From IMG/VR virus record IMGVR_UViG_3300036793_000098: a stretch of DNA of 20,000 nucleotides, one strand, 5' to 3'. Of this stretch, positions 1 to 20,000 are shown piece by piece. This stretch comes from an uncultured virus (IMG/VR IMGVR_UViG_3300036793_000098) (taxonomy: Duplodnaviria; Heunggongvirae; Uroviricota; Caudoviricetes). The position numbers were made by a program, and so were the translations under genes. A model generated the notes under the pieces. The model made no database searches. It saw only the letters and a list, made by a program, of their open reading frames with translations, and had not been told where the DNA came from. Position 1 is the first letter of the stretch. Every line of letters starts with the position of its first letter.

Positions 1-1323
1 GTCGACGAAATACACGTCCTCCCAGCTGTTCCGCGACACCGACCGGGACAGGTCCACCCCGGAGATCTCGATGGACAACCCGCCGCCGGTGTTGCCGCCA
101 CCGGAGCCGGTGACCCCGTTCCCGCCGCCACCGGACCCGGACGAGCCGCCGGTGGTTCCGCCGGTGACGGTGATGTTCGTGTTGTTGATCGAGAACAGGC
201 CCAGCGACACGAGTTCGGCGTTGGAGGCGTTAGTAGCGACCCGCACCTCGAGGTTGGACACGCTCGGCGTGGGGTCGGTGACGTGCAGCCGGGTCAGCGT
301 GACCCGGGTCTGCACGGTCTGCCACACGCTCGTACCCGGCAACAACCGGGCGACGGGCTGGTCGTTGAAGGCCGGCTGCCACGTCAGACCGCCGTCGACG
401 CTGGTCTCCACCGTCACCGTCGAACCCACGGCCGGCGTCGCCTGATCCCAGTGAATCACCGAGTTGGTGATCGGAGACTGCGGGATGGCCAGCGGCGGGC
501 TGATCCGGAACCCGGTCAGCTGGGTGAACACCTGCGGGGCCGCGTCGATCTCGTTGGGCGACGTGCTCATCGTGAAGTGCGTTTGCGTGTTCGGGATGCT
601 GGAGGTCGCTACGACGCCCGCGTCGGTCTCGTTCGGGGACGCGGTCATCGCCACGGTGACGTCGGGGTTTTGGGCGAGGAACAGTGACGTTGCGGCCCAA
701 GTCGCATTACTCGCTGCCGGCGGACTGAAGGGAGCACTAAGAGTGCCACTGGTGCCTGATGATAGAAAGGTTTCGCCCGCCGCGAGTACCGCCGCGAAAC
801 CGGTCGTAAGGTCGCTGCTGTATCCGATCTGAGTCATTCCGGACGCTGGTGACAGGGTCGTGGCAACAGCCGCACCGACTAGCAGCATGGAGAATGTCAC
901 GACCGCACCACCGGCGGTCACCGATACGCTCGGGGCGGGCACCGTAGACGCAGACACGGCGCTTGCGGAGGCACTTGAGGGGGCCCACGTCTGTGCGAGA
1001 TTAGGATTCCGCACCGTGAAGGACAGCATCCCCGCCGCCACTCCTTGACTAAAAGTCAATACACCGTCCACAGAGGAAGGTGTCAGCGTCTGCGTGAAAA
1101 TGGCGATTGTCCAGTTGCCGCCAATGACGGTGGTCTGGTAGCGCTTAGTCCATCCAGGAAATGAGGAGATCGTGGCGACACTGCTGGTGAAGCCAATGAC
1201 GTAGATGACGCGCAGATCATTAGTCTGGAAACTGGAACCGACCGTCAGGGGGTACGTGGCCGACAGAGCATGAAGACCAGTTGCGTCGGATACCGTGTCC
1301 AGGAACAACAGTGGGTACGGCAT
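1..1323 (-). CDS. Minor tail / tail-tip protein, partial (>=441 aa, runs off the left edge). Contains a variable N-terminal beta domain, a beta-sandwich domain and the C-terminal part of a DUF5047-like tail protein
   Basis: Hand translation: ATG at 1323, 3 nt after the upstream TGA, with no stop down to position 1 (MPYPLLFLDTVSD...TGFRISPPLAIP...VETSVDGGLTW...ELVSLGLFSINN...SIEISGVDLSRSVSRNSWEDVYFVD). Missing from the ORF track because it has no stop in the window. Confidence 0.85.
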   Translation of the reverse strand, partial: MPYPLLFLDTVSDATGLHALSATYPLTVGSSFQTNDLRVIYVIGFTSSVATISSFPGWTKRYQTTVIGGNWTIAIFTQTLTPSSVDGVLTFSQGVAAGMLSFTVRNPNLAQTWAPSSASASAVSASTVPAPSVSVTAGGAVVTFSMLLVGAAVATTLSPASGMTQIGYSSDLTTGFAAVLAAGETFLSSGTSGTLSAPFSPPAASNATWAATSLFLAQNPDVTVAMTASPNETDAGVVATSSIPNTQTHFTMSTSPNEIDAAPQVFTQLTGFRISPPLAIPQSPITNSVIHWDQATPAVGSTVTVETSVDGGLTWQPAFNDQPVARLLPGTSVWQTVQTRVTLTRLHVTDPTPSVSNLEVRVATNASNAELVSLGLFSINNTNITVTGGTTGGSSGSGGGGNGVTGSGGGNTGGGLSIEISGVDLSRSVSRNSWEDVYFVD

Positions 1324-1326
1324 GAC

Positions 1327-1782
1327 TCAGGACGCCGTCGCGTATACGCCGGAGGCGAACTGGGCAATCAGGTCGCTTCCGGTGGTGGTGGCGGTGAAGT
1401 CGTACGCCGTCATCGGAATGCACGCCGAGTCCGGTGAGCTGGACAACGGCCGGTACGCGGTGACCAGCTTCCCCAGCACGTCATTCGACGCGCCACCGGC
1501 GGCGAACCAGGTCTGGTTGCCCACCGCCACCGTGTTCACATTGGTGGTGAAGTTCTGCGAGATGGTCAATCCGCTGGTCAGCACCTTGCGCCCGTAGTTG
1601 GTGAACGTGGCCTCGGTGTTCGACGCGAGCATCGTGGACAGCGTGGTGTAGTCCTGCAGCGTGGCGTCGACCTGCAGGCCGGAGGACTTGAGCAGGAGGA
1701 CCAGGACGGCGTCGGACCCGGTCGCCAACGATGCTTGCTGAATGAACCGACCTTTAGCAATGGTAAAGATAAAGTTACTAAT
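1327..1782 (-). CDS. Virion-associated protein of the tail region (NFxFxIAKG-type N-terminus), probable ATT start
   Basis: The track ORF 1327..1728 extends 18 codons upstream (ISNFIFTIAKGRFIQQAS) to ATT at 1782. GGGAG lies 6 nt upstream and an in-frame TAG is at 1798-1800. The gene body has strong GC3 bias. Confidence 0.75.
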   Translation of the reverse strand: MSNFIFTIAKGRFIQQASLATGSDAVLVLLLKSSGLQVDATLQDYTTLSTMLASNTEATFTNYGRKVLTSGLTISQNFTTNVNTVAVGNQTWFAAGGASNDVLGKLVTAYRPLSSSPDSACIPMTAYDFTATTTGSDLIAQFASGVYATAS

Positions 1783-1837
1783 GGCTAACTCCCGGTGCTA
1801 CATTCGGCAAATCGAGCCAGTACGGGTCAGAGGAAGA

Positions 1838-2218
1838 TCAGGTCCAGCCCAAAATGAGCGAGCCGGAAACCGGGTCGCCGATCGTTCCGTTGTTGGTGCC
1901 CTGGTTGAATGTGGCCGCGCTGTTGTCCAAGTCCTGGACCGCATCAACCTCGGTGATCAGTACCCCGCGCCACAGCTGCGCCCGAGTGCCGAACGGCGCC
2001 AACACCGCCGACATATCCGCCGGCGTCAGCGAACCGTCCGGATCGGCGAGGGTGGCGTCGAATTGCCGCATCTGTGCCGCCGTGCGGTCCGCGGTCACGT
2101 TGCCGGCCACGATCGGCAGCTGCATGACGACGGTGCCGTTCTGGATGATGTCGCACCGCGACACCGCTTGATGTGATCCTTGAATGGCGGCCTGGAAGGC
2201 CGATGAAGTGGGTTGCAC
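1838..2218 (-). CDS. N-terminal portion of a DUF5047-like minor tail protein (126 aa)
   Basis: The pattern SxxFxxAIxGSH...GNVTADRTA..R...LAPFG....WRGV matches my recollection of actinophage DUF5047 tail proteins. It follows the distal-tail-like gene, with a GTG start and GAGGGG upstream. Confidence 0.7.
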   Translation of the reverse strand: MQPTSSAFQAAIQGSHQAVSRCDIIQNGTVVMQLPIVAGNVTADRTAAQMRQFDATLADPDGSLTPADMSAVLAPFGTRAQLWRGVLITEVDAVQDLDNSAATFNQGTNNGTIGDPVSGSLILGWT

Positions 2219-2230
2219 AATGACCGCCCC

Positions 2231-3829
2231 TCAGGACGTAATCGGCGGAGCGGCCGTACTGGTGTACGAGACGGAAACCTTGTGATAGTTCGGTACGAGC
2301 TCCCAGTCATAACTCATGTCGCTGCCCGCCGCGCCCGGTCCGAACAGCACGTAGAGCTGTTCACCGTTCGGGTACTGCACCAGCAGAATGTGTCCGGACT
2401 GGTCCAGCTGCTTGAACGCTGACCAGTAGTCCGCCGGCTGGTCTTTGTAGAAGTTCAGCGTGTACGTGCCTTCGGGGCCGTACTGCGGACCGTTCACGAC
2501 GATCTTGTCGACCAGTAGCTCACCGGAGATGACTTCGAACGTGCCCTGCACCCGCCGCACCGTGCGCGCGTCGCCCTGATACGCGATCGGGAACGGGGTG
2601 TTCACCGTCGGGTCGAGCACGTCCTTCAACCATGGAACGTCGACCTGCGGGGTGACGGTGACAACGTTCGAGTACCCGGCGGCGGCGAACAGCAACGACC
2701 CGGTCTGCCCATAGGCCAGCACCCGGTACTTCGACGGAATGTTCAGCGGCGCCTCGTAGTCGTACACCGTCATCGTGCCGCCCGTGTTGGTCAGCAGCAG
2801 GGCGTTGCGCACCGGCCCGTAGGTCACACCGTTGTCCTGCGACGACTGGACCGCGTACGCCACCGTGGCCGGCGTGGGGCCGCCGGTGGTGATGTCCAGA
2901 CGAACCCGGTTATAGACACTGTCGAACAGCGAGTTGGAGATCACCGCGTTCGGGGCGCCGGAGATGGATTGGGTCCAGGTGATCGACGCGATCCCGGACG
3001 GGAAGTCGTTCGACCCCGGCCAGGTCTGATTGACCTGCACATAGGCCGAGTAGCCACCGTTAACGATGTCCGTGTTCAACGTCCACTGCAGATCTTCCCC
3101 GAAGGTCAACCCCGAGGTTTGGACCGGTGGGGTGACGAACGGGACGAAGCCACCGGCCGCGACCTGCGCGGCGGTGTAGATGGCCACGTTGTACGCGGCC
3201 TGCGGGTTGCTGTCCGGGGACGTGTAGGTCCAGGTGACCGTCGGCCGACACGTCGTGGTGATCGTCCCGGTGGGGGCGGTGACGGTGATGACCGCCTGCT
3301 GGGTGTAGGTGATATCCACATACACCTCGGAGATCCGCAACGGGTTCCCTGAGACGTCATCGCGCCCGAGATGCACCTCGAACTGGTTGAACGAGGCCAA
3401 CGTCCACGGGTTGCCGTCCGGGTCCGACGTCAAGTTCTCCAGCTGCTGCTCCACCCACACGACCGTGGGTTGTCGTGGGCAGCGCCACCCGAACAGCAAC
3501 AGCAGGATGAAGTCGATGATGACCGTGATGATGTTCGGCGGGCGGTGGCAGCGGAACCAGCCCAAACAGATCGGCTGCGGCGCCGGCCACACCACCGTTT
3601 GGATGCGGATCCGCACCCCGACCGAGCTGATCTGAGCCCCGGTCGGGATGGTGATCGTCGGCAGCCCGAGCCGCAGCCGCTGGGTGTCCAGGCGGCACCG
3701 GGGGGTGAGCTGCACATAGGTGGTGTCGGTGTTGTCGGACAGGGCGGTGTGTGCGTTCGCCGCGCCGACCACCGACCAGGAGCCGAGCTGGACGGTGGAG
3801 TTCGGTCGGACCGTGGTGACCGCGCTCAT
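2231..3829 (-). CDS. Distal tail (Dit)-like minor tail protein with N-terminal beta/FN3-like domains
   Basis: 532 aa, directly after the tape measure gene with ATGA overlap. Thr/Val/Tyr-rich beta composition. YDYEAP and WLKDxxxPxxN motifs are typical of actinophage post-TMP proteins. Confidence 0.75.
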   Translation of the reverse strand: MSAVTTVRPNSTVQLGSWSVVGAANAHTALSDNTDTTYVQLTPRCRLDTQRLRLGLPTITIPTGAQISSVGVRIRIQTVVWPAPQPICLGWFRCHRPPNIITVIIDFILLLLFGWRCPRQPTVVWVEQQLENLTSDPDGNPWTLASFNQFEVHLGRDDVSGNPLRISEVYVDITYTQQAVITVTAPTGTITTTCRPTVTWTYTSPDSNPQAAYNVAIYTAAQVAAGGFVPFVTPPVQTSGLTFGEDLQWTLNTDIVNGGYSAYVQVNQTWPGSNDFPSGIASITWTQSISGAPNAVISNSLFDSVYNRVRLDITTGGPTPATVAYAVQSSQDNGVTYGPVRNALLLTNTGGTMTVYDYEAPLNIPSKYRVLAYGQTGSLLFAAAGYSNVVTVTPQVDVPWLKDVLDPTVNTPFPIAYQGDARTVRRVQGTFEVISGELLVDKIVVNGPQYGPEGTYTLNFYKDQPADYWSAFKQLDQSGHILLVQYPNGEQLYVLFGPGAAGSDMSYDWELVPNYHKVSVSYTSTAAPPITS

Positions 3830-6800
3830 CGCTTCTGCCCCTGCGACACCGAGGTCAGCTTGTCGATGACCCGCTCGATCCTGTGGTCAGTACGAATGTC
3901 GATCTCCCGGCCGTCGATGTAGAGCCGGTGCTCATGCACGCAGTGCTTGCTCTGTCCGCCCTGCTGCGCCTGCCCCGAGGCGATCGAGATCGGCGCGTTC
4001 TGCGGCTGCATCGACGCACCGGAGCCGGCAAGACCGAGCAGGCCCATGCGCCCGAGTGCGGCCGTGGCCTCACCGGTCGCGGCCGAGGCCAGCCCGAGCG
4101 CGGCGGCCTTCACCGTGCCCAAGGACTGGGTGATGCCCTTGGCCAAGTTGATCCCGAACAGCTGACCCACGTTCTGGGCGTCCACCGTCGCGGTCGCGTG
4201 CAGTACCTCGATAACAGTGATCCCGGTGTCATGGGCGGCCTTGCGGCACCAGCGCTCCTCCTCGCGGATGCCGCGCCAGAACCCTTCGCCGAACCAACGC
4301 CCGATCTCGTGCAGCAACCGGGACGGGGACGACGTTTCCAGGGCGGAGTTGACCGCGTCCACCGAGCCCTGCGCCATCGAGGTGGCGGCGGCAGCCACGC
4401 CGGTCTGGGTGCCGACGATGCCGTTGACGAAGCCCTGGTTGAAGTCCTCTCCCACGGCTTCCATGACCTTCGACGGGGACGCCGACCCGATCGCGCCCTG
4501 CGCACCGGCCACCGCGGCGCTACCGACCGACGCACCGGCCGAAGCCGCACCGCCGGTGCCGCCACCGCCTCCGGAAGAGCCGCCGCCGGACAGCCCGGCT
4601 TCCTTCATCAACGAGATCAGCTTCTGCAGGTCTTCGATCAGCTTCTTCACTTCTTCGTCGAGCTTCTTCGCGGCCTTGGCGCCGTCCTCGAACGCCCGCT
4701 CCATGGCCTGGCCGGCTTCCGGGGCGATCTGGGTGATCTCGTCGAAGTCCTGGATGAGCGACGCGACGTCCTGCTCCAGATCCAGCACCGACTGGTCCAC
4801 GTAGATGATCTGCTGCTGCAACTGGTACAGCTGCTCCACCGTGGTGCCCAGGTCGGTTTCCCACTGGTTCGTCACCGCGTCGGCGGCCGCGATCGACTGG
4901 GTGAACTGCTGCACCGAGGAGTTCAGTTGCTGCAGCGTCTGCTGGAACTGCTTGAGCACCTGCAGGCCCTGGGTGACGGCTTGCACGAACTGCTGCATCG
5001 ACTTGACCAGCTGGGTGAACTGCTGCACCGCTTGGCGCAGCTGCGCGACGAACTGGGTGAATGACTTCACGAACGACGTCCACAGCGGGGTCACCGCCTT
5101 GAGCTGGGCGTCGAAGGTGGTGAACGACTTCACGAACGTCGTCCAGGTCGCGTTCGCCGCCTTCACCTGCGCGGTGAATGTCGAGAACGACTTCACGAAC
5201 GCGGTCCACAACGGACCGACGGCCTTGAGCTGCGCGTCGAAGGTGGTGAAGTTCTTCACGAACGTCGCCCAGATCGGCCCCACGGCCTTGATCTGTGCGT
5301 CGAACGTCGTGGTGTCCTTCACGAACGTCGCCCACGGGGCGGTCGCGGCCTTGACCTGCGCGGCGAAGGAGGTGAAGTCCTTCACGAACGTCGCCCACGT
5401 CGGACCGGCGGACTTCAGCTGCGCCCCGAACGTGGTCACGTCCTTGACGAAGGTGGCGAACGGGCCCGCCACCTCCTTGACCGCCGGGCCCAGCTTCTGC
5501 ATGTCCGCGACCACCGGGTCCATCCCGGCCTGCACAGCCTTGAACGCCGGGCCCAGGTTGGTCGCGGCGGTGTTCAGGTCGGTCAGCGGCTGCTTCGCGT
5601 CCGAGGCCTGCTTCGCCAGGGACTGCACATCGGTGCCGACCTGCTTCGTCGGATCCGACAGACCCTCCACGGAGGACTTCGCGTCGTCCAGCGGCGGCTT
5701 GATGTCTTTGACCGAGGAGCCGAGGTCGTCGACCGGCTTCTTCGCCTGGTCGAGCTTGTCGCCGGTGTCCTTCGCGGCGTTACCCAGATCGTTGGTCGGG
5801 GCCACCGCGCCCTTGTTCGCGTCCGCCAAGTCCTTAGCCTTGTCGCCGGTGGCCGCCATCACGACACCCTGGTTCTGCACCGGGGGTGCGGCGTCGTTGC
5901 TGGCCGCGATCAGGTCCCGCTCGGACTGGGTGGTCGTACCGAGGGCCTCGTCCATGTGCGCGATCGCCAGCTTGCACTTGTCGAAGAAGTCGACGACCTT
6001 CGCGCCCAACCCGATCAGATCAGAGATCGCGGTGAACAGACCGGTGACGATGTCGATAACACCCTTGATCACCGAGGTGATCGCCGGCCCGTTCTGGGCG
6101 ATGGAGTCCTTCAGGGCGCTGAACGCGGGCTCGCACTGCTTGATCGCGTTCATGAAATCGGTGCCCAGATCGGTGACGATCTGGATGATGTCCTGGATTT
6201 CCTTGCCGATCTCCCCCGATGCGGACGACACCGACCCGGAGAACTTGTTCATCTGGGCGGTGCTGTCCCCGATCGCCTTCATCACCGCGACACCGAGATT
6301 GGTGAAGGCGTCCATGGCCGGCTTCATCGCCGGCTGCACCTTCTCCGCCATCGACTTGAACGAGTCGCTGAGCCGGCCCACGTCCTGGATCAGTGGGGTG
6401 ATCTCCTTCGACCCGATCGTGATCAACGCGGCGCCCAAATCGCCCAGCTTCCCGATCAACTTCTCGGCAGCCGGCACCGCCGCGTCCCACGCCCCAGACG
6501 CGTTATGGAACGCGGTCGCCATGTGCTCCACGGCCAGAATGCCGGCCTGCATCAGGCCGGGCAGCGCGTTGAAGAACTGCCGGAACTGCGGCGCCAACGT
6601 CTGCGTGATCACGTTGAACCCGTTCGCCAGCTCCTTCAGCGACGCCACGACCTTCGGGATGGCCTGCTGCGCGACGGAGGCGATCGTCCGGAACGCCGCC
6701 TTGAGCGGCTCCGCGATCTGCGGCAACGCCTGGCGCACCGCCTGGATCATCTGCTGCAGCACTTGACCGAACGGCTTCGTGATGTCGGCGAAGTCCTTCT

Positions 6801-7902
6801 TGATCTCGGTCGCCAAGTCCTTGAACTGCTTCTTCACTTCCTTGTTGCCCGACTCGGCCGCGACCACCAACCCGGTGATCGCCGCGCCGGCGGCGAGCAT
6901 CGCTATCCCGAAGCCGGCGAACGCGGCCACCGCCACCACGGCCAGCGCGGCAACAGCCGCGACCAGGGCGGCGGCGGCCACGGCGGCGATCGCGGCGGCG
7001 GCGGCGAACACGCCCATCGCCATCGCGGCCATCGGGATGACCCCGGCCAGTGTCTCCATGGCTGCGGCGAACCCGGACGCGGCGCCCGTCGCCAACCCCT
7101 GCATCGACCCGGTGACGGTGCCGATCACCTGGTCCAGGTTGTTCATCGCGCCGACCACGAGTCCGACACCCTGCTCCACGTCGGTGAAGCCGCCCTCGAT
7201 GACCTGGAACGCGCCGGTGACGTCGTTCAGCGCGGTCTCGAAGGTGATAAAGCCCTGCTCAGCGGCGGTCACCCCTGACTCCAGGGCGGTCATCCCACCC
7301 TCGAGCGCGGTGACCCCTCCCTCCGCTGCCTGTGCGGCGCCCTCGATGGCGGTCAATCCGCCCTCCAGGGCCTGCACGCCGCCCTCCAGGGCGGTAGCGC
7401 CCTGCTCAGCGGTGGTGAGGCCGGACTCAAGGGCCGTGACGCCCTGCTCGGCGGACTGTGCGGCCCCCTCGACGGCGGTAAGGGCGGACGTCATCCCCTG
7501 AGCGTCCGTAGCGAACGTCGCCACTACCTGCTCAGTAGTGGTCACCGCCCCCTCCAGGGCGACAAAGCCCTGCTCGGCCTCTTTGATCTGGCTCGAGTCC
7601 ACGTCGATCTTGATGGTGTCGTTGTCGAGGGCATCCGCCTCGGCCTTCAGCGCCGCGAGCTCCGCCTCGGCCTCCGCTACCCCTGAGGTGTCCACGTCGA
7701 TCTTGATGGTGTCGCCGGCGTCGGTCAGTGCCGCCTTCAGCGCCTCAACCTCGGCGATCGCGTCCGTGACTTGGGAGAAATCGACCTCGATGGCGATCTT
7801 CGAGTCCTTGAAGGACTCGAGGAGTGCCTTGAACTCTTCGACCTGCGCCTTGGCCTCTTCGGCCTCGGCGTTGAACCGGATAGTGAGCTCAGAATCGGCC
7901 AT
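3826..7902 (-). CDS. Tape measure protein (~1358 aa; alternative GTG start at 7911)
   Basis: Longest ORF, located after the chaperone frameshift genes. Helical Ala/Gln-rich repeats, an Ala-rich hydrophobic segment, two SPS(K/R)...G...GF..GI motifs and a C-terminal LYIDGREI. Confidence 0.95.
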   Translation of the reverse strand: MADSELTIRFNAEAEEAKAQVEEFKALLESFKDSKIAIEVDFSQVTDAIAEVEALKAALTDAGDTIKIDVDTSGVAEAEAELAALKAEADALDNDTIKIDVDSSQIKEAEQGFVALEGAVTTTEQVVATFATDAQGMTSALTAVEGAAQSAEQGVTALESGLTTAEQGATALEGGVQALEGGLTAIEGAAQAAEGGVTALEGGMTALESGVTAAEQGFITFETALNDVTGAFQVIEGGFTDVEQGVGLVVGAMNNLDQVIGTVTGSMQGLATGAASGFAAAMETLAGVIPMAAMAMGVFAAAAAIAAVAAAALVAAVAALAVVAVAAFAGFGIAMLAAGAAITGLVVAAESGNKEVKKQFKDLATEIKKDFADITKPFGQVLQQMIQAVRQALPQIAEPLKAAFRTIASVAQQAIPKVVASLKELANGFNVITQTLAPQFRQFFNALPGLMQAGILAVEHMATAFHNASGAWDAAVPAAEKLIGKLGDLGAALITIGSKEITPLIQDVGRLSDSFKSMAEKVQPAMKPAMDAFTNLGVAVMKAIGDSTAQMNKFSGSVSSASGEIGKEIQDIIQIVTDLGTDFMNAIKQCEPAFSALKDSIAQNGPAITSVIKGVIDIVTGLFTAISDLIGLGAKVVDFFDKCKLAIAHMDEALGTTTQSERDLIAASNDAAPPVQNQGVVMAATGDKAKDLADANKGAVAPTNDLGNAAKDTGDKLDQAKKPVDDLGSSVKDIKPPLDDAKSSVEGLSDPTKQVGTDVQSLAKQASDAKQPLTDLNTAATNLGPAFKAVQAGMDPVVADMQKLGPAVKEVAGPFATFVKDVTTFGAQLKSAGPTWATFVKDFTSFAAQVKAATAPWATFVKDTTTFDAQIKAVGPIWATFVKNFTTFDAQLKAVGPLWTAFVKSFSTFTAQVKAANATWTTFVKSFTTFDAQLKAVTPLWTSFVKSFTQFVAQLRQAVQQFTQLVKSMQQFVQAVTQGLQVLKQFQQTLQQLNSSVQQFTQSIAAADAVTNQWETDLGTTVEQLYQLQQQIIYVDQSVLDLEQDVASLIQDFDEITQIAPEAGQAMERAFEDGAKAAKKLDEEVKKLIEDLQKLISLMKEAGLSGGGSSGGGGGTGGAASAGASVGSAAVAGAQGAIGSASPSKVMEAVGEDFNQGFVNGIVGTQTGVAAAATSMAQGSVDAVNSALETSSPSRLLHEIGRWFGEGFWRGIREEERWCRKAAHDTGITVIEVLHATATVDAQNVGQLFGINLAKGITQSLGTVKAAALGLASAATGEATAALGRMGLLGLAGSGASMQPQNAPISIASGQAQQGGQSKHCVHEHRLYIDGREIDIRTDHRIERVIDKLTSVSQGQKR
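5040..5465 (-). repeat. Seven tandem 63-nt (21-aa) coding repeats in the tape measure gene
   Basis: TT(C/G)ACGAA recurs at 5066, 5129, 5192, 5255, 5318, 5381 and 5444, an exact 63-nt period. Protein unit is approximately WxxFVKxFTTFxAQLKAxxPx. Confidence 0.95.
7170..7590 (-). repeat. Degenerate 7/14-aa repeats (AEQGxTALEGG) in the tape measure N-terminal region
   Basis: Translation shows AEQGFVALEG, AEQGVTALESG, AEQGATALEGG, AEGGVTALEGG and AEQGFITFE. Confidence 0.85.
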
Positions 7903-8574
7903 CGAACCCACGCCCCCTATCCGGTTGTCCGTACTTCAGCTCGAACTGGTCCAACTCCAGGTCACCCGGGTCTTCCGCGCCCTGAGCGAACTGGGCGCCC
8001 CGCAAACTGGCGAAGGCTTGACGCGCGTCGTCGCGTTCCTGGCCGAACGGGCCCCGGATCGCCATCCACGCGTCCCACTCCGCCAAATCCGTGGCGGTAC
8101 CGCAGGCCCTCAGGAATGCGCGGCGGGAGGCGAACTTGAGATGGGCCGCGAGGTCGAGCTGGCGGAGGATGTCCGGGCGGCTCCGGATTTTCCCTCAAGC
8201 GCCTTCTTCGAGTCCTTCGTCATGTGCGACAACTTCCGGGCCAGATCCGCGATCCGCTCACACCCGGCCGAACCGAGCGAGTTCACCACCGCGATACCGC
8301 GACCGGTGTCCGGCCAAATGCGGGCACCGGATGCCTGCCGGGCCGCGAACACGACCAGGCGGGAAGTGTTGTTCGACATGTTCAGCTCGTAGTCGGAGCC
8401 ATCAATCTCGAACATCGGTGCCCGGTACTCGTCCATCTCCGCGGCGGTCAGCTCCTGCACCCACACCGAGCACTTCCACTCGGGAACGTCGATGCGCTGG
8501 CGGGCGGCCTCCCACTTGATGCCGCCGGAGTCGACCAGCTCGGGGAACTCGAAGTCGTCGTCAAACTCGCTCAT
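7889..8574 (-). CDS. Tail assembly chaperone, long (gpGT-like) form made by programmed -1 frameshift
   Basis: The -1 frame is open from the slippery site to the stop at 7889 (KIRSRPDILRQLDLAAHL...LAEWDAWMAIRGPFGQERDDAR...). It has a TGA just upstream of the slip site, and includes track ORF 7889..8086. Confidence 0.85.
8110..8574 (-). CDS. Tail assembly chaperone, short (gpG-like) form
   Basis: The motif VPEWxxxVWVxELTAAExDxY is typical of tail chaperones. AGGAG lies 8 nt upstream of ATG 8574 (the track start is 8607). Confidence 0.85.
   Translation of the reverse strand: MSEFDDDFEFPELVDSGGIKWEAARQRIDVPEWKCSVWVQELTAAEMDEYRAPMFEIDGSDYELNMSNNTSRLVVFAARQASGARIWPDTGRGIAVVNSLGSAGCERIADLARKLSHMTKDSKKALEGKSGAARTSSASSTSRPISSSPPAAHS
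8188..8194 (-). other. Programmed -1 ribosomal frameshift slippery site G GGA AAA
   Basis: The plus strand reads ttttccc at 8188-8194. This is an XXXYYYZ heptamer in the correct phase (GAG GGA AAA, E-G-K), the canonical actinophage chaperone slip site. Confidence 0.9.
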
Positions 8575-8622
8575 TCTCATGTCTCCTGTTTTGTGATGCA
8601 CGAACAACCCCCAACGTGAGGG

Positions 8623-9051
8623 TCAGATTTCGATCGCGGCGCTAACCGCTTCCTCAGTCGCCGCGACGGCGGGTCCACGGCCGGCCTCGAACCCCACCGC
8701 GACGTAATGGGTGGCGGGCACGTGCACGTGGTGGGCGAAGATGGTGCGTGCGTCGATCTGGAACACCATCAGCGGGTTGCCGTAGTTGTCCCCGCCGGAG
8801 TTCTGGATGTTGTTGTAAACCGTGTTACCAGTGATCATCCAGCCTTCGCCGTCATCGTGTTTGTCGATGGAATCCCGCAACCGACCGGTTTTCACTGGGG
8901 CCGCGTCCTTCATCGACTGCACGAACGCATCCGCGCCGGGCGAGAGCACTTCGGTGAGGCCGGGGGGCTCGAGGACGTACTCGACACGCTTCAACATGTC
9001 CTGCACGTCGCCGAGCCCGTCCCACTCCGCCTCAATGCGGATTTCCGCCAC
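8623..9051 (-). CDS. HK97 gp10-like tail completion / neck protein
   Basis: Contains the motif APVKTGRLRDSI; 142 aa; start overlaps the major tail gene stop. Confidence 0.8.
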   Translation of the reverse strand: MAEIRIEAEWDGLGDVQDMLKRVEYVLEPPGLTEVLSPGADAFVQSMKDAAPVKTGRLRDSIDKHDDGEGWMITGNTVYNNIQNSGGDNYGNPLMVFQIDARTIFAHHVHVPATHYVAVGFEAGRGPAVAATEEAVSAAIEI

Positions 9052-9809
9052 TAGCTGTAGACAACGCCGCGCGCGAAACCGACCAGGGCCAGGAACGACG
9101 GGGTGGTACCCGAGATCGTCCAGTTGGCCCGCACCTGCGCCGGGATCGTCTGCTGCTTGGGCAGCACGATCCGCTGCGCCGACGCCGTGGTCGCCGCGGT
9201 GAACGCCATCCCAGGGATGTCGGTCCAGGTGGTGCCGTCCGGGGAGCCCTGGAACTTCAGCGTCATCGACGGAGTGGTGCCCGTGACAGAGAAGACGTGC
9301 AGCTGCGCGTTCGCGCCGGCGACGGTCGCCCCACCGTTCGGGGTGTTGTCCAACGCCGCGGACATGCCGGTCGTGGTGGTGAACGCGTTCGGGGACAGCA
9401 GGATGTAGCCGTCATCGACGTAACCACGGGCCATCATGGTGCAGTCGATGGTGACCGCACCCTTCAGCTTCGCGTCGATGTCGTACTTGGTGATGACCGA
9501 CGGCTGCATGACCATCGGGCCACCCAGGGGCCACCCGAGGGCGCCGTAGGCGGCGAGCACGTCGGAGTCCTGACCGAACCGCTGGTTCACGATCCCGTCG
9601 ATGTTGTTGTACCCGGGGGTGTAGAAGCCCTTGAGTTCGATCGAAGCCTTCTGGATACCGGCCAGGTCGTAGGAGAACCGGTCACCGAACACCGTCGCGT
9701 CGATCGTCGCGGCGTCCCGCTTGGCCTTCAGCTCGTTACCGTTACCGGACATGTCGTACTGGTCAAACGCGACCGCGACATTCCGGCCGACATACACCTG
9801 AGCGGTCAT
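9051..9809 (-). CDS. Major tail (tube) protein with C-terminal beta-sandwich extension
   Basis: The N-terminal ~135 aa has the tube-like pattern IDATVFG...LAGIQKASIELKGFY. The C-terminal domain has GSPDGTTW and VRANWTISGTTPS. Located upstream of the chaperone and TMP genes. Confidence 0.8.
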   Translation of the reverse strand: MTAQVYVGRNVAVAFDQYDMSGNGNELKAKRDAATIDATVFGDRFSYDLAGIQKASIELKGFYTPGYNNIDGIVNQRFGQDSDVLAAYGALGWPLGGPMVMQPSVITKYDIDAKLKGAVTIDCTMMARGYVDDGYILLSPNAFTTTTGMSAALDNTPNGGATVAGANAQLHVFSVTGTTPSMTLKFQGSPDGTTWTDIPGMAFTAATTASAQRIVLPKQQTIPAQVRANWTISGTTPSFLALVGFARGVVYS

Positions 9810-10012
9810 TTAGCCGCACTCCCATCGTTGTTGCCAGGTTGGCTAGACCCGGCGGGGGCCGGGACGATTAGCTGCCACTCGAGATATGTCTCGGTGTCTG
9901 GGTGATCGGCCGGCCAGCTCTGCGGCGGCTCGTAATGCGTGTGCTTGCCGTTGTCATCTCGATCGAACGGCTGATTTACGACATAGCTCGGCGCCGTAGC
10001 CTTGCTGGCCAT
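9806..10012 (-). CDS. Hypothetical protein (68 aa)
   Basis: AGGAG RBS upstream; end overlaps the major tail gene start; fills the operon gap. Confidence 0.65.
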   Translation of the reverse strand: MASKATAPSYVVNQPFDRDDNGKHTHYEPPQSWPADHPDTETYLEWQLIVPAPAGSSQPGNNDGSAAK

Positions 10013-10022
10013 TGGTTTTCTC

Positions 10023-10439
10023 CTAAGCCCACAACTGCAAAGACAGTTGGATGCCTAAATAGTTGGTGCCGCCGACCTTGTACGACCCGTACCGGGAGGC
10101 GGCGAGCACTTGGACCGAGTTACTGGTCAGCGCGGACAGGGCGTCGGTGACGGTGTCGTCCTGCAGCCGGGTCACGAACGGGCCGTCCGGGTCGATGTAC
10201 TCGTCCAGGAAGTCCTGCGCCGACTCGATGTCGATGCGGTTCGTGATGATCTCGATCAGGAAATTCCACTGACCGACCGCACCCCGGAACACCTGCTGGT
10301 AATCCACCAGCGGCCGATCTGGCACCACCCACGCGCACGGCACATTCGCCGTGTCCGTGATCCGCGGGTAGATGGTGAAGTCGTCGATGTTGCCCAACCG
10401 CTCGGCGATCGCCTCACGCAGCGCGGAGAGCCGGTTCAT
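10023..10439 (-). CDS. Tail terminator-like / head-tail joining protein
   Basis: 138 aa, ATGA-coupled to the connector gene. The pattern LSALREAIAERL...P.A.V.P...AQDFLDEYI...G is typical of actinophage neck proteins. Confidence 0.65.
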   Translation of the reverse strand: MNRLSALREAIAERLGNIDDFTIYPRITDTANVPCAWVVPDRPLVDYQQVFRGAVGQWNFLIEIITNRIDIESAQDFLDEYIDPDGPFVTRLQDDTVTDALSALTSNSVQVLAASRYGSYKVGGTNYLGIQLSLQLWA

Positions 10440-11173
10440 GCGACGACCACGTCACGCAGCCCCCGCAACAGCGAACACGCCAGGGGGTTGATCCCGGAGT
10501 GCAGCTGAATGCCCTTCTGGCCACCGAACACGCCGGTGGATAGCCCAGTGGTGCCGGCGGACCCGTTGGTGAAGTCCTTCGACTTGTAGTAGTCGATGGC
10601 CAGGATTTGGCAGGCCTGCTTCACCTGGGCCGGTACCGCCGGCCAACCCCACTGCGCGGTGACCTGCACCCGTGCCCGCTGCGACGGGCCGAACAGGGTT
10701 TGCCCGTAATAGCCGGCGCCGGCCCACCCGTAACCACCGGCGTAGCCGTAGCCGTAACCGTTGTACGGGTAGGAGATGAAAGGCTGGTTCCGGGCACCCG
10801 GGAAGAACCGGGCCCCCACCGCCACGATCCGACTGGACGGAAAACCGTACAGCGGGGAGAGCGGCTCGGCCTGCCAGTCCGTGACGCCCCAGGTCGTTTC
10901 GAAAACACCGTCGTTGTCGTCGTCGGTCTTCACGAGCAACCCGGCGGCGGTGGCGAACGAACCGGTGAACGCCGTGCCGGGCTGATCGGGGGCCAGTACC
11001 CGGGCGGTTACCACACCGGGGTCGGTCCAGAACTGGTCACGGCAATGCTCTTCGATCCGCCGCGACGCCGCGCTGATCGCCACCGCCAACAGATCGTCGT
11101 TCGAGTCATTCTTGATCTGCAGCGCGGACTTCAGCTGGTCGACGGTGATGTAGTCCGTGACCGGAGCGGTCAT
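10436..11173 (-). CDS. Head-to-tail connector/adaptor (HK97 gp6 / SPP1 gp15-like)
   Basis: N-terminus YITVDQLKSAL...DDLL..AI.AASR.IE..C...F and the motif VQVTAQWGWPAVPxxVKQA. Confidence 0.85.
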   Translation of the reverse strand: MTAPVTDYITVDQLKSALQIKNDSNDDLLAVAISAASRRIEEHCRDQFWTDPGVVTARVLAPDQPGTAFTGSFATAAGLLVKTDDDNDGVFETTWGVTDWQAEPLSPLYGFPSSRIVAVGARFFPGARNQPFISYPYNGYGYGYAGGYGWAGAGYYGQTLFGPSQRARVQVTAQWGWPAVPAQVKQACQILAIDYYKSKDFTNGSAGTTGLSTGVFGGQKGIQLHSGINPLACSLLRGLRDVVVA

Positions 11174-11175
11174 GG

Positions 11176-11535
11176 CTAGACGAGTTCCCCACCGGTCACC
11201 GAGAACGTCAGCGACGGAGTGGTGCCCGCGATCGTCCAGGTCAGCCGGACGAACCGGTCCAGCCCGGCGAACGACTTACGCTCGCTGGACACACCGGTCT
11301 TCTGCGCGAACGAGCCGACCGTGTACCAGGTGGAGTTATCCGCACTGGTCTCCAGCTTCAGGTCCAGCGTCGGTGAACCAGACACGGCGGTGACGTTCAG
11401 GAACAGGCTGCGCAGCCCGCTCCGGGCACCGACCTCAACGGCCGGGGCCGACGCGGTAGTGGTCCGGGCGGCGGACGCGACGGCCGGGAACAACTCGGTG
11501 TGGACGTACGTTCCGTCCGTCTTCTGGTAGGGCAC
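11176..11535 (-). CDS. Small beta-sandwich virion protein (possible capsid cement/decoration protein)
   Basis: AGGAG RBS and GTG start. LETSADNSTW...RFVRLTWTIAGTTPS is paralogous to the major tail C-terminal domain. Confidence 0.65.
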   Translation of the reverse strand: MPYQKTDGTYVHTELFPAVASAARTTTASAPAVEVGARSGLRSLFLNVTAVSGSPTLDLKLETSADNSTWYTVGSFAQKTGVSSERKSFAGLDRFVRLTWTIAGTTPSLTFSVTGGELV

Positions 11536-11553
11536 GACTGCTCCTAAACGGGG

Positions 11554-11769
11554 TTAGCGGGGGTACTTGCGGGGGCGACCCGGGCCGCGACGAACCTCTG
11601 GAGCACCGGCACTGCGCTCGGGGGTCAGCACGTCCTCACGGGTCACGTACTCGGCGACGCCATCCCGAACCCACGCCTGCGCCTGTTCAGGACTCAGCTG
11701 CACTTCCTCGCCGGTTTCCCAGCTATTGCGAGAGTTGGCGATCGAGGTGAGCATCCGAACCCGAGGCAT
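11554..11769 (-). CDS. Small post-capsid protein with C-terminal AT-hook-like motif
   Basis: 71 aa, TGATG-coupled. GEEVQL...A..W...G.A pattern; ends RRGPGRPRKYPR. Confidence 0.7.
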   Translation of the reverse strand: MPRVRMLTSIANSRNSWETGEEVQLSPEQAQAWVRDGVAEYVTREDVLTPERSAGAPEVRRGPGRPRKYPR

Positions 11770-12023
11770 CAGCGGGTCCGGTGGACGTAGACAATCGGCT
11801 GGTCAGCCGGCGGCAATTCGCCGTTGAGGTTCCACGCGGCCGCCAGTTCGGCATCCGACGGATCCTCTTCGACCATCAGAACGAACGGGTCGCTCTGCAT
11901 GGGGCTGCCGTCCAGATTGCGAGTCACGGAAGCGACACGGTCAGCGTTATCGAGGATCTCAACAGTCTTCGGCGCCTTCGGTGCGGGCTCCGACTTCGCG
12001 GCTGGCGCCTTCCTGACAGCCAT
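11769..12023 (-). CDS. Hypothetical protein (84 aa)
   Basis: AAGGAG RBS 5 nt before the ATG; coupled to the next gene. Confidence 0.7.
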   Translation of the reverse strand: MAVRKAPAAKSEPAPKAPKTVEILDNADRVASVTRNLDGSPMQSDPFVLMVEEDPSDAELAAAWNLNGELPPADQPIVYVHRTR

Positions 12024-12048
12024 GACAGCTCCTTATTCGAGGTGGAAA

Positions 12049-12089
12049 CACCACACGGCCCCGCCGGGGAGCTACGGGGCCGTGTGGTG
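12049..12089 (-). terminator. Intrinsic terminator / stabilising hairpin downstream of the major capsid gene
   Basis: Perfect 15-bp inverted repeat CACCACACGGCCCCG (12049-12063) / CGGGGCCGTGTGGTG (12075-12089) with an 11-nt loop, followed by TTT on the minus strand. Confidence 0.8.
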
Positions 12090-12104
12090 GGTATTCGGGA
12101 CGGA

Positions 12105-13376
12105 TCAGGCGTGGTGCTGGAACGCGCGGATGGCCGAGGGGTCATCCGGACGGGCGTCGAGACGCAGGAACGCCAAGTAGGCGACCTGGAGTTCCGTCAT
12201 GAACCGCTCGCCGAAGCGGACCATCTGCATGTCGAGCACCTGGCGGACGATGTAGCCGGCGTTGAAGTCGCCGAACAGAATCGACTTGTTCGACGCGCCC
12301 GGAACGGACATGCCCTGGTCGATCGTGTAGGGCAGGCCGTTGATGGTCGCCGGGAAGCCGGGGGTCGGCACGGGCAGCCAGATCGGGCGGCCCATGGTGT
12401 CCTTCAGCTTCCGCAGCGTCGCCAGGGTCTGGTCCGCCATCAGGAAACGGCACGCCGCCGCCCGGTACGCCGGATCCAAGCTGTGCTCGAGGTCGATCAG
12501 GTTGTCGTAGGTGATCGACGTCTGGTCGGCGCCAGTCACCGCGACGGTCGCGTTGGTGGCAGCACCCTCAGGCTGGCCGGAACCAGAACCGGAAACCAGG
12601 TGCGTGGCAACGATGCGGCCGAGGCGCACACCGAGCTTCTGCGGCAGCCACACGTCCAAGTTGAACGCGGAGTCCTGCAGGATCTGCAGCGACGCCTTCA
12701 CCAGGTTCGAGGTGTACATGTACGCCCCGATAGTGCGGGTGCCGAACGTGGTGTCGAGCTCGGAAGCGGTAGAACCTTCGGCGAGGATCGCACCGACGTT
12801 GGCGGTGTCATCGTTGGTCGGCCACTGCAGCGGGTTACCAGTGCTGGTGGTGATGACGTTGGCGTGGTTCAGCAGGCCGCCGTACGCCTTCATTGTCTCG
12901 ACCAGCACGGTGCGGTAGCCCGGCGGGATCAGGTAGCCACCGGCCGCACCGGAGGTGGTGGCCTGCGCGGCGCGGGTGTCCATCTCGGAGCTGTTGGAGA
13001 TGAGCAGCTGGCGCTGTTCGATGTTCAGACCTTCGAGGCCACGGCGCATGTACTGGCTGAACGCCCGGTTGTACTCGGCGCTCTGCTTCTCCGCGCGAGC
13101 CTCGGGGGTCTCCACGTCGCCACCCGCGCGGGTGTCCACGACCTGACCGAGGTCCACCGAGTCCAGGTCGGCGACCTTGCGGGCGCGCTTGGCCTGGTTC
13201 TGCAGGCGCTCGATGTCGGCCTCGATGACGTTGATGTCCTCGTTGGCCTTGTCCCAGTTGGTGCGCTCTTCGGCGGTCCAGTCGCGGCCCTCTTCCTCGG
13301 CGCGCTCCTGGATGTCCTGCATCCGCTGGTAGATCTTGTTGTACTGCTCGGTCTTCTTCCGGAGCTCGTCGCTCAT
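12105..13376 (-). CDS. Major capsid protein, HK97 family, with N-terminal coiled-coil delta domain
   Basis: AGGYLIP, ILAEG, GSGSGQPEG, LRKLKDTMGRPIW and ILFGDF motifs; GAAAGGA RBS. Confidence 0.97.
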   Translation of the reverse strand: MSDELRKKTEQYNKIYQRMQDIQERAEEEGRDWTAEERTNWDKANEDINVIEADIERLQNQAKRARKVADLDSVDLGQVVDTRAGGDVETPEARAEKQSAEYNRAFSQYMRRGLEGLNIEQRQLLISNSSEMDTRAAQATTSGAAGGYLIPPGYRTVLVETMKAYGGLLNHANVITTSTGNPLQWPTNDDTANVGAILAEGSTASELDTTFGTRTIGAYMYTSNLVKASLQILQDSAFNLDVWLPQKLGVRLGRIVATHLVSGSGSGQPEGAATNATVAVTGADQTSITYDNLIDLEHSLDPAYRAAACRFLMADQTLATLRKLKDTMGRPIWLPVPTPGFPATINGLPYTIDQGMSVPGASNKSILFGDFNAGYIVRQVLDMQMVRFGERFMTELQVAYLAFLRLDARPDDPSAIRAFQHHA

Positions 13377-13405
13377 GGCTCGCGTCCTTTCACGGGCACG
13401 CCAAA

Positions 13406-13433
13406 CACCCCCGAACGCGACGCGTTGGGGGTG
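13406..13433 (-). promoter_or_regulatory. Intergenic hairpin upstream of the capsid RBS
   Basis: CACCCCC-g-AACGCG / CGCGTT-GGGGGTG inverted repeat, followed by TTT on the minus strand. Confidence 0.55.
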
Positions 13434-13450
13434 CGGAGGTGGTTAGTGGG

Positions 13451-14290
13451 TTAGGCGGCTAGACGGCTCTTGCGGAACTTCAGATCCCGCAACTTCGCCT
13501 TGGCCAGTTCGCTCTGAGACGGGGCATACCGAGTGGACGCGGCCGGCTCGGTTTCCGGGACCTCAGCTGGTTCTACTTCAGGGTCGGCGCCATGAGTGGT
13601 CTCAGCCGGCTCATCACGAACGACGTCGTCCAGCAGCTCAGCGAGCTCTGGGCGGAACTTGGTGCGCCGGGCGATCGCTTCCGGATCGCCACGGTGGCGC
13701 AGTGCGGTGGTGATGGAGTCCCGCACGCCGGCGTCGGTGGACTCGTAGGCAGGGAAGGTCACCGGAGACACCTCGATGAGCTTCGCCTCACGAATTACCC
13801 GCACCTCAACCTCTGAGGTGCCGCCGTCGGCACCGCGGACCTCTTCGGTGGTCCAGTCGTCCTTGACGACCTGGAAACCGAAGCTCATCCCGGTGATGTT
13901 GCCGTTACGCAGGTTCGCCACCAGGTCATTGACGTAGGACAGGCTGGTGTCGAGCTCCGAATCCACGGCTAGGCCGCGCAGGTCTTGGGACAGCCGCAGC
14001 GTGCCGGCCGACACCCGGGACACCACGTGCGCGGAGTCGTGGTCGATCAGCATCCGGGCGTCGCCCTCGGCGATCGTCTTGGAGAACGCGCCGGGGGCGA
14101 TCTCCTCGAAGAACCCGAACGTCTGCGGGTTCCCGATCGCCGTCCTTGAGTTGAACACCGCGGCGTGACCACCGAAGCGGGGGCCGACGTTCTCACTGCC
14201 GGCATCAACGGACACGGACGCGTCGGACAGAGTGAGACTGCGACGCTCTTCACCACTCGGCAGGCTGCGAAGCATCGCCGATCCCTTCAC
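13451..14290 (-). CDS. HK97-family prohead (capsid maturation) protease
   Basis: GHAAVFNS, LIDHD (catalytic His), GMSFGF (catalytic Ser) and LIEVSPVTFPAY motifs. Alternative ATG start at 14275. Confidence 0.95.
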   Translation of the reverse strand: MKGSAMLRSLPSGEERRSLTLSDASVSVDAGSENVGPRFGGHAAVFNSRTAIGNPQTFGFFEEIAPGAFSKTIAEGDARMLIDHDSAHVVSRVSAGTLRLSQDLRGLAVDSELDTSLSYVNDLVANLRNGNITGMSFGFQVVKDDWTTEEVRGADGGTSEVEVRVIREAKLIEVSPVTFPAYESTDAGVRDSITTALRHRGDPEAIARRTKFRPELAELLDDVVRDEPAETTHGADPEVEPAEVPETEPAASTRYAPSQSELAKAKLRDLKFRKSRLAA

Positions 14291-14565
14291 TAGTCGAGGT
14301 ACGGCACGAGCTCGGTGGTGCCCGTGGTCCGATCGACGAAAACTCCGCCCGGGAAGTCCACGGCGGGCAAGATCTGCGTTTCTGACGCGCCGGCGGGAAG
14401 GTTGATGAGCACCTGAAGCGCGCCAGCCGTCGAGGTGCCGTTACGCAGCACGACCTGCGCTGCCGCAGCTGCGGTTTCTCGTATTGAGTAGCCCACCAGC
14501 TCGCAGCTTCCGGTCACCGCCTGCACATCGGCGGTGCCTGCTGCCACAACTACGCAAATAGCCAT
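14290..14565 (-). CDS. Small beta-rich hypothetical protein between portal and protease
   Basis: 91 aa, GAGGGG RBS; stop overlaps the protease start. Confidence 0.7.
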   Translation of the reverse strand: MAICVVVAAGTADVQAVTGSCELVGYSIRETAAAAAQVVLRNGTSTAGALQVLINLPAGASETQILPAVDFPGGVFVDRTTGTTELVPYLD

Positions 14566-14584
14566 CTCAACCCCTCATCGCTAC

Positions 14585-15832
14585 TTATCCATCAGACGGG
14601 CCGAGCGACGAACCGCCGAGTACTTTGTCGGAGCCCATCGGGGCATTGACCGCGTTCGGGTTGATCGGCTGCAGGTACACCTGGCCGGCACCGTTGGGCA
14701 GCGGCGGCAGATCTTCCAGGTCGCGGATCTCATCGACGTTGTAAGCGCCCATCTCCCGCATCACCCGGTAGTACTCAGCCCGGGCGATCGAGTCACCGCG
14801 CAGCAGGCTGTCGATGTCGTAACGGGCCTTCTGGCCGGCCGGGAGCAGCTCCTTGGTGATCCGCTGCTCGGCCGGGGCCAACCACGTCGGGTGCAGATCG
14901 AACTGGTTGAACCCACGGGCCTGCTGCTCAAGGCCACTACCCCACGAAGTGGTCTTGTCGGTCTGGTACATCAGGTACGGCGGGATACCGAAGAACCGGG
15001 CGAGCTCCGTGATCTGAAAGTCGCGGGACTCGAGCATCTGCGCGTCGTCGTTGGGCATGACCAGGGACTGGAACTTTGCCCCCGAGTCCAACACCGCTAC
15101 CCGGTGCGCCCCGTCGATGCCGGAAAACTTCTCCGCCCACCGGGCCTGCAACGTTTCGGCCTGAGCCTGGTCCAGTTCAGCATCGGTCTGCAGCAACCCG
15201 GACAGCAGGTTCCCGGAACGGAACAGTCTCGCGGCGGTCGCTTCCGCCGCCTGCGCCATCCCGATCGCCTGCGCGGCCATCCGCACCGGCGACACCCCGA
15301 TGAGCCCGTCATAACCCAGACCGGGCACGTGGAAGATCTCGTTGGGGGTCATCGGGGTCACCGTGCCGTGCTCGTCGGTGACCTTGAAAACCTTCCCGCT
15401 GGGGTTCTGTGGGATCGACTTTGCCTTGCCCACCTGCACCCGGTTCGGCAGCAGCGGGTTCAGCCAGGCGACCTGACCGCCGCGCTTGTACACCTTCTGC
15501 GAGTAGGCGTTGCCCCACAGGCAGCGGTGCACCGCGTTCAGCCGCCAGAACTCCAGCGGAGTGAGCTCCGGGTGCGGGTCGTCGAGGATGGTGCCCTCAA
15601 CCGGCTTCTTCGTGGCGATGTCCACCGCCATCAACGGCAGCGAACCGGCCAGTCCGGACACCAGCGACGTCGCCCGGTACACCGCCGACATGTTCATGGC
15701 CGTGTACTCAGTGACCGGCACACCGGAATCGGTGGGTTGACCGCCGAACAGGCCCAGAAGTGACAGGTTGGTCAGCGGAACGGCCGGGTTTTCGATGTTC
15801 GCCCGACGCTCTTTGATTTTGAAGAGGCTCAC
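14585..15832 (-). CDS. Portal protein, HK97 family
   Basis: AVYRA..L.SG...SLPL, LWGNAY, EIFHV.G.G.DGL.G.SP, DAQMLESRDFQI.E.ARFFGIPP and LLRGD...R..YY motifs. Confidence 0.97.
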   Translation of the reverse strand: MSLFKIKERRANIENPAVPLTNLSLLGLFGGQPTDSGVPVTEYTAMNMSAVYRATSLVSGLAGSLPLMAVDIATKKPVEGTILDDPHPELTPLEFWRLNAVHRCLWGNAYSQKVYKRGGQVAWLNPLLPNRVQVGKAKSIPQNPSGKVFKVTDEHGTVTPMTPNEIFHVPGLGYDGLIGVSPVRMAAQAIGMAQAAEATAARLFRSGNLLSGLLQTDAELDQAQAETLQARWAEKFSGIDGAHRVAVLDSGAKFQSLVMPNDDAQMLESRDFQITELARFFGIPPYLMYQTDKTTSWGSGLEQQARGFNQFDLHPTWLAPAEQRITKELLPAGQKARYDIDSLLRGDSIARAEYYRVMREMGAYNVDEIRDLEDLPPLPNGAGQVYLQPINPNAVNAPMGSDKVLGGSSLGPSDG

Positions 15833-15990
15833 CGGCGCGACGCTGCTTCAGCCATCGCCCAGCGCTCGCAGGACACCACAACCGCCAGTCCGGCCACCAG
15901 GAACGCCGCCGGCACGTAAATCAGGGCGCAACCGGCCACGAACAGGCACAATCCGACGATTTCGACGGTCAAAAGGAGCCACTGAGGCAT
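15829..15990 (-). CDS. Small two-TM membrane protein (53 aa) between terL and portal
   Basis: GAAAGGAG RBS before ATG 15990; MPQWLLLTVEIVGLCLFVAGCALIYVPAAFLVAGLAVVV; GTGA overlap with the portal start. This is the 3' part of track ORF 15829..16377. Confidence 0.8.
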   Translation of the reverse strand: MPQWLLLTVEIVGLCLFVAGCALIYVPAAFLVAGLAVVVSCERWAMAEAASRR

Positions 15991-16004
15991 GATTCGGGCT
16001 CCTT

Positions 16005-17597
16005 TCACCACAAGTTGGGTACTTTCCGCTTGGCCAGGGAGCCGTGTTCGATGGCCCAACCGCGGGCTTCGTAGGCCAGCAAGGCCGCCATGAACGCCGA
16101 AATGGACTGTGCGTGGCTCTTTTTGACGATCCGCTGGTAGTGCTCCGGCTGCCCGGGGACGCGTTCCTCGGACGTTGAGCGCCGTTTTCCGTTGGCCAGA
16201 GCGGCCCCAGCGGCGTGCATGGTGAGGATTTCCGTGCCGTCGTGGGTCAGTTCGTCGCCCCGATGGGCCGTTTGGAACCGTTCCACGAGCTGATCCATGC
16301 GCAGCTCGGAGTTGGTCCACAGTTCGTAGACCTTTTTCGGGTATTGACCGTCCCAGGTGTTGACCTCGGTCTGCCATCCGGTCGGCGTGCAGAACATGGC
16401 CTCGACTTCGTAGGCTTTGAACGCATCTCGTACCGCTTGGTGGACTTCATCGCGCGGAACCTGCCACTCGGGCTCCCCCGGGGCTCGTTCCCACGTCCTG
16501 AGGTGGTAAATGCGGCCGTCAGACAGCCGTGAGGCGCACAAACTGGTCGCGTCCCGGTTCTGGGACCCGTGGAAGCCCAAAGCGACCTGCTGACGCTTCT
16601 GAAGCGGCTCCGAAGAGTCCCGCTGGGCCGTCCACTTGATCATGTCGACGGCGTCACGCGAGCCGACCGTGACCTCGTTGAGATAGAACCGGCGAGACTC
16701 GCCCTCACCAGTGCTCGGGTCACGGATCTCGTCCATGATCCGCTCTAGACGGACCCATCCGCCGTTCTCGATGGCCGAATCGCCGTACACATGGAGCAGT
16801 TCGGCCCGCAGCGCCTGGTCATCGTCCAAGTCGACGCGCACTCGAGGCTGCCGATAGTCCAGGAACACGCCCGGAGCCTTGGCTTCCCAGGTCATCTGAG
16901 CTACTGAGCGCTCCGATGGGTCGTAGGCGTTGGTGAGCTCCATCCATCGGCCATCCATGCCGGCCAGGCCGCGCTTCATGGTGCGCGCCAGGTTCAGGCC
17001 GCCGCTGGATTCGGTGTAGAGGCCGGACTCAGTGAAGGTGGCGAAGGTGATCCGGGCGCCCAGTCGGCTCTTCGCGGCCGCCGTGACCGGCTCGATACGG
17101 CCACCGTCGGGCAAATTAACCCTGGTCAGGCCCACATCGAGGCCCGGGGTGTTCGCGGCCGGCCCCTCGGACAGCATCGTGAAGATCGGGCGGAACGTGT
17201 TGTCCACCTGATCTTCAGAGTTGGCGGCGCACTGGATCCAGGGCGTTGACATCGGGGCGCCGACAGGCTCCCCGCTCGCGTCCCAGCCGGCGAAGCGCAC
17301 CGGTCCGAGCGCTTGAGCACACGCCTGTGCGGCGGCAAGTGGATCTTTTCCGCTCTTCTGTGGTCGCACCAGAAGCGCGCCGTAGTAGACGAACGCTTGG
17401 CTGCCCATCTCCGGGCGTGCGTTCGGCTTGAGCTGGTACGACTTCATCAGGTGCCACTGCTGCTCAGACGTGAGCAGGAACGGCTCGCCCCGGCGGGGGC
17501 CATCCGGGACGATCAGATTCGCTTCGATCCAGTCGATCACCGTGAAGCCCAGCGTCGGGAAGGCACCCGGGCCGCCGTCTCCCCCGTTCCAAGGCAT
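16005..17597 (-). CDS. terL: Terminase large subunit (ATPase plus apparently degenerate nuclease domain)
   Basis: TLG..VIDWIE, PF.LT.EQ, Walker A RPQKSGKD, AANSEDQ, LTNA coupling motif and RRFYLN; located upstream of the portal. Confidence 0.93.
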   Translation of the reverse strand: MPWNGGDGGPGAFPTLGFTVIDWIEANLIVPDGPRRGEPFLLTSEQQWHLMKSYQLKPNARPEMGSQAFVYYGALLVRPQKSGKDPLAAAQACAQALGPVRFAGWDASGEPVGAPMSTPWIQCAANSEDQVDNTFRPIFTMLSEGPAANTPGLDVGLTRVNLPDGGRIEPVTAAAKSRLGARITFATFTESGLYTESSGGLNLARTMKRGLAGMDGRWMELTNAYDPSERSVAQMTWEAKAPGVFLDYRQPRVRVDLDDDQALRAELLHVYGDSAIENGGWVRLERIMDEIRDPSTGEGESRRFYLNEVTVGSRDAVDMIKWTAQRDSSEPLQKRQQVALGFHGSQNRDATSLCASRLSDGRIYHLRTWERAPGEPEWQVPRDEVHQAVRDAFKAYEVEAMFCTPTGWQTEVNTWDGQYPKKVYELWTNSELRMDQLVERFQTAHRGDELTHDGTEILTMHAAGAALANGKRRSTSEERVPGQPEHYQRIVKKSHAQSISAFMAALLAYEARGWAIEHGSLAKRKVPNLW

Positions 17598-17752
17598 TAC
17601 GCCTCCTCGGGGGCCGGCTTAGATCGCAGCTCGCGGGGCACGTCCTGACGGTCTTTCCATACCCGCAACTCGCGGAGCCTGCGAACGTCGGAAACGGAGC
17701 GCACACCCCGTCTGAGCAGCGCGAAATATTCCTCGCGCTCCGCTCGGGCCAT
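17597..17752 (-). CDS. Hypothetical 51-aa basic protein, possibly similar to the portal C-terminal motif
   Basis: ATG lies 2 nt after the upstream TGA and its TAA overlaps the terL ATG (TAATG), so it is coupled at both ends. Confidence 0.6.
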   Translation of the reverse strand: MARAEREEYFALLRRGVRSVSDVRRLRELRVWKDRQDVPRELRSKPAPEEA

Positions 17753-17754
17753 GG

Positions 17755-18054
17755 TCAGTTCGTGGTCGGGGTGTAGAGCTGGCCGGACATCTTGGCGTTC
17801 GGGACAACCTGCCACACGCCGTTGTTGAACCCGATCCAGTCGCCCGGGTTGATCGAGTACACGTCGTTGTTCCAGATGAACAGCGCGGTGTTGGGAGCAG
17901 CGGTGGTGGCAAGCAACTGGTTGGTGCCGCCGAGCACCGCCGACCAGTCCGTATTAAACGTGGTCGAGAACTGCGCGACGGTAACGCCGGTCGACGCGTA
18001 CTGGGTGAACTTGTAGATCGGCGTGTTGGCCGCGAGGAAATCAGAGGTAGCCAC
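17755..18054 (-). CDS. Hypothetical protein (99 aa, Thr/Asn-rich, PGDWI motif)
   Basis: AGGAG RBS, GTG start, strong GC3 codon bias. Confidence 0.8.
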   Translation of the reverse strand: MATSDFLAANTPIYKFTQYASTGVTVAQFSTTFNTDWSAVLGGTNQLLATTAAPNTALFIWNNDVYSINPGDWIGFNNGVWQVVPNAKMSGQLYTPTTN

Positions 18055-18062
18055 AACAACTC

Positions 18063-18329
18063 CTACGGGACGGGGAACGGGGCGGGCGGATCGGTCAGGT
18101 CACGCACACGCTGAACGGTGATCGGCTCCCCGTCGCGGACCCCGTCCTCCAGCCACACGATCTGGTTCTGCGCTCCGTGGGCGCGACGCTCGATCCAGTG
18201 CGTCAGCAGCACCTCGGACGGGTCGATGCCGTGCTGGGTGAACCAGCCCTGCCACAACGTGACGTGGTCCGGGCTGTCGTGCTGGACGTCCTCGCGGAAC
18301 CAGTCCCGGACGTTGTAGGCGGGAGGCAT
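18063..18329 (-). CDS. Hypothetical protein (88 aa, W...HGIDP..V motif)
   Basis: TGATG-coupled to the upstream gene; strong GC3 bias. Confidence 0.75.
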   Translation of the reverse strand: MPPAYNVRDWFREDVQHDSPDHVTLWQGWFTQHGIDPSEVLLTHWIERRAHGAQNQIVWLEDGVRDGEPITVQRVRDLTDPPAPFPVP

Positions 18330-18715
18330 CAGCTGTCACCCATGAAGGTCCGGAGTTCCTTGCCGTCCAGGTACAAGTAGTGCTCGCACTCCAGCTGCTC
18401 TAGCTCAGCTTCCGCCGCGGCAACACCAGTAGTGTCGACGTAGACCTTGATCGGCTCGTCACTCTCGCCGGACTGACAGGCCGCCTTCAGTGCCTCAACC
18501 TCAGCGATCGCGTCCACAACCTGAGAAAAGTCCACCTCAATGGTCATCTTCGAGTCCTTCAGCGCCCCCAAGAGCGCCTGGAACTCCTCGACCTCAAGGA
18601 TCTCGGGAGTCAGACCGCGGTCTAGCCGGGCGACTGCGCCGAACAGGCGTTCTGCGTTAGCCGGAGAGTGGAGCAGATGGCGGGTCTCGCGCCACGACCG
18701 GAACCAGCGGAACAT
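18329..18715 (-). CDS. Chimeric protein: YefM-antitoxin-like C-terminal helix fused to tape-measure-derived segments (128 aa)
   Basis: TGATG-coupled at both ends. aa 7-34 resemble the YefM C-terminus, and the remainder aligns to the N- and C-termini of the TMP in this window. Confidence 0.8.
   Translation of the reverse strand: MFRWFRSWRETRHLLHSPANAERLFGAVARLDRGLTPEILEVEEFQALLGALKDSKMTIEVDFSQVVDAIAEVEALKAACQSGESDEPIKVYVDTTGVAAAEAELEQLECEHYLYLDGKELRTFMGDS
18481..18594. repeat. Diverged direct repeat of tape measure segment 7731..7844
   Basis: Ungapped hand alignment gives 91/114 nt identical at an offset of 10750 nt, and 31/38 aa identical. Confidence 0.95.
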
Positions 18716-19146
18716 CAGGCGGCTCCGTCCGGGTCCACTGCCTTCAGGCGGAGCCGTGAGACGGGGGCCATCTGTACGTCCGGCATCTCGTCGTCCGCGA
18801 TCTCCCAGTCCAGCGACTTCATGGCGCGTGGGTTGCGGCCGAGGCGGTCCTCGAGCTGTCGCAGCTCGGCATGCATCTGCGCCGAGGCGACAGTGGCCTT
18901 GTGCTCGTAGCGCAGCGCGACAGCCACGTCCACGTAGCGCGCGATGATGTCCTCAATGTGCATACGCACCCAGACCTTGGCCTGTGGAGTGCGCCAGAGC
19001 TTCTGCCACAAGATCTCGTGGAACTCAGTCGCCGCTTCGCCGAACGACCACTCGGGGATCGGGCCGTCGTAGCCGTCCAGCGGGAGCTTCGGCGTCGGGA
19101 GGTTCCGGCGCAGGCGCTGGCCCTCCGGTTTACGTGGTGCTGGCAT
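18715..19146 (-). CDS. terS: Terminase small subunit (actinophage type)
   Basis: GGAGG RBS before ATG 19146. The pattern P.P.....RRN...LP..G..GP.P.W...W..LWRTPQA..W...ELRQLEDRLG..P..M..L.WEI is typical of actinophage TerS. Confidence 0.85.
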   Translation of the reverse strand: MPAPRKPEGQRLRRNLPTPKLPLDGYDGPIPEWSFGEAATEFHEILWQKLWRTPQAKVWVRMHIEDIIARYVDVAVALRYEHKATVASAQMHAELRQLEDRLGRNPRAMKSLDWEIADDEMPDVQMAPVSRLRLKAVDPDGAA

Positions 19147-19936
19147 GTGCCACCTCCCTGGCATTCCTGGCTAGAGCCAGGTAGTCCGCGGCCTTTAGCA
19201 AACGCGTGACGTCATCCCTGAAAAATCCAAGACCTACATTGCAGGACTTGCATAGAAGTCCACGAATGCAGCTCCCGCAAGACGCAGCCGCCGCGCAACA
19301 CGAATGATCGTGGTCTACGTGGTACCCCTCAGCTAGATCGTCGCCACACGCGGCGCACGAACCGTCCTGAGCCGCCAGTAAGGCGTCTAACTCCTCGCGG
19401 GTCGTACTGTGCTGGGACGCAACGACGCAAACCCGGCACATGTGCATCAACCCATCCCGGGAAGCAACATTCCTGCCGAATTCCGCCTCCGGAGCCCACC
19501 TCGCGCACCTATGGCACTGTTTGTTGCCGCCCTCATCGCGCGCCAAGGAGGGGCGCGGGCGCACTACAGGGCCCCGACGCAGCCGATTAGCGCGATCTTG
19601 ATTCCTGCTCTTCCGGTTCGTACAGGGGCGGCACGTGTTCATTAGTCCATCGAGCCTGGCGGCGTCACTGCCAAAGGAGTCCTCTGCGAACCAGAGGCGG
19701 CATAATGTGCACCGCTTGTTGCCGTTCTCATCGCGCTGCGCACCCCCGGTGCGGGGCTGGTTCTTCCCGGCAAGCCAGTTCCGCTCACGCTGTCTCTGAG
19801 CGATGCAAGGGCGGCACTTCCTCGCTAGCCCATCGGGCTTACGAGCATCACGCCCGAATACGGCCTCTGGACGCCACCGGAGACAGCTCGCGCATCGCCT
19901 CAGGTCATTCGCGCTTAGTTCCAGGGAATGCGCCAT
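19130..19936 (-). CDS. Endonuclease VII-domain (His-Me finger) protein with three N-terminal CxxC...CxxC zinc-ribbon repeats
   Basis: C-terminal Q.G.CAAC...HVDHDH.CC....CG.CIRGLLC..CN.GLG.F.DD...L..A..YL; GGAGG RBS; more A/T-ending codons than neighbouring genes. Confidence 0.9.
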   Translation of the reverse strand: MAHSLELSANDLRRCASCLRWRPEAVFGRDARKPDGLARKCRPCIAQRQRERNWLAGKNQPRTGGAQRDENGNKRCTLCRLWFAEDSFGSDAARLDGLMNTCRPCTNRKSRNQDRANRLRRGPVVRPRPSLARDEGGNKQCHRCARWAPEAEFGRNVASRDGLMHMCRVCVVASQHSTTREELDALLAAQDGSCAACGDDLAEGYHVDHDHSCCAAAASCGSCIRGLLCKSCNVGLGFFRDDVTRLLKAADYLALARNAREVAHASTT

Positions 19937-20000
19937 CGCGCTAGCGCCTCCCTTGATCTTTTTAGTTTGGGAACCGTACAGACCGTTAGAAACCGGGACG

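Follow-up and report, generated by a model that had tools for sequence, protein, structure and literature searches.

The split hub gene and its neighbours

The window, i.e., the whole stretch of 20,000 nucleotides that was analysed, contains the structural module of a soil siphophage, whose host group is probably the Actinomycetota, including the gene for the central hub protein of the tail tip. The tape measure gene (3826..7911) is followed by a 532-aa ORF for a tail protein and then by ORF1, which places the hub gene after the tape measure. ORF1, ORF2 and ORF3 all lie on the minus strand, in the layout that was first described from the letters of the window, i.e., 1838..2218 (126 aa), 1327..1728 (133 aa) and 1..1323 (441 aa, open). 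They comprise the following features:

1838..2218, minus strand: ORF1, 126 aa, the 5′ half of the hub gene, with a GTG start at 2218 and its stop at 1838-1840
1955..2218, minus strand: ORF1 residues 1-88, N-terminal hub-fold strands, found in every unsplit hub
1841..1954, minus strand: ORF1 residues 89-126, first part of a nested domain, ending in a conserved G-x-L-x-L strand
1783..1837, minus strand: ORF1-ORF2 spacer, non-coding, with a sequence-predicted GGGAG Shine-Dalgarno at 1789-1793
1327..1782, minus strand: ORF2, 133 aa from TTG 1728 or, likelier, 151 aa from ATT 1782
1..1323, minus strand: ORF3, 441 aa, running past the window edge (open)
658..1323, minus strand: ORF3 residues 1-222, a fast-evolving all-beta N-terminal domain
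523..657, minus strand: ORF3 residues 223-267, a leader or linker with two E-T/I-D-A motifs, missing in unsplit forms in the alignments
217..522, minus strand: ORF3 residues 268-369, the nested-domain remainder (QLTGFRISPP...; Asp-box-like ETSVDGGLTW)
1..216, minus strand: ORF3 residues 370-441, where the hub fold continues until the window edge cuts it; relatives have ~230 aa more
91..165, minus strand: ORF3 residues 387-411, a Gly-rich 25-aa loop within a hub hairpin

In ORF1, LAPFGTRAQLWRGV corresponds to residues 73-86, and the stop follows 40 aa downstream. In ORF3, GFRISPP occupies residues 271-277 (window 513-493), ELVSLGLFSI begins at residue 370 (window 216) and SIEISGVDLSRSVSR at residue 416 (window 78). 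Both ORFs are in different frames and 1.3 kb apart, so the hub domains are not in a single polypeptide.

Colinearity of both ORFs with one hub protein

ORF1 and the distal part of ORF3 are confirmed to be consecutive parts of one hub protein. The unsplit metagenomic protein P0003 (500 aa) aligns with its residues 1-123 to ORF1 residues 1-124 (E 2e-32) and with its residues 126-270 to ORF3 residues 268-441 (E 1e-28), leaving a gap of two residues only between the two matches. When P0003 was compared with the whole window by tblastn, minus-strand 2206..1847 was retrieved for residues 5-123 (E 6e-27) and minus-strand 522..1 for residues 126-270 (E 2.5e-25), with the third-best match at E 0.5; the similarity of both ORFs to the unsplit hub is far above chance. 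The inserted stretch, first placed at about 520-1837, maps to 523-1837. The break sits within a small beta-rich domain that is nested in a Mu-gp44/gp27-type hub. The sequence-only reading was also right that this second, nested domain is split, as P0003, colinear with both ORFs, carries it in one piece: ORF1 residues 89-126 are colinear with P0003 residues 89-123, and the remainder in ORF3 (residues 268-369) corresponds to P0003 residues 126-225. ORF3 residues 370-441 correspond to P0003 residues 226-270 and to residues 94-142 of gp22 from phage Jflix2. The Gly-rich loop, which falls in a gap relative to P0003, is kept in 12 of the 12 aligned relatives and has a pLDDT <50 at residues 388-414 of the model.

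P0003 and P0005 (499 aa) contain the same hub and the same nested domain as one chain, without any leader, variable domain or Gly-rich loop. They are 45% and 36% identical to ORF1, respectively, and ~38-43% identical to the 3′ halves. Unsplit DUF5047 hubs are also encoded by cultured actinophages, i.e., by Streptomyces phage Samy (gp23, 'baseplate hub protein') and by the Rhodococcus phages Jflix2 (gp22), REQ1, Shagrat and Madraxi. These are single chains of 370-377 aa that have ~7 residues in place of the nested domain and the break. Over their first ~88-110 residues they share 31-37% identity with ORF1, of which residues 1-88 align with residues 1-88 of both Jflix2 gp22 and Samy gp23. The gene is likewise located behind the genes for the tape measure and a minor tail protein in Samy and Jflix2. 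The fold relatives of the actinophage hubs are Mu gp44 (1WRU, 9KI1) and the 43-kDa tail proteins 3D37 and 3CDD. Among 93 GenBank phage records matching the 3′ half, none covers the nested domain. Moreover, megablast of window 1-4000 against GenBank phages gave no match, nor did tblastn of ORF3 as cut by the window, and no match to window 1-2300 exists in G001 (7.2 kb), the nearest record.

The same division is found at the level of protein families. In phrog_1887 ('tail protein'), ORF1 residues 1-86 cover positions 285-376 (E 3.3e-5) and full-length ORF3 homologues cover positions 403-654 (L004) or 367-654 (L008), with E 2e-47 and 2e-44, respectively, while the unsplit hubs of Samy and Jflix2 cover positions 285-654/656 in one chain. 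The ORFs thus match consecutive, essentially non-overlapping parts of one profile, as anticipated. The link to DUF5047 holds by way of PHROG, BLAST and fold, but Pfam DUF5047 itself (PF16466; cut-off 25 bits) scores neither half, with no match in ORF1, ORF3 or full-length homologues at E<=0.1-1. On unsplit relatives, PF16466 reaches 112 and 42 bits over residues ~40-164, a region straddling the break.

Structure prediction distinguishes what both halves carry. The family profile matches PDB entry 3d37 (E 6.5e-4). The model of P0003 is a complete hub (mean pLDDT 86.1) that matches 8fqc_C1, 9gtr_q, 3d37, 9ki1_G and 1wru with Z 22-26; for instance, 310 residues are aligned with the Milano hub 8fqc_C1 (Z 25.7) and 301 with Mu gp44 1wru (Z 22.6; model 18..499 to chain 3..337). 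The model of the ORF3 homologue L006 begins to match these hubs only at model residue ~367 (Z 12.9-15.7 for the C-part) and aligns 45-71 fewer residues than P0003 in the five chains compared, i.e., 255 vs 308 with 9rku_Af, 250 vs 295 with 3d37_B, 246 vs 301 with 1wru, 262 vs 331 with 9gtr_q and 255 vs 326 with 7aef_q. In 17 of the 27 hub rows counted, the first aligned chain residue is 58-96, e.g., 58..337 for 1wru_A. Since these alignments start late in the hub chains, the 3′ half lacks the part that is carried by ORF1. The lambda and RcGTA entries 8IYK, 8K35 and 6TBA are among the fold matches as well. ORF3 itself ends at residue 441 in the window, and its hub C-part is predicted from relatives sharing 43-75% identity with it over the common part. 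The nested domain is modelled poorly in P0003 (pLDDT 54-69 over residues ~95-220; last strand at residues 120-122). In L006, its remainder has a pLDDT of 87-94 without the strands of ORF1; being modelled confidently alone, the domain might not need these strands.

The split layout is old and conserved, and is no recent accident or fresh insertion in this genome. The three-gene layout is kept in all six IMG/VR contigs (6/6). Of 19 metagenome loci, 17 have the ORF1-like gene followed downstream by an ORF2-like one, and the remaining two stop <400 nt past ORF1. Identical pieces in another soil study bridge both the junction at 522 and the ORF1 stop. Among the best 150 ORF1 relatives, 105 are long hubs (median 373 aa) that match residues 1-88 only, and 30 are stand-alone proteins ending <=12 aa from the same strand. 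The hub N-terminus is present in 4/4 unsplit controls and in 0/120 relatives of the 3′ half, the full-length ORF3 homologues being 671-721 aa. Both hub halves are under purifying selection, with a dN/dS of 0.04-0.30 for both parts of ORF1 against six relatives. Gly119 of ORF1 is invariant and Leu121 occurs in 94% of 49 relatives; the length and end point of ORF1 are kept down to ~30% identity, and ORF1 accompanies the 3′ half wherever enough DNA is seen in contigs and metagenome loci. The sequence-only reading had held that a stand-alone ~126-aa protein with a complete fold in most relatives would speak against a split. Stand-alone proteins of this length are common among the relatives, but they all end at the same strand with the other half present, and are therefore halves rather than complete folds. 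The split-hub clade consists of dozens of protein clusters, some of which are binned with Nocardioides, Mycobacterium and Streptosporangiaceae MAGs; the labels on its pieces are 'hypothetical', transferred or none. IMG/VR scans with P0003 and P0002 retrieved no relative and hence no locus.

The interval between the two halves

The interval between the halves contains one to four small tail-accessory genes, varying among relatives, and an ORF2-like gene is always present in it. The spacer between ORF1 and ORF2 ranges from ~15 to ~75 nt among relatives and contains stops. ORF2 is a small conserved protein that matches phrog_26662 (E 1.4e-22). Judged from codon conservation, its start would more likely be ATT 1782 (151 aa) than TTG 1728: the 18 upstream codons are conserved, and ATT 1782 stands where five relatives have ATG or GTG. 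The ORF2 profile matched no PDB chain at E<0.79. Likewise, ORF1 and ORF2 gave chance-level rows only against Pfam at E<=1, with no membership of the gpL, gpK or gpI families. In the protein atlas, ORF2 fell in unnamed viral clusters only, in addition to a sub-threshold lead to Pfam Gp80 at 0.88. This candidate was rejected, as Gp80 was matched by 1/16 members (E 0.027) and hhalign against Pam4 gp33, a true Gp80 member that adjoins the Pam4 ORF2 homologue, gave a probability of 0.2%. Downstream of their ORF2 homologues, Hiyaa and Pam4 encode proteins without similarity to ORF3, and the papers listed for cyanophage Pam4 include none on gp34.

The N-terminal domain of ORF3 is only 31-38% identical at the amino-acid level in five relatives, of which the flanks are ~80-95% identical. 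In the L006 model it has a pLDDT of ~86-98. In L025, this variable domain is a separate gene of 250 aa that aligns end-to-end with residues 1-247 of a fused ORF3 (E 4e-26), which bears out the earlier description of the cassette as one whole gene plus the 5′ part of another. The modules at the break differ among relatives and consist of a globular variable domain, tandem repeats or a 36-aa leader only; the 440-447-aa type of 3′ half starts with the 36-aa version of the leader. In the L006 model, the leader has a pLDDT <50 at residues 224-265. Its origin as a degenerate copy of the tail of ORF1 was considered and rejected, no alignment being found at E<=100. The atlas returned nothing usable for the N-terminal domain. 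The only fold rows are the C-terminal domain of chlamydial Pgp3 (4jdn_A, Z 7.2) and the Pan3 needle (9vzi_B, Z 6.9); as these values are within the common range of the fold search, they provide no more than a lead. The variable domain is a likely candidate for a host-recognition or peripheral module.

A probable baseplate hub of two chains

The best explanation for these elements, and one that we consider probable, is that the baseplate hub, of the Mu-gp44/T4-gp27 type, is assembled from two chains, ORF1 and ORF3. ORF1 would contribute the first ~88 hub residues and the first strands of the nested domain, which lies in a long hub hairpin. ORF3 would contribute what is left of the nested domain plus the other ~300 hub residues, preceded upstream of the break by a disordered leader and the fast-evolving all-beta domain. 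We infer that both chains fold together without covalent joining, the interface being formed by the shared nested domain and the N-terminal hub strands; ORF1 and ORF3 would thus physically complement each other and be incorporated in the virion. The assembly would be a trimer of ORF1+ORF3 pairs, as in the cryo-EM structures of lambda gpL+gpJ and RcGTA gp13+gp15 described in PMC10721106. The break would free an N-terminus at the hub periphery, where the varied modules would sit.

Lambda and RcGTA are the closest known parallels. According to the same source, gpL/gp13 contain the first hub domain together with the N-terminal portion of an insertion domain, gpJ/gp15 contain what remains of that domain and the other hub domains, and other genes lie in between; in T5, T4, 80alpha and the type VI secretion spike the hub is one chain (PMC10721106). 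Here too, profile and fold ranges indicate a small upstream protein with the N-terminal hub part and a large downstream protein, with tail genes in between (K and I in lambda; ORF2 here, and one to four genes in relatives). At the sequence level, the halves of the nested domain are colinear with the contiguous domain of P0003, and the junction is internal in ORF3, after 267 residues. There are several differences from lambda as well. The family is of the Mu-gp44/DUF5047 type, ~370 aa when unsplit. Moreover, ORF1 lacks the Fe-S cysteine cluster of gpL, having a single Cys at residue 22, the intervening genes have no similarity to anything named, and the 3′ half has extra modules upstream of the break. 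Because close unsplit relatives exist, the split arose inside its own family, separately from lambda. The two-gene hub resembles the known two-protein hub of lambda and arose separately in a different hub family. Literature searches on DUF5047, split baseplate hub genes, baseplate gene fission, strand complementation and phage Samy returned no description of this arrangement.

Different explanations concern the origin of the split or the fate of ORF1. As to origin only, the split could be older in the clade, with the unsplit P0003 and P0005 being re-fusions after loss of the interval, so that no cassette landed. In a tree of the hub C-part, P0003 and P0005 stand apart from each other within the split subclade, with support of 81-89. 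This support is weak, however. Holding the 62 split rows together costs 25 log-likelihood units but is not rejected (AU p 0.236). Furthermore, the outgroup consists of plain unsplit hubs, which are far more common (105 of the best 150 ORF1 relatives), and splitting a gene is a more frequent event than rejoining it exactly in frame. Re-fusion is thus a conceivable but rather unlikely course of events; both an insertion and a later re-fusion are compatible with the tree.

Regarding the fate of ORF1, it is improbable that the protein is functional in another role, as an assembly chaperone or transient hub cap, instead of being permanent in the virion. The results presented here do not separate permanent from transient association, and lambda has small proteins for tail assembly (K and I) encoded between its hub genes, as described in PMC10721106. 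Nevertheless, the strands missing from the 3′ half belong to the conserved core of every solved single-chain hub, and the lambda counterpart gpL is described there as a structural part of the tip (PMC10721106). Very unlikely is a scenario in which ORF1 is a leftover outside the hub, and the 3′ half acts alone or has its missing strands replaced by the N-terminal domain. Although the nested-domain remainder and the hub C-part of an ORF3 homologue are predicted confidently alone, purifying selection acts over the whole of ORF1, whose length and end point are retained to ~30% identity and which is found with the 3′ half wherever enough DNA is seen. The N-terminal domain cannot substitute either: many relatives encode it as a gene of its own, have repeats in its place or lack it altogether.

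The sequence-only reading had also allowed for the hub being rejoined at the RNA or protein level, for which Pfam and Rfam scans gave nothing in support. Covalent or RNA-level rejoining (by a split intein, an intron or bypass) into a single-chain virion hub has the exact colinearity with the one-chain relative P0003 as its only support, and is extremely improbable given the 0 Rfam matches in window 1-2600 at E<=1 (group I/II intron models), the lack of any Hint/intein or endonuclease family in ORF1, ORF2, ORF3 and homologues (Pfam, PHROG), the purifying selection on the genes of the interval and their varying number (one to four), the stop-containing spacer of variable length after ORF1, the 36 to >400 unrelated residues that precede the junction in the 3′ half (too long and too varied for a C-intein) and the lack of a joined form in the contigs of two DNA runs. 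Two-chain assembly, for which lambda gpL/gpJ offers a published structural precedent, would be the better reading.

NrdA of Aeromonas phage Aeh1 is, likewise, an essential phage gene product of which the gene is cut in two by inserted DNA, in this case the mobE endonuclease gene. PMC3045599 describes reassembly of two polypeptides with no RNA or protein splicing, with the new tails at the broken termini being required for function. NrdA is an enzyme and a single case with a homing endonuclease insert, whereas the hub is a structural protein, has no nuclease and is widespread. In fractured genes, as presented in PMC2677866, trans-splicing split inteins flanking a homing endonuclease rejoin the products. 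Here, a gene is likewise interrupted by a free-standing gene, but none of these intein or endonuclease elements was found.

Within the two-chain hub, the break may be kept as a plug-in site, an idea that we put forward tentatively and regard as less than likely. The cut, lying in a surface domain, would free an N-terminus at the rim of the tail tip, on which any host-recognition module could be hung. Modules would be swapped by recombination between two conserved flanks, ORF2 and, on the opposite side, the leader plus the nested-domain remainder. In this way, the interval would have turned into a small variable island of tail-accessory genes inside the hub gene, and ORF2, as the constant companion of the split and the positional counterpart of lambda gpI, would lock or plug the two-chain hub.

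Phage annotation and tail-tip modelling usually treat hubs as one chain. In the present case, an entire clade of uncultured actinophages has its hub encoded as two pieces, which constitutes a second, independent two-protein hub of the lambda type, for which unsplit sister forms are available for comparison. With these sisters, the tolerance of a beta-rich structural domain to being cut can be tested cleanly. For annotation, a protein of 120-130 aa that terminates in G-x-L-x-L, with an ORF2-like gene and then a protein of 440-720 aa behind it, can be taken as one hub. Lastly, the break is a candidate exchange site for host-range modules; should it indeed be kept for plugging these in, the split hub would be a host-range cassette holder with an origin independent of the lambda L/J split.

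Two ORFs as consecutive parts of one tail hub

The window's genes are all on the minus strand and make up the structural module of a siphophage. PHROG families were found for the large terminase, portal, protease, major head protein, adaptors, tail terminator, major tail protein, assembly chaperone and tape measure, and a sheath protein is absent among the PHROG-typed structural genes. The features relevant here are the following.

9051..9809, minus: true major tail protein (PHROG family)
3826..7911, minus: tape measure (1361 aa, PHROG)
2231..3829, minus: ORF without family match, just after the tape measure (532 aa)
1838..2218, minus: ORF1, 5′ half of the hub gene (126 aa)
1327..1728, minus: ORF2, the gene between (133 aa counted from its first TTG)
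1..1323, minus: ORF3, 3′ half of the hub gene (441 aa; runs past the window edge, last ~230 codons outside the window)

The 532-aa protein, matched by no Pfam or PHROG family, lies between the tape measure and ORF1, where a distal tail protein would be placed; its unusually hydrophobic stretch NIITVIIDFILLLLFGW is kept in the related contigs L004 and L008. A 119-aa ORF (11176-11535, minus) upstream of the adaptor genes matches positions 138-236, the C-terminal part, of the major-tail-protein family, and may have an Ig-like or decoration domain in common with the major tail protein. Going by the MAG labels of relatives only, the putative hosts are Nocardioides, Mycobacterium and Streptosporangiaceae.

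A sequence-only reading had proposed that a DUF5047-like tail gene is split by a cassette of about 1.3 kb. Every motif named for this is found in place in the ORF listing, and the occurrence of the tail-hub gene in two ORFs is confirmed, as ORF1 and ORF3 are consecutive parts of phrog_1887 and of P0003, a metagenomic relative (500 aa) that carries the hub and a small beta-rich nested domain in one unsplit chain. No Pfam family was assigned to ORF1, ORF2 or ORF3. On the profile of PHROG family 1887 (‘tail protein’), ORF1 residues 1-86 match positions 285-376, and the full-length ORF3 homologues of L004 and L008 match positions 403-654 (E 2e-47) and 367-654, respectively. The hubs of Streptomyces phage Samy and Rhodococcus phage Jflix2 (370-377 aa), which carry Pfam DUF5047, span positions 285-654/656 as a single chain; the Samy hub is annotated as a baseplate hub protein, related to Mu gp44. 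In BLASTP, residues 1-88 of Jflix2 gp22 match ORF1 residues 1-88 (E 4e-15), and its residues 94-142 match ORF3 residues 370-438 (E 0.003).

At the sequence level, the decisive evidence for the split is the comparison with P0003 and a second unsplit relative, P0005 (499 aa), both obtained from an exhaustive HMMER search with ORF1 as query (397 hits at E<=1e-3). P0003 residues 1-123 are matched by ORF1 residues 1-124 (E 2e-32) and residues 126-270 by ORF3 residues 268-441 (E 1e-28), with a gap of two residues between the matches. Because tblastn of P0003 against the window gave matches at these two places and no other below E 0.5, the interval between the halves is window 523-1837, comprising the ORF1 stop, a spacer, ORF2 and ORF3 codons 1-267. 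Overall, the proposed split is thus supported.

The model of P0003 (mean pLDDT 86.1; hub >90, nested domain 54-69) matches complete solved hubs along their whole length. Z is 25.7 with the hub of Agrobacterium phage Milano (8fqc_C1; alignment of 310 residues), 24.3 with a Streptomyces injection-system spike (9gtr_q), 23.7 with Neisseria 3d37_B, and 23.4 and 22.6 with Mu gp44 (9ki1_G and 1wru); VgrG and T4 gp27 are among the matches too. In this model, the nested domain caps a long ribbon of two strands (78-98 and 208-241), and the break falls in the loop following strand 120-122. The model of the ORF3 homologue from the related contig L006 (mean pLDDT 81.9) gives matches to these hubs only from its residue ~367 onward (Z 12.9-15.7), with 45-71 fewer aligned residues than P0003 on the five chains compared. 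Across the 27 hub rows counted, the alignment begins at residue 58-96 of the solved chain in 17 and at <=20 in ten. Since the ORF3 model aligns only with the later hub part, the 3′ half lacks the N-terminal core strands encoded by ORF1.

Modules and genes in the break

In three unsplit hubs of the family (P0015, P0103 and P0021), the same loop, which follows R-G-V, holds other inserts, two of them lectin-like (YWRLGETSGTTA...) and one different again. Given these varied inserts, the hairpin is a general insertion hot spot.

ORF3 residues 1 to ~222 are predicted with high confidence as an all-beta domain, of which the framework is kept (MPYPL..LD, TVG..Q.GD.R, RNPN, SGTSGT) and which is 31-38% identical in five relatives, compared to about 80-95% for its flanks. 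In locus L025 the domain is a free-standing gene of 250 aa, aligning end-to-end with residues 1-247 of fused ORF3 (E 4e-26), and the 3′ half begins with a 36-aa leader only. When 120 relatives of the 3′ half were classed by the residues preceding the junction (ORF3 residue 268, window 522), 70 had 181-330 residues, mostly the globular domain, which in seven of them is replaced by tandem repeats of ~20 aa (about 198 residues). A short leader only was found in 38 (11-60 aa, typically 36; 440-447 aa in total), other repeats or domains of more than 330 residues in seven, and 61-180 or <10 residues in five that look truncated or mis-started. Fused and leader-only states interleave on the tree (11 and 7 changes, 85 rows). 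In the window, the leader is ORF3 residues 223-267 (523-657), which contain two E-T/I-D-A motifs and are predicted to be disordered. An ORF1-like protein of 279 aa, P0134, continues past the usual end with about eight tandem AQAVETDTA-type units related to the leader motif, and P0282 has similar repeats. A hub hairpin additionally contains a Gly-rich loop of 25 residues (G/S/T/N only; ORF3 residues 387-411, window 91-165), likewise predicted to be disordered, which every aligned split relative of this subclade shares and which is absent from P0003, P0005 and repeat-type 3′ halves.

ORF2 belongs to phrog_26662, which has no assigned function in PHROG, and is a constant companion of the split. 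Homologues also adjoin large tail genes in Streptomyces phage Hiyaa and cyanophage Pam4. These proteins (gp12 at L032 and gp34 at L033), 37-40% identical and from unrelated phages, are encoded immediately ahead of large tail genes or polysaccharide-lyase genes; Pam4 gp33, the neighbour of gp34, is a Pfam Gp80 fibre-family protein. Judging by the sequence, ORF2 probably starts at the ATT codon 1782-1780 (minus), with a GGGAG Shine–Dalgarno (1793-1789, minus) 6 nt ahead. At the protein level, conservation extends over the 18 codons preceding the first TTG, and the position of the ATT holds ATG or GTG in five relatives and ATT also in L004. In some relatives, one or two more small genes separate ORF1 from ORF2. 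Extra ORFs of 149-177 aa with alike C-termini (FEELR..W) are located between the ORF1-like and ORF2-like genes at 1201-1734 in L021 and at 5107-5556 and about 5540-6016 in L025. The hub-gene interval therefore gains and loses genes.

Conservation and history of the split layout

The split layout is a conserved architecture and no accident. Synteny is kept in relatives, the order ORF1-ORF2-ORF3 being common to six IMG/VR contigs (ORF3 671-721 aa, ORF1 64-94% identical). Among nineteen metagenome loci located by a profile of more distant ORF1-like proteins, 17 have an ORF2-like gene downstream of the ORF1-like gene and the remaining two stop <400 nt after it; six hold a complete ORF3-like gene (683-700 aa), the product of which matches P0003 residues 127-499 from its own residue 278-288 on. 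The best 150 cluster representatives of the HMMER search were re-scored with the ORF1 profile. Thirty stand alone (97-130 aa) and terminate <=12 residues from the same G-x-L-x-L strand; another 105, with a median of 373 aa, are long hubs matched over the first ~90 residues only, and nine are short fragments. The other six are long with further cover: P0003, P0005, two proteins with a lectin-like insert that differs from the nested domain and occupies the same loop, one repeat-tailed ORF1-like protein and one odd protein. A hub N-terminus is present in none of the 120 relatives of the 3′ half, versus all four unsplit controls.

Pairwise dN/dS between the window and six relatives was 0.06-0.26 for ORF1 residues 1-88, 0.04-0.30 for ORF1 residues 89-126, 0.07-0.60 for ORF2 and 0.10-0.63 for the nested-domain remainder plus hub part of ORF3. 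A second soil study contains identical contig pieces spanning the junction at 522 and the ORF1 stop, and no joined form of the gene was seen in two DNA runs. None of the 93 GenBank phage records matching the 3′ half covers the nested domain, and the split form is so far known from uncultured phages only.

A quick maximum-likelihood tree of the hub C-part (85 rows: 62 of 118 split rows, two unsplit nested forms, three other inserts and 18 plain hubs) unites split and unsplit nested-domain forms in one clade versus plain unsplit hubs (SH-aLRT 97). Both P0003 and P0005 are placed within a subclade of split forms with support of only 81-89, and a topology that unites every split row is not rejected (AU p 0.236). 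The data are compatible with one split following gain of the nested domain, and with later re-fusion giving the unsplit nested forms.

Assembly from two chains

No intron model, intein, endonuclease or recoding signal was found in the ORFs and interval by Rfam-type, Pfam and sequence inspection, and the interval is filled by conserved genes. A two-chain hub is the most economical reading, whereby the products of ORF1 and ORF3 would assemble as one hub without rejoining. According to a cryo-EM account of lambda, the first hub domain resides in gpL, L and J are separated by genes K and I, and gp13/gp14/gp15 of RcGTA have the same organisation (PMC10721106). The logic of a two-protein hub is common to gpL/gpJ and the present case. 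However, the present split arose separately from that of lambda. Unlike in lambda, the hub is of the Mu-gp44/DUF5047-type family, has close unsplit relatives and lacks the cysteine cluster of gpL; moreover, the genes in between have no sequence relationship to K and I, and the 3′ half bears additional modules in front of the break. Enzymology offers a functional analogue in NrdA of phage Aeh1, which is described as split by gene insertion, its two chains reassembling with new terminal tails as an aid (PMC3045599). Altogether, the locus is a two-gene hub with an island of accessory genes in the break, a variant of the lambda-type split hub.

Follow-up and report, generated by a model that had tools for sequence, protein, structure and literature searches.

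Large terminases (TerL) combine a DNA-translocating ATPase with an RNase H-like nuclease. Textbooks assign this nuclease to every tailed phage that packages DNA from concatemers, the known exception being the phi29-like phages, whose DNA does not have to be cut. Does such packaging always need a TerL that cuts? The question arises from a gene at positions 16005..17597 (minus strand) of the window, a 20,000-nucleotide stretch of DNA from an uncultured virus of the Caudoviricetes (IMG/VR IMGVR_UViG_3300036793_000098). It encodes an HK97-type large terminase of 530 residues, TerL1. An earlier note on this DNA had claimed that its nuclease site is apparently dead, through selective loss rather than decay, and had proposed that the phage packages DNA that needs no cutting, delegates cutting to another nuclease such as the adjacent EndoVII protein, or depends on a helper.

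TerL1 matches PHROG terminase families (E 1e-66, 3e-42 and 1e-21); a Pfam search with it returned zero matches, and a PDB sequence search returned nothing beyond a weak N-terminal match to the HK97 terminase, 6z6d. The AlphaFold2 model (pLDDT 90.3) was superposed on the HK97 terminase, as had been suggested, with a Foldseek E of 1.8e-21 and a Z of 27.4 over 438 residues, the full nuclease fold being present. Furthermore, the model matches the P74-26 ATPase (Z 20.8), and residues 313-513 match the G20c nuclease (Z 18.0, rmsd 3.0, 176 aligned). TerL1 is thus modelled with the two-domain TerL fold, an N-terminal ASCE ATPase followed by a C-terminal RNase H-like domain. The predicted ATPase motifs are intact. 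In the Walker A segment RPQKSGKD (residues 78-85; 17343..17366, minus strand), R78, Q80, K81, G83 and K84 are unchanged across 68 sequences of relatives with and without the catalytic Asp triad, and in the alignment K81 and K84 correspond to K57 and K60 of HK97. The Walker B catalytic Glu190 (17028..17030, minus strand; HK97 E154) is invariant in the same 68 sequences and is preceded, family-wide, by Thr instead of Asp. In the head module, terS lies on one side of the gene and the portal gene on the other, which is the position of a TerL gene.

The translation carries VALGFHGSQNRDAT, MFCTPTGW and QSISAFMAALLAYEAR, in which the positions of the three catalytic Asp residues are occupied by His343 (codon CAC, 16569-16571; HK97 D302, at the end of strand β1), Thr404 (ACG, 16386-16388; HK97 D388 by motif, at the end of β4) and Ser500 (TCG, 16098-16100; HK97 D471, at the start of the last helix), all on the minus strand. 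D302, D388 and D471 form the HK97 catalytic centre, into which K463 also extends, as described in PMC9410871. Profile alignment to HK97 gp2 places H343 on D302, S500 on D471 and K492 on K463; Lys492-Lys493 (16119..16124, minus strand) is present in relatives both with and without the triad. Translation, codons and alignment thus confirm the replacements that had been claimed. The actinophage TerL consensus given in the earlier note is also real, being matched by 39 relatives with Asp at all three positions (D/D/D relatives), whose consensus reads ALGFDGSRSRDAT, LFADPYxWQ and xIDAxVAAILAYxARG. By alignment, the putative nuclease centre of TerL1 lacks the three acidic ligands of a TerL nuclease, with H343, T404 and S500 in their place. 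With the triad missing, TerL1 would be the homologue and motor part of a terminase, without a complete terminase nuclease.

The loss extends well beyond this one protein. Among 110 listed homologues of 480-600 residues (from 120 listed, 10 being left out by length), 63 are without Asp at all three columns and 47 are D/D/D; the triad is missing from all 63 listed relatives with an identity of at least 61% and present in all 47 more distant ones. Where the 47 have Asp throughout, the 63 have at column 343 mostly His (51; Ile 3, Tyr, Phe and Thr 2 each, Arg, Gln and Leu 1 each), at column 404 Ser (37) or Thr (22; Asn 2, Phe 1, Ala 1), and at column 500 Ser (61; Ala 1, gap 1). Only five of the 530 columns separate the two groups (343, 404, 427, 428 and 500), and three of these are the Asp positions. 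Column 427, just after strand β5, is Pro in 43 of the 47 D/D/D sequences and Trp in 60 of the 63 others, including the clade-specific Trp427 of TerL1 (16317..16319, minus strand). The 92 IMG/VR loci divide into 22 without the triad and 70 D/D/D (one incomplete). The triad-less group is one clade (SH-aLRT 100) that arose by a single change, and at least five further independent losses have occurred in this TerL family, giving at least six events in total, while the triad is retained in 127 of the best 150 family representatives. The other triad-less lineages are represented in IMG/VR by fragments of 7.5-15 kb only, and we found no cultured phage more than 45% identical to them. As read from these alignments, the loss is far beyond chance.

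The per-domain dN/dS analysis that had been suggested argues against relaxed selection, with values of 0.02-0.07 in both TerL1 domains. For the nuclease domain, the window compared with relatives L001-L003 gives 0.054-0.073, and those relatives among themselves give 0.017-0.025. The clade-wide loss, the low dN/dS, and the intact fold and ATPase motifs together indicate selective loss rather than decay, in agreement with the earlier claim.

Genome ends were placed from assembled contigs. The window contains the left half of a cos site (19974..20000, minus strand), with the physical left genome end at 20000 and a TGTACGG motif 20 nt inward (19974-19980). The window and five distinct related contig starts each begin exactly 20 nt before TGTACG, and 19 of 70 starts of D/D/D loci sit 13-15 nt before [TC]GTAC, the distance to the motif thus differing by 6 nt between the groups. 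A second assembly of the probable source run, which uses the same data and is not independent, likewise ends at 20000 with no loose end, and circular assemblies of two relatives (G002 and G034) span the junction. Contig ends at cos are what is expected for packaged DNA. As placed by the contigs, the phage has fixed cos-type ends beside terS, at a site homologous to the cos of the D/D/D relatives. Precise ends at this ancestral cos, combined with a dead TerL1 nuclease, imply that concatemers must be cut in trans.

Which protein could do so? Next to TerL1 lie the gene of its docking partner, an HK97-type portal protein (14585..15832, minus strand; PF04860, E 4.5e-80), and that of TerS1, the putative small terminase of the structural module (18715..19164, minus strand; 149 residues). 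The portal, protease and capsid are all of HK97 type. TerS1 matches PF25673 (Terminase_7) at E 1.1e-4 and 22.7 bits, below the cut-off of 27, and phrog_226, whose label is 'minor tail protein' (E 2.7e-15); in 13 of 16 related loci it occupies the syntenic place upstream of TerL1. An EndoVII-family nuclease with Cys-rich N-terminal repeats is encoded at 19130..19936 (minus strand; PF02945, E 6.7e-18). We rejected it as a conserved cutter: in the closest relatives L001 and L003 no gene lies between the genome end and terS, and PF02945 is found in two of five related records, elsewhere in the genome, and is missing from the complete G002. This phage alone has EndoVII as the first gene from its genome end, so EndoVII is an accessory gene. 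The general idea that cutting is delegated thus holds up, but the adjacent EndoVII is not the stand-in.

Two conserved candidate nucleases of the relatives, an HNH endonuclease and a second large terminase (TerL2), fall outside the 20-kb window. PF01844 HNH matches are present in four of five related genomes (G002-G005), as well as in G006 and G032; the gene is directly upstream of terS1 in the latter two, and in G002-G005 it precedes the right end by 3-7 kb. It encodes a small Zn-ribbon HNH protein orthologous to the HNH of D/D/D genomes (33-40% identity), among which it is common. The D-H and CxxCN motifs are invariant (D83, H84, C105, C108 and N109 in eight sequences of both groups), and dN/dS is 0.15. 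Compared with HK97 gp74 by hhalign, the HNH gave a probability of 1.6% over 12 columns around DHIxP only, which is no significant similarity between the profiles. The ORF caller, which is GC3-based and crude, missed the HNH of G002, which was found by a six-frame family search, so that absences in gene content are weak.

The second terminase, a T4/Mu-like, Terminase_6-type enzyme (phrog_38, E 3e-49), is found in six of nine triad-less records (G002, G003-G005, G031 and G034), the other three being fragments of 18-38 kb, and in none of 24 D/D/D records, nine of them at least 97% complete; since the association of TerL2 with triad loss is one evolutionary event, this 6-to-0 split is not independent evidence. 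In all six genomes the Walker A Lys, the Walker B Asp and the three nuclease acidic residues are intact; the motifs are kept in 118 of 118 homologues, and dN/dS is 0.12. Over its full length, TerL2 shares 33-37% identity with the enzyme that serves as sole TerL in Microbacterium and Streptomyces phages. An HTH small-subunit-like ORF (TerS2) lies upstream of it in all five genomes examined, and with our crude ORF calling TerL2 is the only non-structural family found in all five clade genomes. Its gene belongs to a leftward operon about 37-40 kb from cos, adjoining the integrase and in a region rich in accessory genes. Enzymes of the TerL2 type, when they are the sole terminase, go with SPP1-type portals, whereas the triad-less clade has an HK97-type portal, which fits with TerL1 being retained as the docking motor. 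Capsid, tail and other genes also set the clade apart, and five clade genomes and nine D/D/D genomes have little in common beyond TerL1, portal and protease, so that the factor making up for the missing triad cannot be singled out by this comparison. In one other triad-less clade, which has [V/S]-D-T at the three positions, the largest Logan contigs are 42.9-46.3 kb and no TerL2 contig of equal size is listed, which is weak evidence. A complex prediction of TerL1 with TerL2 scored 0.00 and is evidence neither way. Ku was dropped as a clade feature, being found in G002 and G005 only (two of 32 records).

Sufficiently complete relatives all keep two predicted nucleases, HNH and TerL2, and we infer that the genome of the window, of which only the left 20 kb are visible, carries both as well. 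We propose the following mechanism for what would be a temperate cos siphovirus of HK97 type that infects soil actinobacteria. TerL1 would be a translocase only: its two-metal centre is gone, but the ATPase and the entire RNase H-like domain remain and the gene still lies between terS and portal. In HK97, the ring beneath the portal is built from the nuclease domains, which touch the DNA (PMC10359639). Concatemers would be cut in trans at the ancestral cos beside terS (window position 20000), and the cut end would then be passed to TerL1 on the portal. That TerL1 is a motor only and that cutting occurs in trans is very probable. HNH would be the ancestral partner of this terminase family, and TerS2-TerL2 was found only in the triad-less clade; as a best guess, the cut would be shared by HNH and TerL2, with TerL2 making the strand nick given up by TerL1. 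Participation of TerL2 in cutting has, in our estimate, somewhat less than an even chance. The fuller scheme, two-terminase packaging in which an HK97-type TerL becomes the portal-docked motor and a TerS2-TerL2 pair from another lineage joins HNH as the maturation nuclease at the old cos, is put forward tentatively.

HNH might instead make both cos nicks alone, bound to the TerL1 ring as gp74 is to HK97 TerL, with TerS2-TerL2 having another job, such as interference with competing phages or satellites or the packaging of other DNA. We consider this rather unlikely. In its favour, HNH orthologues with intact motifs are conserved in both groups, cos is homologous in both, the ends adjoin terS1 and not terS2, TerL2 is encoded far from cos, and gp74, which is essential in vivo, is a binding partner of TerL (PMC13595911). 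In addition, the five or more further triad losses in this HNH-associated family suggest that a partner shared across the family, for instance HNH, may suffice. However, the triad is mostly kept (in the 127 of the best 150 representatives and in the 47 and 70 sampled D/D/D relatives) despite HNH being common, so that HNH alone does not usually free TerL from cutting. Nor would HNH alone explain the purifying selection on a second terminase in every sufficiently complete clade genome, and packaging HNH enzymes assayed singly are without sequence-specific cutting according to PMC12967558. It is very unlikely that TerL1 still cuts through a remodelled, non-canonical centre, for example of His343, Asp349 and Ser/Thr hydroxyls. 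Asp349 and Lys492/493 are kept, and His, Ser/Thr and Ser are conserved in 51, 59 and 61 of the 63 clade members, but position 343 is Ile, Tyr, Phe, Thr, Arg, Gln or Leu in 12 of 63 and position 404 is Asn, Phe or Ala in four, and such variability fits poorly with a catalytic role. We know of no RNase H-fold terminase that functions without the carboxylate triad.

It is highly improbable that the element borrows the terminase of a helper phage, or that it is a prophage in decay whose terL is under relaxed selection: relatives of TerL2 are present in the satellites MiniFlayer and Mulchroom, but relatives of 67-71 kb have complete virion, lysis, replication and integration modules, so that the helper dependence suggested earlier is not indicated, and the dN/dS in both TerL1 domains and the contig ends at cos speak against decay. 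That cutting is unnecessary, replication giving unit-length, protein-capped or pre-formed genomes in the way of phi29, is extremely unlikely. The precedent is phi29 gp16, likewise a packaging ATPase whose C-terminal RNase H-derived domain is kept without catalysis, in phi29 for DNA binding by the motor (PMC7672431). However, the unit-length DNA that phi29 packages is protein-capped, a pRNA is involved, and the gp16 domain is missing a strand and helices (PMC7672431), whereas TerL1 has the full fold, with the 176 residues aligned to the G20c nuclease. The cos-type ends at a site common to cutting-competent relatives, and the circular junction-spanning assemblies, also run counter to DNA that needs no cutting. 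The genome search that the earlier note had suggested was run in relatives: it yielded second nucleases (HNH and TerL2), but terminal protein, protein-primed polymerase and protelomerase were not found in Pfam and PHROG scans of the complete G002 (103 and 71 ORFs), a weak absence given the imperfect ORF calling. G002 encodes PrimPol, a helicase and an exonuclease as replication genes, and a serine integrase, which implies circularisation.

Among known systems, HK97 gp1/gp2 with gp74 is the closest: gp2 is nearest to TerL1 in fold and in profile alignment, the portal, protease and capsid are of the same type, the ends are precise and beside terS, and in the relatives a small HNH gene adjoins terS or lies a few kb before it across cos. 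The present system differs in having H/T/S for D302/D388/D471, in an HNH that has nothing in common with gp74 beyond its gene position and the Pfam HNH domain, and in the second terminase pair of the triad-less clade. In staphylococcal and lactococcal cos phages, TerL does not suffice and an HNH enzyme is required as well (Kala 2014 and Quiles-Puchalt 2014, cited in PMC12967558; HrdP in Skunavirus). According to the model proposed in PMC12967558 for HNH-dependent phages, the two nucleases cooperate with one nick each, and HNH is essential there; unlike in TerL1, the TerL nuclease is retained in those phages (PMC12967558). Searches of open-access papers and bioRxiv for a second terminase or a nuclease-inactive TerL turned up no account of such a system.

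Outsourcing of the nuclease may have made the 'immutable' active-site residues of TerL mutable. Immune sensors such as Avs3 read these residues (PMC13601566), and loss of the triad could be an escape from terminase-sensing defence. Together, these observations indicate that an entire clade of cos phages gave up the TerL nuclease under purifying selection, as, apparently, did several other lineages of the same family. For annotators and predictors of end type this is a warning that 'TerL present' does not imply 'TerL cuts'. The clade would offer a natural separation-of-function mutant for assigning each nick in HNH-dependent cos packaging to its protein, and is a possible case of two terminases at work in one phage.

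TerL1, the 530-residue large terminase of the window (P0001; 16005-17597, minus strand), was identified through PHROGs large-terminase families (E 1e-66, 3e-42 and 1e-21), with no Pfam match, and lies in an HK97-type head module in which every gene is on the minus strand. The module starts with an EndoVII-family gene (19130-19936) and the small-terminase-like gene terS1 (18715-19164), followed in the terS-terL interval by four small ORFs of 72, 99, 88 and 128 residues with no assigned function (17597-18715), and includes portal (PF04860), S78 protease, HK97-fold capsid protein, connector and tail genes. In the related loci L009-L011 terS directly adjoins terL, without small ORFs between, and L012 and L013 carry, upstream of terL, a paralogue of the window's 91-residue ORF that separates portal from protease (14290-14565). 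The terS1 product matches phrog_226, labelled 'minor tail protein', as is the upstream gene of phage VWB; this label is probably a propagated misannotation of a small terminase.

Translation of the TerL1 ORF exactly reproduces the three peptides quoted in an earlier note, with His343 (codon 16569-16571), Thr404 (16386-16388) and Ser500 (16098-16100), all on the minus strand. Profile alignment with HK97 gp2 pairs H343 with D302, S500 with D471 and K492 with K463; according to passages of PMC9410871, the HK97 catalytic centre consists of D302, D388 and D471, and K463 extends into it. An AF2 model of TerL1, built from 68 homologues (pLDDT 90.3), has HK97 TerL 6z6d as its best structural match (Foldseek E 1.8e-21; Z 27.4, 438 residues), and the G20c terminase nuclease superposes on residues 313-513 (Z 18.0, rmsd 3.0, 176 residues). 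By these superpositions of the model, TerL1 keeps a complete RNase H-like fold. The ATPase is intact, with R78, Q80, K81, G83, K84 and E190 invariant across 68 sequences. The Walker B Asp is Thr throughout the TerL1 family, including relatives with all three catalytic Asp (D/D/D), while the catalytic Glu is invariant (T189-E190 in the window, 17028-17033, minus strand).

The 120 best TerL1 homologues yielded 110 proteins of 480-600 residues for alignment, 10 intein-bearing or truncated proteins being left out. Asp is absent at 343, 404 and 500 in 63/63 sequences with at least 61% identity, query included, whereas 47/47 sequences at or below 60% identity are D/D/D. The Asp loss is confirmed, more strongly than the earlier note had it. 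In the 63 non-D sequences, column 343 holds H (51), I (3), Y, F and T (2 each) and R, Q and L (1 each), column 404 S (37), T (22), N (2), F and A (1 each), and column 500 S (61), A (1) and a gap (1). Just 5 of 530 columns separate the two groups, these three together with 427 (Pro to Trp) and 428 (Thr to Leu), which directly follow strand beta-5. The 92 IMG/VR loci split alike (22 non-D, 70 D/D/D, one of the latter incomplete). In a tree whose outgroups were Kromp, Kalimba, VWB and HK97, each with Asp at the triad positions, the non-D sequences form a single clade (SH-aLRT 100) explained by one change. Several clade members carry TerL1 inteins (P0016, P0021, P0030, P0040, P0041 and P0049; loci L004, L005 and L015), recognised by PF14528 and PF05204 in proteins of 870-916 residues or by split tblastn matches, and the L015 portal seems intein-bearing too.

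Nuclease-domain dN/dS is 0.054-0.073 between the window and L001-L003 (dS 0.47-0.64) and 0.017-0.025 among L001-L003, not above that of the ATPase domain. Clade-wide triad loss and low nuclease-domain dN/dS exclude decay; the loss is a clade-wide state, and a selected one, as the earlier note had proposed. When window positions 16005-17597 were compared with L006, L014 and L162, TerL1 appeared mosaic: against L006 and L014, dN is 0.25-0.32 in the ATPase half and 0.03-0.07 in the nuclease half, and the C-terminal half of TerL1 in genome record G034 is almost the same as in the window. This pattern suggests recombination between TerL1's ATPase domain and its nuclease domain.

Judged from sequence, triad loss is not unique to this clade. 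Among the 150 best family representatives from a 1.84-billion-protein library, 127 are D/D/D and 2 come from the window's clade, and about 12 further full-length proteins with well-aligned motifs have Asp replaced (e.g., VDT, SDT, SNA, IND, ANF and VNQ). A tree of such proteins requires five additional changes, and at least five independent lineages outside the clade are represented by P0254, P0257, P0272, P0275, P0282, P0297, P0315, P0333 and P0362, none in the window. The P0254 group is a populated [V/S]-D-T clade (contigs of 43-46 kb; 25 of the 120 listed relatives non-D/D/D). These lineages have no close cultured phage, and their IMG/VR matches are fragments only.

On its minus strand the window opens with CGTCCCGGTTTCTAACGGTC, then TGTACGG (19974-20000), and the starts of five distinct related contigs (L001, L003, L008, L011 and L012, the last identical to L013 from another sample and counted once) show exactly this 20-nt distance to TGTACG. 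Another assembly of the probable source run, from the same data and not independent, also stops at the window's terminal base, leaving no loose end. The homologous D/D/D site has [TC]GTAC at offset 14-16, preceded by CTCGC, in 19/70 distinct locus starts. GGCG..TGAC closes the right ends of both G003 and G004, and G002 (complete) and G034 are circular assemblies that read through the end junction. These shared exact ends show that the genome is not permuted and is cut at a fixed, ancestral cos-type site beside terS, against the earlier suggestion of uncut or pre-formed genomes. Nothing points to pre-formed capped genomes: scans of G002 (103 ORFs with Pfam, 71 with PHROGs; ORF calling imperfect) gave no terminal protein or protein-primed polymerase. 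G002 also encodes a serine integrase, PrimPol, helicase, exonuclease and RusA.

The distance from end to motif is 20 nt to TGTACGG in the triad-less clade versus 13-15 nt to [TC]GTAC in D/D/D loci (e.g., L056, L058 and L077); inserted bases separating two cos motifs may account for this, or a cut that has moved. G002 has 4-5 direct copies of GACCGGTCACTGAT 130-230 nt before the end junction (L020, ~730-830), the right end of G003 (L122) has three GTGGATCA direct repeats, and GATCAAG-like motifs flank the junction on either side; these repeats and motifs are possible small-terminase binding sites. A Ku homologue is found in two clade genomes only (2/32 records: G002, L019:16282-17067, minus strand; G005, 39878-40405). 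Ku-encoding mycobacteriophages, which have very short cohesive ends, offer a parallel.

EndoVII, suggested earlier as the stand-in cutter, does not fit this role. PF02945 occurs in only 2/5 related records, at other positions, and is absent from G002; in L001 and L003 terS follows the genome end without an intervening gene. The EndoVII gene, missing at this place in the closest relatives, is an accessory gene of the window phage alone and has the look of a mobile or accessory insertion. Counted from the genome end it comes first; it shares 35 nt with terS and encodes three Cys-rich N-terminal repeats.

Relatives encode two candidate nucleases, an HNH endonuclease and an intact second large terminase, TerL2. 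A Zn-ribbon and HNH protein of 110-140 residues is encoded in G002-G005 (4/5 records, six-frame searches), and in G006 and G032 its gene sits immediately upstream of terS1. It is orthologous (33-40% identity) to the HNH that D/D/D genomes carry next to their terminase genes; in these genomes PF01844 was detected in 16/24 records at E ≤0.01 and above the cut-off in 11/24; its catalytic motif is invariant and its dN/dS is 0.15. The conserved HNH near the terminase genes thus places the TerL1 family in the HNH-assisted cos type, like HK97 with gp74, although the clade HNH has no detectable relation to gp74 beyond the HNH domain.

TerL2 of G002 (P0121, 500 residues; phrog_38 'terminase large subunit', E 3e-49) has Walker A, Walker B and all three nuclease motifs intact. 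It is present in 6/9 non-D records (G002, G003, G004, G005, G031 and G034, the last a circular contig of 69,366 bp that binned with a Nocardioides MAG), the other three being 18-38 kb fragments, 32-55% complete, and in 0/24 D/D/D records, nine of them at least 97% complete. TerL2 is the sole non-structural family found in 5/5 clade genomes, has dN/dS 0.12 with catalytic residues kept in 118/118 homologues, and is preceded in 5/5 genomes examined by an HTH protein of 143-171 residues built like a small terminase (TerS2). The cultured relatives closest to TerL2 (33-37% identity) serve as the only TerL in Microbacterium and Streptomyces phages and in the satellites MiniFlayer and Mulchroom, where they adjoin SPP1-type portals, whereas the triad-less clade has an HK97-type portal. 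Searches of open-access papers and bioRxiv gave no account of cos phages whose TerL is nuclease-dead, or of such a two-terminase arrangement.

Who, then, cuts the DNA? For HNH-dependent cos phages the discussion of PMC12967558, citing Kala 2014 and Quiles-Puchalt 2014, proposes a model in which HNH and TerL each make one nick; in its simplest extension TerL2 would take over the nick that TerL1 lost, with HNH still making its own. This is the favoured reading, at slightly less than even odds. Against it, TerL2 and triad loss became associated only once in evolution, in a lineage whose capsid and tail genes are also its own; the ends lie at the old cos beside terS1, not near terS2; and TerL2 is 37-40 kb distant, within a leftward operon adjoining the integrase. 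The weightiest objection is the recurrence of triad loss in this HNH-associated family, which favours the main rival, cutting by HNH alone; this rival is less likely. Position 343 is hydrophobic or otherwise varied in 12/63 members, which makes a remodelled TerL1 active site unlikely.

TerL1 itself is very likely a motor without nuclease. Passages of PMC10359639 place the HK97 nuclease domains in a ring directly under the portal, contacting DNA in translocation; such a ring would explain why a dead nuclease domain stays under strong selection, for which the phi29 CTD, as described in PMC7672431, is a precedent. Of the earlier interpretation, selective loss with delegated cutting thus stands, and concatemers in this clade are very likely cut in trans.

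Follow-up and report, generated by a model that had tools for sequence, protein, structure and literature searches.

The 20,000-nt window analysed here, that is, the whole stretch of DNA taken from an uncultured caudovirus (IMG/VR record IMGVR_UViG_3300036793_000098), comprises the late genes of a soil siphophage with a high GC content (65%), all of them on the minus strand (Table 1). Located between a small-terminase-like gene and the large terminase gene terL, and not between the tail assembly chaperone and the distal tail genes, is a small chimeric gene, here called mini. It joins copies of two parts of the tape measure protein (TMP) to an N-terminal peptide resembling an antitoxin. The first-pass annotation of this DNA had placed mini at 18329..18600, a span that cuts off codons 1-38 of the open reading frame; the spacing of 10.75 kb that it gave between mini and the TMP gene was correct.

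Table 1. Positions of mini, its constituent parts and the surrounding genes in the 20,000-nt window
Feature	Position	Strand	Remarks
Endonuclease VII/HNH gene	19130..19936	-	first in transcription order
small-terminase-like gene, 149 aa	18715..19164	-	upstream of mini; stop overlaps mini ATG
mini gene (P0001), 128 aa	18329..18715 (stop included)	-	ORF list and translation
YefM/RelJ-like, putative toxin-neutralising arm, mini residues 5-35	18611..18703	-	PDB, NCBIfam and Pfam matches
two strand-helix units, mini residues 41-106, from the TMP N terminus	18398..18595	-	BLASTP and nucleotide identity
hairpin motif CEHYLYLDGKELRTF, mini residues 110-124	18344..18388	-	copied from near the TMP C terminus
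downstream gene, 88 aa	18063..18329	-	ATG overlaps mini stop
99-aa gene	17755..18054	-	GC3 0.89; homologue in one relative
large terminase gene	16005..17597	-	PHROG 19179, E 1.2e-66
portal, protease, major capsid protein and connector genes	between large terminase and tail genes	-	
major tail protein gene	9051..9809	-	
tail assembly chaperone gene	8110..8607	-	TMP gene follows
TMP gene (P0002), 1361 aa	3826..7911	-	PHROG TMP families, best E 4.5e-32
TMP residues 23-86, counterpart of the mini core	7654..7845	-	
TMP motif CVHEHRLYIDGREI	3901..3942	-	followed by ~25 residues missing from mini
two large distal tail genes	2231..3829 and 1..1323, after TMP in transcription order	-	

At either end, mini shares 1 nt with its neighbour, its ATG with the upstream stop and its stop with the downstream ATG, with TGATG at both junctions (the upstream one at 18715), and GGAG is present about 9 nt ahead of the mini ATG. 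GC3 is 0.775 in the mini frame versus 0.85-0.92 in neighbouring genes. Since mini is translationally coupled to the small-terminase-like gene, its expression is probably late. A scan around mini with a sigma-70 consensus, which may not apply here, found no promoter-like site, and no RNA run is among the public runs listed as carrying the mini region. Of the 31-mers sampled from positions 17600-19300, 90% recur in a run that belongs to another sample and another study, which makes an assembly artefact unlikely; the support from this run is its 31-mer share alone, and no piece spanning mini is among the matches listed for its contigs.

The identity of the 149-aa upstream gene as terS is weak. 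It matches Pfam Terminase_7 under the cut-off (E 1.1e-4) and PHROG 226, a family labelled minor tail protein, with an E value of 2.7e-15, and an NCBIfam search gave no match. Pfam, PHROG and NCBIfam searches with the 88-aa downstream gene returned no family match; this gene is 88.6% identical in G002, a relative without mini. The large terminase gene bounds the variable slot at the far end from the small-terminase-like gene. A 146-aa ORF at 17619..18059 in the mechanical ORF list is in the wrong frame (GC3 0.46).

Residues 41-98 of mini are identical to TMP residues 23-78 at 38 of 58 positions (66%; BLASTP E 1e-18). At the nucleotide level, mini and its own TMP agree at 92/117 positions over codons 41-79 and at 40/57 over codons 88-106. 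With 128 aa as compared to the 1361 aa of the TMP, mini lacks a TMP middle of ~1240 aa. The initial proposal of a TMP N terminus fused to a TMP C-terminal motif, with the middle gone, agrees with BLASTP and with matches in relatives, and the underlying counts of 31/38, 13/17 and 7/11 aa were reproduced.

Within the window, the C-terminal motif matches that of the TMP weakly (7/11 aa and 22/33 nt; E 0.016 in a single comparison). It is closer to the TMP of one relative (28/33 nt). The mini variant P0004 aligns through residues 63-87 with residues 1340-1364 of the 1377-aa TMP of a related phage (14/25; E 3e-8), and through residues 18-60 with residues 27-70 of the same protein (33/44; E 9e-15). 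Moreover, a profile of the mini family matches the TMP C terminus in all five relatives in which the TMP 3' end is covered (E 7.5e-5 in G003, 4.0e-5 in G007, 2.1e-4 in G006, 0.0096 in G002 and 0.042 in G005). Based on these matches in relatives, homology of the C-terminal motif is solid despite the weak match within the window. A pattern for the motif, defined post hoc, has only two sites in the six-frame translation, one in mini and one in the TMP, and was found in 0 of 2000 shuffles. Among six aligned TMP C termini, the residues H, C, E, H, D, G and E are invariant and are followed by ~25 conserved residues. These residues are missing from mini, and the motif is consequently not the extreme C terminus of the TMP for which it had been taken.

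A low-confidence AF2 model of the C-terminal 110 aa of the TMP (pLDDT 50.8) contains a hairpin at positions 75-90 and a terminal helix at 92-108. The AF2 monomer of mini, likewise of low confidence (pLDDT 51.9), has helices at 42-52, 66-81 and 98-105 and a strand at 89-93; strands at 112-116 and 119-124 correspond to the hairpin, which is kept, whereas the predicted terminal helix is missing. For the TMPs of JBD30, T5 and 80alpha, a coiled coil formed by the final ~33 residues is reported to be anchored in the baseplate core (PMC11445458). Judged by the anchoring role described for these three phages, mini has no complete C-terminal TMP anchor (PMC11445458). The earlier view that mini retains both TMP ends engaged in the tail thus holds for the hairpin and fails for the predicted terminal helix, the anchor in JBD30, T5 and 80alpha. 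According to work on TP901-1, the first 154 and the last 60 aa of the TMP are required, as is a hydrophobic region (PMC5099701). As mini has neither the hydrophobic middle nor the predicted terminal helix, its sequence indicates that it cannot be a working ruler.

Over 58 codons, mini and its own TMP differ with a pN of 0.12 and a pS of 0.63, and 26 of 42 codon-path differences are synonymous. The first-pass annotation had put the synonymous share at about half, an understatement, and had read it as a sign of protein-level selection, which is borne out: pN/pS on the mini branch is 0.22-0.30 over these codons, versus 0-0.16 for TMP-TMP pairs (three-point estimates from a small sample). By these codon comparisons, mini is under purifying selection, at a ratio well below neutrality. 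Compared with its own TMP and those of three relatives, mini is identical at 31, 30, 32 and 30 of 39 aa, respectively, and it is an outgroup to the four TMPs. The suggestion that such a gene might track its own TMP is not upheld: mini is equidistant from all four, and there is therefore no co-evolution with its own TMP.

The mini gene is missing from all three near-complete relatives with the same gene order, namely, G002 (68.7 kb with terminal repeats), G006 (68.4 kb) and G005 contig 361 (69.4 kb), the tail genes of which are 59-96% identical. In G002, the genes flanking the mini slot are conserved (50% and 89% identity), and the slot is filled by a 92-aa ORF without similarity to mini. Within this set of genomes, mini is an accessory gene, rare and sporadic in related phages.

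Word-index and exhaustive searches identified eight variants of 82-130 aa in five clusters at 90% identity, so that mini is not unique to this assembly, a possibility raised in the first-pass annotation. P0001 apart, the variants are on short contigs (1.1-2.5 kb). None of the eight has a disrupted frame, and their alignment contains 34 invariant columns. Each of the eight has one strand-helix unit, contains the hairpin motif (H-x-L-x-L-D-G-x-E-L) and finishes with F-x-x-D, an end missing from TMPs, and these shared features point to a single origin of the mini family. A second strand-helix unit is present in four of the eight, and part of the terminal helix in two. An antitoxin helix is found only in P0001 and P0009 (2/8); in the others there is a deletion between two SET repeats. 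The N termini of P0004 and P0011 align with the very N terminus of TMPs, which suggests that the family ancestor was a plain internally deleted TMP copy.

An exhaustive representative search at E <= 1e-3 returned only P0001, P0004 and four long TMPs, and no longer mini relatives were found by word-index search, which is weak evidence. A cultured-phage collection held neither a DNA nor a protein match. The three loci from a profile scan of viral contigs were all TMP N termini, and the five matches from a viral pattern scan for the C-terminal motif comprised three TMP C termini and two unrelated sequences. In metagenomes, a profile scan gave 412 stretches that fit a pattern, none of which was confirmed, and none of 32 matches from a pattern scan was related. 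A scan of genomes yielded a single locus, a TMP in a Nocardioides MAG, and no mini. A protein atlas contained no match at >=0.9, and every TM score was <0.5. No PHROG matched P0001 or P0004, and no Pfam family was above its cut-off. In the literature, we found no description of a TMP-derived small protein; the search for truncated or duplicated copies of TMPs cast too wide a net to support a claim of absence.

With P0001 as a query, all eight PDB matches at E <= 10 are YefM-family antitoxins, and residues 5-50 align with residues 43-88 of M. tuberculosis RelJ (E 0.0012). The NCBIfam YefM model aligns over positions 45-75 of 83 (E 8e-4; score 19.5 versus a cut-off of 121) and Pfam PF02604 over positions 45-73 of 74 (E 0.046; 13.9 bits versus a cut-off of 29.8). 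Variant P0009 aligns with residues 51-83 of E. coli YefM (E 7.7e-5) and, through its antitoxin arm, with phrog_10078, which has no assigned function (E 7.3e-5). The sole match of a Nocardioides-family YefM in the window is at 18614-18703 (E 3.2e-7). The N-terminal dimerisation and DNA-binding domain of YefM is missing, and mini carries the toxin-neutralising part only. Neither YoeB (best E 0.56) nor a YefM N-domain was found in the window, and the YoeB and YefM families were not found in five related phage records, two of them complete; the arm is therefore an orphan. A likeness between the 'EHRLY' strand of the TMP and mini and the 'DEHRLIY' strand of YoeB looks like chance, as judged from the same YoeB search of the window.

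The C-terminal domain of S. aureus YefM (residues 41-81) is reported to wrap YoeB and to block its catalytic core (PMC7544224). Binning had placed a contig of a related phage in a Nocardioides MAG, and we sampled genomes of the bacterial family to which this MAG belongs. YefM with the arm motif is present in 27 of the 201 genomes at E <= 0.001 (among the 27, G029 is flagged as unpublished), and a YoeB gene lies directly downstream of YefM in all ten loci inspected, one of which is that of G029. One of these pairs, L067, meets the Pfam cut-offs (YefM E 2.5e-23; YoeB E 8.4e-38). We modelled mini residues 1-60 together with a Nocardioidaceae YoeB (alignment of seven rows), which served as a stand-in for the toxin of the host. 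The median ipSAE was 0.67 (runs 0.67, 0.71 and 0.67), versus 0.00 for the best of three controls, with at least 92% contact agreement between runs and a partner pLDDT of at least 66. In the calibration, 116 of 157 solved complexes scored at or above the mark, as did 2 of 215 mismatched pairs. The predicted interface comprises mini residues 6-45 and YoeB residues 1-10, 46-52, 65, 67, 69, 76-79 and 82-86. It includes the residues that are catalytic in E. coli YoeB. The model thus supports binding of the mini arm to Nocardioidaceae YoeB; this pass may reflect likeness to, or model memory of, solved YefM-YoeB complexes.

We tentatively favour, with a probability of about 40%, the reading that mini is a late-expressed cytoplasmic counter-defence mimic. 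It is a non-essential accessory protein composed of three captured pieces: a YefM-type arm (residues ~5-45), the TMP N-terminal units (41-106) and the hairpin that precedes the TMP terminal helix (110-124). Made late, through translational coupling to the small-terminase-like gene, mini would act in the cytoplasm, where the antitoxin arm could sequester YoeB-type mRNase toxins freed from host YefM-YoeB modules in infection. The body taken from the TMP would expose its two best-conserved surfaces without the hydrophobic middle and the terminal helix required of a TMP that builds tails, and may thus stand in for the TMP towards TMP-binding factors, for example Tab-like assembly blockers, without entering the tail. 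Sequence comparison shows that mini is chimeric in origin, conserved, under purifying selection and sporadic, and where its gene lies; binding to YoeB is supported by the model only, and we infer the decoy role of the body and the timing of expression. Besides the origin of the pieces, the reading draws on the predicted binding of an orphan arm to YoeB, on the accessory status of mini and the selection on it, on its unfitness as a ruler and on precedents for TMP-directed defence and for orphan antitoxins in phages. Two ideas put forward earlier, a decoy and a tag that loads an N-terminal peptide into the tail, are both strengthened by the resemblance of the N-terminal peptide to an antitoxin arm.

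Several observations weaken the counter-defence reading. The arm is present in only two of eight variants and cannot explain the whole family, the YefM matches of P0001 are partial and under the family cut-offs, and the structure models are of low confidence (pLDDT 51.9 and 50.8). One Avs family is reported to sense the TMP and to be triggered by it (bioRxiv 10.64898/2026.01.04.697583), which is a precedent for TMP-directed defence, but a decoy of an Avs-type sensor would trigger the sensor and not block it. We are aware of no TMP-binding defence in the host group. A precedent in favour of the reading is Pseudomonas phage JBD26, in which Tab is reported to target the C-terminal part of the TMP and the anti-Tab gene, in the interval from terS to terL, directly follows terS and overlaps it by 1 bp (PMC10884400). 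The mini gene shares the post-terS position, the 1-bp overlap and the terS-terL interval, with the reservation that the terS identity of the upstream gene is weak. By BLASTP, mini has no similarity to gp30 and gp31 of JBD26, the Tab/anti-Tab pair (E 6.3 and 0.12), and these two have no similarity to the TMP of JBD26, so that the parallel is positional only; unlike mini, the two are not TMP-derived. We found no opposite-strand blocker gene beside mini, and codon-position GC in 17600-19160 supports minus-strand genes only. Finally, a conserved partner in the phage would account for the conservation of the TMP-like core no less well than a target in the host would. Being near the TMP level, this conservation keeps in contention three other readings, in which mini is a passenger in the tail, a poison of tail assembly or a helper of it.

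As a passenger, mini would use its TMP ends as a tag for loading beside the TMP trimer, in the tail lumen or at the tip, and the variable N-terminal peptide would be ejected into the next host. We know of no siphophage tail-lumen passenger, and we consider this reading unlikely. It would account for the retention of pieces of both TMP ends, for a core conserved nearly as in the TMP (30-32/39 aa), which fits a shared phage partner, for late expression as of a virion protein and for the concentration of variability across the eight variants in the N-terminal region, like cargo on a constant tag; the predicted YoeB binding of the arm is also in keeping with it. However, the predicted terminal helix is missing from mini, whereas in solved tails the C-terminal ~33 residues are reported as anchored (PMC11445458), few copies per virion could hardly titrate the toxin pool of a cell, six of eight variants have no antitoxin helix, the N terminus of P0004 is TMP-like with no cargo, and none of the three close relatives has mini. 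A little less probable still is a version in which the whole family is a cargo system beside the TMP, ejected first, the antitoxin arm here disarming YoeB-type abortive-infection toxins before phage gene expression. Alternatively, mini could cap or poison tail assembly at the TMP-end sites of related phages, whether co-infecting or resident. In favour of this, mini mimics TMP surfaces conserved across a whole clade, and its C-terminal motif is nearer to a relative's TMP than to its own; inhibition of tail assembly is, moreover, a reported strategy (PMC10884400, PMC11364771). Against this dominant-negative role, which we hold to be improbable, mini shares transcription with the tail genes of its own phage and resembles the TMP of that phage as much as it does others, and would therefore poison its own assembly; no promoter-like site of its own was found with the sigma-70 consensus, which may not apply here, and no immunity partner is evident.

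Three further readings are more doubtful. In one, mini is purely an anti-toxin factor, and the TMP-derived body merely oligomerises or stabilises it in place of the YefM dimerisation domain. The arm is the sole piece with a predicted partner, and the helical strand-helix units of the low-confidence model could oligomerise, but six of eight variants lack the arm while the TMP-derived core is invariant, and a scaffold role leaves the retained TMP C-terminal hairpin unexplained; we regard this as quite improbable. An equally low probability is assigned to a helper in the assembly of the phage's own tail, which might occupy the TMP-end sites of the initiator or neck ahead of the TMP's arrival. Such a helper would be expected to be late and to have strongly conserved TMP-like surfaces, as mini does, but it is missing from all three near-complete relatives with tail genes 59-96% identical, and its gene is in the packaging module and not in the tail module. 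Least probable is recombination debris, a neutral or untranslated, internally deleted TMP copy. While the GC3 of mini, below that of its neighbours (0.775 vs 0.85-0.92), would fit debris, the intact frame in eight variants from five clusters with 34 invariant columns, the mini-branch pN/pS of 0.22-0.30, translational coupling at both junctions and the GGAG ahead of the start argue against it.

Phages are known to steal whole antitoxins, and they are known to be attacked via the TMP. A small gene such as mini, which reuses the TMP ends of its own phage and in some variants bears just the toxin-binding arm of an antitoxin, would represent a novel route by which virion parts are turned into a protein for counter-defence or competition. 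The mini protein also provides a handle on what is bound by the conserved repeats at the N terminus of actinophage TMPs and by their pre-terminal hairpin, and on whether Nocardioides-like hosts use YoeB-type modules against phages.

The N-terminal strand-helix units of mini and its C-terminal hairpin are homologous to those of siphophage TMPs, and mini resembles an extreme in-frame deletion, comparable to the deletion mutants reported for TP901-1 (PMC5099701). In contrast to these TMPs, mini has its own gene, situated in the packaging module at a distance of 10.75 kb, and a foreign N terminus was added to it; it lacks the hydrophobic, chaperone-binding middle and the terminal helix, and it is dispensable in close relatives. 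Engineered internal-deletion mutants also exist for lambda gpH.

Among Phd/YefM antitoxins (E. coli YefM, 2A6Q; M. tuberculosis RelJ, 3OEI), it is the toxin-neutralising C-terminal domain with which mini residues 5-50 align, and the mini arm is predicted to wrap YoeB as described for solved complexes (PMC7544224). Unlike in these antitoxins, there is no dimerisation and DNA-binding domain and no adjacent toxin gene, and the arm is N-terminal instead of C-terminal. Orphan antitoxins are reported as phage counter-defences (PMC11825919). Like phage orphan antitoxins and mimics of the DarG-like type, mini is a module that derives from an antitoxin, is carried by a phage and has no cognate toxin (PMC11825919, PMC11481870). 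The DarG-like counter-defences described there are whole antitoxin-like enzymes or mimics, whereas mini carries a binding arm only, on a body derived from a virion protein, and its target class is predicted to be YoeB. The graft of an antitoxin arm is thus a new variant of the orphan-antitoxin theme as set out in PMC11825919.

The concept of a constant tag combined with a variable effector, on which the passenger reading is based, is the same as in the T4 capsid targeting sequence and in the lumen signals of contractile injection systems. To our knowledge, no TMP-derived tail-lumen tag has been described, and mini, if a passenger, would carry the first known tail-lumen cargo tag in a siphophage. 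The T4 internal-protein tag directs loading into the head, and the contractile-system signals direct loading into the tubes of contractile systems.

In the related complete phage G002, the slot that the mini gene occupies between the small-terminase-like gene (terS) and the large terminase gene (terL) holds a 92-aa ORF (L014, the G002 locus, 7742..8020) that is unrelated to the mini gene and weakly matches phrog_16729, a family of unknown function. Because this unrelated ORF lies exactly in the place of the mini gene, we conclude that the terS-terL interval is a site where small accessory genes are swapped. Between the mini gene and terL, the longest ORF, of 146 aa, has a GC3 of 0.46 and a GC2 of 0.83 and was rejected because its frame is not the coding one; the stretch is instead encoded by a 99-aa ORF with a GC3 of 0.89, for which a family search returned no match and whose G002 counterpart is divergent (95 aa).

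A 119-aa gene of the window matches positions 138-236, the C-terminal part, of the profile of PHROG 9522 (major tail protein). As the major tail gene belongs to this same family, the 119-aa gene is a second instance of a structural-gene fragment retained as a small gene of its own. A 182-aa ORF, 69% identical to its G002 equivalent, overlaps the 3' end of terL by about 370 nt in a different frame; the gene probably starts only after the stop codon of terL.

Coordinates of the features in the window
Feature	Position	Strand	TMP residues
His-Cys...Glu-His cluster	3901..3945	-	~1323-1337
Tandem ~19-residue units	4300..5100	-	~800-960
N-terminal strand-helix units	7560..7911	-	1-115
Major tail gene	9051..9809		
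119-aa gene	11176..11535	-	
182-aa ORF	15829..16377	-	
146-aa ORF (rejected)	17619..18059	-	
99-aa ORF	17755..18054	-	

The tape measure protein (TMP) begins with at least four successive strand-helix units of about 25-30 residues each, with the pattern x-I-x-I-x-V-D followed by a helix, and this unit recurs many times in distant TMPs of 1.8 kaa (the observation also covers the proteins P0005 and P0006). The C-terminal hairpin looks like a further unit of this type. Farther along the protein, about eight tandem copies of another unit read W-A/T-T-F-V-K-x-F-T-T-F-x-A-Q-L-K-A. Directly ahead of the hairpin, a His-Cys...Glu-His cluster is invariant in six TMPs, and its Cys, Glu and His are also retained by most of the mini-gene variants. 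Since TMP methionines hold an ion in JBD30, this cluster could likewise bind a metal at the axis of the TMP trimer.

A Nocardioides MAG includes a contig of a related phage, and the bacterial family to which this MAG belongs has canonical YefM-YoeB pairs, at L067 (1357..1877) and at nine other loci. The YefM motif was found in 27 of the 201 genomes sampled from this family (one of the 27 is flagged as unpublished).

Follow-up and report, generated by a model that had tools for sequence, protein, structure and literature searches.

The open reading frame (ORF) of 128 amino acids (aa) considered here, denoted P0001, exhibits a composite organization, in which a head resembling the C-terminal domain of the YefM antitoxin precedes sequences that resemble the two termini of the phage's own tape measure protein (TMP). 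The window, i.e., the whole 20,000-nucleotide stretch of DNA that was analysed, corresponds to the packaging and structural region of a tailed, HK97-like phage, with every gene on the minus strand and a structural module of the siphovirus type. The genes follow the order endonuclease VII/HNH, small-terminase-like gene, 128-aa ORF, three small ORFs and large terminase, the small-terminase-like gene itself being located 5' of the large terminase gene, and continue with the portal, prohead protease, major capsid, connector and tail genes and the 1361-aa TMP, which is the source-like paralogue of both ends present in the 128-aa ORF. Compared with cultured phages, the large terminase shows no more than 38% identity; among the matches listed (of 2041) the hosts are Actinomycetota. 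The coordinates of the features are collected in Table 1.

Table 1. Genes and sequence features relevant to the 128-aa ORF (positions refer to the window).
Feature	Position	Strand	Basis
128-aa ORF (P0001): YefM C-terminal-domain-like head and both TMP ends	18329..18715	minus	ORF list
YefM α3-α4 homologue, YoeB-binding segment, aa 5-35, motif ET..LL.SP.NA.RL	18611..18703	minus	profiles, PDB, pairwise alignment
Possible β4 equivalent, aa 35-42 (LTPEILEV), overlapping the start of the TMP-like part	18590..18613	minus	co-fold, alignment
Copy of TMP N-terminal region (TMP aa 23-78), aa 41-98	18422..18595	minus	38/58 identical, E 1e-18
Copy of TMP C-terminal motif (TMP aa 1327-1337), aa 111-121, EHYLYLDGKEL (E value for aa 82-121)	18353..18385	minus	E 0.016
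Small-terminase-like gene, 149 aa, upstream	18715..19164	minus	Terminase_7 E 1.1e-4 (below cut-off); phrog_226 E 2.7e-15
Conserved 88-aa gene, downstream	18063..18329	minus	directly after the small-terminase-like gene in related phages
Tape measure protein (TMP), 1361 aa	3826..7911	minus	TMP PHROGs, best E 4.5e-32

The ATG of the 128-aa ORF overlaps the stop codon of the upstream gene (TGATG, one base in common), an arrangement of translational coupling to the small-terminase-like gene, and its own stop codon likewise has one base in common with the ATG of the next gene. A GGAG sequence is situated 8-9 nt 5' of the start. The GC content by codon position amounts to 0.67/0.40/0.78 in the complete ORF and 0.70/0.53/0.75 in the stretch encoding aa 1-40, and the neighbouring genes show similar values. 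An alternative start codon was considered and rejected, as the coupling of the first ATG to the stop before it is exactly that seen for the 88-aa gene in the related contig L005, and the codon-position GC of aa 1-40 is of the coding type. PADLOC retrieved nothing for the 128-aa ORF or its three small neighbours, and the ESM Atlas yielded no feature score of 0.9 or above and no structural TM of 0.5 or above.

The closest relative of this phage is a 69-kb contig (L005; TerL identity 74%) binned with a Nocardioides metagenome-assembled genome (MAG), and Nocardioides is the probable host genus, as judged solely from that binning. A CTGATG junction in L005 joins the small-terminase-like gene directly to the 88-aa gene; in the window, an ORF of 387 nt occupies exactly the space between two such CTGATG sequences. 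The gene is absent at this place from the related contigs L003, L004 and L005, the arrangement in L003 being different. Hence, the 387-nt ORF is an exact cassette insertion, and absence of a cassette from relatives is typical of accessory or anti-defence genes. Within the L005 genome bin, only the full TMP matched the 128-aa ORF. A 7-kb fragment (G001) matched the window through the tape-measure N-terminus only.

The phage DNA is present in soil metagenomes. In a second soil study, a 508-nt contig spans positions 18355-18862 with no differences and, since it covers the junction between the small-terminase-like gene (terS) and the ORF together with the entire YefM-like head, a chimeric assembly confined to one data set is not the source of the fusion. 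Among the sequencing runs, no RNA data set was listed as containing the phage DNA. Two runs (X3 and X4) cover just part of the 88-aa gene. A second contig from run X1 skips positions 18234-19047 and carries 487 other letters instead, with flanks of merely 35 letters at 90% likeness; it may come from a relative without the gene, and it is too weak to use.

The portion of P0001 that follows the head had been described in the initial annotation as a 'mini-TMP'. Identity between residues 41-98 and TMP aa 23-78 amounts to 66% (E 1e-18), aa 82-121 align with TMP aa 1297-1337 (E 0.016), and the C-terminal motif EHYLYLDGKEL resembles the EHRLYIDGREI of the TMP, situated about 25 residues before its C-terminus (aa 1327-1337 of 1361). 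As the two TMP ends are joined without the approximately 1230 residues between them, the name is a fair one. The likeness is confined to both ends of the TMP: P0001 is not a long protein setting tail length, with a central hydrophobic or coiled region (128 aa compared with the 1361 aa of the true TMP), and its gene is located between the small and large terminase genes, not behind the tail-tube and tail-assembly-chaperone genes.

Relatives of this TMP-derived scaffold are few. A word-index search of 5.8 billion clustered proteins identified P0002 (109 aa) and P0003 (91 aa) only, both of which possess the scaffold and lack the YefM-like head; P0002 carries a different N-terminal extension of 17 aa, and P0003 has no extension. 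The C-terminal motif is invariant or near-invariant in both proteins, and both TMP ends are kept in the three members of the family. Since the heads differ among P0001, P0002 and P0003, the N-terminus is the variable end of a conserved scaffold. An exhaustive search of 1.84 billion representatives returned three proteins including the query, the third being P0005 (534 aa), and a word-index search with aa 1-42 returned the query itself only. In the phage collection, neither megablast of positions 17500-19300 nor tblastn of the 128-aa protein gave a match. Scanning viral contigs with the 128-aa protein produced 12 pattern matches, and scanning metagenome contigs with the family alignment produced 412; none of these was a relative.

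The resemblance to YefM had been noticed from the letters of positions 18614-18697 (minus strand), which do encode aa 7-34 of the 128-aa ORF with the residues exactly as first quoted. The likeness was reproduced by HMMER alignment: aa 7-34 are identical to M. tuberculosis RelJ/Rv3357 at 16 of 28 positions and to E. coli YefM (2a6q) at 14 of 28 (E 0.13), both figures being counted by hand from the alignments. A phmmer search of all PDB sequences with the whole protein gave eight matches with E values of 10 or less, and all eight were YefM-type antitoxins. The best was M. tuberculosis RelJ (3oei/3cto; E 0.0012, aa 5-50 aligned with 43-88), and the others were E. coli YefM (E 0.13) and forms of S. 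aureus YefM, including a 38-residue chain. Thus, YefM/RelJ proteins were hit exclusively, with no Phd and no other antitoxin among the PDB matches. Consistently, the Pfam profile PF02604 aligned aa 5-33 with its positions 45-73 of 74 (E 0.046, 13.9 bits), and the NCBIfam model NF008499 (YefM equivalog), the sole antitoxin model matched in NCBIfam, aligned aa 5-35 with positions 45-75 of 83 (E 8e-4 with the whole protein and 1.1e-4 with aa 1-42 alone). Searches for Phd/YefM antitoxins, as proposed in the initial annotation, gave YefM matches with E values down to 0.0012 (PDB, whole protein) and 1.1e-4 (NF008499, aa 1-42). Curated cut-offs were missed (13.9 vs 29.8 bits for PF02604, 19.5 vs 121 bits for NF008499), as is to be expected of a fragment covering 40% of the profile when the cut-offs apply to full-length proteins.

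The head was also compared with YefMs of the probable host genus. It is identical at 18 of 31 positions to the YefM encoded beside yoeB in a Nocardioides-type genome, and the BLOSUM62 local score of this alignment was 87, compared with 21.6 ± 4.1 for shuffled sequences, none of 5000 shuffles reaching 87. An HMM built from four YefMs of the host genus matched a single one of the 354 six-frame segments of the window, namely this frame (23.1 bits, E 9.7e-7), the next best segment scoring 3.5 bits. A chance likeness of a short helical peptide could be suspected, as the segment has merely about 31 residues and all curated family scores fall under their cut-offs. Nevertheless, a score about 16 standard deviations above the shuffle mean, PDB matches that all belong to one family (8/8) and the E value of 9.7e-7 for the host YefM HMM within the window leave that explanation a negligible probability. 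Judged from these comparisons, the head is a true homologue of the part of YefM that binds YoeB.

The ORF begins four residues before the YefM match, so the N-terminal DNA-binding domain of YefM, reported missing in the initial annotation, is indeed absent rather than diverged. The β1-α1-α2-β2-β3 domain through which members of the Phd/YefM family dimerize and bind their operator is not present in the ORF, and the C-terminal toxin-binding segment is present with its conserved Glu-Thr and Asn-Ala..Arg-Leu positions.

According to a structural report on S. aureus YefM (PMC7544224), residues 1-40 constitute the DNA-binding dimer, while residues 41-81 (α3, α4 and β4) adopt a U-shape around YoeB and block its catalytic face; β4 pairs with β1 of YoeB, and α3 also forms part of the dimer interface. 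The PDB alignment sets the register such that residue n of S. aureus YefM corresponds to phage residue n-40. Residues 5-35 of P0001 thereby align with the α3-α4 region that wraps YoeB, in agreement with the earlier assignment of the matched region to the toxin-binding part. Among the contacts named there, the salt-bridge glutamate E50 is kept as E10, N60 is identical (N20), and four of the six hydrophobic contacts (T51, L54, L64 and L71) are identical in the phage protein (T11, L14, L24 and L31), the other two being conservative replacements (Y53 to H13 and I68 to V28). Behind G34, the sequence EILE aligns with DLLD at the C-terminus of a host YefM (L006) across a gap of two residues. Residues 35-42 are a possible equivalent of β4, a match that is not significant by itself.

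Co-folding with an actinobacterial YoeB, suggested in the initial annotation, was carried out with phage aa 1-50 and four aligned YoeBs of the probable host genus. The prediction passed its controls, with ipSAE values of 0.79, 0.80 and 0.79, compared with 0.00 for the best of three controls, a partner pLDDT of 82 and contacts agreeing between runs to at least 98%. Among solved complexes 116 of 157 reach the mark applied, and among mismatched pairs 2 of 215, counts that are approximate with a user-made alignment. The predicted interface involves phage aa 6-31 and 35-42 on one side and YoeB residues 1-10 plus C-terminal residues on the other, as in solved complexes, with aa 35-42 touching YoeB residues 1-10. 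Since YefM-YoeB complexes have already been solved (2a6q, 3oei, 6l8e), passing the mark indicates likeness to a binder, not binding, and may reflect memory of those complexes. The AlphaFold2 monomer, with a mean pLDDT of 46, is usable for secondary structure only and places helices at aa 3-10, 12-16 and 18-30; a low monomer pLDDT would also be expected from a disordered antitoxin segment.

The same bare segment was encountered in other phage proteins. When aa 1-45 were searched by tblastn in 50,697 phage records, 29 weak matches emerged (E 0.1-2), 26 of them in Pseudomonas phages, and two protein families behind these matches were examined. A 213-aa Pakpunavirus protein (WIC39260.1) contains the YefM segment at aa 101-131 (NF008499 E 2.6e-4), and a 255-aa protein of the P. 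putida phage Voja-6 (WYW02181.1) contains it at aa 200-231 (PF02604 E 5.4e-4, NF008499 E 5.8e-4). Both proteins, annotated merely as hypothetical, match just the YefM profile positions from 42/47 to 72/77, with no YefM N-terminal domain in the profile matches. For the Voja-6 protein, all six PDB matches were YefM; for the Pakpunavirus protein, the YefM match in the PDB was weak (E 0.91) and ranked behind an unrelated one. Eight positions (E10, T11, L14, A19, N20, A21, R23 and L24) are invariant in the three phage and three host sequences, and five of the eight correspond to YoeB contacts named in the S. aureus report. Like P0001, these proteins comprise an isolated YefM α3-α4 within an otherwise unrelated protein; unlike P0001, they possess no TMP part, carry the segment internally or near the C-terminus, and belong to phages of Pseudomonadota. 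Thus, no fewer than three unrelated phage proteins have received the bare binding segment, an arrangement of which no description was found among the papers listed in a literature search.

Concerning the toxin, YoeB scored over the Pfam cut-off in four of 61 sampled genomes of the probable host genus, with yefM upstream in all four. No PF06769 (YoeB) match was found in the L005 contig or in its whole genome bin, the Nocardioides MAG. The window itself, which is the 20 kb of the ~69.6-kb contig covered by the toxin-gene searches, contains no yoeB, as already noted in the initial annotation: a YoeB HMM run over six frames reached at best 5.7 bits (E 0.27), and no toxin family was found. Accordingly, the ORF is not directly upstream of yoeB, txe or relK, its neighbours being the small-terminase-like gene and the 88-aa gene. 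At the DNA level, the head is 58-61% identical to the closest YefM genes available, with matches at 9-15 of 31 third codon positions and at 20-23 of 31 first and second positions. As synonymous sites are saturated against these genes, the head is not a fresh, still undecayed capture from them.

We propose, with a probability of roughly 55%, that the 128-aa protein is an orphan antitoxin domain that would neutralize YoeB-type toxins, a reading drawn from homology and structure prediction. P0001 would be a chimeric accessory protein whose first approximately 40 residues constitute a toxin-neutralizing YefM domain (α3, α4 and perhaps a β4-like strand), grafted on a scaffold made from the first approximately 60 and the last approximately 20 residues of the TMP. 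Unlike real antitoxins, it lacks the N-terminal domain that serves DNA binding and dimer formation. The head would wrap the RNase face of a host YoeB-type toxin in the manner of YefM and keep the toxin inactive during infection, so that the protein would serve as a phage-borne counter-defence against a host yefM-yoeB module. The TMP ends might, as a guess, mediate oligomerization or load P0001 into the tail for entry into the cell together with the DNA. We infer that YoeB would restrict this phage in a defence role, that P0001 would be produced, and that its TMP part might serve delivery.

Several observations support the orphan-antitoxin reading: the homology is specific to the YoeB-binding subfamily, the match covers exactly the toxin-binding part with its contact residues conserved, the predicted co-fold with YoeB is confident, YoeB occurs sporadically in the probable host genus (4/61 genomes), the protein-level likeness does not stem from a recent capture of the YefM genes compared, the gene is an exact insertion absent from three relatives, the isolated segment recurs in two unrelated Pseudomonas-phage proteins, and the terS/ORF junction and the head are identical in the contig of a second study. 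Other observations point against it. P0002 and P0003 are without the YefM-like head, and the three such proteins known are too few to judge conservation. The gene belongs to a late packaging and structural operon, while many anti-defence genes are early. The MAG binned with L005 is without yoeB, and the host is deduced from that bin alone. Finally, the family scores lie under the curated cut-offs, and the monomer pLDDT is 46. As background, RelE/ParE-superfamily toxins are placed in defence contexts in a bioinformatic review (PMC11980606); among the best matches of our literature search, there was no demonstration of yefM-yoeB protecting against phages. The proposal of the initial annotation that the phage had captured only the neutralizing segment thus stands as regards the homology, the missing DNA-binding domain, the lack of a toxin in the window, the TMP derivation and the predicted YoeB binding, and from these we infer the function that it had assigned to the protein; the stabilizing or delivering role that it gave to the TMP part is a conjecture.

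The head might instead be a relic of recombination that placed the 3' part of a yefM gene before a small TMP-derived gene, the extension being tolerated without any toxin binding and the function residing in the TMP-like part. Phage genomes are mosaic, the gene itself is a cassette, the fusion is known from this phage only, and the scaffold occurs without the head in P0002 and P0003, the former with a different 17-aa extension, all of which would suit such a relic. Nevertheless, the captured piece starts at a domain boundary and holds the complete binding segment, and the residues named as YoeB contacts in the structural report are kept despite saturation of synonymous sites relative to the closest YefM genes available. 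Together with the recurrence of the isolated segment in two other phage protein families and the confidently predicted co-fold with YoeB, this renders a relic unlikely. If the head does retain a toxin partner, that partner could be the phage's own: a yoeB-like gene might be located in the other ~50 kb, given that the window is just 20 kb of the ~69.6-kb contig, and form with P0001 a split module for addiction, exclusion or regulation. Phages and prophages do carry Phd/YefM-family modules, phd-doc of P1 being their name-giver. Type II pairs are, however, nearly always adjacent and co-transcribed, and no toxin is present in the window; the relative with 74% TerL identity and its genome bin are also without a PF06769 match, although this relative lacks the gene as well. 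An antidote to a toxin of the phage itself is therefore quite improbable.

A further alternative assigns the function to the TMP ends, by which P0001 would act in tail assembly or exclusion, for instance as a competitor of the TMP of the same or an incoming phage, the YefM-like helices serving as a mere helical hairpin for oligomerization. The conservation of both TMP ends in all three family members and the position of the gene in the structural operon are consistent with this role, as is the share of YefM α3 in the dimer interface (PMC7544224). Such a factor would leave unexplained both the retention of the YoeB-facing residues and the presence of the segment in Pseudomonas-phage proteins that have no TMP part, and we give it only a small probability. 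The orphan-antitoxin reading also admits an extension, in which the TMP ends would be a loading signal, the protein would travel in the tail lumen next to the full TMP and be ejected with the DNA, and the grafting of bare segments would be a recurrent phage strategy; this combination appears decidedly unlikely. If true, P0001 would be an injected antitoxin, with a YoeB-neutralizing domain in the cell before any phage gene is expressed, and recurrent grafting of the bare YefM segment would mean that bacteria are defended against phages by classical yefM-yoeB modules.

Compared with the known YefM/RelJ/Axe antitoxins (Phd-YefM; PF02604, NF008499), P0001 exhibits the same α3-α4 segment, with the motif ET..LL.SP.NA.RL in the register of the solved YoeB complexes, and a YefM-like wrapping of YoeB is predicted for it. 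It differs from them in lacking the β1-α1-α2-β2-β3 domain and an adjacent toxin gene, in being fused to TMP-derived sequence, and in being encoded within a phage packaging and structural operon. No described fusion of an antitoxin to a tape measure protein was known to the initial annotation, and none was found among the papers listed in a literature search.

Phage antidotes to toxin-antitoxin defence are known, including Dmd of T4, directed against RnlA/LsoA, and the pseudo-ToxI RNA of phiTE (PMC10286901). AdfN, an orphan DarG1-like NADAR enzyme of T4-like phages involved in counter-defence, is presented in the corresponding report as the first lytic-phage antitoxin homologue in counter-defence to its authors' knowledge (PMC11825919). 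Dmd, pseudo-ToxI and AdfN have in common with P0001 the concept that the phage itself brings the antidote to a toxin-antitoxin defence of the host. Their means are different: Dmd shares no homology with the antitoxins for which it substitutes, pseudo-ToxI acts as an RNA, and AdfN is a damage-reversing enzyme. In P0001, by contrast, a homologous copy of the binding segment from a type II protein antitoxin would be put to use, which would be a novel form of the phage antidote theme.

A different parallel concerns the scaffold. Sle1-type effectors of actinobacterial contractile injection systems are described (Nagakubo et al. 2026, PMC13277306) as TMP-related proteins with exchangeable functional domains that are packaged in the tail-like particle. 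On that description, they resemble P0001 as small, modular TMP-related proteins with an exchangeable domain from Actinobacteria, and their packaging provides a precedent for TMP parts as a loading platform (PMC13277306). The comparison, made by description, also reveals differences: Sle1-type proteins are bacterial, belong to contractile particles and carry the domain C-terminally, whereas P0001 belongs to a siphovirus-type phage and carries its head N-terminally. Given this precedent and the place of the gene in a late operon, tail loading of P0001 is a testable idea, and the TMP-derived scaffold points to a possible tail delivery of anti-defence cargo.

It is still debated whether classical type II modules, yefM-yoeB among them, protect bacteria from phages. 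The retention of only the toxin-gripping part of an antitoxin in a phage gene hints indirectly at the importance of the toxin for phages, and offers a direct handle for testing it. Furthermore, the presence of the bare segment in well-studied lytic Pseudomonas phages makes the idea testable in culturable systems. P0001 is thus a candidate tool of a soil phage for disarming the YoeB toxin of its host. If this is true, it would represent counter-defence by capture of the binding fragment of a type II antitoxin, the known cases being unrelated mimics, RNA decoys and enzymes.

The 128-aa protein encoded on the minus strand at window 18329-18715 belongs to a small-protein family that is very rare and that also includes P0002 (109 aa) and P0003 (91 aa), two relatives that share its tape-measure-derived scaffold. 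A search of 1.84 billion representatives yielded three such proteins in all, the window's own included. The family members are built from approximately 60 N-terminal and 20 C-terminal residues of a tape measure protein, preceded by an N-terminal extension that varies among them. The translated full-length tape measure protein (window 3826-7911, minus strand) displays about eight tandem units of ~19 aa, located roughly between aa 850 and 1010, with a consensus near W.TFVK.FT.F.AQ.KA.

A tblastn search conducted with aa 1-45 of the 128-aa ORF yielded weak matches to 29 phage records, 26 of which corresponded to Pseudomonas phages. Two unrelated proteins encoded by such phages carry an isolated YefM alpha3-alpha4 segment, and the YefM N-terminal domain is absent from both.

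Pseudomonas phage proteins carrying an isolated YefM alpha3-alpha4 segment
Protein	Phage	Locus	Segment (aa)
213 aa, annotated 'hypothetical'	vFB297 (Pakpunavirus)	L015:1192-1833	101-131
255 aa, annotated 'hypothetical'	Voja-6 (P. putida phage)	L016:880-1647	200-231

Regarding the gene order in related contigs, L003 encodes a small terminase 85% identical to that of the window, followed by a 643-aa ORF (L003:763-2694) where the small genes and large terminase would otherwise lie; this contig either has a different layout or is permuted. In run X1, from the probable source sample, a second contig (record 2) connects position 18233 to 19048 with 487 other letters intervening. It may derive from a co-occurring relative lacking the mini tape-measure gene, with flanks of at most 35 letters at 90% likeness. 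Upstream of the window's small terminase gene, the endonuclease VII/HNH protein (19130-19936, minus strand) contains three N-terminal copies of a Cys-rich module (C..C...W....F.....DGL...C..C) preceding the nuclease domain.

The gene for the 128-aa protein constitutes an exact cassette flanked by two CTGATG stop/start overlaps (window 18713-18717 and 18327-18331), as revealed by comparison with L005:5399-5406, from a related phage contig in which a small-terminase-like gene is directly followed by an 88-aa gene. Placed exactly between the two overlaps, the gene thus leaves its neighbours on both sides translationally coupled.
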